A DNA stretch of 64,000 nt from Candidatus Binatia bacterium (GTDB lineage: Bacteria; Desulfobacterota; Binatia; UBA9968; JAJDTQ01). Location of the stretch: NCBI GenBank assembly GCA_963666515.2, contig OY762897.2, positions 4,320,001 to 4,384,000 of the forward strand. The letters are read 5' to 3'. Shown here piece after piece: positions 1 to 64,000 of this stretch. The position numbers and the translations under genes were made by a program. The first letter of the stretch is position 1. Every line of letters starts with the position of its first letter. The notes beneath the pieces were generated by a model. It did no database searches, was not told the origin of the DNA, and was given only the letters and a program-made list of their open reading frames with translations.

Positions 1-197
1 AAGTTCTGGAGTTGGCGATGCGAGACTCCCAGCGATGCAAGGTCTCGCGGCCGGAAGAATGTGCCGAGACCCGCTTCCCGTAGCTGGTTGGTATCGAGTT
101 GATCGGCCATCTGCGTAGGATAACAGATGTCGGCATAGCCTGCTAACTGCCGACAGTTGCTATTAGCGGTATCGCCGCAAAATCCGCTTCACAGGAG

Positions 198-698
198 TTG
201 AGGGCAAGGGGGCTGATTTCGGGGCACAGGGGGTGCAAGGCGAACAACGCCATTGCGCCGGAGGTTCGAGCGGAGATGCTGGCGCTGGTGCGGGAGCGTT
301 ACGAGGATTTCTCACCGACCCTGGCAACGGAGAAGCTCCGGGAAGTGTACGGCCATCGGGTGTAGGCGGAGACCCTGTGCATGTGGATGGTCGAAGAGGG
401 GCTGTGGTGGACACAGAGGGGCCGGGGGATGCGGGTGCATCAGAGCCGCCCCCGGCGCCAAGCACTGGACGAGTTGGTGCAGATCGACGGCTCTCCGCAC
501 CGGTGGTTCGAGGACCGGGGGCCTTCCTGCACCCTGATCGTGTTCATCGACGACGCCACCAGTCAGCTCATGGCCCTGCGCTTCGTCGACAGTGCCCGGA
601 CGCTTCAGCACAAGCACCCCAAACACAAACCCTCCCCAGACGACTCCTGGAACCGCTGGAAACGCCTTCTCCCCCACAAACGTCCCGGCTCCCCCTGA
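198..698 (+). pseudogene. ISNCY-family (IS1202-like) transposase remnant
   Basis: One frame reads LVRERYEDFSPTLATEKL...*...LVQIDGSPHRWFEDRGPSCTLIVFIDDATS; in-frame TAG at 363-365 and most of the DDE core is missing. Confidence 0.8.
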
Positions 699-962
699 CC
701 CATGCCTCGGCTGGTTGGGTACTTCCTCAGTTTGAATCTGCCCTGAACAGGCCGACTGGTATACTGCTCTTTCGAGGACTGGGGAAAAACGGAGAAACTG
801 CCTGGATGGAAAACTGATGGAGAACCGCAGATCCGCTACGCTCCACCGCTAGGTGCTGGGCCGGAGAGTTCAGGTTCAGGAGGGCAAAAAAGGGCGTAGG
901 GGGTTGACCTCCGGTTTAGATTTAGCTAAACATATGTATCTTGGGTACGAGGCGAATATGTT

Positions 963-1352
963 TTGAGTGCGGGTGATCTGGTTGCAGCAGAAGGTGAGTG
1001 GGGTAGGGTCGTTTGGGCGACGGACGATTCCGGTAAAAGCCCTGCCCGGGAATTCTTTTTGCGGCAAAAAGATCAGGACCGCCACAGGGTTCTGGCTCTC
1101 TTCCGTCGGTTGGTGAAATTCGGGAATATCAAGAATCGTGACCGATTCAAGAAGCTCGACGATGTAGATGGGTGGGCTCTGTTTGAGTTCAAGTCCTACC
1201 AGCTCAGATTCATCGGGGCTTTTCGTCCAGGCGGGAACTTCATCATTGCCCATGCCCTTCGCAAGAAACAACCCAACCATAGGCGAAGGGACCTGGAGAC
1301 CGCGGCGAGAATACTAGAAGACTACACAGCAAGGAGGGATGCCCATGCGTGA
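963..1352 (+). CDS. RelE/ParE-superfamily (Gp49-like) toxin
   Basis: SPAREFF...LFEFKSYQLRFIG...AHALRKKQ pattern; overlaps the start of the downstream HTH gene. Confidence 0.7.
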   Translation: MSAGDLVAAEGEWGRVVWATDDSGKSPAREFFLRQKDQDRHRVLALFRRLVKFGNIKNRDRFKKLDDVDGWALFEFKSYQLRFIGAFRPGGNFIIAHALRKKQPNHRRRDLETAARILEDYTARRDAHA

Positions 1353-1677
1353 GCGCGATAACGAGTCTGAACGCTTGATTCAGCAGGAAGAGTTGATCCT
1401 GGATGTCACGGAGACGATGGTTGAGGTCTTGGAGGAAGTCGGCGTGACCAGAAAAGTACTGGCGGAACGCCTGGGCTGCACTCTCGGCTACGTATCCCAA
1501 CTGCTGAGTGGAAAGAATCTCACCCTTCGGACGATTTCTGACGTTGCTTTCGTTCTCAATTTGAGGCCGTCTTTCGTCTTGACGCGGGAGGGTGCGGGGG
1601 AGGGTGCGGAAAACGTGCCGGTCGAGGCGCATACGGTGTGCTTGCCTGATTCGCGGCCACCCACTCCCTGTGAGTGA
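1345..1677 (+). CDS. XRE-family HTH antitoxin
   Basis: VTRKVLAERLGCTLGYVSQLLSGKNLTLRTI HTH; AAGGAGG RBS at 1331-1337; coupled to the toxin. Confidence 0.8.
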   Translation: MRERDNESERLIQQEELILDVTETMVEVLEEVGVTRKVLAERLGCTLGYVSQLLSGKNLTLRTISDVAFVLNLRPSFVLTREGAGEGAENVPVEAHTVCLPDSRPPTPCE

Positions 1678-1725
1678 AGGCCGGCCAGTCAACTACTGGC
1701 CGGAAGTCCAGTCCGCATGTCCTCC

Positions 1726-1754
1726 TGAACCGCCCCGGGTTTACCGGAGACTCC
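1726..1754 (+). mobile_element. Isolated IS3-family (IS51/IS6110-like) terminal repeat
   Basis: TGAACCGCCCCGGGTTTACCGGAGACTCC resembles IS6110/IS629-type ends; no transposase follows. Confidence 0.6.
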
Positions 1755-1860
1755 AATCTTGAGAGGATGGGCTGGGTCGGGATTCTTACGACAATGCCCC
1801 GGGCCGGCAGCCAACAGGCATTTCAATCTCAGTTCAAGTGCAACACCAAGGTTGAAGTGG

Positions 1861-2193
1861 CTAACTGTCTTGAGCGACTCCCCATATAGACTGAAGAAGG
1901 CTTCTCAACTGGTTCCTGGCGAACGCGGGGGTGGCAGCGTGGTCCAGCCACCGAACCGCAACTTCCTCGGCTTGGGCAAACTGCTTGGCCTTGTAGTGCA
2001 GCGAGACCGCGCTCACCACAGAGATGCCGAGCGTCCGCGTTTTGGACGCGTCCAGGTCGGCAAGGGCACTTACCTCGGCATCGGCGGCACGGGCATACAA
2101 GTCGAAAGCTTCTTGCTTCCGACCTTCGCGCAGGGCCGCTTGTGCGTCAGAAGCCAGACGCTCACTGACCTCGTGGTGTTCGATCCAGGACAT
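1861..2193 (-). CDS. Hypothetical helical (TPR-like) protein, possibly 3'-truncated
   Basis: MSWIEHHEVSERLAS... 110 aa; ATG lies directly against the hsdM remnant. Confidence 0.5.
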   Translation of the reverse strand: MSWIEHHEVSERLASDAQAALREGRKQEAFDLYARAADAEVSALADLDASKTRTLGISVVSAVSLHYKAKQFAQAEEVAVRWLDHAATPAFARNQLRSLLQSIWGVAQDS

Positions 2194-2194
2194 T

Positions 2195-2446
2195 GAGCTT
2201 GCTGATGGTGTTGTAGAAGGCGAAGCCCGAGGCCGTGCGAAGCGCTCCGTCCGGGTCATGCAGTCCGCGCTGGTTCAACTCCGCCTAGCGCTTGAGCGCC
2301 TCCCCCTTGGGGTCCGCCAGCACGCAGTCGAGCCGGCGCAGCACTGTCAGCGGCAGGATGACGTCCTGATACTTCCTGCGCTTGAAGCTGTCGCGGATCA
2401 GGTCCGCGACGCTCCAGAGGAAGCTGACGATCTCGCTGTGGTTCAT
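2195..2446 (-). pseudogene. hsdM: 5' remnant of a second hsdM allele
   Basis: MNHSEIVSFLWSVADLIRDSFKR... matches the 5' end of hsdM at 11122; has a frameshift, a TAG stop and a 126-bp deletion. Confidence 0.9.
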
Positions 2447-2585
2447 GGGGCTACTCTTTCACCTGTCTTTCTCTGCGGCGGCTGCCTGTGACTGCTCGCC
2501 AAGCACACTGAGCCCCCAGACGAAGTCATGGTACCGTAGCCAGTGCGACAAGCGCAAACGGGGGCGTCAGAAAATTGGCACCTAA

Positions 2586-4456
2586 CTAGAATCCTTGATC
2601 GACAGGATCTTGACTCAGGAAGACAAGATATTTGAACTGGACTTCGTTCGTACATGAATACTATCGTAGGCCATCGCGAGTTGTAACGCTCGGTAGTTTA
2701 AGCGACGAGCTTCGCCTCATCGCAAATGGCATCGAGGTTCCTGGTGATGGCGGCAAAGCGCCGATGGGTCTTGGTATTGCCGCTCACGGCGTCGGGCGCA
2801 AGATGGGCCAGGCCGGGGCGAAGGATGCGGTTGTAGACACGCGTGTAGAACATCGCCACCTTGAGGCCGTGTTCGGTCAAGTGGTAGCGGTAGGCGCCGG
2901 GGATGCGCTCGATCAGGCCGTGCAGGCGCAGGCGTCTCAGGTCGTAACTCATTCGGCCCGGGCGCATTGGACTGGGATCGAGGCCCAGGAGTGCACCGAG
3001 GTGCCCGCGCAGGTCGCGGTTGGAGAAGCCGCGGGCCGAAAGAGTGAACAAGAGCAGGGCCTGCATCAGAGCCTGCACGCGCTCATCGGCGAAGCGCAGG
3101 GCCGAGGCGCGTTGTCCGTGGAACTCCAGGCCGCGTTGATGGCGTTGGAGTTCGTCTTCACCCAGGGCACAGTCGTGGCTGATGGTTTCTATCTGCAACA
3201 GACGACGGTTGGCTGTGAAGCCGACCTGGCACAACGCCGCCAGGTTAGACAGCCGCCGGCCCAGGGCGAAGTCATAGGTGTCGTTGACGGTGGTCTCGGT
3301 GCGCAGCGCCTGCCCTTCCTTGTGGTACTGCTTGATGCGCGAGTGCTTGTAGTCCACGTGCAAGGAAGGGGTGACGCCTGCGGTGATGACCCGGGTACGG
3401 AACCGACCGGGGGTGCGCCGGGTGACCCGGCGCTGGAAGATCAACTGCACCTGGCTGGGGCGACCGAGATCGAGGTTCTCGCGGATCACGTCCTCGAAAA
3501 AGACGCGGCCCGAGGCCGGGCGGTCGAGCACCTGGGTCAGGCTGAACTCCGCTTGCAGGATGGAGATGTCGTAGCGCAGACCGGCGCGACGGTCCTGAGG
3601 CGTATACGGATGCGGCAGGCGATCGAACCACTTGCGCGCCAGTCTGTCGATGAAAGCGGCATCGAAGCCTTCGCAGATCTGTTGCAGCGCCTCGGGGTCT
3701 CCGCAGCAGCGCACGCCGTTGTCCAAAGCCTCGAACGGGATGCCGCGCTCGCGCAACTGGCACTTGGCGTACTCGTTGCCGTTGAGGCACAGCTTGCCGT
3801 TGTACGGGAAGTAGGTGCAGAACTTGATGAAGAACGGCCCCGCCTGTTTGTCCACGCAATAGAAATACACATGGTTGACCATCGCGGTAGACGAGACCAC
3901 CCACGGATAGGTGACCCCGGTGTCCGGGTTCCGGCGCCGCTCGGTGCGCATCACACGGGCCTTCTCCTGCGCTATCCCGATGTACAAAACCCCTTCGGTT
4001 CCCTTGAACCGCCCCAGGTACTCCTGCGTCACCTCGTCCTTGCGCTGGCCCTTCTTGAAGTGCACCACCTCGATCTGCTCCCGCTCCGCAAAGTCCTTCA
4101 CCGCCTGCACGAACTCCCGACTCTTGGGCGCCAGCGCCACCGTCGACGCAAACCGCTGGCCATGGTGCTTGTGCAGATACCCCACTACCCCGCCCACGCT
4201 CTGCAACTGCGGCACATACAGGTTCAAGTACAGGCGATCCACCGACTCGTATTCCAGCGTCACGTGATCGCGCAATACTTCCGCTACGGTTTGTGGTAGG
4301 CTCATGTCCGGCTCCGGTTGCTTCGGGCTTTTATGCCCATTTGACCCTTTGAGGTCCGACCTTGCAAGGTCCCATGACCAGGGATTCAATCCCTGCTACA
4401 AGCGACCGGAGCCAATCCCCTTACCCCCTCGTCGGTCTGAGGCGAAGCCTCGCTAG
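2586..4456 (-). mobile_element. Putative CTAG-bounded IS-like element with a Rep_trans-like protein
   Basis: CTAG at 2586-2589 and 4453-4456, hairpins just inside both ends, one long ORF, no TIRs. Confidence 0.55.
2698..4305 (-). CDS. Putative transposase/replication-initiator-like protein with C-terminal winged helix (535 aa)
   Basis: IKQYHKEGQALRTETT (YxK...RxE) motif; C-terminal MSYDLRRLRLHGLIERIPGAYRYHLT wHTH; start MSLPQTV. Confidence 0.7.
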   Translation of the reverse strand: MSLPQTVAEVLRDHVTLEYESVDRLYLNLYVPQLQSVGGVVGYLHKHHGQRFASTVALAPKSREFVQAVKDFAEREQIEVVHFKKGQRKDEVTQEYLGRFKGTEGVLYIGIAQEKARVMRTERRRNPDTGVTYPWVVSSTAMVNHVYFYCVDKQAGPFFIKFCTYFPYNGKLCLNGNEYAKCQLRERGIPFEALDNGVRCCGDPEALQQICEGFDAAFIDRLARKWFDRLPHPYTPQDRRAGLRYDISILQAEFSLTQVLDRPASGRVFFEDVIRENLDLGRPSQVQLIFQRRVTRRTPGRFRTRVITAGVTPSLHVDYKHSRIKQYHKEGQALRTETTVNDTYDFALGRRLSNLAALCQVGFTANRRLLQIETISHDCALGEDELQRHQRGLEFHGQRASALRFADERVQALMQALLLFTLSARGFSNRDLRGHLGALLGLDPSPMRPGRMSYDLRRLRLHGLIERIPGAYRYHLTEHGLKVAMFYTRVYNRILRPGLAHLAPDAVSGNTKTHRRFAAITRNLDAICDEAKLVA

Positions 4457-4550
4457 TTGATTTGACATGTAATTTGGGAATTATAAAGAATACTTGACAG
4501 CCCCTCCGTAATCCTGTATGCTCATTACATCAACTCAAGGGAGCACGGCA

Positions 4551-5537
4551 ATGGGCAAACAGAAGGCACCGGGCAAGAGTTACCGCAAGGGGTTGTCGGT
4601 ATTCGAGCTGTTCGAGATGTTCCCGGACGAGGCGGCGGCGCGCCGCTGGTTCGAGGGCGTCCGGTGGGCTGCTGGCCGGTACTGCGGGCACTGCGGGTCC
4701 GACGACACGCATGAGGTTCCCAACGAGAAGCCCATGCCGTACCGCTGCCGGACCTGCCGCAAGTACTTCAGCGTGAAGGTCGGGACCCCGATGGAGTCCA
4801 GCAAGCTCCCGCTCCGCAAGTGGGTGGTCGCCATGTACCTGATGACCACGAACCTGAAGGGCGTCTCCAGCATGAAGATTCACCGGGACCTGAAGGTCAG
4901 CCAGCCCACGGCCTGGTTCATGATTCACCGTATCCGTGAGACGTGGAACGCCGAAGGCGGCAAGCCGTTCCGTGGCCCGGTCGAAGTGGACGAGACGTAC
5001 ATGGGCGGCAAGGAGAAGAACAAGCACTCCAGCAAGAAGTCCAAGGCCGGGCGCGGAGCCGTGGGCAAGACCGCGGTGGTTGGCATGAAGGACCGCGACA
5101 CCAACACCGTCAGCGCCGAGGTGATAGAGAGCGCCGATGGACTGACCCTGAAAGAGTTCGTGCTGGATCAGACCGGCCCGAGAACGCGCGTGTTCACGGA
5201 CGAGCACAAGGGCTACCAGGGGCTGCCGAACCACCAGACCGTCAAGCACTCGGTCGGCGAGTACGTGGACGGCATGGCGCACACCAACGGGATCGAGTCC
5301 TTCTGGTCGTTGCTCAAGCGTGGCTACAAGGGCACCTACCACAAGATGAGCGCCAAGCACCTTCAGCGGTATGTCAACGAGTTCTCCGGGCGGCACAACG
5401 TCCGGTCCAGGGACACCCTGGAACAGATGGCGGCTATCGCCCGCGGGTTCACCGGGAAGCGGCTCCGGCTCCAGGACCTCACCGGCGCGCCGGACAAGGA
5501 CGTGCCGGTAGCGGATGCTGGCAGCGATGTGTTCTAA
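4551..5537 (+). CDS. IS1595-family transposase
   Basis: Zn ribbon CGHC...CRTC; VEVDETY, VFTDEH, HTNGIESFW and YVNEF motifs. Confidence 0.95.
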   Translation: MGKQKAPGKSYRKGLSVFELFEMFPDEAAARRWFEGVRWAAGRYCGHCGSDDTHEVPNEKPMPYRCRTCRKYFSVKVGTPMESSKLPLRKWVVAMYLMTTNLKGVSSMKIHRDLKVSQPTAWFMIHRIRETWNAEGGKPFRGPVEVDETYMGGKEKNKHSSKKSKAGRGAVGKTAVVGMKDRDTNTVSAEVIESADGLTLKEFVLDQTGPRTRVFTDEHKGYQGLPNHQTVKHSVGEYVDGMAHTNGIESFWSLLKRGYKGTYHKMSAKHLQRYVNEFSGRHNVRSRDTLEQMAAIARGFTGKRLRLQDLTGAPDKDVPVADAGSDVF

Positions 5538-5740
5538 GCTCTCGTCATCTCCGCGCGCGCCTTCGCCTTTTCGTGCTCCCATGCTTCATGTAGAAGCTCC
5601 CACGCAACAACAACGCGCGCCAGTCCGGTTAACGGACTCGGCTGTTCGTTGGGAGCGGCCTGCCTCTGGATGGCCGTGCTGTAGCGGTCATCCGCCACAT
5701 CCATGCGGTAGTTGAACTCGGCTTCCGTGAACCACGCCAT
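5534..5740 (-). CDS. Small hypothetical protein (68 aa), passenger
   Basis: Strong GGAGGTG SD upstream of the ATG; convergent with the transposase, stops overlap. Confidence 0.6.
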   Translation of the reverse strand: MAWFTEAEFNYRMDVADDRYSTAIQRQAAPNEQPSPLTGLARVVVAWELLHEAWEHEKAKARAEMTRA

Positions 5741-5794
5741 AAGGCACCTCCGCGTCTAGTTGTGGAGGTGGTTGACAGGGTACACGGGATGCGT

Positions 5795-5910
5795 TACAAG
5801 GGAGGGGTCACGCCATGACACACCTCGCCTTGTAGGCACCTCCCTGCCAACTCCCTCGGTTGACAAGGACGACATAGAGCCCCTGGTTGCAGCCGGGGGT
5901 TTTGTCGTTC
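5795..5910 (+). ncRNA. Candidate cis-antisense small RNA / structured leader
   Basis: TTGACA at 5772-5777; hairpins at 5795-5834 and 5835-5848; terminator-like stem 5880-5899 followed by TTTT. Confidence 0.4.
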
Positions 5911-6222
5911 TGGCCAGTGTATCACGGCTCTCCAGTTCCGCAAGTTTCTCCTTGCCATCCGGCCCGTTCCGGTCTAGTCTCGCACCCGACCCATCATTCA
6001 GCGCAGGTCCCTGTGTCGGGTCCTTCGCGGAATACAAGAGCCCGTCCATGGTGCGGAGTAGCTTCCCGCACCTGGGTGAATACGCGGAACATTCACCAGC
6101 CTGTGCTGATGATGGGTCAACGGCCCGGCAATCCCGCCGGGTCGCGGCTCAGCAACGGCGCCTTGCCCACCGGGATGGATTCAACGGAACACCCACCGGG
6201 TTCCCCGCCAAGGAGGTGTTCC

Positions 6223-6807
6223 ATGCGCGCCCTTCTCGCCACCCTCACGGTGGTCTTGTTCTCGTATGCCTCGGCATTCGCCCATACGCCGCAAAAATGC
6301 GTGGCGCTGTTCCACGAAGCGGCGAAGATCAACCAGGACGCGGTTGACTGGGGCGAGCGCGTGCAGGGGACCAGCCTTGAAATGCTGGACAGCCGCGTCG
6401 GCTCTCACCGCGACCGCTACCGCCGCTACGACAGCAACCGCGTCGAAAAGCATGCCGATCTGCTCGCTCAGTTTTGGGGACGGCTCACGAAGCGTGACCT
6501 AGCCATCGCCGAAGCGGTGAAGTGCGTGGACGGGCAAGGCGCGACACCGGCCAAGGCCAAGGCGCCCGACTACCGTGCGGAGATCATCGAACACGCCATC
6601 GAGCCATGCCTTCTGGCAAAAGTTCGGCAGCAGGGACTGGACAAGACACTGGGGGAAGCGAAGGCGCTATCCCTCATGAAGCTGATGACGAAGAAATCCA
6701 CGGAGAGGTCCGTCCGGGCCTTGGAGCCCATTGTCCGTGGCAAGAACTGGAAGAGTCGAAAGGCTCTCTACGGCCAGAGCGCGGCAATCTGCGCCAAGTC
6801 GAAGTGA
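6223..6807 (+). CDS. Secreted hypothetical protein (194 aa), passenger
   Basis: AGGAGGTG RBS; signal peptide MRALLATLTVVLFSYASAFA; four Cys. Confidence 0.75.
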   Translation: MRALLATLTVVLFSYASAFAHTPQKCVALFHEAAKINQDAVDWGERVQGTSLEMLDSRVGSHRDRYRRYDSNRVEKHADLLAQFWGRLTKRDLAIAEAVKCVDGQGATPAKAKAPDYRAEIIEHAIEPCLLAKVRQQGLDKTLGEAKALSLMKLMTKKSTERSVRALEPIVRGKNWKSRKALYGQSAAICAKSK

Positions 6808-6814
6808 GGTTCCC

Positions 6815-7219
6815 ATGCTCATTCTCGTCTTGCTGTTGTCGTCAGGCTTGGCTCACGGCGCGGGGATCGAGGTTCCGGCCCGCGTCGTGAGCGTCTACGA
6901 CGGCGACACGGTGAAGGTGGAAGCCGCCATGTGGCCCGGCATGACCTGGAACGGCAGCGTTCGCGTCCGCGGCGTCGATACCCCGGAACTCCGTGGCAAG
7001 TGCGAAGCCGAGAAGGTCAAGGCCAAGGTGGCCCGCGACTTCGTGCGCGTCCGGATCGGCAAGCGGGTGGTACTGACCGACGTTCAGAAGGGCAAGTACG
7101 CCGGACGCGTGGTCGCGGGAATCAGGCTGGCGGACGGGTCCGACCTGACAGCCTTACTGATCCGGCAAGGCCACGGACGACCTTATGGCGGCGGACGGCG
7201 GCGCGGGTGGTGCCCATGA
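6815..7219 (+). CDS. Thermonuclease (SNase) family protein, secreted
   Basis: VYDGDT, VRVRGVDTPE and GKYAGRVVA motifs; hydrophobic N-terminus. Confidence 0.9.
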   Translation: MLILVLLLSSGLAHGAGIEVPARVVSVYDGDTVKVEAAMWPGMTWNGSVRVRGVDTPELRGKCEAEKVKAKVARDFVRVRIGKRVVLTDVQKGKYAGRVVAGIRLADGSDLTALLIRQGHGRPYGGGRRRGWCP

Positions 7220-7232
7220 CCCAAGGGCGGTT

Positions 7233-7487
7233 TTAGCTGCGAAGGCTTTCCAGGGCTTCCTGCCCCGTCCACGTCAGGCTGCCCACTTCGTAGCGCGGGA
7301 ACCGTTCCTCGGCACCGGATACGACCTCCACATCATCGAGGTATCCGGCCTGATCGCACAGCTTGATGTGGTAGCTGATCTCTTCGGGGGTGAACTTCTT
7401 GCAGACAGGGAGCGGCGCGGGCGAGAGCGTGGTTTTCTGTTCGACGTGCTCCAGAATCCAGCGGATCAAGGACATGTTGCGTTCCAT
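7233..7487 (-). CDS. DUF2513-like winged-helix protein
   Basis: MERNMSLIRWIL...ISYHIKLCDQAGYL...LTWTGQEALE. Confidence 0.8.
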   Translation of the reverse strand: MERNMSLIRWILEHVEQKTTLSPAPLPVCKKFTPEEISYHIKLCDQAGYLDDVEVVSGAEERFPRYEVGSLTWTGQEALESLRS

Positions 7488-7563
7488 CGGGCTCCCCTTT
7501 TCCTCCCATCCTATCACCCGGAACCCGTTGCTTCCAGTCTCCGCTTTCTGGTAGTGTCGCCCG

Positions 7564-7713
7564 ATGCCTACAAAGCCCGCCAAGAAGCCGAAGCCCGAAC
7601 ACCGCCCGATGCCGGAGGATGCCCGCGACTTGGCGCGGGCGATGTTCCGGGCGGCGGATCGGAAGTTGAAGAAGGAAGGGGCAGCACAGAAGCCCGCTGC
7701 CCAGGGGCGCTAG
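7564..7713 (+). CDS. Small basic ORF (49 aa) next to the right TIR
   Basis: MPTKPAKKPKPEHRPMPEDARDLARAMFRAADRKLKK...; translated by hand, below the ORF-track cutoff. Confidence 0.4.
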   Translation: MPTKPAKKPKPEHRPMPEDARDLARAMFRAADRKLKKEGAAQKPAAQGR

Positions 7714-7860
7714 GTTCGCCCCTCCAGCCTACCGGCGCGAATCGGCGCCGTCAACTATTCTTTATAATTCCCTGTAATTTTGAGGGGACAGGTTGTCGCC
7801 AGATGCTTGTTTCGGCTGACGGACTGCTGTAAGGTATCAAACGGTCAGGAATGGACAGCC

Positions 7861-8163
7861 GTGAGAATCGTCAGCCGGAAAGCGTTGAAGGAATTTTGGG
7901 AGCGGCCCAGCCGTAGCGATGCTGAGGGTCCCCTCCGTTCATGGTACAAGGAAGTGGAGAAGTCCGACTGGGCGACGCCGGCAGACATCAAGGCACAGTT
8001 TCGCTCTGCGAGCTTCCTCGCAAACAACCGGGTGGTGTTCAACATTGCCGGCAACAAGTACCGGCTGATCGTATGGGTAAACTATCCCGCCCGTTTGATG
8101 CTTGTTCGTTTTATTGGCAACCACAGGGAGTATGACGGGATCTCGGACCCATCGAAGATATGA
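7861..8163 (+). CDS. higB: HigB-family toxin
   Basis: GTG start; RIVSRKALKEFW...NRVVFNIAGNKYRLI...FIGNHREYD. Confidence 0.92.
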   Translation: MRIVSRKALKEFWERPSRSDAEGPLRSWYKEVEKSDWATPADIKAQFRSASFLANNRVVFNIAGNKYRLIVWVNYPARLMLVRFIGNHREYDGISDPSKI

Positions 8164-8178
8164 AGTACGAGGCAGACT

Positions 8179-8877
8179 ATGGATCTTAGACGGATCAAGA
8201 CCGAAGCGGATCATCGGGCCGCTGTCGCTGAAATTGAAGCGCTGATGGGCGCTGAGCCGGGTAGCGAGGCGTTCGGCCAGCTTGAACGGCTCGCGAAGTT
8301 AGTGGACGCTTACGAGGCCAAAACTCACCCAATAGCGGCACCGGAACCGATTGACGCATTTATCTTCCACCTGGAGCAACTTCGGGACCCTCGCGTCCAG
8401 ATTTCCAACTACCCCAACGTTTCAAGCAAACTGAAGGAGTTGGGCTGCTCGCCGCCCAAGGGCATTGGTATCCTACCCGATCGGTTTGACACCCTTACAT
8501 CCAAGGACGCCTTCGCACGGGTATCTTTGACAGGCCCGGTAGTGAAACTGCTCAAAGAGAACAAGATACCAGTTTCGATAATTAAACGGGAAGGGCAGAC
8601 ACTGCCGACCAGTCGCACTGCCTCGTCCAAATGGGTCGCGCCGACCCTCCTGGTATCTGCTGCGCTCTGGTTGCAGAATCCTGAGGCTGTCTCTCTTGCC
8701 CTTGGCGTAGTCGCCAACTATTTGGCCGACCGATTCAAGGGGACAAAGGCCGAGTTAGATATAGTGCTCCAGGAGGACGGATCAAGGCCGTGCAAGAAAA
8801 TCAGCTACAAAGGACCCGTTGAAGGACTGAAAGAACTGCCTGAAATTATCAAGTCGGCAAGCCGTCCTTCGCGTTGA
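8179..8877 (+). CDS. HigA N-terminal domain fused to an unrelated ~165-aa domain (no HTH)
   Basis: First ~68 aa HigA-like (IKTEADHRAA...YEAKTHPIAAPEPIDAF); remainder is not an XRE HTH. Confidence 0.75.
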   Translation: MDLRRIKTEADHRAAVAEIEALMGAEPGSEAFGQLERLAKLVDAYEAKTHPIAAPEPIDAFIFHLEQLRDPRVQISNYPNVSSKLKELGCSPPKGIGILPDRFDTLTSKDAFARVSLTGPVVKLLKENKIPVSIIKREGQTLPTSRTASSKWVAPTLLVSAALWLQNPEAVSLALGVVANYLADRFKGTKAELDIVLQEDGSRPCKKISYKGPVEGLKELPEIIKSASRPSR

Positions 8878-8947
8878 CAACCCTGAGCCGCGTGATGGCC
8901 CGCCGGTCCTGACATGGGGTTTTCAAAGAAACCCGCGAACACACGGG

Positions 8948-11122
8948 TCAGTGTCGTAGTTGACCGGCCCGCATGTCCTTCAACATCTCCAGGATGTCAT
9001 CCTCGATAGCCTGGATGTCCGCCTCGATCTCCGCGATGGGCCGGGGCGCCTTGTAGCGGTAGAAGTAGCGGTTGAAGTTGATCTCGTAGCCGACGAGTCC
9101 GACCTTGGCGTCCCGGTGGTCCCGTTTCGACGTGTCGATCCAGGCGTCCGGGACATGGGGCTTGACCTCGTGCTCGAAGAACGCCCGGACGCTGGCGGGC
9201 ACGCCATCGGCGTCCGCGGGGTCCTCTCCCTCCGGGAGCGGCACGCGCTCGGTGTCCCGAAGCTCCGGGTCGGGTTCCGGCCTGCCGTCCGCGTCGCGAC
9301 AGATATCCGCCTTCTCGTCGCGTTCGGCGAGGGCCGTGAGGATTGCCTTCTTCACCGGCGCCGGCAGCTTGATGCCGGCCTTGGTGGTGGCCGTCGTGAG
9401 TGCCGCAAGAAAGGCCTCGCGGTCCTTGCAGATGGTATCGGGCATCCGCTTGAGCATGGTGCGGATGGCTTCCTGCCGCGCGCGGCCCTCGGCCTCCTCC
9501 CTGGCTCCGGCGTCGCCGCGCCTCCTCGATTTCGCCAGGTTCTGAAAGCCCTTCTGCTCGTCCAGACGGGCGATGCGCTCGGGGCTTGCGTGGAAGTTGA
9601 GCCGTAGCGGGCGCTCGACGGTGATCTTGCGGAAGCCGAACCGGGTGGTGGGAAAGATGCGGCTGACGGTCACTTCCTCTTCGTTCCCGTCCTCCGTGCG
9701 CGTGCGTGTCTCGCCGTCCTTGTGACCGGACCGGAGACTCAGCACTTCCGCGGCCATTTCCGGCGGTATCTCGCGCCGCTTGTCGCCGAGGCTCCGGCGC
9801 ATGGGCGACCAGAGGGAAGTGGCGTCGATGAGCTGCACCTTTCCCCGTCGTTCGGGCGTCTTGCGGTTGGTCAGGAGCCACACGTAGGTGGCGATGCCCG
9901 TGTTGTAGAAGAGCTGCTCGGGCAGGGCGATGAGCGCCTCCAGCAGGTCGTTCTCCAGGATGAAGCGCCGGATCTCGCTCTCGCCGCTGCCGGCGTCGCC
10001 GGTAAACAGGGGCGAGCCGTTCATGATGATGGCGATGCGCGCGCCGCCCTGGTCCGGCGGCCTCGCGTGCGCGAGCATGTGCAGCAGGAACAGGGTCTGC
10101 CCGTCGCTGATACGCGGAAGGCCCGGCCCGAAGCGTCCGCCCGGACCGCGCTGGTGCTCCGTCTCGACCGTCTCCTGGTCCCGTTTCCAGTCCTTGCCGT
10201 AAGGCGGGTTGGCGATCAGGTAGTCGAAGGTCTGGCCGGGGTGGCGGTCGTTGGACAGGGTGCTTCCGAAGGCGATGTTCTCGGCGTCGCGGCCCGTCGG
10301 GTCCTTCATGAAGATGTCCGACTTGGACACCGCCCAGGTCTCCGGGTTCACTTCCTGTCCGAAAAGGTGGATGTCGGCCGCGGCGTTGATGGCGGGTCGA
10401 AGCAGGTCCGTCCCGGTCGCGCCGCCGTTTCGCCGCACTCCGACCGTGACGTGTTCCTTGGCGATCATCAGCATGCCGCCGGAGCCGCAGCAGGGGTCGT
10501 ACACGCTGCGGATGGCGCCCGGAGCGGCGATGAGGCTCTCGTCTCCGGCCAGCATGAGGTCCACCATCAGGTGGACGACGTCGCGGGGCGTGAAGTGCTC
10601 GCCGGGGTTCTCGTCCAGCGCCTCGTTGAACCGTCGGATCAACTCCTCGAAGATCGTCCCCATGGTCGGGTTGTCGATCCGGTCCGGGTGCAGGTCCACG
10701 TTCTTGAAGCGCTCCAGCACCTGGAACAGCAGGCCGGCTTCTTCGAGCTTGCTGATGGTGTTGTCGAAGTCGAAGTGCTCCAGCACGCTGCGCATGTTCC
10801 CGCTGAAGCCGGCGATGTAGTTCCGAAGGTTCGCCGCCACCTGCGGCGCGTCGCCCAGCAGCTTGTCGAAGTCGTAGCGCGAGGTGTTGTAGAAGGCGAA
10901 GCCCGATGCCGTGCGCAGCGCCCCGTCGAGGTCGTGCAGCCCGCGCTGGCTCAACTCCGCCTGGCGCCTGAGCACCGCCTCCTTGGTGTCCGCCAGCACG
11001 CAGTCGAGCCGGCGCAGCACCGTCAGCGGCAGGATGACATCCTGGTACTTCCCGCGCTTGAAGCTGTCCCGGATCAGGTCCGCGACGCTCCAGAGAAAGC
11101 TGACGATCTCGCTGTGGTTCAT
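8948..11122 (-). CDS. hsdM: Type I restriction-modification N6-adenine methyltransferase
   Basis: GEHFTPR, YDPCCGSGG, ANPPY and GYEINFNRYFY motifs. Confidence 0.95.
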   Translation of the reverse strand: MNHSEIVSFLWSVADLIRDSFKRGKYQDVILPLTVLRRLDCVLADTKEAVLRRQAELSQRGLHDLDGALRTASGFAFYNTSRYDFDKLLGDAPQVAANLRNYIAGFSGNMRSVLEHFDFDNTISKLEEAGLLFQVLERFKNVDLHPDRIDNPTMGTIFEELIRRFNEALDENPGEHFTPRDVVHLMVDLMLAGDESLIAAPGAIRSVYDPCCGSGGMLMIAKEHVTVGVRRNGGATGTDLLRPAINAAADIHLFGQEVNPETWAVSKSDIFMKDPTGRDAENIAFGSTLSNDRHPGQTFDYLIANPPYGKDWKRDQETVETEHQRGPGGRFGPGLPRISDGQTLFLLHMLAHARPPDQGGARIAIIMNGSPLFTGDAGSGESEIRRFILENDLLEALIALPEQLFYNTGIATYVWLLTNRKTPERRGKVQLIDATSLWSPMRRSLGDKRREIPPEMAAEVLSLRSGHKDGETRTRTEDGNEEEVTVSRIFPTTRFGFRKITVERPLRLNFHASPERIARLDEQKGFQNLAKSRRRGDAGAREEAEGRARQEAIRTMLKRMPDTICKDREAFLAALTTATTKAGIKLPAPVKKAILTALAERDEKADICRDADGRPEPDPELRDTERVPLPEGEDPADADGVPASVRAFFEHEVKPHVPDAWIDTSKRDHRDAKVGLVGYEINFNRYFYRYKAPRPIAEIEADIQAIEDDILEMLKDMRAGQLRH

Positions 11123-11154
11123 GAGGCTACTGACACAAGGGCCGGGGCCAAGGC

Positions 11155-11220
11155 TCAAGCCTCTCGGTCAGCGGCGAATGCCAAGCAGGCGTGGATGTCG
11201 GCACGCTCGAGATCCGCGTC
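11155..11220 (-). pseudogene. C-terminal remnant of a DUF433-type antitoxin
   Basis: DADLERADIHACLAFAADREA* directly after the grdA stop. Confidence 0.55.
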
Positions 11221-11690
11221 TACCCCGCCCGCATCCCCGCCAGCGCGTCTACGATGGCGTCCGCGTCCAGCCCCATCTCCAGGATCTCGATGTTTTCGGC
11301 GTACTGGTCGGGGTCGATGGCGGCTTTCACGTGGGGCTCGAAGACGTGGTAGGCCGGGAGGCCGAGTTCGATGCCGGCGAGGGGTCCGGCGTAGGAGGGG
11401 TCGCCGGTGGTGACGGTCTCGAACTGAACCTGGCTGCTCTCGGTGGTGGGGGCGCCGAGCAGCACGACGATGCCGTCCTTTCCGAATTCTTCCGCGAGTT
11501 CCTTGATTCGACCTTGATCCTCAAGGTCCATGGCCCCAGCGGCTGTTCAGACGAAGCACTGGGTGGCGGCGTACGCGACCTCGCCTCCCAGTCCCGCGAT
11601 GGCCTGCTCGATGACCGGGGCGGGGACGCCGTCCCGCTCTCCCAGGATGATCAGCTTCTTGCCGTTGAGGGTGATGGGTTGTGCGGTCAT
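11220..11690 (-). CDS. grdA: Glycine/sarcosine/betaine reductase selenoprotein A (Sec at codon 48)
   Basis: LIILGERDGVP...QCFV-UGA-TAAGAMDLEDQ...TVTTGDPSYAGPLAG; UGA at 11547-11549. Confidence 0.92.
11510..11528 (-). promoter_or_regulatory. Bacterial SECIS-like hairpin
   Basis: mRNA GACCUUGA-GGA-UCAAGGUC, a perfect 8-bp stem starting 18 nt after the UGA. Confidence 0.65.
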
Positions 11691-11711
11691 GGGTTTCTCC
11701 TCGCTTTTCGT

Positions 11712-13160
11712 CTATCCCCCGTTCCGTTCGATCAGCACCGACATGCCGTCCGTCAGTTCGGTCATCTGGCCCAGGAACAGGCTGGCGCGGGCCACCAGCA
11801 TGCAGTTCCGAATCGCGCCGGCGGCCATCTCCCGGAGCGCGTGGGGCACGTAGACGAAGCCGGAGGCGATGTGCCCCTGGGTGGGGGCGTAGCCGCATAC
11901 CCCCTTGGCGCGGGCGAAGCTGGCGATGTCGCTCCGGTCGATCTCCTTGGCCATGGCCAGCATGGCGGCCATCATCTTGTAGTTGCGGGCGGCCACGTCG
12001 CCGGCCTTGGCGGACACCGTGATGTCCGGGTTGTGCAGCTCGGTCACCACCCGGTCGAGCCGGTCCACGCCCCATTCTAGCCGCCGCAAGGGCTCCAGGA
12101 CAAGCTCCCGGAACTGCTTGTCGAGGGCGGCCCCGGCCTTGACGGGATGGCGGCCGACGGCCTGCAGGTTCACCGTCGGGCTGCGGCCGTCGTCGCGGCC
12201 GATCCACACGGCCACCGCGGACAGCGCGTCCTCCAGCACCGGGATGCCCTGCTCCAGGTGGTAGAGGGACTTCATGCCGAGCTTGGGGAGCGACCCGCCG
12301 CCCACCACGACGACGTTCTCGAATACGCCGCTCTCCACCAGCGAGGCGCCGATGACCATGGCGGGAATGGGCGCGGCGCAGAAGTCCTTGATGTCGATGC
12401 CGGTGCCGAGGTCGCATCCGGCGAACTCGGTGATGGCCTTGGCCATGTTGCCGCCGCCCCGCTGGTAGCGGTCGCCCACGGCCTCCTCCGAGCAGCTCAG
12501 CACGAGGTCCACGTCGCTCACGCCCAGGCCGTCCACGTGGTCCAGCAACTCGTGCACGGCCAGAGCGCCGGAGACCTTGCAGCAGAGGTTCTCCAGCAGC
12601 ACCGCGGCCGACAGCGCCTCGTCCTCGGAATGGCCCGTTTTCACCACCCCCACGGGCGCGCCCTCGCCGCCGGCGAAGAGCGGCAGGCTGCCGGAGGCTT
12701 CCAGCGCAACGTCGAGCTGCGCGTCGGTGAGCAGTGCCGGCGCCGCCGACGCCAGCGGCGCCGTAAGCGGCGATTCCGCCAGCACGGGCCCCATCTCCTC
12801 CCAGAACCGCTCGCGTAGCAGCACGTGCTTGAACGGATCCGCGCAGGCAAGCAGGGCGAGGAAACGGCGTTCCTCCATGATGTGCCCGAACGGCGCATCG
12901 CCGCCGTCCGCCTCGGCCAGCTTGTCGAACCAGGGCTGCTCCACCTCCCACAGCCGCGCCGGCGACTGGCTGCCGATGAACACCTGGTTGGGCAGGTAGC
13001 GGCAGGCTTCGTCGTAGCCCCACAGGCCACGCGTCAGCTCGGCCAGGAACTCCGGGCGGGCGTTGGCTTCCCGGAACGGCTTCGAGCCGTAGCGGACCAA
13101 AGTCGGAGTGTGCGCGAGGGAGGTGGCCGCGCCCCGGATGACGGGTCGATTCGTCGGCAT
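11712..13160 (-). CDS. grdC: Glycine/sarcosine/betaine reductase component C, beta subunit
   Basis: CSEEAVGDRYQRGGGNMAKAI, ELHNPDIT and GYAPTQGHI motifs; directly upstream of grdA. Confidence 0.9.
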   Translation of the reverse strand: MPTNRPVIRGAATSLAHTPTLVRYGSKPFREANARPEFLAELTRGLWGYDEACRYLPNQVFIGSQSPARLWEVEQPWFDKLAEADGGDAPFGHIMEERRFLALLACADPFKHVLLRERFWEEMGPVLAESPLTAPLASAAPALLTDAQLDVALEASGSLPLFAGGEGAPVGVVKTGHSEDEALSAAVLLENLCCKVSGALAVHELLDHVDGLGVSDVDLVLSCSEEAVGDRYQRGGGNMAKAITEFAGCDLGTGIDIKDFCAAPIPAMVIGASLVESGVFENVVVVGGGSLPKLGMKSLYHLEQGIPVLEDALSAVAVWIGRDDGRSPTVNLQAVGRHPVKAGAALDKQFRELVLEPLRRLEWGVDRLDRVVTELHNPDITVSAKAGDVAARNYKMMAAMLAMAKEIDRSDIASFARAKGVCGYAPTQGHIASGFVYVPHALREMAAGAIRNCMLVARASLFLGQMTELTDGMSVLIERNGG

Positions 13161-13267
13161 GGGAGGGAACTTATAACGTCCGGAAAAGGTGGGCAAGGGC
13201 GCCGGGCGCGCCGTCCGCGGCCTGAATGCCCGTTCGAGTTGCGCAAGACCGGCGAGCCTCAAAGCCT

Positions 13268-13328
13268 GGATACCGGGTCAAGCCCGGTATGACGCGGAGG
13301 AGGATACCGGGTCAAGCCCGGTATGACG
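13268..13328. repeat. Two tandem palindromic REP-like units
   Basis: GGATACCGGGTCAAGCCCGGTATGACG at 13268-13294 and 13302-13328. Confidence 0.85.
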
Positions 13329-13486
13329 ATTCGGGCATCGGCGACGGTTACGGTGGCACGCCAAACCCCGATTTCCGTTCTCTCGACTCGCCGCGTTCCT
13401 TGTAATAAGATCCGCGAATGCAAATAGGGCCGGTCGCCGGAACCGCCTCACGCGGCACCGGCCAGCCGCACCCGCGGGAGGAAACC

Positions 13487-14932
13487 ATGAACGATTCGAA
13501 ACAGAAGCAGTTCGCCATGGACGCCGTCGAGGAGAACGGGACCAACATCGCCCTCCTCGGCGACAACATCTTCTATTTCGCCGAGCTTGGGATGCAGGAG
13601 TTCCGCACCACCGGGCTCATGACGGAGATACTGGAGCAGGCGGGCTTCGAGATCGAGCGGAACATCTCGGGGATTCCCACGGCGTTCATCGCCACCTACG
13701 GGTCGGGCAAGCCGGTGGTGGCGCTGCACACGGAGTTCGACGCCACGCCCTCCAGCTCGCAGATGCCGGGGGTGGCGGAGCAGAAGCCCATCATCGACGG
13801 CGCGCCGGGGCACACCGAGGGGCACAACGTCAACGCCGCGGTGATGATCGGCGCCGCGGTGGCGGTCAAGAAGACCATGGAGCAGTTCGACATCCAGGGG
13901 ACGCTCCGGGTCTACGGCGCCCCGGCCGAGGAGCAGCTCGTGAGCCGCCCGTATTTCGTGCGAGACGGCTATTTCAAGGACGTGGACGTGGCGCTGCACG
14001 ACCACATCGGCTCCAACCTGGGAACCGTGTACGGCCTGCGGCAGTACGCGCTCATCTCCGCGGAGTTCACCTTCAAGGGCGAGAGCGCCCACGCCGCCAC
14101 CTCGCCCTGGAACGCCCGCGACGCGCTGGACGCCGCGGTGCTCATGGACATCGGCTGGGACAAGCTGCGGGAGCACCTGGAACCCTCCCAGCGTAGCCAC
14201 CGGGTCATCAGCAACGGCGGCGACCAGCCCAACGTCATCCCCAACACCGCCACCATCTGGTGGTTCTTCCGCGAGGCCACCGCGGAGCGCGCCCGCGCCC
14301 TGTTCGAGAAGGCCAAGCGCGTCGCCCAGGGCGCGGCCACCATGACCGACACCTCCTACTCGGTGAACGTGCTGAGCGCGGTGGCGCCCACCCGCTGCAA
14401 CCGCGTGCTGGCCGAGGTGATCCAGCAGAACATCGAGGCCGTGGGCATGCCGCAGTGGAGCGAGGACGAGCAGAAGCTCGTCACCGACGTGCAGTCCAAG
14501 GTCAACGTCAAGGCCACGGGAATGCCCACGCAGGTGGCCCAGCTCCGGGAAGCGGTGCAGTCCGTGTCCGCCAACGACTCCGGCGACGTGTGCTGGGTGG
14601 TGCCGTCCGGCGTGGTGAACTTCCCGTCCAACATACCGGGCATCGCCTACCACCACTGGGGCGCGGGCGTGTCGCTGGCCACCTCCGTGGCCCACAAGGG
14701 CGCGGTGGCCGGGGCCAAGACCATGGCCGCCTCGGCCGTCGACCTCCTGATGGACCCGCAACTGGTGGCGCGCGCCAGGGAGACCTTCAAGGAAGAGATC
14801 GGCGGCGTGGAGTACCGCCCGCTGCTGCCCGACGACCAGCAGCCGCCACTGGAACTGAACCGCGCCATCATGGAGCGCTACCGCTCGGCCATGGAAGCCC
14901 ACTATCCGAAGGAGAAGCCGGCATTCAGCTAA
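13487..14932 (+). CDS. M20 amidohydrolase (AbgB-like)
   Basis: ELGMQEF, GHTEGHN, PAEE and HAATSPW motifs; GGAGG RBS. Confidence 0.9.
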   Translation: MNDSKQKQFAMDAVEENGTNIALLGDNIFYFAELGMQEFRTTGLMTEILEQAGFEIERNISGIPTAFIATYGSGKPVVALHTEFDATPSSSQMPGVAEQKPIIDGAPGHTEGHNVNAAVMIGAAVAVKKTMEQFDIQGTLRVYGAPAEEQLVSRPYFVRDGYFKDVDVALHDHIGSNLGTVYGLRQYALISAEFTFKGESAHAATSPWNARDALDAAVLMDIGWDKLREHLEPSQRSHRVISNGGDQPNVIPNTATIWWFFREATAERARALFEKAKRVAQGAATMTDTSYSVNVLSAVAPTRCNRVLAEVIQQNIEAVGMPQWSEDEQKLVTDVQSKVNVKATGMPTQVAQLREAVQSVSANDSGDVCWVVPSGVVNFPSNIPGIAYHHWGAGVSLATSVAHKGAVAGAKTMAASAVDLLMDPQLVARARETFKEEIGGVEYRPLLPDDQQPPLELNRAIMERYRSAMEAHYPKEKPAFS

Positions 14933-15078
14933 AGCTGCCCGCGCGGGCCGGGTCTGTGGCCGGCAACGATCCGTATCCCAGGGAGGAATCCGCATTCGGC
15001 TAACGCGGTCGCGTCCCGTGAACCGAAGGCCGGGCAGGTCGCGAAGCCGGAAAGGAGGACTCCGCATTCAGCTAACGC
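14911..15078 (+). repeat. Three 25-bp degenerate direct repeats of the amidohydrolase 3' end
   Basis: GGAGAAGCCGGCATTCAGCTAAAGC, GGAGGAATCCGCATTCGGCTAACGC and GGAGGACTCCGCATTCAGCTAACGC at 14911, 14982 and 15054. Confidence 0.75.
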
Positions 15079-16571
15079 TACCGCTCCAGGGGCCGGAAAT
15101 CCGCCTGCGCGCGCTGCTCGACCGCGTCACCGCGGGCGAGAGGGTCCACCGCCGGCCCCGCCTCCGTCCGTCGCTGGTGGACAAGGTGCTGCGGGACCCG
15201 TTCTGGGTCTGGTGCCAGTACCACGCGCCCAAGGCAGAGGCGGTGAACGAAATCGGCCGCTACGAGCAGATGCGCTACCGCCGCGGCGTCGAGCACGAGG
15301 ACGCCTGGGTGGCTGCGCACTATCCCGACGCCCTGGCCATCAGGCCCGACTTCGGCCACGAGGCTCTCGTCCGTACCCTCCGCGCCATGCTCGACGGCGT
15401 TCCCGCCATCCACCAGCCACAACTCTGGGACCTGGGCCGCGACGTCTACGGCCGCGGCGACCTGCTGGTGCGCGACGACAGCCACGGCTCGGACCTGGGC
15501 CCCTACCACTACCGGGTCATCGAGATAAAGCGGGCGCGCAGGCTCAGGGACGGGTACGCGCTCCAGGCGGCCTTGTACAACCGCACCGTGGGCGCCATCC
15601 AGGGCTACACGCCGAGCCACGTGACCGTGGCGTTGCGGCACGAGGTCCAACCGGTGGACGTCGCCGGGCTCGGGAAACAGATGGACGACGTGGTAGCGTG
15701 CTGGGCCCGGCTGCGGGACGGCGCCGTGGAGCAGCCCGAGACCCGACGGCCGCCCGAGGTCACCGACTCGCCCTGGCGGGTGTACGGCAACAAGCTCGTG
15801 CACGAGCGCCGTGACCTGGTTCTGCTGGCCGGAGTCCGAGCGCCGGAGCGGGCGAAGCTCAGAGCCGCGGGCATCCGCCGCGTGGACGATTTGTGGAGCC
15901 GCTCACTCGAAGAGATCAACGATATCCTGGGTCCGCACCACGGCGCCACCGCCTGCAACGTGGCGCAGAGCTACAGGACCGGACAGCACGTCCCAAGGCC
16001 GGGCTGCGAGCTGCGCATCCCCCGGGCCAAACGGCTCTTGTACTTCGACTTCGAGACCTCCGACGACATGCATCCCGCCATGCCGCCCCACGTCTACCTC
16101 ATCGGCTGCTGGGACGGTTCCCGCGACCAGTTCGTCAGGTTCCTCGCCCGCGGCCCCGAGGACGAAATGGAGATATTCGAGGGGTTCCTCGACTACGTGG
16201 GGGACGATATCGAAGCCGTGCGCCTGTACCACTGGACCGACTACGAGGTCTGGCAGATGAAGGCCGTCATGCGCCGCTGGCCGCGGCTGGAGTGGCGGCT
16301 GGCGCGGCTCATGGGCTCCTGTGTCGACCTGAAGCAGTGCATCCAGGACGCCGTCTACCTGCCGGTGCCCAGCTTCTCCATCAAGAGCGTCGCCCCGGCC
16401 CTGGGCTTCCACTGGCGGCAGCAGGGATTCGGCGCCTACGACGCGTTGCTCTGCTACTGGGACTCCCTCGAAACCGGCGACCGCTCCCTGGCCGAAAAGG
16501 CCGTCCGCTACAACGAGGACGACTGCCTCGCCATGTGGCACGTAGATCAGAGGCTCACCGGGGGCGCATAA
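15018..16571 (+). CDS. TM0106-family RecB-like nuclease (PD-(D/E)xK + RNase H-like)
   Basis: GRGDLLVR...VIEIK...LQAALY; YFDFET; YNEDDC; start codon uncertain. Confidence 0.85.
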   Translation: MNRRPGRSRSRKGGLRIQLTLPLQGPEIRLRALLDRVTAGERVHRRPRLRPSLVDKVLRDPFWVWCQYHAPKAEAVNEIGRYEQMRYRRGVEHEDAWVAAHYPDALAIRPDFGHEALVRTLRAMLDGVPAIHQPQLWDLGRDVYGRGDLLVRDDSHGSDLGPYHYRVIEIKRARRLRDGYALQAALYNRTVGAIQGYTPSHVTVALRHEVQPVDVAGLGKQMDDVVACWARLRDGAVEQPETRRPPEVTDSPWRVYGNKLVHERRDLVLLAGVRAPERAKLRAAGIRRVDDLWSRSLEEINDILGPHHGATACNVAQSYRTGQHVPRPGCELRIPRAKRLLYFDFETSDDMHPAMPPHVYLIGCWDGSRDQFVRFLARGPEDEMEIFEGFLDYVGDDIEAVRLYHWTDYEVWQMKAVMRRWPRLEWRLARLMGSCVDLKQCIQDAVYLPVPSFSIKSVAPALGFHWRQQGFGAYDALLCYWDSLETGDRSLAEKAVRYNEDDCLAMWHVDQRLTGGA

Positions 16572-16580
16572 CCGAAACGT

Positions 16581-16765
16581 CTGGACCCCGGATCAAGTCC
16601 GGGGTGACGGATTCGCGGATCAGGCCCGGGGTGACCGATTCACGAGTCCAGCCCGGGTGACGGATGAGGGTAAGGTCACCCCGGTCCCCCATAACGTCAC
16701 CCTGGTCCCCTATAACCTCACCCCGGTCCCCCATAACGTCACCCCGGACTTGATCCGGGGTCCAG
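16581..16765. repeat. Composite REP-like inverted repeat with internal 21-bp tandem units
   Basis: 29-bp IR at 16581-16609 / 16737-16765; three copies of GTCACCCCGGTCCCCCATAAC-like unit. Confidence 0.85.
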
Positions 16766-16784
16766 GAAGGGTGGGCCGGCGGGG

Positions 16785-17384
16785 CTATCCCTTCCTGGCA
16801 ATCATCCGGGCCTCGTCCAGGTCCCGGCCGCCCGTCCGCCGCAGGATCGCCGCCTCGTACCCGTCCATGAGCGGCGTGACGATGCCGCTTTGCTTCGCGT
16901 CCATGAGGTAGCGGATCCCGTCCCTCCCCGTGGCGCCCGATGGCGCCCTGGCGCTCGCGATAGCCAGACGCGCCAGCAGTTCGGGCGTCGGCTCCTCGAT
17001 GTTCGCCCGCAACGCCGCGTGGAACACCACGTCCAGCCCGGCGAAGCCGTCCAACCGCCCCAGGAAGGCGCTGTCCGGATCGGACGGGTCCACGTCCGCG
17101 TAGCGGTCGCCGCTGCCCACCCGGTTCCGTTCCCGCCGGTAGAGCATGTCCTGGGCCGCGGTCTCGGAAACCGAATCGTCCAGCACCAGCACCACCCCGG
17201 CGACCCGCGCTCCGCCCCGCTCCACCGGCACCAGCGTCGGCGCCCGGTCGCGCACGCGGCTGCTGCGGGAGAACTCCACCCGGAACGGCGTCTCCACGCC
17301 GCCGATGCGGCGCACCGTCACCGGCCCGATCTCCGCCCCCGGATTGGGTATCAACGAACCATACGCGAGAATGCCGATGGTCAT
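16785..17384 (-). CDS. Gamma-glutamylcyclotransferase (ChaC-like) family
   Basis: ILAYGSL N-terminus; APTLVP; LYRRE. Confidence 0.75.
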   Translation of the reverse strand: MTIGILAYGSLIPNPGAEIGPVTVRRIGGVETPFRVEFSRSSRVRDRAPTLVPVERGGARVAGVVLVLDDSVSETAAQDMLYRRERNRVGSGDRYADVDPSDPDSAFLGRLDGFAGLDVVFHAALRANIEEPTPELLARLAIASARAPSGATGRDGIRYLMDAKQSGIVTPLMDGYEAAILRRTGGRDLDEARMIARKG

Positions 17385-17541
17385 GAGGGTTCATTCTCGC
17401 AGTGCGCCCGTGGCGCTGCAAGGTCGGATTTCGCTCGACGTAAGGAGAGCCGAAGCCGGGAATTCTTGGAAATACGGAGTCTCAACTACTGAAATTCAGG
17501 AGTCTGACTTCCTGAATTGTCGAAACACAGTGGAGTCCATT

Positions 17542-17571
17542 CTTGCATTCCGCAATATGCAAGGCTATACA
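17542..17571 (+). promoter_or_regulatory. Sigma70-like promoter with overlapping inverted-repeat operator
   Basis: TTGCAT-17 bp-TATACA; CTTGCAT-n8-ATGCAAG palindrome upstream of the XRE gene. Confidence 0.5.
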
Positions 17572-17582
17572 GAAAGCCAACC

Positions 17583-18689
17583 ATGACTGCACATCAAATC
17601 GGTTCCAGAATAAAGGCCCTGCGCGAAGACCGTAACCTCTCTCAGGAGGGTCTCGCCCGTTTGCTTGGGTTCAAAGACCGGCAGACCATTTCGGCCATCG
17701 AGACCGGCATACGGCGCGTGACCGCGAAAGAACTCCTGCTTGCGGTCGAGAAGCTCGACGCGCCCCTGGAATACTTCACGGATCCTTTTCTACTGGCCGG
17801 CGAGGGACGGTTTTCGTGGAGACAGTCGGGTGTCGAGGCGGGACAACTCGCGGAGTATGAACGTGGCGCCGGGCGTTGGATCGCCGCGTTCCGGGTGCTG
17901 GCTTCGCAAGTCGGACGGCACGCCCCGCTGTTGCGCCGAGCGCTGGGCCTCACCCGCCATTCCCGTTTCGAGGACGCGATGCAGGCTGGCGAACGGTTCG
18001 TCAGCGAATTGGCGTTGGGTCCCGTGCCGGCGTTGCGTTTGGCAGAGGTCATGGAAAGAGAGCTCGGCATTCTCGTTCTCATGGTCGATGCCTCGGAGGG
18101 GATTTCAGGCGCAGCCTGCCGTTTACCGGAGTTGGACGCGGTTCTGATCGCGCGCCGCGAAGTGCCCGGGCGTCGGCACTTCGACTTGGCCCACGAGTTG
18201 TTCCACATCCTCACATGGGACGCCATGCCACCAGACCACGCCGAGGAAGCCCTTGATACCGGCGGCAACCGAGTGGAGCAACTTGCCAACAACTTCGCGG
18301 CTGCGGTGCTCATGCCGGCACACTCGTTGGCACCGTTCGGCAACTGGTCGGACTTGGCCGAGGCAGATATGATCCAGCGCTTGAACTCCGTAGCCGACGA
18401 ACTCCACGTGACCTCCTCTGCCTTGAGATGGCGGCTCGTCGCTCTTGGGGAGTTGACGGCGGCGGTGGCGCGTTCATTGCCGGAGCCGGCATTGCGGAAC
18501 AACGGGCATGAGGCGGTGAACACGCCGGCGCCGCCTTTGTTCTCGAAACCGTTTGTGGAGGTGCTCGCTCTCGCCATTGACGAGGGCTTGGTTTCGGTGC
18601 GGCGCGCGGCCGCTCTTCTTGATACGACTGTCGAGGACCTTGGCGATCTTTTCCGGATGCACGAGGTCGAAAGTCCGGTCGAGTTGTGA
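17583..18689 (+). CDS. XRE HTH + ImmA/IrrE metallo-endopeptidase
   Basis: N-terminal HTH (LSQEGLARLLG...ISAIETG); RHFDLAHELFH (HExxH); EQLANNFAAAVLMP. Confidence 0.92.
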   Translation: MTAHQIGSRIKALREDRNLSQEGLARLLGFKDRQTISAIETGIRRVTAKELLLAVEKLDAPLEYFTDPFLLAGEGRFSWRQSGVEAGQLAEYERGAGRWIAAFRVLASQVGRHAPLLRRALGLTRHSRFEDAMQAGERFVSELALGPVPALRLAEVMERELGILVLMVDASEGISGAACRLPELDAVLIARREVPGRRHFDLAHELFHILTWDAMPPDHAEEALDTGGNRVEQLANNFAAAVLMPAHSLAPFGNWSDLAEADMIQRLNSVADELHVTSSALRWRLVALGELTAAVARSLPEPALRNNGHEAVNTPAPPLFSKPFVEVLALAIDEGLVSVRRAAALLDTTVEDLGDLFRMHEVESPVEL

Positions 18690-18695
18690 GGTGCC

Positions 18696-19211
18696 ATGGC
18701 GCGACACTCGGGTCCCGTGCTCGTCGACACCAATGTCATCCTGGAAGCACACCGGGTAGACGCATGGCGTGCGCTTACTGGCGGTTATCGCGTGGAAACT
18801 GTCGAAGATTGCGTGACCGAAACGCAGACCGGATTCCAGAAACGTCGTCCGGAGCAGCAGATTGACGAGAGGAGACTACGCTCCTCTCTCACCGCAGTCC
18901 ATTCCGTCGGAAACCGCGAGCGCGCCGAGTTGGCGGTCCAAGCGGGCGACATAGCGTTGGACACCGGCGAGGCGGCGCTCTGGGCGCACGCTCTCTACCG
19001 GGAGGACGCCTGGGTCCTGTGCGGACCGGACAAGGCCAGTCTTCGTTGTGGCGTTCACCTTGGGTTTCGCGAGCGGCTGGTGTCGTTGCAACAGCTTCTT
19101 GAGGAAGTCGGCCACCGTCCAAAATCGTCGCTGCGGACGGCCTACACCCGACAGTGGCACGAAAGGACGCTTTCACAGATCGTCCTGGTCGAGCGCCGTG
19201 GAGGCAAATAG
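18696..19211 (+). CDS. PIN-domain protein
   Basis: VLVDTNVIL, LDTGEAAL, LCGPDKA; coupled to the IrrE gene. Confidence 0.8.
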   Translation: MARHSGPVLVDTNVILEAHRVDAWRALTGGYRVETVEDCVTETQTGFQKRRPEQQIDERRLRSSLTAVHSVGNRERAELAVQAGDIALDTGEAALWAHALYREDAWVLCGPDKASLRCGVHLGFRERLVSLQQLLEEVGHRPKSSLRTAYTRQWHERTLSQIVLVERRGGK

Positions 19212-19415
19212 TGATATGCAAAGTGTCCCTACCCGACGAAACAGCGTCGGCTCGATAACACGCACTCGGAGAAGGTGCACGGCCGACGACGAAACCAATG
19301 TCCCTTGCATCTTGCTTTGTAGTTGAGCTATACAGTCCAATATCAGGTTTTCTACTCGAGACATGATAATGACTGCAAGTTCTTCTACAAAAAATGGGGA
19401 AAGAGGGTAGGTAGT

Positions 19416-20030
19416 ATGCCTGAAGGAATTGTATATGTCCTGACGAATGAAGCCATGCCGGGATATATTAAGATTGGAAGGACCGGTGAAGATTTACTGA
19501 AGCGGATGCGGGACCTCGATTCCACCGGGATACCTCTACCGTTCGCATGCTTTTTCGCGAAACAAGTAGCTGATGCGGAATTTGTAGAGAAGAAATTGCA
19601 CGAAACGTTCGCCGATGTTCGTGTGAGACACAAGCGCGAGTTCTTCACCATCGACCCTCTACGTGTTCGGTCGGCGATGGACTTGGTTACGGGCCAAGAG
19701 GTCACCCCGAAGGATGACGTAGTTCAAGATGATGACGATGAAAAGTCGTTAGAAAAGGCACGAAAAAGAAAGGCAAACTTTAACTTCGACATGGTCAATA
19801 TCCCGCATAGTTCCGAACTGGTTTTCATTAAAGACCAGCAGGTGACTTGCACCGTCATCGACAACAAGAAGGTACTGTTTGAGGGTGAAGAGACAAGTCT
19901 TTCCGCTGCAGCGCTGACCGCGGCGAGAAAACTGGGTTACAACTGGCCGAGTGTGGCAGGGCCGAATTATTGGACTTACGAGGGTGAAACCCTTGACGAA
20001 CGTAGGCTCCGCATGGAAACAGACGGCTGA
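19416..20030 (+). CDS. GIY-YIG/T5orf172-domain protein with C-terminal RAMA-like domain
   Basis: GIVYVLTNEAMPGYIKIGRT...TGIPLPF...REFF; SLSAAA...GPNYWTYEG; lower GC. Confidence 0.85.
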   Translation: MPEGIVYVLTNEAMPGYIKIGRTGEDLLKRMRDLDSTGIPLPFACFFAKQVADAEFVEKKLHETFADVRVRHKREFFTIDPLRVRSAMDLVTGQEVTPKDDVVQDDDDEKSLEKARKRKANFNFDMVNIPHSSELVFIKDQQVTCTVIDNKKVLFEGEETSLSAAALTAARKLGYNWPSVAGPNYWTYEGETLDERRLRMETDG

Positions 20031-20182
20031 CGAACGACACAAGAATTTTGCTGAGTGGTTGCGAAGATATCTTGACAACAGGCGGCTGGCCCGGAGATTT
20101 CATACCCCCTTGGTCTCGATGCCAAGGCGATGGCTGTCCGATGGTTTCTCTTTGTGCCATCTTCCCATTCTGCACAAACCTC

Positions 20183-20207
20183 TGAACCGTTCCGGGTTTA
20201 CCGGAGA
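20183..20207 (+). mobile_element. Isolated IS3-family terminal repeat
   Basis: TGAACCGTTCCGGGTTTACCGGAGA, 23/25 identical to 1726-1750. Confidence 0.55.
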
Positions 20208-20475
20208 TGCCCAGCGGGCTGATCCTCATCAATGCGCTGTTGACTTGGCTATTCGGATTGGGGCGCGCCGCGAGGCCGCTGTAGACCGTACTGCCGCAAT
20301 CGAAGGGGTCCGAGTCGAGCCAAGTGGGATAGGCCGTTCTGGCCTCCTGGGGATCGTATCGGCCATGGTTGACGATCATTCGGGCGAGCGACAGCGCCAT
20401 CTCCGAGTCGTCCGTCGGTTGACCGGGATGGTTTCCCAGGTGCCGCCGTTCGCCAACTCTCGGACGTCATGGGGT
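20205..20475 (-). pseudogene. ADP-ribosylglycohydrolase fragment
   Basis: DVRELANGGTWETI / GQPTDDSEMALSLAR...PFDCG...NSALMRISPLGI, with a frameshift; cut at the IS3-like end. Confidence 0.75.
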
Positions 20476-20671
20476 ATCCTGAGTCACTCGACCCGTCCGG
20501 CCTGACTGACACAAACCGTACGGCGCCCCCTGTAGGTTGTATTCGATTCCCGACGAAGAAAGTCTACCAATTGGACTGATTTCCCTGCTTCACCCGCCAC
20601 CGCACTTGGGTTTAAGTTGACCCGCTTCCTGTCAAAGGTTGCAATCAGTAGCCTATGCGCTACCATACGGT

Positions 20672-21004
20672 ATGGGTGAAGCACGTCCCCGACAGGTTGT
20701 GGCGTATGTGACGAGGGATGGGATCACCCCGTTTGCGGATTGGCTGCGGAGCCTCGGGGACCGAAAGGCGCGAAACGGTATTCGGGTCAGGATTGCACGG
20801 CTTCGTTTGGGCAATCTCGGTGATTACAAGCCTGTGGGCGGCGGCGTGTTGGAACTGCGTGTGGATGTTGGACCGGGTTATCGGGTGTACGTTGGACGGG
20901 ATGGACCCCGTTTCATCCTCTTGCTGTCTGGCGGAACGAAGAAAACTCAGACGGAAGATATAAGAAAGGCTCAGGAGTATTGGGCTGACTACCTCGGAGG
21001 GTAG
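20672..21004 (+). CDS. RelE/ParE-family addiction-module killer (HI1419-like)
   Basis: RLRLGNLGDYKPVGGGVLELRVDVGPGYRVY; GTAGC-n6-GCTAC palindrome upstream at 20648-20663. Confidence 0.92.
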   Translation: MGEARPRQVVAYVTRDGITPFADWLRSLGDRKARNGIRVRIARLRLGNLGDYKPVGGGVLELRVDVGPGYRVYVGRDGPRFILLLSGGTKKTQTEDIRKAQEYWADYLGG

Positions 21005-21008
21005 GCGT

Positions 21009-21350
21009 ATGGCGAGACGAACGGTTCCTTACGAAGACATCCTCCATCGGGACCTCCAGGACCCCGAGGAAGCGGCGGCCTATCTGACCGCTGCTCTTGA
21101 AGACAGGTCCGAGAACGGATCGGATGTGTTCCTGCTGGCCCTGCGCGATGTTGCGAAAGCTCGTGGAATCAGGCAACTCGCTAAGGATACCCACTTGAGC
21201 CGTGAGAGCCTTTACCGGACGCTTTCGCGGAAGGGCAATCCCCGGTTCTCCACTCTTGACGCCGTGCTGGAAAGCTTGGGGCTGAAGCTGTCGGTGGAGG
21301 TCATAGCGAATGCCAAGGTTCCGCCGGGCAGAGCCGGTACGGCGCTGTGA
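21009..21350 (+). CDS. Addiction-module antidote (HI1420-like HTH)
   Basis: LLALRDVAKARG...LSRESLYRTLSRKGNPRFSTL. Confidence 0.92.
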   Translation: MARRTVPYEDILHRDLQDPEEAAAYLTAALEDRSENGSDVFLLALRDVAKARGIRQLAKDTHLSRESLYRTLSRKGNPRFSTLDAVLESLGLKLSVEVIANAKVPPGRAGTAL

Positions 21351-21434
21351 AATGGCGTGAATTGTCAACGACGGCCGTAGAGGCTATAAATCCCGCCATT
21401 CCCGGCCCGTGCTTTGCCGGGGCTCCGATCCGCC

Positions 21435-22292
21435 ATGACCATTCCCGCTTTCGACCTGCTGAAACCCGGCTCCGTGGCTGAAGCCAGCGAGATGCTGCTT
21501 GAGCACGGCGACGAGGCGCGGCCCATTGCCGGGGGCACCACGCTGGTGATCCTGATGAAGCAGCGGGCGCTACGCTTCTCGCACCTGGTGGACCTGCAGT
21601 CGATTCCGGGACTCGAACGAATCACGGACAACGACGACGGGCTGAGCATCGGGGCGCTGGCCACCCACCGCTCGGTGGAGCGCTCGCCGCTGGTGCAGCG
21701 GCGGGCGCCTGCCCTGGCCCAGGCGTTCAGCCACGTGGGCAACGTGCGCATCCGGGAAACGGCGTCGGTGGGCGGCAACCTGGCGCACGCGGACTACCGG
21801 CTGGACCCGCCGCCGGCGCTGCTGGTTCACGGCGCGGAGGTGGTGCTGGCGAGAGCCGGGGGCACCCGCGTGGTGGCGTTGAAGGACTTCTATCGCGGCA
21901 TGTACGAGACGGCGCTGGAGCCGGGAGAAATCCTGGTGGAGGTGCGGGTGCCGCATGTGGCCCCGGCGGCCCGGACGGTTTACTCCCGGTTCAGCTCGCT
22001 CTCGGCCAACGACTGGCCGTGTATCGGGGTCGCGGCGCTTCTGTCCCTGGACGGTGGAAGTGTCGGTGAGCTTGCACTAGGTCTCAGCGGCGTGGCGGAA
22101 GCGCCGCTTCTGGCCGCGGGTCTGGACCGGTTCCAGGGCGAACGCTGCTCCGAGGAACTCTGGGACGCGGTGTGCGACGCCGTCGACGAACAGATATCTC
22201 CGGTGTCGGACCTGCGCGGCAGCGCGGACTACAAGCGGGAGATGACCCGGGTGTGGGTCAGGCGGACGCTCGGGGAGCTGGCGTCTTCGTGA
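21435..22292 (+). CDS. Xanthine dehydrogenase family FAD-binding (CoxM-like) subunit
   Basis: IAGGTTL, ASVGGNLAHAD, DLRGSADYK. Confidence 0.92.
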   Translation: MTIPAFDLLKPGSVAEASEMLLEHGDEARPIAGGTTLVILMKQRALRFSHLVDLQSIPGLERITDNDDGLSIGALATHRSVERSPLVQRRAPALAQAFSHVGNVRIRETASVGGNLAHADYRLDPPPALLVHGAEVVLARAGGTRVVALKDFYRGMYETALEPGEILVEVRVPHVAPAARTVYSRFSSLSANDWPCIGVAALLSLDGGSVGELALGLSGVAEAPLLAAGLDRFQGERCSEELWDAVCDAVDEQISPVSDLRGSADYKREMTRVWVRRTLGELASS

Positions 22293-22301
22293 GGTGAATC
22301 C

Positions 22302-24635
22302 GTGGCGGATTATTCCATCGTCGGCAAGCCGGTCGACCGGCGGGACGCCGTCCAGAAGGTGACGGGGCGGGCGCTGCACGTGGGCAACATGGAGCCGCCC
22401 GGGCTGCTGCACGTGGCGGTGCTCAGGAGCCCGCATCCGCACGCGCGTATCGTCCGCATCGACAAGTCCCGGGCCGAGGCCCAACCCGGCGTGGCCGCGG
22501 TGCTCACGGGCGCGGACATCGCCGCCATGCCGGGCATCACGCCCTACCACGGGCCGGCGTTCGCGGACCAGCCGGTGCTGGCCATCGACCGGGTGCGGCA
22601 CGAGGGCGAGCAGGTGGTGGCGGTGGCCGCGGAGAGCCGGCGCGCCGCGGAGGAGGCGCTGGAATCGGTGGAAGTGGCGTACGAGACCTTGCCGGTGGTG
22701 CTGGACGTGCTCGACGCCATCAGGCCGGACGCGCCCATCGTCCACGACGAGATACGGCCTTCCGGGGCTTTCGCGGACCTGGCCCACGTCAAGGCCGGCG
22801 ACCGTTCCAACATCTGCTACCACTACAAGCTCCGCAAGGGCGACGTGGACAAGGCGTTCGCCGAGGCGGACCGCATCTTCGAGGACGTGTTTACGGCGCC
22901 GCCGGCCCAGCACGTGCCCATGGAGCCGCACGTGTCGCTGGCCTATGTGGACGAGAGCGGACGCATCAACATCCACACCGCCAGCCAGTCGCCGTCCTTC
23001 GTCCGCGGCGAGCTGGCGCGCATGCTGGGCGTGCCCATGAACCGCATCCGGGTGCGGGTGCCCTACCTGGGCGGCGGCTACGGCGCCAAGCTCTACAACA
23101 AGCTCGAGCCCATCGTGGCGATACTGGCCATGAAGACCGGCCGGCCGGTGAAGTACAGCCTGAGCCGCGAGGAGGAGTTCCAGACCGTCACCAAGCACGG
23201 CGTGGTAGTGAAGCTCAAGACCGCGGTCAGGGGCTCGGCCATGACCGCGCGCAAGTGCGAGGTCTACTGGGACACCGGCGCCTTCGCCGAGATCGGCCCG
23301 CGCATCGTGCACAAGTCGGGCTACACGTCCTCCGGCCCGTACAAGATCCCCAACGTCTCCATCGACTCCTACTGCGTCTACACCAACAAGCCGCCGGCCG
23401 GGCCGTTCCGGGGCTTCGGCGTGCCCCAGGTGATCTGGGCCTACGACTCGCAGATGGACATCGTGGCCCGGGGCCTGGGCGTGGACCCGGTGGAGTTCCG
23501 CCTGGAGCACGCGCTGGAGGAAGGGGACCTGTTCGTCACCGGGACGCCGATTCACGCTTGCGGCCTCAAGGAAGCGGTGCAGCGCGCCGCTGACGCCGTG
23601 GAGTGGGACAAGCCCAAGGAACCCGCTTCGGGAACGAAGCGCCGCGGCAAAGGCATCGCCTGCGGCGTGAAGGCCGTGCTCACCCCCTCCATCTCCGGCG
23701 CCATCGTCATCCTCAACGCCGACGGCAGCGCCAACGTGCTGAGCAGCACGGTGGAGATGGGCCAGGGCTCCGAGAGCCTGCTGGCGCAGATCGCGGCCGA
23801 GGAGCTGGGGATATCCTTCGACAAGGTCCACGTGGTCCAGCCCGACACCGACGTCACCCCCTACGACACCATCAGCGCGGGCAGCCGCTCCACTTACCAC
23901 ATGGGCAACGCCGTGCGCACGGCCGCGGCCAACGTCAAGGCGGAGCTGTTCGAGGCCGTAGCGGGCAAGCTGGAGATCGACGCCGCCGACCTGGAAGCGT
24001 GCGACGGTCGCGTGTTCGTGCGCGGCGCCGAGGAGCGCGGCATGACCGTCACCGAAGCGTTCCTGGCCAGGTTCGGAAGCCTCGGCACCACCATGGTCGG
24101 GGAAGGACTGTGCCAGCCGGTGGTGACGCCCATGGACCCCGAGACCGGCATGTCCGAGAAGTGCACCGAGTACTGGTTCGCCTCGGCCAGCGCGGTGGAA
24201 GTGGAGGTGGACCTGGAGACCGGCCGCCTGGAGGTGCTGCAGTTCCACGCCGCCGGCGACGCCGGCACCGCCATCAACCCCAAGTACTGCGAGCAGCAGC
24301 TCGTGGGCGCGGCTACCATGCACTTGGGCCTGACCTTGTTCGAGCAGATGGTTTTCCAGGACGGACAGCTCCTCAACGGCTCCCTGCTGGACTACCAGAT
24401 CGCCTCCATCAAGGACGTGCCCGCGGCCTGCAACCCCATCGTGGTGCAGGTGCCCCACAAGGACGGCCCCTTCGGCGCCAAGGGCATCGGCGAGACCGGC
24501 GCCCTGACCGTGGCCGCGGCCGTGGCCAACGCGCTGGAGGACGCCGTGGGTGTGCGCGTGCGCGACATTCCGCTGACCGCGGAGCGGATATATGAGGCAC
24601 TCAAGGCGGCGGGGAAGGTGAACGGTAGCGAGTAA
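22302..24635 (+). CDS. Xanthine dehydrogenase family molybdopterin-binding subunit
   Basis: LRSPHPHA, GGGYGAK, PFRGFG, EMGQG, GAKGIGE. Confidence 0.95.
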   Translation: MADYSIVGKPVDRRDAVQKVTGRALHVGNMEPPGLLHVAVLRSPHPHARIVRIDKSRAEAQPGVAAVLTGADIAAMPGITPYHGPAFADQPVLAIDRVRHEGEQVVAVAAESRRAAEEALESVEVAYETLPVVLDVLDAIRPDAPIVHDEIRPSGAFADLAHVKAGDRSNICYHYKLRKGDVDKAFAEADRIFEDVFTAPPAQHVPMEPHVSLAYVDESGRINIHTASQSPSFVRGELARMLGVPMNRIRVRVPYLGGGYGAKLYNKLEPIVAILAMKTGRPVKYSLSREEEFQTVTKHGVVVKLKTAVRGSAMTARKCEVYWDTGAFAEIGPRIVHKSGYTSSGPYKIPNVSIDSYCVYTNKPPAGPFRGFGVPQVIWAYDSQMDIVARGLGVDPVEFRLEHALEEGDLFVTGTPIHACGLKEAVQRAADAVEWDKPKEPASGTKRRGKGIACGVKAVLTPSISGAIVILNADGSANVLSSTVEMGQGSESLLAQIAAEELGISFDKVHVVQPDTDVTPYDTISAGSRSTYHMGNAVRTAAANVKAELFEAVAGKLEIDAADLEACDGRVFVRGAEERGMTVTEAFLARFGSLGTTMVGEGLCQPVVTPMDPETGMSEKCTEYWFASASAVEVEVDLETGRLEVLQFHAAGDAGTAINPKYCEQQLVGAATMHLGLTLFEQMVFQDGQLLNGSLLDYQIASIKDVPAACNPIVVQVPHKDGPFGAKGIGETGALTVAAAVANALEDAVGVRVRDIPLTAERIYEALKAAGKVNGSE

Positions 24636-24640
24636 CGACT

Positions 24641-24740
24641 CGTCATTCCCGCGAAAGCGGGAATCCAGGGGAGTGGGGCGGGGAAGCTCGGCCATGGCCC
24701 CCTCCACAGCCCCTGGATTCCCGCTTTCGCGGGAATGACG
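24641..24740. repeat. Paired palindromic repeat element (GTCATTCCCGCGAAAGCGGGAATCCA family)
   Basis: Two inverted copies bracketing a short spacer. Confidence 0.9.
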
Positions 24741-24790
24741 TGTTATGGGAAATGCGTGAAGGCCTGACAAGGTTTCACGGAGCCGGGTTT

Positions 24791-25264
24791 ATGGAACGTA
24801 ACATCAGCCTGACGGTGAACGGAGAGCAACACGAGCTGCAGGTCAACGACGCCGACACCCTGCTGGAGGTTCTGCGCGACAGCCTCAAGCTCTGGAGCGT
24901 GCGGGAGTCCTGCGGCGTGGGCGCCTGCGGGAGTTGCACGGTGCTGCTGGACGGAAGGCCGGTAAGCGCGTGCTTCCTGCTCGCTGCGCGCCAGGACAGC
25001 CGTACGGTGGAAACGGTCGAGGGACTGGGCAGCGATGATGCCCTTCACCCCATCCAGCAGGCGTTTCTCGAAAACGACGCCGCCCAGTGCGGCTACTGCA
25101 CCCCCGGCTTCATCATGGCCGCCAAGGCGCTGCTGGAGGAGCACGGCGACCCCAGCGACGACCAGATTCGCGAGTACCTTTCCGGCAACCTGTGCCGTTG
25201 CGGCGGCTACCCCAACATCATGCGCGCGGTCCGCGCCGCGGCGGCACGCATGGGCGGAGGTTGA
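24791..25264 (+). CDS. (2Fe-2S)-binding (CoxS-like) subunit
   Basis: CGVGACGSC, QCGYC, NLCRC. Confidence 0.95.
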   Translation: MERNISLTVNGEQHELQVNDADTLLEVLRDSLKLWSVRESCGVGACGSCTVLLDGRPVSACFLLAARQDSRTVETVEGLGSDDALHPIQQAFLENDAAQCGYCTPGFIMAAKALLEEHGDPSDDQIREYLSGNLCRCGGYPNIMRAVRAAAARMGGG

Positions 25265-25295
25265 GGCCAAGGAGGCCCGGGTCAGTTGGAGAGGG

Positions 25296-25334
25296 CATCC
25301 TTCGACTTCGCTTCGCTACGCTCAGGACGAACGG
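25296..25334. repeat. Dispersed palindromic repeat (second family)
   Basis: CATCCTTCGACTTCGCTTCGCTACGCTCAGGACGAACGG; related copy in opposite orientation at 43205-43254. Confidence 0.7.
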
Positions 25335-25354
25335 AACAGGTTTCCAGGACAACC

Positions 25355-27709
25355 ATGGATACTGCCCCCAGCCTAGACGGCCTGACAGCCCTGCTGAAGC
25401 CCCGCAACATCGCCCTGATCGGCGCCTCGGAGCGGGCGCCCCACGCGGCCGCGCTCATGCGCAACCTGTTCCGGTTCGGCTTCCCGAAGGAAAACATCTA
25501 CCCGGTCAACCCGCGCTACGAGCAGCTCTTCGATCTGCCGTGCTACCCCTCGGTGGACGCGGTGCCGGGGGACGTGGACTTGGCGGTCATCGCGATCCCG
25601 CGCGACGGCACGGTGCAGGTCGTGGAGGAATGCGCCGCCAAGGGTGTGCGCGCCGCGCTTACCGTTGCCACCGGTTTCGGCGAGTTCGACGAGACCGGCC
25701 GGGGCTATCAGGCGGAGTTGACACGCATCGTGCGCGAGAGCGGCATGGCGCTGGCCGGCCCCAACACCTTGGGCTACGTGGCTCTCGAATGCGGCGCCGC
25801 GCTATGGTCGTCGCCGCTCCCCGAACACCTCACTACCGGGCCCGTGAGCGCGGTGTTCAGCAGCGCCGGCCTCCTCAACCTCTTTCTCAACACCGCATCG
25901 GACCGCTGCCTGGGGTTCCGCTACGCCATCGCCCCCGGCAACCAGGTGGGCGCCGGCTTCACCGATTACCTGCGGGCCGCGGTGGACGACGACGGCACCC
26001 GGGTCATTGTCGCGGTCATCGAGTCCATGAGCCGCCCGCAGGAGATGGCGGGGCTGCTGGACTTGGCGCGGGAGCGTGAGAAGGTGGTGATCGCGCTCAG
26101 GCTCGGGCGCTCCCAGAAGGGCGGACGCGCGGTCGCCTCGCACTCGGGCAACATGGCCACCTCCGGCGCGGTGTGGGACGGGCTGTTCCGGCAGAAGGGC
26201 GTCATCCCGGTGGACAACCTCGACCAGATGCTGGAAGTCACGGCCCTGGCCGTCGGGACGCCGGAGCCGTTCCGCATGGCCGGCGCCGCGGCGCCTGCGA
26301 AGTCCGGGGCGGGTCCCGCGGCAGACCCGCAGCCGTACCGTGCATCCGGTCCGGGCGGCGTCGGCATCGTCACCATCTCGGGCGGCGATTGCAGCTTCCT
26401 GGCCGACATCTGCGAGCGCAACGGCGTGGACCTGCCGGAGCCTTCCGGCGCCACCTACGAGGCGCTACGCAAGTACTTCGACAAGGAGAGCTTCAACGGC
26501 AACCCCCTGGACATCGAGGAACTGCACTGGGCGAACCGCTCCGGTTACCTCGAATGCCTGGAAACCTTCATGGCCGACGACAACTTCGCGGTGGTCTGCT
26601 GCCGCCTGAACCTGCCCAAGAGCCCCAGCGACCGCTTGACGGAGTTGTACCGGGAGTCGACGGCAGCGCTCCGGCGCGGCGGCAAGCCGTTCCTGTTCCT
26701 CTCCCGCGCCAGCGAGCAGCTTGACCGCTCCTGGTTCGAGTTCTTCCGGGAGTTGAAAGTGCCGCTGTTGCTGGAATACGAGAAGTCGCTCTGCGCGGTG
26801 CGCGATGTCCTCGCATTGTCGCGGCGAAGCCCCTCCGCGGACCGCGCTGTTCCGCCTGTCCCAGCGCCGGCCCAGACCGCGGGGCCGTCCACTACCGCAG
26901 CCGAGGTCGTGGCTCCGGCGACAGCCCCGACGGAGGCCGCAACGCCGGGAACGGCTTCGGTGGGGATGGCGCTACGAGCGGATTCGGCAGAAATCGACGC
27001 GATGCAGCGGCTGTTGGCCGGGGGCGACGCCTCTTACGCCACCGTGCGGCGGCTGCTCCGGGCTTATGGCATCCCGGCAGCCCCCGGACAACTGGTCCGG
27101 TCCCGAGAGGAGGCAGTCGAAGCCGCCGAGGCCATCGGGTTCCCGGTAGCCCTGAAAGTTGAATCCGCGGATCTGCCCCACAAGACCGAGGCGGGCGGCG
27201 TGCGGCTCGACTTGGCGAGCGCCGACGAGGTGGCGCAGTCTTACGACCGGCTGCTGGAGGAAGTGGGGAAGAAGGCGCCGGATGCCCGCATCGACGGGGT
27301 TCTCGCGCAGAAGATGGTGCAAGGGGTGGCCGAAGTCATCATCGGCACCTCGCGCACGCCGGACCTGGGCATCTGCCTCGTGTTCGGCCTGGGGGGCATC
27401 TACACCGAGGTGCTGAAGGACGTGGCCTTCCGGCTGCCCCCGCTGGGTCTCGCCGAAGCCCACGACATGATCCGGGATATCCGCACCTACCCGTTGCTCA
27501 CGGGTGTGCGCGGCCGGCCCAGGGCCGACGTCGCGGCCCTGGCGGAGACCATCGTGGCGCTGTCCCGGCTGGCGCTGGACTTTCGTGAGGAAGTGGACGA
27601 AATCGAGTTCAACCCGCTGATGGTCCTGCCGGAGGGGCAGGGGGTGCTGGCCGTGGACACGCTGATCCGATGTGTCGGGGCACAGGACTCTGAAGGAGCG
27701 CCAACATGA
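25355..27709 (+). CDS. Acetate--CoA ligase (ADP-forming) family, fused alpha/beta
   Basis: IALIGAS, GPNTLG, ASHSG (phospho-His), HKTEAGGV ATP-grasp, EFNPL. Confidence 0.92.
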   Translation: MDTAPSLDGLTALLKPRNIALIGASERAPHAAALMRNLFRFGFPKENIYPVNPRYEQLFDLPCYPSVDAVPGDVDLAVIAIPRDGTVQVVEECAAKGVRAALTVATGFGEFDETGRGYQAELTRIVRESGMALAGPNTLGYVALECGAALWSSPLPEHLTTGPVSAVFSSAGLLNLFLNTASDRCLGFRYAIAPGNQVGAGFTDYLRAAVDDDGTRVIVAVIESMSRPQEMAGLLDLAREREKVVIALRLGRSQKGGRAVASHSGNMATSGAVWDGLFRQKGVIPVDNLDQMLEVTALAVGTPEPFRMAGAAAPAKSGAGPAADPQPYRASGPGGVGIVTISGGDCSFLADICERNGVDLPEPSGATYEALRKYFDKESFNGNPLDIEELHWANRSGYLECLETFMADDNFAVVCCRLNLPKSPSDRLTELYRESTAALRRGGKPFLFLSRASEQLDRSWFEFFRELKVPLLLEYEKSLCAVRDVLALSRRSPSADRAVPPVPAPAQTAGPSTTAAEVVAPATAPTEAATPGTASVGMALRADSAEIDAMQRLLAGGDASYATVRRLLRAYGIPAAPGQLVRSREEAVEAAEAIGFPVALKVESADLPHKTEAGGVRLDLASADEVAQSYDRLLEEVGKKAPDARIDGVLAQKMVQGVAEVIIGTSRTPDLGICLVFGLGGIYTEVLKDVAFRLPPLGLAEAHDMIRDIRTYPLLTGVRGRPRADVAALAETIVALSRLALDFREEVDEIEFNPLMVLPEGQGVLAVDTLIRCVGAQDSEGAPT

Positions 27710-28770
27710 AGATCACGGACATACAGCTCGAAGCTCTGGAGCTGCCGTACAAGAAACCCCTCATCACCGCCACCAACCAGTTCTACTCGTCCAACGGGTA
27801 TCTGGTGAGCGCGGAGGCGGACTCGGGGCACACCGGCTACGGTTACATCGACGTGTTTCCCAGGACCGGCGAGACCCCCGCTTCGGTCCGCTACGCCATC
27901 GAGGAGATCATGCGCCCGCTCTTGGTGGGACAGCCCATTGAGGAGCTGAACCGGCTGAACCAGCTCATCAATTTCCGCATGGTGGACAACCGGCGCGCCA
28001 AGGGCGGCATGGACATGGCGCTGTACGACCTCTTGGGCAAGTGCTACGGCGCGCCCCTTTACGTGCTCCTGGGCGGGCTGGTGCGCAAGGAGATCACGGT
28101 CATCAAGATGGTGAGCGTGGGGTCGCCGATGGAGATGGCGAGGGAGTGCCGCGAGCTGGTGGGCGAAGGCTACCGCGCGCTGAAGCTCAAGGTCAGGGGC
28201 GAGGTGGGGCTGGACCTCGCGCGGGTGACCGCTGTGCGCGACGCGGTGGGACCCGACATCTACATCAAGGTGGACGCCAACGAAGCCTTCGACGCCAAAT
28301 CCGCCATCCGCATGGCCGCGGGCATGGCCGAGCTTGGGGTGTCGGTGTTCGAGCAGCCGCTGTCACGGCACCATGACGTGGCGCTCGCCGAGGTCAAGGC
28401 CCAGTCGAGCATCAAGATCGAGGCCGACCAGTCGGCAAGCGCGGTGCACGATGCCTTCAGGCTCATCCGTGACAACGCCTGCGACTCCATCAACACCGGC
28501 ATCCTCAAGGCCGGCGGCATCCAGCAGGCGCGCCAGATCACCGACATGTGCGCCCTGACCGGAACCGAGTGCGGCCTCAGCAACATCGCGGCCTGCATGG
28601 TGGGCGACGCCGCCCTGCTGCACTTGGCCCTCAGCTCTCCCGGCGTGTCCGAGTTCTGCGAGATCGGCGAGTGCGAGGCCCTCACCGGCGACCCGTTCAC
28701 CGGCATCAAGGTGGTGGACGGCAAGCTCGGGGTCCCGGAAGGCCCGGGGCTGGGCGTCACCCGGAACTGA
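27706..28770 (+). CDS. Enolase superfamily (muconate cycloisomerase/epimerase-like)
   Basis: KLKV, VDANE, FEQP, GPGLG. Confidence 0.9.
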   Translation: MKITDIQLEALELPYKKPLITATNQFYSSNGYLVSAEADSGHTGYGYIDVFPRTGETPASVRYAIEEIMRPLLVGQPIEELNRLNQLINFRMVDNRRAKGGMDMALYDLLGKCYGAPLYVLLGGLVRKEITVIKMVSVGSPMEMARECRELVGEGYRALKLKVRGEVGLDLARVTAVRDAVGPDIYIKVDANEAFDAKSAIRMAAGMAELGVSVFEQPLSRHHDVALAEVKAQSSIKIEADQSASAVHDAFRLIRDNACDSINTGILKAGGIQQARQITDMCALTGTECGLSNIAACMVGDAALLHLALSSPGVSEFCEIGECEALTGDPFTGIKVVDGKLGVPEGPGLGVTRN

Positions 28771-28840
28771 CGCGCTTCACTTCCGTACTTTCGAGAAACA
28801 ATCGGTGGAAACGCGGTTTGACAAAGCGGTAGGACGCGCG

Positions 28841-28930
28841 GAACTTGAGGAAATCCGCACTGCCCTGATCGAAGCGGAGGAAAGCGGCAAACCGCAGCCC
28901 TTTGATGGCGAGCTGTTCAAACGGGAAGCG
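28841..28930 (+). pseudogene. ParD-type antitoxin C-terminal remnant
   Basis: ELEEIRTALIEAEESGKPQPFDGELFK, in frame with the next gene. Confidence 0.5.
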
Positions 28931-29953
28931 ATGAGCCGACGTTCCGATGACGGTCGGACGCCCTTGGCCAATCTGGCGCCCCCCGGATTCGCTCCCCGCT
29001 TCCCGTGGCTGGGCGGCGACTTGCAGACGCTCCGTTACTATTTCTTTCCTTGCAGCGAGGATTTGTCAGCTTGGCCGTCGGAACGCTTGAGCTTCCCCGT
29101 TCCGGGTGAGGAAGGCGACACGATGCTTGCCATGTTGCATCGCCCGAAGCGCCCGACGGACCGCCCCTTGGTCATCCTCGTGCACGGCCTCACCGGGTGC
29201 GAGGGCAGCTCCTACATGTTCGAGACCACGCGCTCGTTCCTCACCCTCGGATATCCCGTCATGCGCCTCAACCTTCGGGGCGCGGGCCCGTCGCGTGACA
29301 CTTGCCGCAGAAGCTATTGCGCGGGCTCCGGAGACAACGTCGCAGCGGTGCTGTCGGCCCTCGACATCGAGGAGGCCCGCCGCGGAGTCGTGCTGATCGG
29401 GTTCTCCATGGGCGGCACCGTGATCCTGCACTGTCTGGCGCGGCTGGCGCGCGGAGTCTCGCCTATCTGCGCGGTGACGGTCTCGATGCCGCTCGACCTG
29501 GCGGCCGTCATCCGCAGGCTGATGAGCCCCCGCAACGTGCTGTATCATCGGTGGCTGCTGGCGCGCATGAAGGAGGCGGTCATCGGCGGCGCCTCCGAGA
29601 TTTCCCCGAAGCAACAGGCGGCCGTGCTGGACGCGCACAGCATCCGTGATTTCGACAACGCTTTCACTGCGCCTCACCACGGCTTCGCGGACTGCGACGA
29701 CTATTACACGCGCTGCTCCGTCACCGGATTGCTGGAGCGCATCGACACTCCGTTGCTGCTGCTTCACGCCAGGAACGATCCCTGGATTCCGGCCGATCCC
29801 TACGAAGACATCCGCCACAACACGCCCTCCAACGTGACCCTGCTGCTCACCGACAACGGCGGCCACGTGGGTTTCCACGACCGCCGCAACGCCACCCCCT
29901 GGTACAACACCGTCATCCAGGCGTACCTGGAGCGGCTCCTTCCTTCCATCTGA
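28931..29953 (+). CDS. YheT-like alpha/beta hydrolase
   Basis: HGLTG, GFSMGG, HARNDP, GGHVGF. Confidence 0.9.
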   Translation: MSRRSDDGRTPLANLAPPGFAPRFPWLGGDLQTLRYYFFPCSEDLSAWPSERLSFPVPGEEGDTMLAMLHRPKRPTDRPLVILVHGLTGCEGSSYMFETTRSFLTLGYPVMRLNLRGAGPSRDTCRRSYCAGSGDNVAAVLSALDIEEARRGVVLIGFSMGGTVILHCLARLARGVSPICAVTVSMPLDLAAVIRRLMSPRNVLYHRWLLARMKEAVIGGASEISPKQQAAVLDAHSIRDFDNAFTAPHHGFADCDDYYTRCSVTGLLERIDTPLLLLHARNDPWIPADPYEDIRHNTPSNVTLLLTDNGGHVGFHDRRNATPWYNTVIQAYLERLLPSI

Positions 29954-30038
29954 AACACGGACGGTTGCCGTCGTGTTTCGTGCGAGAATATCATTCCCGC
30001 GGAACAGGCTGTGTCGAAATTCGTGGGGCAGAGGCGTA

Positions 30039-30152
30039 CCGCATTCGTCATTCCGGCGAAAGCCGGAATCCAGAGGCGGAGTGGCGATGTAAGGCCGTTA
30101 CCGCCTTCCACCACCCCCTGGATTCCGGCTTTCGCCGGAATGACGAATGCGG
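30039..30152. repeat. Paired palindromic repeat element
   Basis: CCGCATTCGTCATTCCGGCGAAAGCCGGAATCCAG and its inverted copy. Confidence 0.9.
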
Positions 30153-30227
30153 CATGACGCAGCCTCCTCATACCCAGGACGCGGAAGAGGGAATCCAGGA
30201 GGGCCGAGGTGGGGAAACACGGAGGTA

Positions 30228-31091
30228 CTACCGGCTCAGGATGATGGAGATGGTGCCGGTCATGACCGCCAAGGTGCCGGTGACGGTGCGGGTGTTGATG
30301 CGCTCGAGGCCGCGCAGGAAGACGACGGTGAGGATCAGGGTCCACAGGGGGCTCGAGGCGACGATGGGAGACACCACAACGACACGGCCGAGGCTGACGG
30401 CGATGAGGGACAGCAGTGAGCCGGCGGATTCGAAGAAGCCAGAAAGGATGAACGGGGGCACCGCGCTGCGGTTGAGCACGAACTGCTCAGACCGGAGACG
30501 AACCTGGACGTACGGGCCCAGTGAGACGAAGGACACGATGGCCAGGATGGCGGCGAAATAGAGGGGTTCGTTGGAGATGTCGAAGGCGATGCGCCTGATC
30601 GGGAACGCGATGCCGGCGAACAGGGCCGCGGTGAGCGAAAAGATCCCCTCCCACCAGCGATAGCGCAAGCCCGATTCCGCCGGTTGCCAGGAGATCAACG
30701 CAATGCCGCCCACCACTAGAAGGGTGCCGGCGATGATCCCAAGGCTTGCATGCTCCCCCAGGAAGACGATGGCGATGACGGCGCTCCACAGCGGGTAGGT
30801 GTTGCGCAGGGGTTCGGCCCGTGCCGCTCCCAGCCGGTGGATGCCGGTCAACTGGAGCAGGCTCGTGGCGGTCTGCAGCACCCCCAACCCCACGAACAGC
30901 AGCAGCGGCGTCCACTCGACGTGGGGTATCCCGCCCATCAGGAACACCCCGCTCCAGAACACCACCGTGCGCAGGCAGAGCAGCACGCAGGCCGCGGTCA
31001 ACGGCGAAGAGTGGTGCATCCCCATGCGCGCGGTGATGGAGCCGCAGGAATAGAAGATGGCCGCGGCGAGAGCGATGAATTCGGGTCGCAT
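30228..31091 (-). CDS. EamA/DMT-family transporter
   Basis: About 10 TM segments; two repeats ending FLGE / FLRGLE. Confidence 0.88.
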   Translation of the reverse strand: MRPEFIALAAAIFYSCGSITARMGMHHSSPLTAACVLLCLRTVVFWSGVFLMGGIPHVEWTPLLLFVGLGVLQTATSLLQLTGIHRLGAARAEPLRNTYPLWSAVIAIVFLGEHASLGIIAGTLLVVGGIALISWQPAESGLRYRWWEGIFSLTAALFAGIAFPIRRIAFDISNEPLYFAAILAIVSFVSLGPYVQVRLRSEQFVLNRSAVPPFILSGFFESAGSLLSLIAVSLGRVVVVSPIVASSPLWTLILTVVFLRGLERINTRTVTGTLAVMTGTISIILSR

Positions 31092-31159
31092 GGGCAGCAC
31101 CTATCGTGCCCCATGCCCCAGGTTGCATCAAGCCCGCGCGTCTCAACGGCGTATGCGGC

Positions 31160-31621
31160 TCACAGCAGCGGCAGGATGGCGCCGAACAGCACGCCTTCGA
31201 ACAGCGTCCGTTGCAGCACCATTTCCAGGCCCACGTACACCAGCGCCCACACCGTCACGGCCGCCACCGCGCACCGCGTCCACGAGAGCCGGGCGAAGCT
31301 CCGCAGGAACAGCAGCATGTAGATGGGGATGGTGGGCTGGAAGCCGATGAGGATCACCAGCACGCAAAAGACTCCAAGCCAGGCTACGATGGGAGCGGCT
31401 TTGTCCCAGGGCGCCACGTCCACGGTGTCGTCGGGCGCCGCGCTCGGGGACAGCAGCTCTCGTCCCAGGCAGAACAGGACGAACGCCAGGGTCGGGATAC
31501 CCAGCACCAGCGGCACCAGCCCGCCCTGTCCCTCGAAGCCGAAGGACGGGATGACCACCACCAGCACCACCGCCAGGTAGAGCAGGTTGACGATCACGTA
31601 GCTGTAGTTCACACGCTTCAT
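31160..31621 (-). CDS. tctB: Tripartite tricarboxylate transporter small membrane subunit
   Basis: Hydrophobic 153 aa (MKRVNYSY...), ATGA-coupled to tctA. Confidence 0.8.
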   Translation of the reverse strand: MKRVNYSYVIVNLLYLAVVLVVVIPSFGFEGQGGLVPLVLGIPTLAFVLFCLGRELLSPSAAPDDTVDVAPWDKAAPIVAWLGVFCVLVILIGFQPTIPIYMLLFLRSFARLSWTRCAVAAVTVWALVYVGLEMVLQRTLFEGVLFGAILPLL

Positions 31622-33102
31622 GGCGTCGGGGTCGGGCGCGTGCGCAGCCGCGTGATCAGCGGGATCGCCACCATGGTCAGGATGAGGATCCACGAGATCA
31701 CACTGTTGAAGAAGCCGAGATAGCTGCCGTCGTGGATTCGCAACGTCAACAGGAACGACTTCTCCGCCAGGTTTCCCAGCACGAAGCCGATGACCAGAGG
31801 CAGGATCGGCACGCCCGCCCGCCGCATGGCGAAGCCGAGGATGCCCAGCAGCACCACCAGCACCACGTCCCAGATGTTCTCCCGCAGGATGTAGGTGCCC
31901 GCCAGCGCCACCACCGCGATGATGGCGGAAAGGTAGTGTACCGGCACCCGGGTGATGATGGCCAGGTAGCGGGCCGCCAGCAGGCCGAAGATGCTGGCGA
32001 AGGCGTTGGACACCACGTAGCCGTTGAGCAGGGTCCAGATGAAGATGGGGTTGTCCAGGATCAACTGCGGACCGGGCGAGACCCCGTGCATGATGAAGAT
32101 GCTCAGCAGCAGCGCCATGGCCAGGCTGCCGGGGATGCCGAAGCTCAGGGTCGTCAAGAGCGCGCCGCCGTCCTTGGAGTCGTTGGCGGCCTCGCTGGCG
32201 ATGACGCCCTCGGGATTGCCCGTGCCGAAAGTGTCGGGGCTTCTGGACGACTGTACGGCCACGGTGTAGGCGATGAGGTTGGCGGTCTCGCCGCCCACCC
32301 CGGGGATGATCCCCACCAGCGTGCCGATGGACGAGCTGCGCAGCAGGCAGACGGCGTAGCGGAAGTTCTCCATCACCCCCTGCCACGCGCCCCGGATGCT
32401 GGCCTGGATGTTGTCCCGCGCGATGGTGCCGCCCTGGGCGGAGTAGTTGATCAGCTCGCCGATGGCGAACAGCCCCACGAAGAACGGGATCAGCGGAATC
32501 CCGTCCCACAGGTACTCGCTGCCCATGGTGTAGCGGATGAGGCCGGTGGGCTCGTTGAGGCCCACCAGCGACAGCAGGATGCCGACCCCGCCGGCGATGA
32601 GCCCGTTCAGCAGCGAGCCCTGGCTGACGGTGGCGGTGGTGACCAGCCCGAACACCACCAGCCAGAAGATCTCCGGGTGGCCGAAGGCGATCACCAGCGG
32701 GCGCATCACCTGGATCAGCAGCGCCAGGATCACGAGCCCGAACAGGGCTCCCAGCAGGCACGCTCCGGCCGACAGCCCCAGCGCCCGCGCGGCCTCGCCG
32801 CGTTTGGCCATGGGGTAGCCGTCGAAGCAGGTGGCGGCGTTCACCGGCGTGCCCGGGGTGTTGAGCAGAATGGCGCTGATGGAGCCGCCGAAGGAGCTGG
32901 CTCCCATGATGCCCGAGAACAGGTAGACCGCGGTGATGGCGTCCCAGGTGAAGGTGAACGGCAGCAGCATCGACATGGCGAGGATGCCGCCGAGTCCCGG
33001 CACCGCGCCGAAGATCAGTCCGATGACGCTGCCGAAGAACAGCGTCAGCAGGACGTGCGGCTCGGCGATGGTGGCCAGCGCGCCGCCGAATCCCTCAAAC
33101 AT
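31618..33102 (-). CDS. tctA: Tripartite tricarboxylate transporter permease
   Basis: PGLGG, NTPGTP, DGYPMAKRG, EAANDSKDGG, FGIPGS. Confidence 0.93.
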   Translation of the reverse strand: MFEGFGGALATIAEPHVLLTLFFGSVIGLIFGAVPGLGGILAMSMLLPFTFTWDAITAVYLFSGIMGASSFGGSISAILLNTPGTPVNAATCFDGYPMAKRGEAARALGLSAGACLLGALFGLVILALLIQVMRPLVIAFGHPEIFWLVVFGLVTTATVSQGSLLNGLIAGGVGILLSLVGLNEPTGLIRYTMGSEYLWDGIPLIPFFVGLFAIGELINYSAQGGTIARDNIQASIRGAWQGVMENFRYAVCLLRSSSIGTLVGIIPGVGGETANLIAYTVAVQSSRSPDTFGTGNPEGVIASEAANDSKDGGALLTTLSFGIPGSLAMALLLSIFIMHGVSPGPQLILDNPIFIWTLLNGYVVSNAFASIFGLLAARYLAIITRVPVHYLSAIIAVVALAGTYILRENIWDVVLVVLLGILGFAMRRAGVPILPLVIGFVLGNLAEKSFLLTLRIHDGSYLGFFNSVISWILILTMVAIPLITRLRTRPTPTP

Positions 33103-33148
33103 GAATACGGGTGTCCCAGGTCACGACGGCGCCACGCCACGGCGAGAT

Positions 33149-33173
33149 GTAGGGGCGGGTTTCAAACCCGCCC
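33149..33173. repeat. GTAG-type REP
   Basis: GTAGGGGCGGGTTTCAAACCCGCCC. Confidence 0.75.
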
Positions 33174-33236
33174 GCGCCAATCTCATGCGACACGGTCCCG
33201 GCCCGGCGGGGACCGTGTCGCAAGCAGGCACCCGAA

Positions 33237-34229
33237 TCACTTGATGTACTTCTTGAGCAACGCGGAGTTCTTCTGCACCAGGGCGAGCATGTCGCCGACG
33301 AGCTTGGTGGTGTCCTTCTTGCTCAGGGGCGCGACGATGTTGCCGTTGGCCTCGATCTTCTCCTTCAGCGCCGCGTCGTTGTTGGCTTTCACCAGGGCCG
33401 CCTCGATGACCGAAGCGATCTCGGCAGGAGTCTTGGGCGGCAGCGCGTAGAGGTTCTGTCCCACCAGCGAGGACGACCCCAGCTCCGGGAAGCCCTGCTC
33501 TACGCCCGTGGGGATGTTCGGGAACTTGGGATGCCGTTTCGGCAGGTAGACGACGATGGCCCTGGCCTCTTTCGACTCCACCGCGGTGGTCCAGCGCTTC
33601 ACCAGCGGCAGGTTGGTGATGGAGAAGTCGCCGCGGATGATGCCGGTGATCAGCTCGGGGCCCTTGAAGCCGGCGATGAACTCCACCGGGAAGCCCACCA
33701 GGTTGGCGGTGATGACCGAGATCGGGAACGTGTTCCCGCCGGTGCCGGTGATGCCCGCCTTGATGGGCTTCTTGGCCGTCTTCATCTGCTTGAGCGATGT
33801 CCACTGGTCCTTGCCCGCCTTGGTGGTGGCCTGCATGAAGTACGGGTTGGACACTTGGCGTCCGATCCAGGTGAAGGTCCTCAGGTCGGGGTCCATACCC
33901 CGCGCCGCCTGGTTGACGGCCTGCCCGGGCAGGTTGATGGCGGCCATGGTATGGCCGTCGGGCTTGGACCGGTTCAGGATGGTCACGGAGTTCCGGCCCC
34001 CCGCGCCCGGCACGTTGCGGATCACCACGGGTACGCCCAGAGCCTTCGACATCACCTCGGCCTGGAGCCGCGCCGCGGTGTCCATGGCGCCCCCCACCGA
34101 GAATCCCACCAGGATGGTGATGGGCTTGCTCGGCTTCCACGCGGCGGTCGCCGGCGCCGCCGCCAGCGCCAGTGACATGGCTACGAGCACCACGAGAAAG
34201 GCTTTGAACAACGATTTCGGAATTCGCAT
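33237..34229 (-). CDS. tctC: Tripartite tricarboxylate transporter substrate-binding protein (Bug)
   Basis: Signal peptide; GGAMDTAAR, NVPGAGG, KPDGHT. Confidence 0.9.
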   Translation of the reverse strand: MRIPKSLFKAFLVVLVAMSLALAAAPATAAWKPSKPITILVGFSVGGAMDTAARLQAEVMSKALGVPVVIRNVPGAGGRNSVTILNRSKPDGHTMAAINLPGQAVNQAARGMDPDLRTFTWIGRQVSNPYFMQATTKAGKDQWTSLKQMKTAKKPIKAGITGTGGNTFPISVITANLVGFPVEFIAGFKGPELITGIIRGDFSITNLPLVKRWTTAVESKEARAIVVYLPKRHPKFPNIPTGVEQGFPELGSSSLVGQNLYALPPKTPAEIASVIEAALVKANNDAALKEKIEANGNIVAPLSKKDTTKLVGDMLALVQKNSALLKKYIK

Positions 34230-34262
34230 CACGGGCTCCTTTCGGTTTGACAAGGATCTTTT

Positions 34263-34400
34263 TCAGGAAAACACTTTCCAGACGATGGCCATTGTGAAAG
34301 CGAGGTTGAGGCCGATCATCCATTTCAGCAGTAGCAGGTCCCTTTCGAGGCGCTGAGTGTCGGCTTTGGTCGCCAATTGCAATTTCGCGGTGTCCGGCAC
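34263..34400 (-). pseudogene. DUF1640/CCDC90-like C-terminal fragment or micro-ORF
   Basis: LATKADTQRLERDLLLLKWMIGLNLAFTMAIVWKVFS*, resembling the tail of 42884-43168. Confidence 0.5.
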
Positions 34401-34447
34401 GTGGAAAGTCTCGCACTCCTTCGATTTCCGGTCAAGGGAGCAGAAAT

Positions 34448-35860
34448 CTATCGCAGCAGCGAGCAGTCGAAGGGCTCCAGCAGCCCTTCGATCCGCACGT
34501 CCCGCACGGCGGCTTGCGGCGGCCGAGCCCGCTGCGGATACTGCACCGGCGGCGCCGGCTTGGTGGCGTCCATTATCATGACCGCGCCCATGACCGGCTC
34601 GTGGGCGCCGTCCGGGGTGTAGGTCCAGTTGGACGGCAGCAGGTCGCCGGGGCCGTTCCAGTCCGGGATCGTCAGCACGTCCTTGTCCGGGCGCATGCGG
34701 GTTCCCACCGCCCAGGTCACCTCCGGCTCGTTGAACACGTTGATGTCGTCGTCCACCACCACCACGCAGCGGAGGTTCTCCGGCTCCGTGGCGATGGCGG
34801 CCAGCGCCGCCCGCTTGACCTCGGAGTCCCGGGTCTTGCGGATGGAGATGTAGCAGTGGGTGCGCGCGTGGGCCGGCACGTTGACGTTGACCACGCCGGG
34901 GACCGCCTCACGGACCCTGCGGTAGATGGTGCCCATGCGCGGCAGGCTGCCCAGCACCAGGTGCTCCTGGCCCGCGGGGAAGACGTCGTAGTAGATGGGG
35001 TTCCGGCGCATGGTCATGGCCGACACGTGCATCACCGGCTGCGCGCCCACGCTCACGTAGTAGCCGGTCCACTCGCCGAAGGGGCCTTCGAGCCGGGTCT
35101 CGTCCGGCAGGAGCCGGCCCTCGATGACGATCTCGGCGTGGGCCGGCACCATGAGGTCCACGGTCTCGGCCTTCACCAGCTCGATGGGCTCCTGCAGGAG
35201 CGCCCCGGCCTCGGCGAACTCGCCGCCGATGCCCGGCAGCCGCGACACCGCCCCGAGCATGAAGGTGGGGTAGTGCCCGATGACCAGGGCGAACTCGGTG
35301 GGTTCGCCCCGCTCCGAGTTGCGCCGGTAGATGTAGCCGCCGTGGTGGCTGCCCTGGATGTAGACACCGAGGGTGCGGGGGTCGTGGACTTGGTGGCGGT
35401 AGAGCCCGGCGTTCTGGGCGCCGCTGTCGGGGTCCCTGAGGATCATGACGCCGCCCGTAATGTAGGGACCGGAGTCCAGCTCGTTGTGGAACGGGATGGG
35501 CAGGGCCGACAGGTCCACCGCGTCTCCCTTGAGCACCACCTCCTTCACCGGACCGTCGCTGACGGTTTCGGCCTGGATGGGGTTGGCCTGCCGCTCGCCG
35601 TAGACCCGCGCCATGTCCGGGACGCTCGTGCCCAGCGCCAGCGCCAGCCGCTCGTAGGTGGCCGTCAGGTTGATGACCAGCGGCATGGATGACCCCTCCA
35701 CGTCGGTGAAGAACAGCGCCGGGAACCTGCCGTCCTCCCCCAGCCGCTCGGCAATGGAGGTGATGTCGAACCTGCGGTCCACCCGCCGCGTAACCATGTG
35801 GATCTGGTCCGGCGACGCCGCGGCGAGTTGTTGGATGAACGTGCGCAGGTCCTTCGCCAT
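34448..35860 (-). CDS. UbiD-family (prFMN) decarboxylase
   Basis: MAKDLRTFI; DSGPYITG; EIVIEG; EGPFGEWTGYY; VVDDDINV. Confidence 0.93.
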   Translation of the reverse strand: MAKDLRTFIQQLAAASPDQIHMVTRRVDRRFDITSIAERLGEDGRFPALFFTDVEGSSMPLVINLTATYERLALALGTSVPDMARVYGERQANPIQAETVSDGPVKEVVLKGDAVDLSALPIPFHNELDSGPYITGGVMILRDPDSGAQNAGLYRHQVHDPRTLGVYIQGSHHGGYIYRRNSERGEPTEFALVIGHYPTFMLGAVSRLPGIGGEFAEAGALLQEPIELVKAETVDLMVPAHAEIVIEGRLLPDETRLEGPFGEWTGYYVSVGAQPVMHVSAMTMRRNPIYYDVFPAGQEHLVLGSLPRMGTIYRRVREAVPGVVNVNVPAHARTHCYISIRKTRDSEVKRAALAAIATEPENLRCVVVVDDDINVFNEPEVTWAVGTRMRPDKDVLTIPDWNGPGDLLPSNWTYTPDGAHEPVMGAVMIMDATKPAPPVQYPQRARPPQAAVRDVRIEGLLEPFDCSLLR

Positions 35861-35938
35861 GGATGTGTCCTTTCGTTGTCCTTGGAAGGGCCGTTGGCCC
35901 CATCCATAACACATTCCCGTGCGTTCGCCCCTCCCCCC

Positions 35939-35966
35939 CTGGATTCCGGCTTCCGCCGGAATGACG
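35939..35966. repeat. Single palindromic repeat unit (same family as 24641 and 30039)
   Basis: CTGGATTCCGGCTTCCGCCGGAATGACG. Confidence 0.8.
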
Positions 35967-36046
35967 AAGAGGGAGGCTGTAACCGTGACGGTCCTTGAAA
36001 TCGCGTGGCCTATGTCATAGACGGTAAAGTTTTCGAGAGACCTGCC

Positions 36047-37048
36047 ATGGGAACCTATCTGCTTCGCCGCCTGATCGGCACCATTCCGGTCATGGTGCTG
36101 ATCAGCATGCTCGTCTTCCTGTTGATCCAGTTGGCGCCGGGCGACCCGACGCTGATGCTGCTGGGCGAGGACAGCACCCAGGAGGACATCGACCAGGCCA
36201 CGAAACGGTGGGGCCTCGACCAGCCCATCTACGTCCAGTACGTCAAGTTTTTCATGTCCGCGGTCCAGGGGGACTTCGGCCGCTCCTTCAAGTACGACGA
36301 GCCGGTGCTGGACGTGATCGTCAACCGGATCCCGGCGACCCTGGAGCTGGCCACCGCCTCGGTCATCATCGCGGTCATCTTTGCCATACCCTTGGGGGTG
36401 TGGGCCGCGGCCAAGCCCAACTCCTGGGTGGACAATACCGGCACCACCTTCGGCCTGTTCGGCATCAGCATGCCCAGCTTCTGGTTCGGCATCATGCTGA
36501 TCCTGCTGTTCGCCGGCATACTCAATATTCTCCCGTCCGCGGGACGGGACACCTACGGCATCTCCGGGGAGCCCATCACCGGCTTCTACATTCTCGACAG
36601 CGCGCTGCAGGGGAACTGGGCCGGGGTGCGCGACGGCGCGGAGCACGTGTTCCTGCCGGCCCTGGCGCTGGGCTCCAACATGCTGGGGATCCTCATGCGC
36701 GTGACCCGGTCGTCGGTGCTGGAGGTCATGCACGAGGAGTACGTGACCACGGCCCGGGCCAAGGGACTGGTGGAACGCAAGGTGCTGTGGCGCCACGTGG
36801 TGAGCAACGCGCTGATCCCGGTCATCACCGTGGTGGGGCTGGAGTTGGGCACGCTGCTGAGCGGCTCGATCATCGTGGAGACGGTCTTCTCGTGGCCCGG
36901 CAGCGGCAGCCTGCTGGTCACCGCCCTCAACGCCCGGGACCATCCGCTGGTGACCGGCCTGGTGCTGGTGTACACGGCGGCCTTCGTCGCCATCAATTTC
37001 CTGATCGACGTGCTCTATGCAATCATCGACCCCAGAATCCGGTATTAG
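36047..37048 (+). CDS. Peptide/nickel ABC permease (DppB-like)
   Basis: PGDP, GDFGRS, TARAKG, DPRI. Confidence 0.93.
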   Translation: MGTYLLRRLIGTIPVMVLISMLVFLLIQLAPGDPTLMLLGEDSTQEDIDQATKRWGLDQPIYVQYVKFFMSAVQGDFGRSFKYDEPVLDVIVNRIPATLELATASVIIAVIFAIPLGVWAAAKPNSWVDNTGTTFGLFGISMPSFWFGIMLILLFAGILNILPSAGRDTYGISGEPITGFYILDSALQGNWAGVRDGAEHVFLPALALGSNMLGILMRVTRSSVLEVMHEEYVTTARAKGLVERKVLWRHVVSNALIPVITVVGLELGTLLSGSIIVETVFSWPGSGSLLVTALNARDHPLVTGLVLVYTAAFVAINFLIDVLYAIIDPRIRY

Positions 37049-37058
37049 TATCGGCGAC

Positions 37059-37943
37059 ATGGGCCAGCCGGAGTCCGGGACCACACGGCGCGGCGGCCAG
37101 TGGTGGCGCCGGTGGATGCGGACCAAGGTCTACATCGGCGGCTCCATCGTCCTGATGTTCATCATCGTGGGCGCCCTCGGGCCGCTGGTGGCGCCCTATG
37201 ATCCCAACCACCAGAGCCTCGAGACCATGCTGTGGGCGCCCCAGTGGTTCTGGGGGCCCCATTTCCTAGGCACTGACAACCTCGGCCGGGACATCCTGAG
37301 CCGCATCATCTTCGGCGCCCGGGTCTCCCTGCTGATCGCCTTCGCCGTGGTCTTCATCTCCGGTTTCGTGGGCGTGATCCTGGGAGCCACCTCCGGGTAT
37401 TTCGGCGGCAACATCGACTTCACCATCCAGAAGTTCGTGGAGGTGGTGTGGGCGTTTCCGCCGCTCCTGTTGGCGCTCAGCATCATGGCGTTCCTGGGAC
37501 AGGGGCTGGGCAACCTCATCCTGGCGCTGGTGGCGCAGCGCTGGATCCAGTACTGCCGGGTGACCCGGGGGCAGAGCCTGTCCCTCAAGGCCCGGGAGTT
37601 CGTCATCTCGGCCAAGTCGCTGGGCGCCAGCGACACCCAGATCATCGCACGCCACATCATCCCGAACCTCATCCAGGTGTCCCTGGTCATCGGCACCTTC
37701 GCCATGGCCTCGTCCATCATCTCCGAGGCGAGCCTGAGCTTCCTGGGGCTGGGCGTGCCCCCGGAGATCCCCACCTGGGGCACCATGCTCGCCGACGGCC
37801 GCATCTACATCAGCACCGCGTGGTGGCTGGCGCTGTTCCCGGGCCTGTCCATCTTCGTCACGGTGCTGGGGATCAACCTCCTGGGCGACGCCCTCCGTGA
37901 CGTCCTGGACCCGAGGCTCAAGCGGGCGGGAACCGGCATTTGA
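37059..37943 (+). CDS. Peptide/nickel ABC permease (DppC-like)
   Basis: LGTDNLGRD, EASLSFLGLG, WGTML. Confidence 0.93.
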   Translation: MGQPESGTTRRGGQWWRRWMRTKVYIGGSIVLMFIIVGALGPLVAPYDPNHQSLETMLWAPQWFWGPHFLGTDNLGRDILSRIIFGARVSLLIAFAVVFISGFVGVILGATSGYFGGNIDFTIQKFVEVVWAFPPLLLALSIMAFLGQGLGNLILALVAQRWIQYCRVTRGQSLSLKAREFVISAKSLGASDTQIIARHIIPNLIQVSLVIGTFAMASSIISEASLSFLGLGVPPEIPTWGTMLADGRIYISTAWWLALFPGLSIFVTVLGINLLGDALRDVLDPRLKRAGTGI

Positions 37944-38944
37944 CATCGTCCACGCCACGGCTCGGCATGGTGCTGTACCACGGCATCGACAGCGGCGACG
38001 AGTTGCGGAACTACGCCCGCCTCGCCGAGGAGGCCGGCTTCGATTCCCTGTGGGTGACCGAGCGCTACTTCCACGAGGAGACCTTCTCGCTGCTGGGATT
38101 CCTCGCCGCGGCCACCACGCGCATACGGCTCGGCCTGGGCGTCACCAACCCATACACGCGGAACCCGGCGCTGCTGGGCATGAGCGCGGCGACCCTGGAC
38201 CGGATCTCCGGGGGCCGCTTCCTGCTGGGCCTGGGCCGGAGCGACAAGTGGGTGATCGAGGGCCGCATGGGCATGCCCTACCAGCGGCCGCTGGAGCACA
38301 TGAGGGAAACGGTGGCGCAGCTCAGGCAGCTCCTGGCCGGCGAGCGCGTCAGCGGCGCAGGCGCGTATTGGGACCTGAAGTCCGTGCGCTTGGCGGTCAA
38401 CCCCGCGCAGGAGAACCTGCCCATCTACCTGGCCGCCATCGGCCCCAAGGCGCTGCGGCTGGCGGGTGCAGTGGCCGACGGCGTCCTGCTCAACGCCTAC
38501 GTCCCCGCGAGCTACGTGCGCTACGCGGTCCAGGAGATCGCCGCCGCGGCCCGTGAGGCCGGCCGCGATCCGGCGTCCATCGACATCGCCTGCATGTTGA
38601 TCGTGCGTCTCACCGACGATCCCGCGCGCATGATGCCGGCCCTCAAGGAGCGGATGGTGCGGCTCGTGGCCGAGCCCTTTGTGGGAGAGGTGCTGCTGGA
38701 GCGGGGCGGCTTCGATCCCGGCATCCTGCCGTCGTTGCGCGCCACCGCCGAGAATCAAGGCGAGAAGGCCGCCGTGGGCCTGATCACCGACGCCATGGTG
38801 GAGGCGTTCTACCTGCTGGGTGACGCCTCGGAGTGCCGCCGCCGGATTGCCGAATACCGTGAAGCCGGGGTGGACCATCCGCTGCTGCTGCCCCGGCTGG
38901 AGGACTACGAGCGCGCCGTCGAGGCCCTCGGGCCGCGCCTGTAA
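37940..38944 (+). CDS. LLM-class flavin/F420-dependent oxidoreductase
   Basis: AEEAGFDSLWVTE, GRFLLGLG, AGAVADG. Confidence 0.9.
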   Translation: MTSSTPRLGMVLYHGIDSGDELRNYARLAEEAGFDSLWVTERYFHEETFSLLGFLAAATTRIRLGLGVTNPYTRNPALLGMSAATLDRISGGRFLLGLGRSDKWVIEGRMGMPYQRPLEHMRETVAQLRQLLAGERVSGAGAYWDLKSVRLAVNPAQENLPIYLAAIGPKALRLAGAVADGVLLNAYVPASYVRYAVQEIAAAAREAGRDPASIDIACMLIVRLTDDPARMMPALKERMVRLVAEPFVGEVLLERGGFDPGILPSLRATAENQGEKAAVGLITDAMVEAFYLLGDASECRRRIAEYREAGVDHPLLLPRLEDYERAVEALGPRL

Positions 38945-39019
38945 GGGACGGGCCGCCCCGTGCATGGCCCGACAGCGACACAAAACCACCTGTCCAGATG
39001 ATAAGACTTTAACATTCAT

Positions 39020-40330
39020 ATGATAAACACCGACCCTCACGCGCCGCACCCGCGGCCCCGCAACCCGCTCAACGTCCGGTTCTTCTACGGCTGGGTCGTG
39101 GTGGCGACGACCTTCACGGCGTCGCTTCTGGCCGCGGGCATCCGCGCCGCGCCCCAGACCTTCGTGCGCCCGCTGGAAGCGGAGTTCGGCTGGGGGCGCG
39201 GAGCGATAAACGCCGCCGTAAGCATCAACCTGGTGCTCTACGGCGCCATCGGCCCATTCGCCGGGCGCGTCCAGGATCGCCGGGGGCCGCGGGTGGTGAT
39301 GCTCGTGGCGCTGGCGCTGCTGGCGTTGGGGGCGGGGGCCACCGCGTCCATCAACCGCCTGTGGGAGTTCTTGCTGGTGTGGGGGTTGATCGTCGGCACC
39401 GGCGCGGGCGGCATCTCGTCGGTGCTGGCCGCCAGCGTGGCCCATCGCTGGTTCGTGCGCCATCGCGGCGTGGTGCTGGGCCTGTTGAACAGCGCCGGCT
39501 CCACCGGGCAGCTCATCTTCATCCCGGTAGTGCTGGGCATGGTCGTGGCCTGGGGCTGGCGCGTCGCCGCCATGACCCTTTCGAGCCTGGGGGTGGTGGC
39601 CTTCGTGCTGGTGTGGTGGCTCATGCGCAACGATCCGGCCGAGGTCGGGGACGAGGCGCTGGGCGAATCGGAGGCCAATGCCTCCGCGGCGGCGCAGCCG
39701 GGCGGCGTCCCGCCGGTCACCGCCACCACGGTGCGGGACGCGGTCCGGACGCGGACGTTCTGGCTCCTGGCCGGCGGCTACGCCATCTGCGGCGGGACGT
39801 CCAACGGCCTCATCGGCGCCAACATGATCCCGCACGCCCTGGACATCGGCATCAGCCACCAGGTGGCCAGCGTGACCGTGGGGATCATGGCCGGCCTGAA
39901 CTTCGTCGGCACCATGGGGGCCGGGTGGCTCTGCGACCGCATGGACCCGCGCAAGGTGCTGGCCTGGATCTACGCTCTGCGGGCGGTGTCGCTGTTCATC
40001 CTGCCGTCGGTCACCGGCCCCGCCGGCATGTTCGTCTTCGCGGTGATCTACGGTCTGGACTGGTTCGCCACGGTGCCGCCGGTGGTGGCCATCGCCGGCA
40101 ACACCTTCGGCAAGAACTCGGTGGGCAGCATCTACGGCCTGATCTTCCTGGCGCACCAACTGGGCGGCGCCGCCATGGCCCAGGGCAGCGGCATCGCCTA
40201 CGACGTGTTCGGCGACTACGTTCCGTCGTTCCTCACCGGCGCGGTGCTGGCCGTGCTGGCCGCGGGCATGTCGATGGCCATCGCCAAGGACCCGCCACGG
40301 CCGACGTTGTCCGCGCCTCAGCCGGCGTGA
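39020..40330 (+). CDS. MFS transporter
   Basis: About 12 TM; YGLDWFATVPP. Confidence 0.9.
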   Translation: MINTDPHAPHPRPRNPLNVRFFYGWVVVATTFTASLLAAGIRAAPQTFVRPLEAEFGWGRGAINAAVSINLVLYGAIGPFAGRVQDRRGPRVVMLVALALLALGAGATASINRLWEFLLVWGLIVGTGAGGISSVLAASVAHRWFVRHRGVVLGLLNSAGSTGQLIFIPVVLGMVVAWGWRVAAMTLSSLGVVAFVLVWWLMRNDPAEVGDEALGESEANASAAAQPGGVPPVTATTVRDAVRTRTFWLLAGGYAICGGTSNGLIGANMIPHALDIGISHQVASVTVGIMAGLNFVGTMGAGWLCDRMDPRKVLAWIYALRAVSLFILPSVTGPAGMFVFAVIYGLDWFATVPPVVAIAGNTFGKNSVGSIYGLIFLAHQLGGAAMAQGSGIAYDVFGDYVPSFLTGAVLAVLAAGMSMAIAKDPPRPTLSAPQPA

Positions 40331-41514
40331 TGGAGAACCCCATGTCTTGTGATCCCGACTACCTCAGCTTTTCCGGTGCCGAGTACCAGCGCCGCAACGC
40401 GGCCGTGCAGGCGCGCATGGACCGCATGGGCCTTGACGCCGTGGTGTTCTACGGCAGCCGCACGGCGCCGGACATCCACTACCTGTGCAACTGGCTCACC
40501 ACCAGCGAGGCGTATTTCATCTACCCGCGCCGGGGAGAGCCCACGCTCTTCGTGCAGCTTTCCAACCACCTGCCCAACGCCAAGCGCATGGCCGTCATCG
40601 ACGACGTGCGCTTCGGCGGCTCCAGCCCCACGGGCTCGGTGGACTCGGTGCCGCGGGTGCTGGAAAACCTGAAGGACCGGGGCCTGGAGAAGGGCTCGGT
40701 GGGCCTGTGCGGCAGCGTTCCCTACCGGCACTACCTGCGGCTCGTGGAGGCGTTGCCCGGGGTGGAGTGGAAGGACTTCAGCGCCCAGATGCGCGATCAG
40801 AGGCAGGTCAAGAGCGCCGAGGAGATCGAGCGCCTGCGCGCGGCCGCGGCCATGAGCGACGACTCGGTGGCGGCTCTGAGGGAGCGGGCGCGCCCCGGCA
40901 TCCCCGAGCACGAGCTGGCCCGGATCGTCGAGGACGTCTACCTGGGCAAGGGCGGCATAAACGGCATCCACTTCATGATCACCACCTCCATGCACGACCC
41001 CAGGGGCGGCGTGCCGCAACAGCACCTGTCCAACCGCGTCCTCCAGAAGGGCGACGTGCTGGTCACCGAGATCAGCACCAACTACGCCGGCTACACCGGG
41101 CAGGTCCTGCGCACCTTCACCATCGGCGAGGAGCCCACCCCCGAATACAAGCGCCTCCACGACGCGGCCATGGAGGCCTTCGACCGCATCGCCGGCGTCA
41201 TCAGGGCGGGCGCCGGAACCGCGGAGGTGCTGGAGGCCGCGGACGTGGTCCACGAACGGGGCTTCACGGTCTACGACGACGTGGTCCACGGCGCCAGCCA
41301 GTTGCCCCCCATCCTGCGGACGTCCAGGACCAGCCGCGGGGCGCCGCCCGACTTCCGCTTCGAGACCGACATGTGCCTGGTGATCCAACCGAACGTGGTC
41401 ACGGAAGACGGCCTGCGCGGCGTCCAGTTCGGCGAGATGATGCGGGTGACCGGCGCCGGGCTGGAGAAGATGCACGACTGCCCGCGAGAGCTTATCGTGT
41501 GCCGCAACGGCTGA
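40330..41514 (+). CDS. M24 (Xaa-Pro aminopeptidase/creatinase-like) protein
   Basis: QVKSAEEIERLR, GDVLVTEI, QVLRT, VVHG; start at 40330 or 40342. Confidence 0.85.
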   Translation: MENPMSCDPDYLSFSGAEYQRRNAAVQARMDRMGLDAVVFYGSRTAPDIHYLCNWLTTSEAYFIYPRRGEPTLFVQLSNHLPNAKRMAVIDDVRFGGSSPTGSVDSVPRVLENLKDRGLEKGSVGLCGSVPYRHYLRLVEALPGVEWKDFSAQMRDQRQVKSAEEIERLRAAAAMSDDSVAALRERARPGIPEHELARIVEDVYLGKGGINGIHFMITTSMHDPRGGVPQQHLSNRVLQKGDVLVTEISTNYAGYTGQVLRTFTIGEEPTPEYKRLHDAAMEAFDRIAGVIRAGAGTAEVLEAADVVHERGFTVYDDVVHGASQLPPILRTSRTSRGAPPDFRFETDMCLVIQPNVVTEDGLRGVQFGEMMRVTGAGLEKMHDCPRELIVCRNG

Positions 41515-41522
41515 CCGTTCGC

Positions 41523-42077
41523 TTAGTGAAACGCTCTCAATGCTTCTGCTTTATCGTCTGCAGCTTGCTTCAAATCACTCAACCAGCGAATCAACCGCTG
41601 GAAACTACCGTCGATCAGATCAATCAAGAGAAAAATCGGATAAAGAACCGTAAATGCCCAAAAAAGCGGCGATCGCACTAGCATATGACGCAATTGGACC
41701 TGGATTGCCTGGGCGTAGATAGCTTGTAGTTGTGTCCTGAGTCCCTCATTGTCGATCTCGTTGATTTCATCGCCAAGGGTCCTTGTCTTCGGCACAGCAC
41801 CCCCATTGGCGATCAACATAGCGATCATGTCACCGAAAAGATTGACGTGTGCCCACCGTATTCGGTTGTTCAACCATTCCCGCAACGCTCGGTAGAGTGG
41901 ATCATCAAAGCTGATATGACCATTCACGGCGAGCATAAACAGCCGGTTTCTGAGTTCAAAATGCCGGTGTCTGGCAACGTCCATACAGAATGTCTGCCAG
42001 GGATGGGCAAAGAACCAGATAAGCACCGCCACGACAAGCAAGAACTCAACGGCATAATAGAATTCGTCAGGTGCCAT
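41523..42077 (-). CDS. Hypothetical membrane protein (184 aa)
   Basis: N- and C-terminal hydrophobic helices; lower GC. Confidence 0.7.
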   Translation of the reverse strand: MAPDEFYYAVEFLLVVAVLIWFFAHPWQTFCMDVARHRHFELRNRLFMLAVNGHISFDDPLYRALREWLNNRIRWAHVNLFGDMIAMLIANGGAVPKTRTLGDEINEIDNEGLRTQLQAIYAQAIQVQLRHMLVRSPLFWAFTVLYPIFLLIDLIDGSFQRLIRWLSDLKQAADDKAEALRAFH

Positions 42078-42079
42078 AG

Positions 42080-42472
42080 CTATAGGTCCTTTGGGTTAGT
42101 CTGCCCGGTCGGCAATAGGCCGCTTGAGGTACGCTCAGGGTCTATAGACTTCTCCAGCTCTTTTGTATGGCCTTGCATGCTGCTCATATTCTTTCGGCGT
42201 AATATCCGCTCACCGATAGCCCATATCAAGAAGATTACAGTCGTAACCCATGGTAAGCCACGAGCCGACTTCACAAACGAAAGCGATGCCCATATACCTG
42301 TTTCTCTTCCCGCAAGGGCGTCGATCGACAGAAAGGCGCAATACGCAATGGCGACCCACATCACTGCCGAGATGAAGCGGTTGATAGTCCTGAATACCAG
42401 ACTCCAGATGTAAACCTTGTTGGGCTCCAGAGAAGTATCGCCCGCATCGCCTTCGCCGTCATGTTGTGGCAT
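42080..42472 (-). CDS. Hypothetical two-TM protein (130 aa)
   Basis: Two hydrophobic segments; stop 2 nt from the next ATG; lower GC. Confidence 0.7.
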   Translation of the reverse strand: MPQHDGEGDAGDTSLEPNKVYIWSLVFRTINRFISAVMWVAIAYCAFLSIDALAGRETGIWASLSFVKSARGLPWVTTVIFLIWAIGERILRRKNMSSMQGHTKELEKSIDPERTSSGLLPTGQTNPKDL

Positions 42473-42705
42473 TGGCTACAACCTTGCGCTTCCAGCGGGT
42501 TCGGCGGGTCGGTGCTTCATGGCGTGTTTCCCTCCCCGTAAGCTTAGCAGGTAGCGCGATAAATTCCCGATTGTCAAGGCTCTGACATTTTTCAAACTGA
42601 GCCACTACCGGGCGAGACGAAAACCCCGCTCCTATATCTATAAATCGGCGGGATAACTCAATCCTAAAGCCCTGCCCTGAATTAAGTCAATGCCCGTAGA
42701 GCCGT

Positions 42706-42822
42706 CTCGGTGGCGGCGCTGAGGGAACGGGCGCGTCCCGGCAGCATCTGTCCAACCGATCTGGAGAAGATGCACGACTGCCCGCGAGAGCTTATCGTGT
42801 GCCGCAACGGTTGACCGTTCGC
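42706..42822 (+). pseudogene. Collapsed remnant of a second M24 allele
   Basis: Joined fragments matching 40863-40900, 41020-41036 and 41461-41522. Confidence 0.85.
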
Positions 42823-42883
42823 AAGCTGTCTGGCCCGCGGTCCAGGCGTTGTCCCGCGCCGGTGGGGTTGCTATGATCGAAGC

Positions 42884-43168
42884 ATGGCCGAGGCTATCGC
42901 TTTCGACAGTCATCGCTTCGTCAAGCGCCTGACCGAGAGCGGCTTCACCGAGAAGCAGGCTGAGACCCTCGCCGAAGAGCACGTCGCCCTCCTCAACGCC
43001 AACCTCGCCACCAAGGCCGACATAGCCAGGGTCGAAGCCGGTATGGAAGCCCTGCGGCACGAAACCACCGCAGCCATCGAGGCAGTGAAGGCCGAGCTTG
43101 TGAAATGGCTGTTCGGTGCGTTGATCGCCCAGGGCGGCCTGATCGTCGCCCTCGTCAAATTTCTCTAG
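42884..43168 (+). CDS. DUF1640/CCDC90-family protein
   Basis: FDSHRFVKRLTESGFTEKQAE...LATKADI...LVKW plus C-terminal TM. Confidence 0.85.
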   Translation: MAEAIAFDSHRFVKRLTESGFTEKQAETLAEEHVALLNANLATKADIARVEAGMEALRHETTAAIEAVKAELVKWLFGALIAQGGLIVALVKFL

Positions 43169-43204
43169 GCTCGCGCTTATGGCGCCAGCCGACCGTATCC
43201 CCCA

Positions 43205-43254
43205 CCGTTCGTCCTGAGCGTAGCTCCGTGCCAGCGGAGCGAAGTCGAAGGACG
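43205..43254. repeat. Dispersed palindromic repeat (second family)
   Basis: CCGTTCGTCCTGAGCGTAGC...GCGAAGTCGAAGGA, related to 25296-25334. Confidence 0.7.
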
Positions 43255-43580
43255 CCATTTCATACCTGACCGGCCCAAGAAGTGTTTCAAAGTGAGAATC
43301 GCGTCTCGAAATGAGAAATTATTTCCTGTTACTGCAATTATTTTCCATAACTATTGAGAATATATGAAATAGATCGAGAATTTCTCCATATGGCAGATGC
43401 CGTCCTGTCGCGTTTTGCGACATATGGGGCGAATACGCTCGATTCAGGTCATCAGAAAAAGTCCATTAATATTAAGAGGTTATATGATTTGACGCTTGTT
43501 GGCACGGTGAGTGCTCCATAGAAAGCGACGTTGCGTGGCGCTGACCCGCTACGCCGAGTCTGCTGAGAGAGGGCAAGCAC

Positions 43581-46500
43581 ATGACCGATTCCATCCAAGC
43601 GTTGACGACCGTTGCAAGCCGGAAGCGAGCATCCGCTTGCTGCTGCGACCCCGCAACCGCAACCCGGGGGAGCGCCCGCCTCCCGCGATGGGTGCTCGGG
43701 ATGCGTTTCCCGCGCATCGCCGTGGCCCTGTTCGCCGCTCTCGTGGCGATCGGTCTGACGGCAGTCCCTGCTGCGGCGCAGATCACCGTCAACCTGTCCA
43801 CGAGCGTGACGAGTTGGAACGAAGGGGCAGGGGCGACCCAGGTGACGGTGACGGTCAGTTCCGACTACAGCTTTATTGTGCCCATGGTGACGACGGTGTA
43901 CGTGGGCTACAACACCGACGGTGCTACGGAGGGCACCGACTATAACACGGTCAACAGCTTCGCGATCACGATCCCGGCAGACAATAATACCAAGAGCGCC
44001 ACGGGCACGTTCACGCTGACGCCGAAGCAGGACGCTCTGTTCGAGGGGGACGAGACGATCAAGGTCGGTGGCGTGACCAACCAGAGCGACATAAGCGTGA
44101 ACAGCACAAACATCACGCTGACCGACGATGATGTTCGGTTGACGGCGAGCGTGGCGAGCATGAACGAGGGGGACGCCGCGCGTACGGTAACGGTGACGGC
44201 CACTGCGGGCACTGCAACTTCGGCGAAACGGGGGATTGGAATCTACATCGGCGGCAACAACGACAGCGCCACCGAGGGAACCGACTACGCCACCGTAGCC
44301 GAACACACCATCAACATCGAGGCCAACCAGACCACCGGCTCGACGAGCTTCACCCTGACCCCGACCCAGGACAACTCGGCGGAAGGCGACGAGTCGCTCT
44401 CCATCACCGGATGGTTTGCGGGCGGCGGCTCGACGGTTGGAACCTCTATCGCCATCTACGACGACGACTACAGCCTGTCGGTGAACCCGTCGAGTCTGGA
44501 CGAGGATGCGGGGACGCGGCAGGTGACGGTGACGGCCTGCTGTGGTACGGCCGCGGGGGCGCGGAGCGTGCGGGTCAAGGTGGGCCAGAGCGGCGACTCC
44601 TTCAAGGAGGGCACGGACTACGAGACGGTTCGCGACTTCGACATCACGATTGCCGCCAATGCCACAAACGGCACGGGCACTTTCAACCTCGCGCTGCAGG
44701 ACGACGGCGTTTACGAGTTCACAAAAACGATCACGATCGCCGGCACCAGCTCGCACGGATCGGTCACGGGCACGAGCATATCCATCCACGATGACGACGC
44801 CGACCCCGCCGTCAGTCTGGAGTTGGCTGTGACGAGCGCGAGTGAGGCTGGCGGAGCGAAGACGGTGAAGGTGACCGCGTACAACCGCCTGGACACCTAC
44901 GACAGCTCGTGGGAAGTGGACGTGGAAGTGGGCAAGACCGGGGACAGCGCCACCGAGGGCACCGACTACGCGACGGTGGCCGACTTCACCATCAGATCCG
45001 CCAAACCCGGCGATACGTGGGCTTCAACGTCATTCACCCTGACCCCGACCAATGACACCGCAATCGAGGGAACCGAGAGAATCTCGGTGACAGGCACAAC
45101 GCTTATTGGAAACGCCAAAGTTGGAACCGCGTTCCTCAGCCTGACCGACGACGACGCGACTTCCATTGCCCTGTCGGCGAACAAGTCGAGCGTGAGCGAG
45201 GGCGCCTCGGCCACCACCGTGACCGTGACCGCGACCGCGGCCAAGAACCTGTCGGCGGCGGCGGCGGTGACGGTGTACGTGGGCGATTCCGGCACGGCCG
45301 ACTACGGCATCGACTACGCCAAGGTGTCGGACTTCACCATCAATATCGCCAGCGGCAGCAAGACCGGCACCGGCACCTTCACCCTGACGCCAACCGACGA
45401 TTCGGCGGTCGAAGGGAACGAGACCATCGGCATCGGGGGCTCCGTCACCGGCCACTCCCTGACCGGGACCAGCCTGACCCTGAGCGACAACGACACCCAT
45501 GCGATTACGCTGTCGGCGAGCCCGACCAGCGTGGCCGAGGACGCCTCCGCCACCTCGGTGACGGTGACGGCCACGGCGGCTTCGGCGATTTCGTCGGCGC
45601 GCACGGTGGCGGTGGCGGTGGGCGGCAGCGGCACGGCCACGTCGGGCACGGACTACGCCGCGGTGTCCAACTTCGACATCACCATCGCGGCCAACGCCAC
45701 CAGCGGCACGGGCACCTTCACCCTAACCCCGACCGACGACTCGTCGGTGGAAGGGGACGAGACCATCGGGATTGCGGGCAGCGGCACGAGCCTGACGGTG
45801 ACCGGCACCAGCCTGACCCTGAGCGAGGACGACACCTACGCGATTACGCTGTCGGCGAGCCCGACCAGCGTGGCCGAGAACGCTTCGGGCACCTCGGTGA
45901 CGGTGACGGCCACGGCGGGTTCGGCGATCTCGTCGGCGCGCACGGTGACGGTGGCGGTGGGCGGCAGCGGCGACGGCGCCACCGAGGGCACGGACTACGC
46001 CACGGTGAACGACTTCACCGTCACCATCGCGGCCAACGCCACGAGCGGCACCGGCACCTTCACCCTGACGCCGACCCAGGACACCTCGGCGGAGGGGGAC
46101 GAGACCGTCGGGATCACGGGCAGCGGCACGTTGATGACCGTGACCGGCACCAGCCTCGCGATCACCGACGACGACGTGCGGACCATCTCGCTCTCGTCCA
46201 ACAAGTCGACCGTGGCCGAAGGCGCCGGGGCGACGACGGTGACCGTGACCGCGACCGCCAACTCGGCAGTGACCGAGTCGACCACGGTGACGGTGTCCGT
46301 GGGCGACAGCGAAGACGGCGCCACCTCGGGCACGGACTACACGGCGGTCGACGACTTCACCGTCACCATCGCCAAGGACGCCACGACCGGCACCGGCACC
46401 TTCACGCTGACCCCCACCGACGACTCCACCTACGAGGCCGAGGAGTCGGTCTCGGTGAGCGGCAGCAGTTCGCCACACACGGTGACCGGCACGAGTCTCG

Positions 46501-49500
46501 CCATCGGCAACAACGACGGCATCGGCATCACGTTGTCGTTGAGTCCCACCAGCGTGGTCGAAGGCGCGGGATCGACCTCGGTGACGGTGACCGCTACCGC
46601 CACGAAGACGGCATTGGCGGCGATCACGCTGGACGTGCAGGTGGGCAAGACCACCGACAGCGCCACGGAGGGCACGGACTACCCGACGGTGAACGACTTC
46701 ACACTGACCATCGCCAAGGGCAGCAAGACCGGCACCGCCACCTTCAAGATCATCCCGAACGCCGACAAGAAGACCTCGGAAAGCAACGAGACGATCTCGG
46801 TGGACGGCACGGGCTCGCCGCACACGGTCACCGGCGCCAGCCTGACGCTGACCAACGCGACGGCCAGCAACCCGATCACCCTGTCGGTGAGTCCGTCGAG
46901 CTTGGGCGAAGCGGCCGGCGAGACCACGGTGACGGTGACCGCGCGCATGCAGACCTCCTTCAAAGGCGCCGGCGACGTGACCGTGACGGTGGGCGGTAGC
47001 GGCAGCGCGAAGTCGGGAACCGACTACGCCGCGGTGTCGGATATCGAGTTGAGCTTCTCCGCCGACAGCCCCACGACGGCGACCGGCACGTTCAAGCTGA
47101 CGCCGACCAACGACTCGCTGGTGGAGAGCAACGAAACGGTGTGGGTGGACGGCTCCTCCGACTACGGGCAGGTGGTGGGCGCCAGCGTGACGATCAACGA
47201 CAACGACGGGGCGGCGGTCACCCTGTCGGCGAACAAGACCAGCGTCAGCGAGGGGGCTTCCGCAACGTCCGTGACGGTGACGGCGACCGCCAGCGCGGCA
47301 AGTTCGAATGCGCGGACGGTGACGGTGGCGGTGGGCCAGAACGGCGACGGCGCCATCGAGGGAACGGACTACTCGGAGGTGTCGAATTTCGCCATCACGA
47401 TCGCGGCCAACAAGACGAGCGGCACGGGCACCTTCACCCTGACGCCCACGCAGGACGACGTGGTCGAAGGCAGCGAGAGCCTGACGATTTCCGGCAGCGG
47501 CTCGCAACTGAACGTCAGCAGCACCAGCATCTCCCTGACCGACGACGACACCGCGCCCGCCGTGAACCTGAGCGTGAGTCCGGCCAGCGTGACCGAAGGG
47601 GCCAGCGATCCCCTGAACCTGGAGGGCGGCGGCAAGACCGTGACGGTGACGGCGGCGTTCTCCCCCGCCAAGACCTACGCCTACGACCGGACCGTGGCGG
47701 TTTCGGTGGGCGGCAGCGGCAGCGCCACCTCGGGCACGGACTACGACGCGGTGTCGAACTTCAACGTCAAGATCAGCGCCGGCCAGAAGAGCGGTACGGC
47801 CACGTTCGACCTGAAGTCGACGGACGACAGCGACTACGAGGGCGACGAGACCATCGGCGTGGCCGGCACGTCCACCGGCCTGACGGTCAATTCGGTCAAC
47901 CTGACGCTGGCCGACAACGACAGCGCCGCGGTGACCGTGAACGACGCCAGCGCGGAAGAAGGCAGCAGCATGACCTTCACGGTAACGTTGGACAAAGCGG
48001 TGCAGGGCGGGCTGAAGGTGACGCCGAGCTATACCAACGTGACCGCTGCGGACGCCGATTACACGGCGAACACGACCGCGCTGACCTTCAGCGGCACGGC
48101 CAACGAGACCCATACCTTCACGGTATCGACCGTTGACGACGAAGTGGTTGAAGACACCGAGACCTTCACGGTGGGGTTGAGCGTTTCCGACGCGCCCTCC
48201 GGCGTGACGTCCACCGACACGGGCACGGGCACGATCAACCGGGTCGCCGGGAGCGGCGGCGACACCGCGGCCGTGACCATCAACGACGCCAGCGCGGAAG
48301 AAGGCAGCAGCATGACCTTCACGGTAACGTTGGACAAAGCGGTGCAGGGCGGGCTGAAGGTGACGCCGAGCTATACCAACGTGACCGCTGCGGACGGCGA
48401 CTACACGGCGAACACGGCCGCGCTGACGTTCACGGGCACGGCCAACGAGACCCGGACCTTCACGGTCTCGACCGTTGACGACGACGTGGTTGAAGACACC
48501 GAGACCTTCACGGTGGGGTTGAGCGTTTCCGACGCTCCCTCGGGCGTGACGTCCACCGACACGGGCACGGGCACGATCAACCGGGTCGCCGGGGGCGGCG
48601 GCGACAGCGCGACCGTGACCATCAACGACGCCAGCGCCGACGAGGGCAGCAGCATGACCTTCACGGTGACGCTGGACAAAGCTGTGCAGGGCGGCCTGAA
48701 GGTGACGCCGAGCTATACCAACGTGACCGCTGCGGACGGCGACTATACGGCGAACACGGCCGCGCTGACTTTCAGCGGCACGGCCAACGAGACCCGGACC
48801 TTCACGGTCTCGACCGTTGACGACGACGTGGTTGAAGACTCCGAGACCTTCACCGTGGGGTTGAGCGTTTCCGACGCTCCCTCGGGCGTGACGTCCACCG
48901 ACACGGGCACGGGCACGATCAACCGGGTCGCCGGGGGCGGCGGCGACAGCGCGACCGTGACCATCAACGACGCCAGCGCCGACGAGGGCAGCAGCATGAC
49001 CTTCACGGTAACGCTGGACAAAGCGGTGCAGGGCGGGCTGAAGGTGACGCCGAGCTATACCAACGTGACCGCTGCGGACGGCGACTATACGGCGAACACG
49101 ACCGCGCTGACCTTCAGCGGCACGGCCAACGAGACCCATACCTTCACGGTATCGACCGTTGACGACGAAGTGGTTGAAGACACCGAGACCTTCACGGTGG
49201 GGTTGAGCGTTTCCGACGCGCCCTCCGGCGTGACGTCCACCGACACGGGCACGGGCACGATCAACCGGGTCGCCGGGAGCGGCGGCGACACCGCGGCCGT
49301 GACCATCAACGACGCCAGCGCGGAAGAAGGCAGCAGCATGACCTTCACGGTAACGTTGGACAAAGCGGTGCAGGGCGGGCTGAAGGTGACGCCGAGCTAT
49401 ACCAACGTGACCGCTGCGGACGGCGACTACACGGCGAACACGGCCGCGCTGACGTTCACGGGCACGGCCAACGAGACCCGGACCTTCACGGTCTCGACCG

Positions 49501-52500
49501 TTGACGACGACGTGGTTGAAGACACCGAGACCTTCACGGTGGGGTTGAGCGTTTCCGACGCTCCCTCGGGCGTGACGTCCACCGACACGGGCACGGGCAC
49601 GATCAACCGGGTCGCCGGGGGCGGCGGCGACAGCGCGACCGTGACCATCAACGACGCCAGCGCCGACGAGGGCAGCAGCATGACCTTCACGGTGACGCTG
49701 GACAAAGCTGTGCAGGGCGGCCTGAAGGTGACGCCGAGCTATACCAACGTGACCGCTGCGGACGGCGACTATACGGCGAACACGGCCGCGCTGACTTTCA
49801 GCGGCACGGCCAACGAGACCCGGACCTTCACGGTCTCGACCGTTGACGACGACATGGTTGAAGACTCCGAGACCTTCACGGTGGGGTTGAGCGTTTCCGA
49901 CGCTCCCTCGGGCGTGACGTCCACCGACACGGGCACGGGCACGATCAACCGGGTCGCCGGGGGCGGCGGCGACAGCGCGACCGTGACCATCAACGACGCC
50001 AGCGCCGACGAGGGCAGCAGCATGACCTTCACGGTGACGCTGGACAAAGCTGTGCAGGGCGGCCTGACGGTGACGCCGAGCTTCACGGACGTGACGACGG
50101 ACAAGAGCACGGACTACACGGAGAACACGGCGGCGCTGACCTTCACCGGCACGGCCAACGAGACTCGGACCTTCACGGTCTCGACCATCGAAGACACGGC
50201 ACTGGAGGGCAACGAGACCTTCACGGTGGGGTTGAGCGTCTCGGGCGCGCCCTCCGGCGTGACGTCCGCCGACACGGGCACGGGGACGATCAACAACGAC
50301 GACGGCACGACGGTGACGCTGAGCGACGCGAACGCGGGCGAAGGCGAGTCCATGACCTTCACGGTGACGCTGTCCAAGGCTGTGCAGGGGGGTCTGACGG
50401 TGACGCCGTCGTACACGGACGTGACGGCGGTGGAGGGCACGGATTACGGCGCGAACACGACGGCGTTGACCTTCACGGGGACGGCGAACGAGAGCAGGAC
50501 GTTCACGGTCTCGACCACGGAGGACACAGTGGTGGAGGGGGACGAGACCTTCACGGTGGGGTTGAGCGTCTCGGGCGCGCCCTCCGGCGTGACGTCCACC
50601 GACACGGGCACGGGGACGATCAAGGACGACGACAGCACGGAGATCACCCTGACCGTGAATCCAGCGAGCGTGGATGAGAACGCCGGGGCGACGGCGGTGA
50701 CGGTGAAGGCTGCCACCGACGGGGACACGTTCAAGACCGCCCGCACGGTGACGGTGAGCGTGGGCGACAGCGCCGACAGCGCGGATTCGGGCACGGACTA
50801 CGCGGCAGTGAGCGATTTCACCATCACGATCACCGCCGGTCAGACCGGCGGGACGGGGACGTTCACGCTGACGCCGACGGACGACACGGAGATCGAGGGT
50901 GACGAGGCGATCACGGTAGCGGGCGCGTCCACCGGCCTGACGGTCAACGGGACCAGCGTGACTCTGGCGGACGACGATTTCGACATTTCGTCGGCGGCGA
51001 CCTTTGCGGACGCCGAGGCGGTGGAGGGGGAGCCCCTGACGTTCACGGTGACGCTGAACAACGGGGTGAAGAACGGGTTCGAGGTGACGCCGGTGATCAC
51101 CGGGGGGACGGCGACGTCGGGGCAGGACTACAAGACGGAGTTGAGTCCGTCGCTGCTGGTGTTCGCGGGCACGGCTGGGGAGCAGCAGACGTTCACGGTC
51201 ACGACCATCGACGACCGGGTGGTGGAGCACGAGGAGACGGTGACGGTGAGCTTCACGGTATCGGACACACGTGTGAGCGGGGTGCCGGATTCGGCGCTGG
51301 GATTGATCGTGGACAACGACGTGGCGAGGCTGAAGATAAGCAACGCTCGTGCGGAGGAGGGGGATTCACTGACGTTCACGATGACGTTGAGCAACACGGT
51401 ATCGGGAGGATTCAAGGCGCGGCCGGTTTTCATGGACGGGACCGCGGTTGAAGGATCGGACTACCAGGGGAACCGACCGACGCTGGAGTTTTCGGGGACG
51501 TCCGGAGAGAGCCGGTCGGTGACGGTTCCGAGCCTTGAGGACGGTGTTGTGGAGCCCGAGGAGTGGTTCAACATAGGGCTTTCGATATCGGGGGCGCCGG
51601 GGGGTTTGCGTGTAGGAGCTGGGGTTGGAGTGATCGAGGACGACGACGAGGCGGTTCTGACGGTATCGGATGCGCGTGGGGAGGAGGGAGAAGGGCTGGT
51701 ATTCACGGTGACGCTGGACAACGAGGTCCAGTCGGGCTTCACGGTGCGGCCGGTTTTCACGGACGGAAGCGCGGAGGAAGGGTCGGACTACCGGGAGAAC
51801 CGTCCGGCGTTGGAGTTTTCGGGGACGGCGGGAGAGAGCCATACGTTCGAGGTGTCGAGCCTTGAGGACGGTGTGGTGGAGTACGACGAGGACTTCACGG
51901 TGGGTCTGGATACGACGGAGGTTCCTGCCGGGGTCAAGGTTGTGAGCGGGGTAGGAGTGATCGAGGACGACGACGAGGCGGTGTTGACGGTTTCGGACGC
52001 GAGCGCGAAGGAGGGGGAAGCGCTGGTATTCACGGTGACGCTGGACAGTGCGGTTCAGTCGGGCTTCACGGTGCGGCCGGTGTTCACGGACGGGAGTGCG
52101 GAGGAAGGGGTGGACTACACGGAGAACCGTCCGGCGCTGGAGTTTTCGGGCGTGGCGGGAGAGAGCCGTACGTTCGAGGTCATGAGCCTTGAGGACGCGG
52201 TGGTGGAGTACAATGAGGAGTTCACGGTGAGTCTGGACCTGACGGAGGGGCCGGGGGGGTTGCAGACGGGGGCGGCGGGGACGGGGACGATCGAGGATGG
52301 GACGGAGACGGTGGTGAGGGTGTCGGACGCACGGGCGGAGGAGGGGGAGGACCTGGTTTTCACGGTGACGCTGGAGAATGCGGTGGTGGGGGGTGTGACG
52401 GTGACGCCGAGCTACGCGGACGGGACGGCGTTGGAGGGGACGGATTACACGGAGAACGTGGCGGCGCTGACGTTTGCGGGGACGGCGGGTGAGAGCCACG

Positions 52501-54458
52501 CGATAACGGTGTCGAGCTTAGAGGACGGGTTGGTGGAAGGGGACGAGACGTTCACGTTGAGGGTGGGCGTGACGGAGGCGCCGGCGGGGGTGAAGGGTTC
52601 GGAGGGGACGGGCACGGTGGCGGACGACGACCGCGCGGGAGCGGGAGTGGAAGTCACGGTGACGGACGTGACGGTGGAGGAGGGCTCACCGCTGGTCTTC
52701 ACGGTGAGCCTGGCGCAGGCGGTGCCGGACAACATCGTGACGCTACGATACGCGACGCATGACGGCACGGCCCATGCAGGACAGGACTACACCGCGGTTT
52801 CGGGCACGTTCACGTTTGCGGCAGGGGAGACGAAGAAGACGGTGGAGGTTGCGACGTTGGACGACGAGTTCGATGAGGGCTCGGAGACGATGGAGTTGCG
52901 GCTGAGCGATGCAGTGAACGGGAAGCTGGAAGACCCGGTAGGGGTGGGGACGATCGAGAACGACGATCCGTTGCCGTCGGCGTGGCTGGCGCGGTTCGGG
53001 CGGACGGTGGGAGAGCACGTGATGGGGGCGATCGACGCCCGGCTGCACGGGGACTCGACGGGCTCACACCTGACGGTGGGGGGAGTGACGGCGCAGAAGC
53101 CCGAGGAGGGCGAGGGCCGGCGGCCGGTGGGACCGTCCGGGCCGTCGGGGGCCGGAGAGTGGGAGGGCCTGGCGAGGGGCGAAGGGAAGGGAGCCGGCTG
53201 GCCAGGGCCTCTGGGGGACGGAGCGTTCGGGTCCGGTACGGCCGGGTTCGGTGCAGCCGGGTCCGGAGCGAAGGTGATGACGACACGGGAGTTGTTGGCG
53301 AGCAGCGCGTTCCGCTGGCGGCTGGGCGGGTCTGAGGAGGGCTCGGTTTCGGGCATGCGGTGGACGAGTTGGGGGAGTGGCGCGGCGACGCGCTTCGACG
53401 GACGGGAGCGTTCGGTGTCGCTGGACGGCGAGGTGGTTGGGATGACGCTGGGTGTGGACGCGGAGTGGGGCCCCTGGACTGCGGGGATGGCGGCTGCGTA
53501 CAACGACGGCCGCGGCTCGTATGACGACGCCAAGAGCGGAAATAGCGGCAAGACCTGGAGCACGCTGACGAGTGTACACCCGTACGTTCGCTGGCAGAAG
53601 GAGGGTCTGTCGGTGTGGGGTTTGTTGGGTCACGGCCAGGGAGAGTACGCAGTGGCTCCGGGGGAGGGGGATGAGACGGTTCGGACGGACATGGGGATGA
53701 ACATGGCGGGAGTGGGTGCTCGTCGGACGCTGGCGCCGGTGTCAGGGGGAGTGGAGTTGGCGTTGCGCGCGGACGGGATGTTCGTGTGGATGAACTCGGA
53801 CGCGGTAGCGGGGCGGTTGCAGGAGACGCGGACGGAGACGCGCCACCTTCGGCTGCTGCTGGAGGGGAGCCGGAGTTTCGGGGTGGGGAATGGAGGAGTG
53901 CTGACGCCGACGCTGGAGGCGGGGGTTCGCCACGACGCGGGGGACGCGGAGAGGGGATTCGGGTTGGAGGTGAACGCTCGGGTGCGCTACGAGGACGTGG
54001 CGCGGGGGCTGACGGTGGAGGCCCGGGGCCGCGGCATGTTTGCGCACGAGGTGAAGGGTTACGAGGTTTGGGGAGCGAGCGGGTCCGTGGTCCTGGATCC
54101 TGGGTCCGACCGTCTGGGGCTGTCGTTGCGGGTGCAGCCGTCGTGGGGAGAGCCGGAGAGCGGTGTGGAGAGCCTGTGGGACCAGGGAGCCTCGGAAGAC
54201 GGGAGTCCGGCCGGAATCGGGACGGGAGTGCGTCTGGACACGGAGTTGGGCTACGGCCTGCCGGTGCTGGAGGGACGCGGGGTGTTCACGCTCCAGACCG
54301 GGTTCGGTATGGACGACGGCGGCGCGCACAGGTTGCGCGTGGGCGGTGTGCTGGACACCGACAACGGGTTCGAGCTGAGCCTGTCGGGCGAACAGACGGT
54401 GCCGCACGAGGGTGAGCCGGACTACGAGGTCGTGCTGAGCGCCCGCTTCGCCTTGTAG
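43581..54458 (+). CDS. Giant Calx-beta repeat adhesin with C-terminal autotransporter-like beta-barrel (3625 aa)
   Basis: Signal peptide ending PAAA-Q; many ~110-aa ATEGTDY...DD..VEGDET units; WLARFGRTV linker; RHDAGDAE barrel motif. Confidence 0.92.
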   Translation: MTDSIQALTTVASRKRASACCCDPATATRGSARLPRWVLGMRFPRIAVALFAALVAIGLTAVPAAAQITVNLSTSVTSWNEGAGATQVTVTVSSDYSFIVPMVTTVYVGYNTDGATEGTDYNTVNSFAITIPADNNTKSATGTFTLTPKQDALFEGDETIKVGGVTNQSDISVNSTNITLTDDDVRLTASVASMNEGDAARTVTVTATAGTATSAKRGIGIYIGGNNDSATEGTDYATVAEHTINIEANQTTGSTSFTLTPTQDNSAEGDESLSITGWFAGGGSTVGTSIAIYDDDYSLSVNPSSLDEDAGTRQVTVTACCGTAAGARSVRVKVGQSGDSFKEGTDYETVRDFDITIAANATNGTGTFNLALQDDGVYEFTKTITIAGTSSHGSVTGTSISIHDDDADPAVSLELAVTSASEAGGAKTVKVTAYNRLDTYDSSWEVDVEVGKTGDSATEGTDYATVADFTIRSAKPGDTWASTSFTLTPTNDTAIEGTERISVTGTTLIGNAKVGTAFLSLTDDDATSIALSANKSSVSEGASATTVTVTATAAKNLSAAAAVTVYVGDSGTADYGIDYAKVSDFTINIASGSKTGTGTFTLTPTDDSAVEGNETIGIGGSVTGHSLTGTSLTLSDNDTHAITLSASPTSVAEDASATSVTVTATAASAISSARTVAVAVGGSGTATSGTDYAAVSNFDITIAANATSGTGTFTLTPTDDSSVEGDETIGIAGSGTSLTVTGTSLTLSEDDTYAITLSASPTSVAENASGTSVTVTATAGSAISSARTVTVAVGGSGDGATEGTDYATVNDFTVTIAANATSGTGTFTLTPTQDTSAEGDETVGITGSGTLMTVTGTSLAITDDDVRTISLSSNKSTVAEGAGATTVTVTATANSAVTESTTVTVSVGDSEDGATSGTDYTAVDDFTVTIAKDATTGTGTFTLTPTDDSTYEAEESVSVSGSSSPHTVTGTSLAIGNNDGIGITLSLSPTSVVEGAGSTSVTVTATATKTALAAITLDVQVGKTTDSATEGTDYPTVNDFTLTIAKGSKTGTATFKIIPNADKKTSESNETISVDGTGSPHTVTGASLTLTNATASNPITLSVSPSSLGEAAGETTVTVTARMQTSFKGAGDVTVTVGGSGSAKSGTDYAAVSDIELSFSADSPTTATGTFKLTPTNDSLVESNETVWVDGSSDYGQVVGASVTINDNDGAAVTLSANKTSVSEGASATSVTVTATASAASSNARTVTVAVGQNGDGAIEGTDYSEVSNFAITIAANKTSGTGTFTLTPTQDDVVEGSESLTISGSGSQLNVSSTSISLTDDDTAPAVNLSVSPASVTEGASDPLNLEGGGKTVTVTAAFSPAKTYAYDRTVAVSVGGSGSATSGTDYDAVSNFNVKISAGQKSGTATFDLKSTDDSDYEGDETIGVAGTSTGLTVNSVNLTLADNDSAAVTVNDASAEEGSSMTFTVTLDKAVQGGLKVTPSYTNVTAADADYTANTTALTFSGTANETHTFTVSTVDDEVVEDTETFTVGLSVSDAPSGVTSTDTGTGTINRVAGSGGDTAAVTINDASAEEGSSMTFTVTLDKAVQGGLKVTPSYTNVTAADGDYTANTAALTFTGTANETRTFTVSTVDDDVVEDTETFTVGLSVSDAPSGVTSTDTGTGTINRVAGGGGDSATVTINDASADEGSSMTFTVTLDKAVQGGLKVTPSYTNVTAADGDYTANTAALTFSGTANETRTFTVSTVDDDVVEDSETFTVGLSVSDAPSGVTSTDTGTGTINRVAGGGGDSATVTINDASADEGSSMTFTVTLDKAVQGGLKVTPSYTNVTAADGDYTANTTALTFSGTANETHTFTVSTVDDEVVEDTETFTVGLSVSDAPSGVTSTDTGTGTINRVAGSGGDTAAVTINDASAEEGSSMTFTVTLDKAVQGGLKVTPSYTNVTAADGDYTANTAALTFTGTANETRTFTVSTVDDDVVEDTETFTVGLSVSDAPSGVTSTDTGTGTINRVAGGGGDSATVTINDASADEGSSMTFTVTLDKAVQGGLKVTPSYTNVTAADGDYTANTAALTFSGTANETRTFTVSTVDDDMVEDSETFTVGLSVSDAPSGVTSTDTGTGTINRVAGGGGDSATVTINDASADEGSSMTFTVTLDKAVQGGLTVTPSFTDVTTDKSTDYTENTAALTFTGTANETRTFTVSTIEDTALEGNETFTVGLSVSGAPSGVTSADTGTGTINNDDGTTVTLSDANAGEGESMTFTVTLSKAVQGGLTVTPSYTDVTAVEGTDYGANTTALTFTGTANESRTFTVSTTEDTVVEGDETFTVGLSVSGAPSGVTSTDTGTGTIKDDDSTEITLTVNPASVDENAGATAVTVKAATDGDTFKTARTVTVSVGDSADSADSGTDYAAVSDFTITITAGQTGGTGTFTLTPTDDTEIEGDEAITVAGASTGLTVNGTSVTLADDDFDISSAATFADAEAVEGEPLTFTVTLNNGVKNGFEVTPVITGGTATSGQDYKTELSPSLLVFAGTAGEQQTFTVTTIDDRVVEHEETVTVSFTVSDTRVSGVPDSALGLIVDNDVARLKISNARAEEGDSLTFTMTLSNTVSGGFKARPVFMDGTAVEGSDYQGNRPTLEFSGTSGESRSVTVPSLEDGVVEPEEWFNIGLSISGAPGGLRVGAGVGVIEDDDEAVLTVSDARGEEGEGLVFTVTLDNEVQSGFTVRPVFTDGSAEEGSDYRENRPALEFSGTAGESHTFEVSSLEDGVVEYDEDFTVGLDTTEVPAGVKVVSGVGVIEDDDEAVLTVSDASAKEGEALVFTVTLDSAVQSGFTVRPVFTDGSAEEGVDYTENRPALEFSGVAGESRTFEVMSLEDAVVEYNEEFTVSLDLTEGPGGLQTGAAGTGTIEDGTETVVRVSDARAEEGEDLVFTVTLENAVVGGVTVTPSYADGTALEGTDYTENVAALTFAGTAGESHAITVSSLEDGLVEGDETFTLRVGVTEAPAGVKGSEGTGTVADDDRAGAGVEVTVTDVTVEEGSPLVFTVSLAQAVPDNIVTLRYATHDGTAHAGQDYTAVSGTFTFAAGETKKTVEVATLDDEFDEGSETMELRLSDAVNGKLEDPVGVGTIENDDPLPSAWLARFGRTVGEHVMGAIDARLHGDSTGSHLTVGGVTAQKPEEGEGRRPVGPSGPSGAGEWEGLARGEGKGAGWPGPLGDGAFGSGTAGFGAAGSGAKVMTTRELLASSAFRWRLGGSEEGSVSGMRWTSWGSGAATRFDGRERSVSLDGEVVGMTLGVDAEWGPWTAGMAAAYNDGRGSYDDAKSGNSGKTWSTLTSVHPYVRWQKEGLSVWGLLGHGQGEYAVAPGEGDETVRTDMGMNMAGVGARRTLAPVSGGVELALRADGMFVWMNSDAVAGRLQETRTETRHLRLLLEGSRSFGVGNGGVLTPTLEAGVRHDAGDAERGFGLEVNARVRYEDVARGLTVEARGRGMFAHEVKGYEVWGASGSVVLDPGSDRLGLSLRVQPSWGEPESGVESLWDQGASEDGSPAGIGTGVRLDTELGYGLPVLEGRGVFTLQTGFGMDDGGAHRLRVGGVLDTDNGFELSLSGEQTVPHEGEPDYEVVLSARFAL
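47931..49982 (+). repeat. Six near-identical 342-bp coding tandem repeats (ABC-ABC)
   Basis: Unit starts at 47931, 48273, 48615, 48957, 49299 and 49641. Confidence 0.92.
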
Positions 54459-54535
54459 AGAACAGCCTGAATCCTGGCGTCCTCCGCGCCCTCCGAAAGC
54501 ACTGGCGCCGAACTCTCAACCGGTGATACCATGCT

Positions 54536-55441
54536 ATGTTGGTGAGACACAACGTTCGACGCAACAAGGGATACGTGGCCGCCAGCTTGGCGCTCACGCT
54601 ATGGGCGGTGGTAGCACTTTCCCCAGCCGCCGCGGCGGACGACCCGGTAGCGCGGGGCAAGTACCTTGTCCGGGCCGGTCTGTGCGTCGCCTGCCACACC
54701 GATTTCAAGAACAAGGGCGCCGAGCTTGCCGGCGGTTACGCCATCGAGGTGCCCTTCGGCACCATCTACAGCACCAACATCACGCCGGACCCGGAAACCG
54801 GCATCGGCGATTGGAGCGACGAGGAATTTCTCCGGGCCATGCGCGAGGGCGTCGGCCGCCGTGGCCAGCACCTCTTCCCCGCCTTTCCCTACACCTCCTT
54901 CACTCGCATGACCGACGAGGACATCCTGGCCATCAAGGCCTCCCTGTCCACGGTCAAGCCCGTGCACAGGGAGAACCGGGAGCCTGAGCTGACCGTGCCT
55001 TTCAACTGGCGTTTCCTGCTGGCGGGCTGGAAGTGGCGCTATTTCGAGGAAGGCCCGTGGACGCCAGACCCCGGCAAGCCGGCGCAGTGGAACCGGGGCG
55101 CCTATCTCGTCCAGGCGGTCACGCACTGCGCCGAGTGCCACACTCCGCGCGATTGGGCCGGAGGACTGGACCGGGAGCTTCTGATGGCGGGTGCCGCCGA
55201 CGGACCCGAGGGCGAGACCGCCCCCAACATCACCGCGCACCCGAGGACCGGCCTAAGCGACTGGTCCGTGGAGGACATGGTGGAGCTGCTGAAGAGCAGC
55301 TACAAGCCGGACGGCGACAACGTCCAGGGCCTGATGGAGCGCGTCATCATCCACGGCTACGAGCACATGACCGACGAGGACCTCACCGCCATCGCCGTCT
55401 ACCTGCGCTCGCTGCCGCCCATCGACAACCGGATCGATTGA
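54536..55441 (+). CDS. Diheme c-type cytochrome
   Basis: CVACH and CAECH; NITPDPETGIG; signal peptide. Confidence 0.92.
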   Translation: MLVRHNVRRNKGYVAASLALTLWAVVALSPAAAADDPVARGKYLVRAGLCVACHTDFKNKGAELAGGYAIEVPFGTIYSTNITPDPETGIGDWSDEEFLRAMREGVGRRGQHLFPAFPYTSFTRMTDEDILAIKASLSTVKPVHRENREPELTVPFNWRFLLAGWKWRYFEEGPWTPDPGKPAQWNRGAYLVQAVTHCAECHTPRDWAGGLDRELLMAGAADGPEGETAPNITAHPRTGLSDWSVEDMVELLKSSYKPDGDNVQGLMERVIIHGYEHMTDEDLTAIAVYLRSLPPIDNRID

Positions 55442-55832
55442 ACGGAGACCTTGCCCGCGGCGAGCGGTTCGTCAGGGTCCCGTGGGTTTCCCTGCCTGCG
55501 CTGTTCATCTTCCCACTGCAACGCGGCGTCCCGTGTCGTGCGCAGGCCCACTTGCAGGATGTGCCCTTTTTCCCAACCGTCTTTCTGCCTGTGCTCGGCT
55601 TCTCGACGATCGATGCCGTCGCTGATGTTCGGATTGTCAGAAAGTGCCACTCAAATGCGACCTCCCTCCGCCAACAGACAGCGATCGTAATATATCGTAT
55701 GATCCAATAAACTGCAACCGCAGAGCCTTGGACTCGCCTCCTCGCACACCTACCCTCGGCCTCGACGGAAGCGGCGTTCCCAGGTGCCACTCCGAACCCA
55801 GGAACACATAGGCAAGCAAACCGCTTAGGCTC

Positions 55833-56834
55833 CTAGTGCCCCGGGTCGTTACCCAAGCCCAGGAGCCGTGCTGCGTTTCCCCCGCAAACCGCGTCGGAGC
55901 CGCCCAGCCCGGCCTGCTCCAGCAGGTCCAGCGGGTCGCTTTCACCCATGTCGTAGGGATAATCGGTGCCCAGCAGGAGCCGTTCTTCGCCGGCGAGGTC
56001 TCGCAGGAAGGCGAGCATGCGGGGGTCGTGCAGGATGGTGTCGAAGTAGAAGCGGCGGAAGTACGTCTCCGGGTCGCCGGGGACCGCGCGGGCCGCCGCC
56101 ACCGCGCCGTGGCCGTGGACCACGCGGCCAAGAAGGTAGGGGAGGGCGCCGCCTCCGTGCACCAGGCAGATGTTGAGGGAGGGGTGGCGCTCCAGCACGC
56201 CGCCGAGGATCAGCGATGCGGCGGCGATGGCGGTGTCCATGGGATTGCCCACCAGGTTGTTCATGTAATACCGGCTGAGCCGCTCCGGGGCCGCGACCCG
56301 GTGCGGATGCAGTTGCACCAGCACGCCCATGTCGGCGGCGCATTCAAAGAAGGGTTGGAACGCCTCGTCGTCCAGGTTGACCCCGTTGATGTGGGTGCCG
56401 ATCTCCACCATGCGGATGCCCAGGACATCCACGGCGTAGCGGAGTTCCTCCACCGCGGCGCGGGCCGACTGCATGGGAATCGTGGCCACGGGGATCAATC
56501 CCGGCTCGCCTCGCGCGGCTTCGGCATTGGTTTCGTTGAAGAGCCGAGACACCGCCTGCCCGTGAACGCCCTCCAACTGATACGTCACGATGGTCATGGG
56601 CGGCGACAGCACCTGCCGGTCCAGCCCACGCTCCCGCATGGCGTCGAGGCGTGCCGGCAGGTCGGATAGAAACGGCTGCAACGACGCCGGACGGCCTTCC
56701 CCCACCCGCAGCGTCAACCCGCCGGAGCCGTCCTCCTCGATATGACAGCCGTGCCGGGCGCCGTCCCGGCGCATCCCCTGTATCCACTCGGGCGGGGTGA
56801 AGTGGGCATGGATGTCGATGACTGGCATGGGCAT
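55833..56834 (-). CDS. Amidohydrolase-2 (ACMSD-like decarboxylase)
   Basis: IDIHAH, LHPH, HGGG, GTDYPYDM. Confidence 0.92.
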   Translation of the reverse strand: MPMPVIDIHAHFTPPEWIQGMRRDGARHGCHIEEDGSGGLTLRVGEGRPASLQPFLSDLPARLDAMRERGLDRQVLSPPMTIVTYQLEGVHGQAVSRLFNETNAEAARGEPGLIPVATIPMQSARAAVEELRYAVDVLGIRMVEIGTHINGVNLDDEAFQPFFECAADMGVLVQLHPHRVAAPERLSRYYMNNLVGNPMDTAIAAASLILGGVLERHPSLNICLVHGGGALPYLLGRVVHGHGAVAAARAVPGDPETYFRRFYFDTILHDPRMLAFLRDLAGEERLLLGTDYPYDMGESDPLDLLEQAGLGGSDAVCGGNAARLLGLGNDPGH

Positions 56835-56855
56835 CTTCGCTCTCCCAAGGGCGAT

Positions 56856-57431
56856 TTATTCCTTCTTGGCCATCACGTCGGCAGCGGCCAGGTTCTCGCC
56901 GACCCGGTGGAACGGACGGCCCGAGTCGCTGATGGCGAGGACGACCACGATCTCGTCAGCACGCGGGGCGTCGGGTACGGAGACCTGCATCGAGTCAAAG
57001 TGGCTGAACTTCCAGACGTCGTCCTTGTGGTGCAGCGGGCAATCGATGGCCGTCCCCGGACCCCCGATCTTCGTGGTGGAGGGCATGACCGAACTGGCCG
57101 GCCCGACGATCTCGCGCACCGGCCGGCCAAGCCGCGGATGCATCACCGCGGCGGCGTGCTCCCGCTCTCCCTTCTCGCCGACGATGGCCGCCTTGCCGTA
57201 GCTGTGGACGGCCGCGCCGTCGATGCCCAGCGCGTCGATGGCGCGTTGGGCCAGAAGGCCGCCGAGTTCCGCGCCCGCCTTCTGCAGCTCTTCCAGCTCC
57301 TCGTCGTAGACCCCGGCATAAGGGTTGGCGATGACGGCGATGGCCGCGGCCTGACGCGACGCGGGCTCCACCGGCCGGTCGATTTCGCGCCGGGTCTCCT
57401 CGACTATTGTGACGAGCTTGCGGATCTCCAT
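56856..57431 (-). CDS. Amino acid synthesis family protein (PF06684-like)
   Basis: NPYAG, YGKAAIVG, EREH, SHFD, DAPRADE. Confidence 0.88.
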   Translation of the reverse strand: MEIRKLVTIVEETRREIDRPVEPASRQAAAIAVIANPYAGVYDEELEELQKAGAELGGLLAQRAIDALGIDGAAVHSYGKAAIVGEKGEREHAAAVMHPRLGRPVREIVGPASSVMPSTTKIGGPGTAIDCPLHHKDDVWKFSHFDSMQVSVPDAPRADEIVVVLAISDSGRPFHRVGENLAAADVMAKKE

Positions 57432-57608
57432 GCGGCTCCCTCCTGGTCGTGACACGGGTTTACGTCACTATGCCATCATCGGTTCCCGTTGCAACGTCTC
57501 GCGCGACGACCTCTCAAGTTCCCGGTTTGACAAGGACCCCCCGATGTTGTTTCTTAGGGAACCCCGAAAAATCGGGCAGATACGGCATTTACGCACAGGA
57601 GGACGGTT

Positions 57609-58586
57609 ATGAGAAAGTGGGTTGCCATCCTGGTGTTGCTGACCCTGGTGGCGTTTGCGCAAGCGGCCACCGTCGCGGCCGCGGACTTTCCCAAGAAGAA
57701 CATCACCATCATCGTCGCGGGGTCTCCCGGCGGTGGTTTCGACCGGCTGGCCCGGGGCATCGGCAGGACCATGCGGAAGTACCTGCCCAAGGGCGTCCAT
57801 CTCGTGGTCAAGAACATCACGGGCGGCGGACTGGTCATCGGCACGGTGGCCATGTACAAGGCCAAGCCCGACGGCTACACGTTGGGCCACCTGTTCACCG
57901 ACGGCATGCTCGGCAAGCAGTTGATCAGCGGCGTGGCCAAGACCGGCTACGACGTCACCAAGTTCACCTACATCGCACGGGTCGGAGCCGAACCCTACAG
58001 CCTCATCGTGGGCAAGAACTCCAAGTTCCATTCCCTTGAAGACCTCCAGAAGGCCAAGCGGGTGAAATGGGGCGTGGAGGGCATCGGCGTGTCGCGCTGG
58101 ATACCGACCTTCGTGACCGCCAAGGAGCTCGGCATCCAGATGGACGTGGTGTCGGGCTACCGCGGCACCAGCGAGGGCATACCGGCCATGATCCGGAACG
58201 ACTTCGACGTCTACCTGCAGCCCATCGACCACCCCACCACCGCCACCTACATCGCGTCGGGCGACGTGAGGCCGATCCTTCACCTGCACAGCGAGAGGCC
58301 GGTGAACGCTCCGAAGACGCCGACGGCCGTGGAGAAGGGGGTCGACCTCCGCCTCTACGTGGGCCGCAGCATCGTGGCGCCTCCGGGCCTGCCCGATGAC
58401 CGGAAGAAGATCCTGGAAGACCTGTTCATGAAGGCCATGACCGATCCGGAGTACAAGGAGTTCCTGGCCAAGTCCAAGAGCCCCATCGTCCCCGGCGACT
58501 CCAAGGTGGCGCAGGCCGACCTGGAAAACTACGTAAAGAGCTACAGCAAGTACACCCAGGCCATGCGCGACGCGTTGCCGAAGTGA
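57609..58586 (+). CDS. tctC: Tripartite tricarboxylate transporter substrate-binding protein
   Basis: Signal peptide; PGGGFDRLAR, KPDGYT. Confidence 0.9.
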   Translation: MRKWVAILVLLTLVAFAQAATVAAADFPKKNITIIVAGSPGGGFDRLARGIGRTMRKYLPKGVHLVVKNITGGGLVIGTVAMYKAKPDGYTLGHLFTDGMLGKQLISGVAKTGYDVTKFTYIARVGAEPYSLIVGKNSKFHSLEDLQKAKRVKWGVEGIGVSRWIPTFVTAKELGIQMDVVSGYRGTSEGIPAMIRNDFDVYLQPIDHPTTATYIASGDVRPILHLHSERPVNAPKTPTAVEKGVDLRLYVGRSIVAPPGLPDDRKKILEDLFMKAMTDPEYKEFLAKSKSPIVPGDSKVAQADLENYVKSYSKYTQAMRDALPK

Positions 58587-58607
58587 CGGCGTTCTAGCCG
58601 CAATCGC

Positions 58608-58643
58608 GGAACGGGGATCCGTCTTCGGAGGGATCCCCGTTCC
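58608..58643 (+). terminator. Stem-loop after tctC
   Basis: 13-bp perfect stem GGAACGGGGATCC / GGATCCCCGTTCC; weak U tract. Confidence 0.55.
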
Positions 58644-58669
58644 TTAGCTCCCACGGAAAGCGAGATCGG

Positions 58670-60004
58670 ATGGATCATCCCGTGAGCCCGCAGGCGCAGT
58701 CGCGTCCGCCCATACCGTTGCCGTTCCACTATGCCTGGCTCATCGTCGCGGTGACCTTCTTCGCCAGCTTCAACGGCGCCGGCATACGGGTGGTTCCTAC
58801 GGTGCTGATCCATCCGCTCGAGGCAGACTTCGGGTGGGCTCGCTCGGCCATCACCTTCGGGATTTCCCTCAACCTTCTGCTCTACGGCGCGGTCGCTCCG
58901 GTGGCGGGCTGGTTTCTGGACAAGGTCGGGCCGCGCAGGGTCATGCTCACCTCGCTGACGATGCTTTGCACCGGCCTCGTGGCGACGACTTTCGTGACCG
59001 AGTTGTGGCAGTTCTGGTTGACGTGGGGTGTCCTGGTGGGGCTGGGGGCGGGCGGCATGTCCGGTGTCCTGTCCGCTTCGGTGGCGCATCGCTGGTTCAA
59101 CGCCCGGCGCGGGCTGGCGGTGGGCATACTCAGCAGCGGCAGCTCCACGGGACAGATCGTCTTCATCCCGTTCATGCTGTTCATCGTTGCCTACGTCGGC
59201 TGGCGTATGGGTTCCTACGTGCTCGTTGCCTGCACGGCCACCGCGGTGGTGCTGGTCTGGCTGCTCATGCGGGACAAGCCCGAGGACATCGGTCTGGAGG
59301 CATACAACGAGGGACCCGGAGCGCAGACGGCGCCCGTGGCTGGCAAGCCGGCAGCCGAGCCGGGGGAAGCCAAGCCCGCGACGCCGGTCATGGGCATCAA
59401 GGACGCCGTCAAGACGCCCACCTTCTGGCTCCTGTGCGGCGTGTTCTCCATCTGCGGCGGCACGGCCAACGGGCTCATCGGAACGCATCTGTTACCCCAC
59501 GCCCTGGAGAACGGGTTCGACAATGTAACCGTGGCCTTCGCGATCGGACTCATGGGGACCATGAACATCCTCGGAACCCTGTTCTCCGGTTGGCTGGCTG
59601 ACCGTGTCGATCCCCGGAAGCTGATCGCCGTGGTGTTCACGTTCCGGGGGTTGTCGCTCTTCTATCTGTTGTGGGTGGACACCACCCTTGGACTCCTCGC
59701 CTTCACCGTCGTGTACGGCCTCGACTGGTTCGCCACCGTTCCGCCGGTGGTGATGATCGCGGGCCAGACCTTCGGCAAGCAGTCCATCGGCCGCATCTAC
59801 GGCTGGATCTTCCTGTCGCACCAGATCGGCGGGTTCGCCATGGCCAACGCCGGCGGCCTGCTGTACGACTACGTTGGCAACTACGAGATGGCGTTCTTCG
59901 CCGGCGGCTGGATGGGGCTGATGGCCGCGGCGTTCGGGCTCAGCATAAGGCCCAAGAAGACAATGCCGCCGCTCGCGCCGACGCCCGCGGGCGCGGCCGC
60001 CTGA
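58670..60004 (+). CDS. MFS transporter (paralog of 39020-40330)
   Basis: About 12 TM; YGLDWFATVPP. Confidence 0.9.
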   Translation: MDHPVSPQAQSRPPIPLPFHYAWLIVAVTFFASFNGAGIRVVPTVLIHPLEADFGWARSAITFGISLNLLLYGAVAPVAGWFLDKVGPRRVMLTSLTMLCTGLVATTFVTELWQFWLTWGVLVGLGAGGMSGVLSASVAHRWFNARRGLAVGILSSGSSTGQIVFIPFMLFIVAYVGWRMGSYVLVACTATAVVLVWLLMRDKPEDIGLEAYNEGPGAQTAPVAGKPAAEPGEAKPATPVMGIKDAVKTPTFWLLCGVFSICGGTANGLIGTHLLPHALENGFDNVTVAFAIGLMGTMNILGTLFSGWLADRVDPRKLIAVVFTFRGLSLFYLLWVDTTLGLLAFTVVYGLDWFATVPPVVMIAGQTFGKQSIGRIYGWIFLSHQIGGFAMANAGGLLYDYVGNYEMAFFAGGWMGLMAAAFGLSIRPKKTMPPLAPTPAGAAA

Positions 60005-60026
60005 GCGAGCGCTGACGGCGCCGGCG

Positions 60027-60488
60027 TTACGACCGTTTGTCTTTTCCGCCGGCGGACTCGTAGTCGTACACGTACTGCCAGGGCACCGAGCAGTGGGCCC
60101 AGACGAGGGGCTCGAACTTCTCCCACCATTGCAGATCCCGGCCCTCCATGCTCAGGACCCGCACCATGCGCACCATGTCCTGGATCTGGTACTTCTCCAG
60201 GGCGGGCTCGAACGCGGGCATGATGCCCTTGCCCTTCTTGATGACTTGGCGGATCTCGAAGATGTCGCGGTTTTCCACGGTGTGGCGGAAATCAGGCACC
60301 TTGGCGGAAAGCGCCTTGGCGATGGGCCCGTCGCCGCGCCCGCCGGGGCCGTGGCAGCTCGCGCAACGCTGGGCGTAGACGAGCCGCATCTCCTCTTCCC
60401 GGATGCAGCCCGATAGGACCACCACGCCCAGCAATACCAGCCATGCGGCGAGGACCGGCGTGCGCCGGCGGGAGTTCGTCAGCATCAC
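60027..60488 (-). CDS. Monoheme cytochrome c lipoprotein
   Basis: LSGC lipobox; CASCHG; MPAF. Confidence 0.85.
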   Translation of the reverse strand: MMLTNSRRRTPVLAAWLVLLGVVVLSGCIREEEMRLVYAQRCASCHGPGGRGDGPIAKALSAKVPDFRHTVENRDIFEIRQVIKKGKGIMPAFEPALEKYQIQDMVRMVRVLSMEGRDLQWWEKFEPLVWAHCSVPWQYVYDYESAGGKDKRS

Positions 60489-60624
60489 CTTTCCCTCCTA
60501 CCATCTTCGATGCGCGAACAAAACAGAACGGTTTCGGGAGGTTGAGCCCGCGCAACGGTTGGCTTCTTTCCCGGAACCCTATACGCTTGTCCGCAACCAT
60601 CCGGCATGAAAAAGTTTCCTTGAG

Positions 60625-61236
60625 ATGGCCATCAGGATAACGCGCGTGTACACCCGGACGGGCGACGACGGCACCACCGGCCTTGTGGGCGGGAAGCGGG
60701 CGCCCAAGGACTCCGCCCGGGTCGAGGCCTACGGCGCCATCGACGAGTTGAACGCGGTGGTGGGTCTGGTGCGCGCCTGGAACGAGCAGGGGAAGGGCGA
60801 ACGCGAGCTGCACCTCAAGCTCGACGCCATGCTCCAGGAGATCCAGCAGGAGCTGTTCGACCTGGGCAGCGAGTTGGCGACCCCCGAGGACTTCGGCTAC
60901 GACGGCATGCACAGGATGAGCGGGGACGAGGTGGCCCGCATCGAGCGGGTCATCGACGAGTGCCAGAAGGAGCTGCAGCCGCTCAAGTCGTTTACGCTGC
61001 CGGGAGGCGGCCCCATCAGCGCGCAGCTCCACCAGTGCCGCACGGTGTGCCGGCGGGCGGAGCGGGAGATCCTTAGGCTGTCGCGGATCGAGAGAGTCGG
61101 CGAGTGGCCGCTCAAGTACGTCAACCGCTTGAGCGACCTGTTCTACGTCCTGGGGCGATGGGTGGGCAAGAATCTCGGCGAGACCGAGTACCTCTGGCAA
61201 AGGGGACTGGCGAAGGGTTCGAAGCAGGACGCGTGA
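60625..61236 (+). CDS. PduO-type cob(I)alamin adenosyltransferase
   Basis: YTRTGDDGTT, RTVCRRAER, NRLSD. Confidence 0.95.
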   Translation: MAIRITRVYTRTGDDGTTGLVGGKRAPKDSARVEAYGAIDELNAVVGLVRAWNEQGKGERELHLKLDAMLQEIQQELFDLGSELATPEDFGYDGMHRMSGDEVARIERVIDECQKELQPLKSFTLPGGGPISAQLHQCRTVCRRAEREILRLSRIERVGEWPLKYVNRLSDLFYVLGRWVGKNLGETEYLWQRGLAKGSKQDA

Positions 61237-61285
61237 TGCGTCCCCGCGGGTTTCGCCGCCGGGAAGTCGTTGACGGGAGTCGGAG

Positions 61286-62059
61286 ATGTCGGGAATCCTT
61301 GAAGGCAAGAAGGCGCTGATCTTCGGCGTGGCCAATGACCGCAGCATCGCCTGGGCGGTGGCGCAGGAACTGCACGCCCAGGGGGCGGAGTTGGCCTTCA
61401 CCTACGCCGGGGAAGTGCTGGAGAAGCGCGTCCGGCCCCTGGCCGAGGGCATCGGCTCGAGCATCGTGCTGCCGTGCGACGTCACCCGGGACGAGGAGAT
61501 CGAGGCGGTCTTCGAGGCCGTCGGGCGTCAGTGGGACGGCCTCGACATCCTGATCCACGCCATTGCCTACGCCAAGAAGGAAGACCTGTCCCAGCCCTAC
61601 GTCGAGACCGGCCGCGAGGGGTTTCACACGGCGCTGGACATCAGCAGCTATTCGCTGGTGGCGCTCACGCGCCACGCCGCCCGGCTCATGAAGGGACGCG
61701 GCGGCGCGGTGGTGACGCTGACCTACATGGGGTCCGAGAAGGTGGTGCCCAACTACAACGTCATGGGCGTGGCCAAGGCGGCCCTGGAAGCCAGCGTCCG
61801 CTACCTCGCCCACGACCTCGGCCCGGAGGGGATACGGGTCAACGCCATCTCGGCCGGCCCGGTGAAGACCCTGGCGGCCGCCGGCATCGCCGGCTTCCGG
61901 GACATGCTCCGCTACGCGAGCGAGCGAGCGCCGCTCAAGCGCAACGTCGAACCCGCGGAGATCGGCCGGACGGCGGTGTATCTCGCGAGCGACCTGGGCA
62001 GCGGCGTGACCGGAGAGACGCTCCACGTCGATGCCGGCTACAACGTGATGGGCATGTGA
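61286..62059 (+). CDS. fabI: Enoyl-ACP reductase
   Basis: GVANDRSIAW, YNVMGVAK, SAGPVKTLAA. Confidence 0.95.
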   Translation: MSGILEGKKALIFGVANDRSIAWAVAQELHAQGAELAFTYAGEVLEKRVRPLAEGIGSSIVLPCDVTRDEEIEAVFEAVGRQWDGLDILIHAIAYAKKEDLSQPYVETGREGFHTALDISSYSLVALTRHAARLMKGRGGAVVTLTYMGSEKVVPNYNVMGVAKAALEASVRYLAHDLGPEGIRVNAISAGPVKTLAAAGIAGFRDMLRYASERAPLKRNVEPAEIGRTAVYLASDLGSGVTGETLHVDAGYNVMGM

Positions 62060-62138
62060 GAACGCCGAATTCTCGAATCCGTCTGAAACCGGGCCCCGGT
62101 TCCGGCTTGGCCATGAAGAAACTGTAGGGAGAGAGACC

Positions 62139-62573
62139 GTGAAGGAGATTTCGCCGCAGGAAGCCTACGATACCATGCAGCAGGACGCCGAGGCCGTCTA
62201 CATCGACGTGCGCACGGTGGAGGAGTTCGCCGCCGGCCATCCCGAGGGCGCGGTCAACGTCCCCATCGCGTTCCTCGACCCGGCCCAGGGCATGGTGTTC
62301 AACCCGGACTTCGTCGAGGTGGTGGAGAAGCATTTCGCCAAGGACCGGAAGCTGCTGCTGGGCTGCAAGGCGGGTCCCCGGTCCAACAATGCCGCGAACG
62401 TCCTGGAGCAGCAGGGCTACCGGGACGTGGCCAGCGTGCGCGGCGGCTTCGGCGGCATGATCGACCCCTACGGGCAGGTGCTGGCCGAAGGCTGGGAAAG
62501 CCTGGGCCTGCCGGTGAGCCGGGACAACGGCGCGGGCACGAGCTACGAATCGCTGGCGGCTGAAAAAGGGTAA
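62139..62573 (+). CDS. Rhodanese-like protein
   Basis: IDVRTVEEFAAGH, CKAGPRS. Confidence 0.92.
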   Translation: MKEISPQEAYDTMQQDAEAVYIDVRTVEEFAAGHPEGAVNVPIAFLDPAQGMVFNPDFVEVVEKHFAKDRKLLLGCKAGPRSNNAANVLEQQGYRDVASVRGGFGGMIDPYGQVLAEGWESLGLPVSRDNGAGTSYESLAAEKG

Positions 62574-62576
62574 CTC

Positions 62577-64000
62577 ATGGACACCTTCCACTCGTTCTAC
62601 ATCGGACTGGCCAACATCCTGCCGTTCTCCGCCGCGGGGCAGGACCCGTTCCTGTTCATGCTCATCGGCATCGCCATCGGGTTCGTCGTGGGCATCCTGC
62701 CGGGGCTCGGCGGCGCCACCACCCTGGCGCTCATGCTGCCGTTCATCTACAAGATGGACCCCACCACCGCGTTCGCGTTCCTGCTGGGCTCCAACGCGGT
62801 GACCGCCACCACCGGGGACATCACCTCGATTCTCTTCGGCGTGCCGGGGGAGGGCATCACCGCGGCCACCATCGTCGACGGCCATCCCATGGCGAAGAAG
62901 GGAGAGGCCGGCCGCGCCCTGGGGGCCGCGCTCATGAGCTCGCTGGTGGGGGCGGTCTTCGGCGCCTTCGCCCTGGCCCTGGCGATTCCCATCGTGCAGC
63001 CGCTGGTGCTGTCCATCGGCTCCTCCGAGTTCTTCATGCTCGCCCTCCTGGGGATCACCTTCGTGGCCTCCCTGAGCGGCGGCAACATCCTCAAGGGGCT
63101 GTGCACCGGCGCCTTCGGGCTGGTCCTTGCCACCATCGGCCTGGATCCCATCGAGAGCGTCCCGCGCTTCACCCTCGACCCGCTGATCGGCGAGGACGCG
63201 GCGCTCTTCCTGTGGGACGGCCTGTCGCTGGTGTCGGTCACCGTGGGCCTGTTCGCCATTCCCGAGATCATCGACCTGTCGGTCCAGGGCTCCAGCATCG
63301 CGCGCCAGAGCACCGGCAAGCTGGGCGGCGTCATGCAGGGCATCATCGACACCTTCCGCCACTGGAAGCTGGTGCTGGCTTGCAGCGCCATCGGCTCCTA
63401 CATCGGCCTCATACCGGGACTTGGCGGCGGACCGGCCCAGTGGGTGGCCTACGCCCACGCGGTGCAGAGCTCGCCGGGGGACAAGGACCGCTTCGGCAAG
63501 GGCGCCATCGAGGGCGTGCTCGGACCCGGCGCGGCCAACAACTCCAAGGAGGGCGGCTCGCTGGTCCCGACCATCGCGTTCGGGGTGCCTGGCAGCGTCT
63601 CCATGGCCATCCTGCTGGGCGCCTTCATCATCCAGGGCATCGTTCCCGGGCCCGACCTGCTCGACCCGGCCAAGCACCTGGACCTCACGTTCTCGTTCGT
63701 CTGGATCATCGTCGTCTCCAACATCATCACCGTGGCCGTGTGCCTGCTGTTCCTGAACCAGCTCGCCAAGATCACGTTCGTCAAGGGGACCTTGCTGATC
63801 CCGTTCCTGCTGCTGCTGATCTACCTGGGCGGCTTCGCCGTCAACAACGCCTTCGGCGACATCGTGATGGTGCTGATCTTCGGCGCGGTGGGATGGCTGA
63901 TGGTGCGCTTCGACTGGCAGCGGCCGCCGCTGCTGCTGGGACTGGTGCTTGGCGGCATCGCCGAGAACAACCTCTTCATCGCCACCAAGGTCTACGGCGC
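62577..64000 (+). CDS. tctA: Tripartite tricarboxylate transporter permease (runs off the window)
   Basis: Translated by hand: GILPGLGG, DGHPMAKKG, ANNSKEGG, FGVPGS; no stop before 64000. Confidence 0.9.
   Translation, partial: MDTFHSFYIGLANILPFSAAGQDPFLFMLIGIAIGFVVGILPGLGGATTLALMLPFIYKMDPTTAFAFLLGSNAVTATTGDITSILFGVPGEGITAATIVDGHPMAKKGEAGRALGAALMSSLVGAVFGAFALALAIPIVQPLVLSIGSSEFFMLALLGITFVASLSGGNILKGLCTGAFGLVLATIGLDPIESVPRFTLDPLIGEDAALFLWDGLSLVSVTVGLFAIPEIIDLSVQGSSIARQSTGKLGGVMQGIIDTFRHWKLVLACSAIGSYIGLIPGLGGGPAQWVAYAHAVQSSPGDKDRFGKGAIEGVLGPGAANNSKEGGSLVPTIAFGVPGSVSMAILLGAFIIQGIVPGPDLLDPAKHLDLTFSFVWIIVVSNIITVAVCLLFLNQLAKITFVKGTLLIPFLLLLIYLGGFAVNNAFGDIVMVLIFGAVGWLMVRFDWQRPPLLLGLVLGGIAENNLFIATKVYG

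Follow-up and report, generated by a model that had tools for sequence, protein, structure and literature searches.

Does the isolated open reading frame that lies between two CTAG tetranucleotides in the 64,000-base stretch of DNA analysed here (the window, meaning that whole stretch) belong to a mobile element, and if so, what kind of enzyme moves it? An earlier note on this DNA had described a single 535-amino-acid reading frame with CTAG 109 bp past its stop and 148 bp before its start, and no terminal inverted repeats, and these particulars all hold. The element occupies positions 2586 to 4456 on the minus strand, 1871 bp from the CTAG of its 5' junction to the CTAG of its 3' junction; across the family, element length is 1791–1949 bp. 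Its sole open reading frame, on the same minus strand, encodes a putative transposase of 535 amino acids (2698–4305 with the stop codon; ATG at 4305, stop at 2700–2698) whose start methionine is shared by its homologues. The 5' junction tetranucleotide (4453–4456) stands 148 bases ahead of the ATG, and the untranslated leader between them (4306–4452) is kept only in its first ~30 nucleotides and in the ribosome-site region. At the other end the family-conserved TCAAG-N5-CTAG terminus is present as ATCAAGGATT-CTAG (2586–2599, minus strand), and the junction CTAG within it (2586–2589) starts at the 109th base beyond the stop; the two ends have only CTAG in common. A promoter scan found no sigma-70-like site on the coding strand within the element, and no Rfam family reached its gathering score anywhere in the window, so that nothing here points to a known structured RNA in the leader. 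When the element is aligned with copies from Caballeronia and Burkholderia, the similarity runs from 4456 down to 2586. CTAG is very rare in the window (base composition predicts ~206 in 64,000 bases, and 18 are observed), and since CTAGs stand exactly where the similarity of these relatives stops, the boundaries are not due to chance.

The window holds only one copy of the element, which is what would be seen if this were an ordinary single-copy chromosomal gene that happened to lie between two CTAGs. We give that explanation practically no credence, since it is refuted by near-identical ~1.8-kb copies that lie in differing flanks in several genomes; the rarity of CTAG, as well as the empty site and the constancy of the junctions described below, also speak against it. 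Five loci of one actinomycete MAG have 1811–1812 bp in common at 99.7–100% identity with different flanks, sets from six further genomes likewise contain copies in different flanks, and element-length common blocks are present in all ten of the multi-locus genome sets examined. Loci L001 and L002 have 1814 bp in common (94.7% identity) between unrelated flanks. The extra copies that the earlier note had anticipated among relatives are thus present, in multiple copies and without conserved synteny, and the homologue alignments end at CTA(A)/CTAG, much as it had supposed. A new copy was also seen to have inserted into an older copy that has diverged, exactly at the latter's terminal CTA(G), and tandem and partial 3'-end arrangements occur at loci L038 and L054. 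The element is an insertion sequence, with exact ends and a CTAG target, and its mobility extends over at least ten phyla or classes.

Many short contigs end exactly at the ends of the element (one, L011, is 1817 bp long and runs from CTAACG to CTAG), and the contigs of the closest homologues measure ~1.75–2.3 kb. Contigs of ~1.8–2.3 kb might be free circles of a tiny rolling-circle replicon or satellite, for which the protein would be the initiator and integration at CTAG a secondary event; the number of homologues on contigs of 1.75–2.3 kb would fit such a replicon, as would the Rep_trans-like fold of the protein and a conserved 5' block and hairpin that resemble the nick-and-bind layout of the pT181 origin (both below). 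We nevertheless regard it as quite improbable, since copies also lie within long chromosomal contigs (the longest 2.66 Mb) as well as in plasmids, in different flanks, and short contigs such as L011 start at CTAACG and stop at CTAG, like collapsed repeats, without the arbitrary overlapping ends of a circle.

The ends of the insertion sequence are asymmetric throughout the family and have no terminal inverted repeats. The 5' end reads CTAA-C and is followed by a 5-bp hairpin, and the family alignment shows a conserved 3' end of the form AAACTTGACTCAA...TCAAG-N5-CTAG. Of 46 insertions, 43 have CTAA as their 5' junction, and the CTAG of the window copy is a variant; the 3' junction was called as CTAG by script in 44 of the 46, the true count being 45 (L057 was mis-called). 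We propose that at the 5' junction CTA is contributed by the target and that the fourth base is the first base of the element. The conserved 5' terminal block CTAGCGAGGCTTCGCCTCAGACCGAC (4431–4456, minus strand), which includes this junction, is a candidate cis-acting site at which nicking and binding would take place. The block is found a single time in the window and had no match in 100 shuffles, and 68 of 84 sources, from many phyla, contain its first 20 nucleotides when up to 3 substitutions are allowed. Within this block lies the 5' subterminal hairpin (4439–4451), with a 5-bp stem (4447–4451 with 4439–4443) and a 3-nucleotide loop (4444–4446). In the family 140 of 140 cells are paired, two of the five pairs show compensatory changes, and the loops are variable. 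The 3' subterminal hairpin of this copy (ATCTTG...CAAGAT, 2607–2629, minus strand) stands where the family has the AAACTTGACTCAA box, which has diverged here and has no match in the window at up to 2 mismatches. Of the hairpins that had been reported inside both ends, then, the 5' one is real at the level of the family, but in the window alone neither is more stable than shuffled sequence (z of +0.20 for the 5' and –0.10, not above chance, for the 3' hairpin); the same is true of single-sequence end hairpins in general (z of +0.2 to –1.8). Because its 3' box has diverged and it is single in the window, this particular copy may no longer move.

What the element inserts into can be seen at an empty site. 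A related IS66-associated sequence reads ...ATGGACATT-CTCG-ACTCGC..., and the matching filled site reads ...ATGGACATT[CTAACG...CTAG]ATTCGC...; the search for an empty site that the earlier note had suggested thus gave one, which lies in a paralogue of 85–90% identity and has CTCG, not CTAG, as its tetramer. When both flanks of the 46 insertions and of the window copy were compared with all loci, this pair (L001/L085) was the only one found, and with the flanks of L002 the only matches were two sister plasmids that carry the same insertion. That the element targets CTAG, as had been claimed, is borne out by the junctions of the 46 insertions together with this empty site and the insertion into a resident terminal CTAG. 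In the left flank A is present at –4 in 38 of the 46 insertions (other left-flank positions, 7–19 of 46), and T is found at +4 of the right flank in only 4. Palindromic recognition of the target was therefore rejected, as the flanks are asymmetric; the palindrome AACTAGTT that removal of the element would leave is indeed present at this site but is peculiar to it, the 46 sites not being symmetric. A 4-bp target duplication of CTAG was also rejected, since the 5' side constantly has CTAA and the 3' side CTAG, and so was insertion 3' of a CTAA in the flank in the manner of IS608, given that the empty site ends in G and that the 3' junction of L048 is CTAA.

The protein belongs to a very large family without a functional name. 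There are at least 8000 homologues (10,355 clusters at 50% identity with E ≤ 0.001), which are called only 'hypothetical protein' in those sources that name them and fall only into unnamed clusters of the protein atlas. The catalytic part matches no Pfam, NCBIfam, PHROG or PADLOC family. Profile searches of Pfam and NCBIfam found no DDE, HUH, serine-recombinase or tyrosine-recombinase family, in agreement with the absence of such signatures noted earlier, nor any DEDD domain of IS110/IS1111, Y1_Tnp or Y2 transposase. DUF7845 and other DUFs gave no Pfam match at E ≤ 10, in a library copy that may lack the DUF7845 model. PF02486 (Rep_trans) was matched by none of 27 family members at E ≤ 10, in a search in which the control, RepC P0276, matched at 1.3e-10. 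An hhalign comparison of the family with a RepC profile gave a probability of 0.1, at a sensitivity that is low because the RepC profile is narrow (10 sequences, 80–93% identical); the RepC homologue search had returned only staphylococcal proteins of 86–100% identity. Sequence searches of the PDB gave weak winged-helix matches only, and no longer fused form, such as a helicase fusion, was seen at E ≤ 1e-10, which is weak evidence. In a literature search that lay outside ISfinder and most subscription journals, no paper turned up in which insertion sequences are tied to Rep_trans or TBP-fold proteins, and none with the terminal sequences. The family is best read as an undescribed, very widespread group of bacterial insertion sequences of ~1.8 kb with one gene.

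Residues 1–380 (3166–4305, minus strand) are predicted to form a TBP-like or Rep_trans-like catalytic domain, and the model (pLDDT 91.2, pTM 0.89) has ten long strands arranged as two five-strand halves of S1-H-S2-S5-H topology. When this domain alone was compared with the PDB by Foldseek, four chains of 4cij (RepSTK1) took ranks 1, 2, 3 and 5 (E of 5.9e-4 to 2.1e-3, probability 0.94–0.98), followed by TATA-binding proteins (probability 0.60–0.82) and RepDE, 4cwe (0.66). The structure search that had been suggested thus did find a Rep_trans fold, and found it at the top. The fold searches gave no RNase-H-like or DDE match and no HUH structure with a meaningful probability (TrwC, 0.16). Among viral structures the top match was A0A7S5V094 (E 1.3e-6), and TBPs, the Inoviridae protein A0A345MNV4 and A0A2N9QVX7 were also found. 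According to PMC13107129, A0A345MNV4 is a PF02486 protein, and both it and A0A2N9QVX7 are named there among the matches for the archaeal initiator Rep-Arvir. The proposed kinship with Rep_trans is therefore supported, with caveats: 4cij is the best PDB fold match, but PF02486 and hhalign gave the negative results above, and TM scores are low (0.26–0.35 to Rep_trans structures with an rmsd of 11–13 Å, and 0.26–0.46 over all matches of the fold class).

Residues ~405–500 (2806–3093, minus strand) form a MarR-like winged helix-turn-helix. The C-terminal domain of this kind that had been recognised earlier has weak sequence matches (AbiEi_4, E 0.06; MarR/MepR, E 0.08–0.4) and good ones by fold (MepR/MarR, probability 0.97–1.0). 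A homodimer prediction for two copies of residues 345–535 scored 0.01, which counts neither way. This clear winged helix, beside a TBP fold that is best known as a DNA binder and that brings TBPs among its matches, would also suit a DNA-binding or regulatory factor, the element itself being moved in trans. Such a role is in our judgement very improbable: this is the element's only gene, yet the element moves in at least ten phyla or classes, whose host machinery differs, the protein's best PDB match is a nuclease and not a TBP, and the polar residues that line the sheet (Tyr, Lys, Arg, Glu and Asp) are invariant in the order of Rep_trans.

The motif from which Rep_trans had originally been suspected, IKQYHKEGQALRTETT, is found as residues 324–339. 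It contains K325-Q-Y327-H-K329...R335-T-E337 (codons at 3295–3333, minus strand; Tyr327 at 3325–3327), in which, by its sequence, Tyr327 is the putative nucleophile and the remainder the putative equivalent of motifs III and IV. In the model KxYxK lies on strand 322–329 and RxE on the adjacent strand 333–340. Among 140 near-full-length members Y327, R335, Q251, E253 and Y147 are each present in 140, K325 in 139, and K329 and E337 in 138 each, and D23 is present in all 134 that align there. The succession of a YxK and an RxE as in Rep_trans, which had been reported, is thus nearly invariant and falls on neighbouring strands. The order N-terminal D, QxE, T304, KxYxK, RxE parallels motifs N', I, II, III and IV of Rep_trans as these are defined in PMC5714925 and PMC4797284. 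The candidate metal ligands, D23, E253 (or E114) and E337, show little or no variation and are found on separate strands of the model; in RepDE the three acidic metal ligands are D46, D142 and E214, each on a strand of its own.

The closest solved structures are thus those of Rep_trans (PF02486: pT181 RepC, pC221 RepD and pSTK1 Rep; 4cij, 4cwe), and the likeness extends to a ten-stranded crescent (described for Rep_trans by Carr et al.) of TBP topology with a separate DNA-recognition domain, to a tyrosine on a strand in basic-x-Y-x-K with R-x-E on the next strand and an N-terminal aspartate, and to a DNA site made of a hairpin and an adjacent conserved block. The element protein differs in lacking sequence-level membership, in its length (535 amino acids against ~270–314), in its large helical insertions and true MarR-like winged helix, in its putative motif I (QxE, not RxD) and in the distance from the tyrosine to RxE (8 residues against 21 in pT181 RepC), and it is encoded by a multi-copy chromosomal insertion element and not by a plasmid, filamentous phage or ICE. 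Rep-Arvir/RepSNJ2 (DUF7845), as described in PMC13107129, also joins a TBP-like catalytic domain at the N-terminus, whose relation to Rep_trans is one of structure only, to a MarR-like winged helix, has its catalytic tyrosine in a lysine-rich strand, and gives the same kind of fold matches, including A0A2N9QVX7 and A0A345MNV4; it differs in being archaeal and in serving as the replication initiator of viruses and plasmids.

Might the same element and transposase work without the tyrosine? The acidic residues D23, E114, D152, E253 and E337 could carry out metal-dependent double-strand chemistry, by cut-and-paste or copy-paste, with a true 3-bp CTA target duplication and Tyr327 not acting as the nucleophile. 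CTA at both junctions with one tetramer at the empty site is formally a 3-bp duplication, and this apparent duplication fits a double-strand mechanism equally well; many acidic residues are invariant, and the low TM of the fold match points the same way. We consider this unlikely, since the element lacks terminal inverted repeats and its ends do not resemble each other in sequence, neither family nor fold searches matched anything RNase-H-like or DDE, the target flanks are asymmetric, and Tyr327 is invariant on a K-x-Y-x-K strand that is followed by R-x-E. It is probable, in our view, that these elements are an undescribed insertion sequence family in which a Rep_trans-like tyrosine nuclease drives single-strand or rolling-circle movement into CTAG.

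The scheme that follows is one that we infer; this applies to catalysis by the tyrosine, to which strand is cut and where, to a circular single-stranded intermediate, and to the choice between copy-out and excision. The winged helix and the basic crescent would recognise the asymmetric ends, 5' CTA-A-C-hairpin-AGACCGACGAG and 3' CTTGA...TCAAG-N5-CTA. At each end Tyr327, placed between K325 and K329, would attack a single strand, either inside CTA or immediately after it, with a metal held by R335/E337, Q251/E253 and D23; the outcome, as with Rep_trans and HUH enzymes, would be a 5'-phosphotyrosine link together with a free 3'-OH. The 3' CTA of the element could then be joined to the element's own first base to yield a single-stranded circle with the junction CTA-A, while the donor would either be closed again as CTAG or be copied by nick-primed replication. 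The circle would enter a CTAG, preferably within A-N-N-(T/A)-CTAG, and its insertion would recreate CTAA at the 5' and CTAG at the 3' junction without inverted repeats. We put at about even odds the wider reading that this is a further mechanistic class of prokaryotic transposase, a TBP-fold, Rep_trans-like tyrosine nuclease with no relation to the DDE, DEDD and HUH enzymes or to serine and tyrosine recombinases, which moves a 1.8-kb single strand into what is in many genomes the rarest tetranucleotide.

The type of nuclease that drives plasmid rolling-circle replication is, to our knowledge, not known to drive transposons. If the proposal is correct, Rep_trans/TBP-fold nucleases, so far associated with plasmid and phage replication and ICE transfer, would extend to transposition in parallel with the HUH enzymes, which serve as Rep proteins, relaxases and transposases; in evolutionary terms Rep_trans replicons would stand to these elements as HUH Rep proteins stand to IS91 and Helitrons. 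An abundant family (at least 8000 close homologues) would be named and assigned a function, thousands of contig breaks in assemblies that now lack an explanation would have one, and the question of why genomes avoid CTAG would be touched upon. Insertion of DNA at a short defined sequence by one protein would also be of interest as a tool, and the conserved 26-nucleotide end with its hairpin is a directly testable substrate.

Several known transposons resemble the element in part. IS608 has no terminal inverted repeats, has subterminal hairpins at both ends, makes no classical target duplication and inserts beside a specific tetranucleotide, by way of a single-strand circle and a 5'-phosphotyrosine enzyme. 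The anatomy of our element fits this scheme of the IS200/IS605 group (HUH Y1 TnpA); it differs in having no HUH or Y1_Tnp signature or fold, a protein three to four times larger, target and end tetranucleotides that have CTA in common, and no TnpB gene. Helitrons end at the 3' side in CTRR, often CTAG, with a hairpin a few bases before it. With the IS91/ISCR/Helitron group (HUH Y2) our element shares asymmetric ends and the tandem and partial 3'-end arrangements at L038 and L054, but the nuclease superfamily is another, the element protein has no helicase domain, and the target is CTAG as opposed to AT or GTTC/CTTG. Some DDE insertion sequences of the IS5 and IS630 groups prefer CTAG or CTAR targets as well. 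Our element shares this preference but shows neither the inverted repeats nor the DDE transposase of those groups, nor their duplication of TA or the tetramer. Finally, the loop of the pT181 origin contains CTCTAA, and hence CTAA, the usual 5' junction of the present family, and it is inside this CTCTAA that RepC nicks.

Elements related to the one at 2586-4456 (minus strand, 1871 bp) are mobile, have defined ends and target CTAG. A scan of species-representative genomes returned 130 coding relatives, and the best 80 of these 130 loci, which were retained, came from Gamma-, Beta- and Alphaproteobacteria, Acidobacteriota, Actinomycetes, Verrucomicrobiota, Myxococcota, Gemmatimonadota, Chloroflexota, Planctomycetota, Armatimonadota and one spirochaete bin. 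Ten genomes have more than one locus, and there an element-sized block is common to the copies with no similarity beyond it. In one actinomycete MAG, five loci have 1811-1812 bp in common at 99.7-100% identity, other multi-locus sets are 96-100% identical, and two sets are more diverged (83% and 90%). Copies on Caballeronia and Burkholderia plasmids are 94.7% identical over 1814 bp and have unrelated flanks, and several short contigs run from the element's first base to its last, in the manner of collapsed repeats. The copy at locus L042 (1226-1775 and 3001-4255) is interrupted by an insertion of about 1.2 kb with 11-bp direct repeats (ACCTATCCGTG). Locus L018 is 99.9% identical to L016, but similarity stops just past the conserved 3' box (4610-4622), so that its copy is without the last ~33 nt, CTAG included. 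At L038 (4500-4803) the last ~150 bp are tandemly repeated. The first 3' end has no CTAG and the repeat follows it directly, which may reflect an assembly slip or else a product of termination or read-through.

Read along the ORF, the family's 5' end is CTAA-C-GAGGC-TCC-GCCTC-AGACCGACGAG, and its 3' end is the box AAACTTGACTCAA followed by ~20 variable bases, TCAAG, 5 bases and CTAG. The sole sequence common to both ends is CTA, so inverted repeats are absent, as the earlier note had claimed. The 5' 20-mer (allowing up to 3 substitutions) is present in 68 of 84 scanned sources, most of the other 16 being truncated by a contig end; since protein identity among these loci is 55-75%, the 20-mer is conserved better than the protein. 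Hairpins at both ends had also been proposed. The 5-bp stem of the 5' end is paired in 140 of 140 cells (28 distinct sequences), with a freely variable loop and compensatory changes at two pairs (A-T to G-C and C-G to T-A); the stability of single-sequence hairpins at the element ends, however, is not above that of shuffled sequences, and the support for them is therefore covariation and conservation. In the alignment of the 5' terminal block, sequences with G:C rather than A:T at pair 7:17 have C (once G) rather than A at base 21. This third position of the correlation, three bases beyond the stem, hints at a contact outside it. Five acidobacterial loci (L021, L028, L040, L043 and L045) have ~20 extra conserved bases upstream and CCAG or TTAG at the place of the 5' junction; the true 5' end of this subgroup is further out. 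The copy at L012 has CCAG instead of CTAA at its 5' junction and is flanked on both sides by the heptamer TGCGGTG (2825-2843 and 4659-4670), which could be flank carried over from an earlier site.

Target sites were scored at 46 distinct insertions with both ends known and flanks of 12 nt or more; 67 5' ends had been found, the 3' end was located for 53 of them, and short-flank rows and duplicates were then removed. The window copy, whose 3' box has diverged, is for that reason not among the 46. CTAA stands at the 5' junction of 43 insertions and CCAG at that of 3, and the 3' junction was called by script as CTAG in 44 and CTAA in 2. One of these two, at L048, is genuine; the other, at L057, is a mis-call, since a CTAG occurs 5 nt upstream, at the normal spacing. 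The left fourth base is a constant A and the right one can vary with the flank, and CTA is therefore common to element and target; judging from these junctions, the left A is the element's and the right G the target's. One uninterrupted relative of an insertion site was found beside an IS66-family gene on a Burkholderia plasmid, ...ATGGACATT-CTCG-ACTCGCTTCGG..., whose filled counterpart in Caballeronia is ...ATGGACATT[CTAACG...AATCTAG]ATTCGCTTCGG...; flank identity is 85-90%, with exactly one tetramer in between. At L054 a complete copy begins precisely at the CTA that ends an older, diverged copy situated upstream, head to tail; such an arrangement would follow if the 3' CTAG of the element serves well as a target. 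Position -4 of the left flank is A at 38 of 46 sites (other left positions, 7-19 of 46) and position -1 is T or A at 35, with no mirror-image preference on the right flank, where T is at +4 in only 4 of the 46. Target recognition is therefore asymmetric, and the palindrome AACTAGTT to which the earlier note drew attention at the window site is a local accident.

The 535-aa protein is, by database comparison, an unnamed member of a very large family. Pfam gave a sub-threshold winged-helix match alone (AbiEi_4, E 0.06); NCBIfam (none of whose transposase models fits), PHROGs and PADLOC gave none; and PDB sequence searches gave weak MarR-type matches at the C-terminus and nothing else. A word-indexed search found at least 8000 homologues; among the 120 matches listed, all are "hypothetical protein" or unnamed, and most lie on 1.75-2.3 kb contigs. 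When 50%-identity representatives were searched exhaustively, 10,355 clusters reached E<=0.001 and 1214 of them E<=1e-30; the protein atlas holds unnamed clusters only. Annotated plasmids and RefSeq likewise label the gene "hypothetical protein", and Burkholderia, Caballeronia, Rhodococcus and Mycobacterium plasmid records carry it at multiple places per record, also as fragments.

An AlphaFold2 model built on a 27-sequence alignment has a pLDDT of 84.6 for the full protein, and a pLDDT of 91.2 and pTM of 0.89 for residues 1-380. In the modelled N-terminal domain, ten long strands make up two halves with an identical order (S1, helices, four-strand meander, helix), a predicted strand order that is the TBP-like arrangement; a helical linker and a winged helix come next. 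With this domain alone, Foldseek placed four chains of 4cij, the Rep_trans initiator of pSTK1, at PDB ranks 1, 2, 3 and 5 (E 5.9e-4 to 2.1e-3, probability 0.94-0.98), archaeal and eukaryotic TBPs at probability 0.60-0.82 and RepDE (4cwe) at 0.66; the full model matched 4cij at 0.95 and, at its C-terminus, MarR/MepR proteins at 0.95-1.00. Among viral models there were eight matches at E<=1e-3, several of TBP fold, including an unnamed 468-aa protein (E 1.3e-6) and A0A2N9QVX7, and the Inoviridae protein A0A345MNV4 was matched at probability 0.98. The Rep-Arvir paper names both accessions as matches of the archaeal initiator RepSNJ2 and A0A345MNV4 as a PF02486 protein (PMC13107129). TM-scores were low in all fold matches (0.26-0.46), so the fold claim extends to topology and local geometry but not to a close global superposition. 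A Rep_trans-like fold of the modelled N-terminal domain is well supported; the Rep_trans assignment of the earlier note is supported for the fold, 4cij being the best PDB match, and finds no counterpart at the sequence level. PF02486 matched 0 of 27 family members at E<=10 (the control, RepC of pT181, matched at 1.3e-10), and hhalign of the family against a RepC profile, which is narrow, gave a probability of 0.1. The Rep-Arvir authors report a like lack of sequence-level links for their own family (PMC13107129).

Conserved residues of the protein follow the Rep_trans motif order. As described by Carr et al. (PMC4797284) and in a 2017 review (PMC5714925), that order is an N-terminal Asp, RxD, T/SxY/ExG, YxKxxE and W/LxRxE, with the nucleophilic Tyr of YxKxxE on one strand, W/LxRxE on the next, and three metal-binding acidic residues on separate strands. 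In 140 near-full-length members (117 from the word-indexed search and 23 from that of 50%-identity representatives), the candidate active-site residues are D23 (134 of 134 aligned, 6 gaps), Q251 and E253 (each 140/140), T304 (136/140), K325 (139/140), Y327 (140/140), K329 (138/140), R335 (140/140) and E337 (138/140), and they fall on model strands S1, S1', S2', S4' and S5'. The protein differs from Rep_trans in having QxE in place of RxD and a second invariant tyrosine pair, Y147 and Y149, on the first half, and from RepC in a Tyr-to-RxE hairpin of 8 residues rather than 21.

The chemistry of transposition is inferred: Rep_trans and HUH single-strand transposases are the analogues, and the IS608 scheme is the template. 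The protein would bind the two dissimilar ends, cut one strand at each within or after CTA, and become attached to the 5' phosphate; the element's 3' end would be joined to its own first base, and the resulting circle would have CTA-A at its junction; the donor site would be restored to CTAG by resealing or copied anew from the nick; and the circle would integrate into CTAG. The main rival, which is less probable, also makes the protein a transposase, but one that would act on double strands by metal-only chemistry and leave a genuine duplication of 3 bp. The circle scheme would by itself explain the two kinds of junction (CTAA and CTAG), the empty site of one tetramer and the L048 exception, and likewise insertion into a resident 3' end, the absent inverted repeats and the asymmetric flank preference. 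The reading of this DNA as a Rep_trans-like transposon is supported, and the observation behind it was correct. In the pT181 origin the hairpin loop includes CTCTAA, within which RepC presumably nicks; the parallel with the element's CTAA is only a lead. The full-text literature, as searched with most subscription journals outside its scope, yielded no link of Rep_trans or TBP-fold proteins to insertion sequences and no instance of the element's terminal sequences. The 2017 review (PMC5714925) and the 2026 Rep-Arvir paper (PMC13107129) place Rep_trans in plasmids, filamentous phages and conjugative elements only.

The window holds a single copy each of the element, its protein and its 26-nt 5' terminal block. 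The junction CTAG tetramers are at 4453-4456 and 2586-2589, 148 bp before the start and 109 bp past the stop as the earlier note had it, and the sole ORF between 4456 and 2586 runs on the minus strand from ATG at 4305 to the stop at 2700-2698. CTAG occurs 18 times in the 64-kb window against ~206 expected from base composition (~11-fold under-represented); TTAA is likewise low (11 against 59), and GATC and CATG exceed expectation. The ORF and 5' end are intact and the 3' box has diverged, so this may be an ageing copy. Between its stop codon and 3' end (2590-2697) it has ~66 bases more than the Caballeronia and Burkholderia copies. Other mobile and defence genes surround the element. One of them, a transposase gene of the IS1595 family (4518-5537, plus strand; DDE_Tnp_IS1595, 9.8e-39, plus a zinc ribbon), starts 62 bp outside the 5' junction, with promoter-like sites at 4462-4522, and the element may have inserted at or inside the end of that IS. 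Directly beyond the 3' junction is an hsdM-like 5' fragment (2285-2446, minus strand; a 53-aa N-terminal piece), which copies the beginning of hsdM, the full-length type I methylase gene (8948-11158, minus strand; N6_Mtase, HsdM_N), 2401-2455 duplicating 11077-11131 at 96% identity. The two lie 6.5 kb apart with mobile and toxin-antitoxin genes in between. Toxin-antitoxin-like pairs are among the neighbours. A Gp49-like and HTH pair (963-1677), a HigB-like toxin followed downstream by a 232-aa ORF of no matched family (7780-8877), and SNase-like and DUF2513 ORFs (6731-7583) together look like an accessory or defence island.
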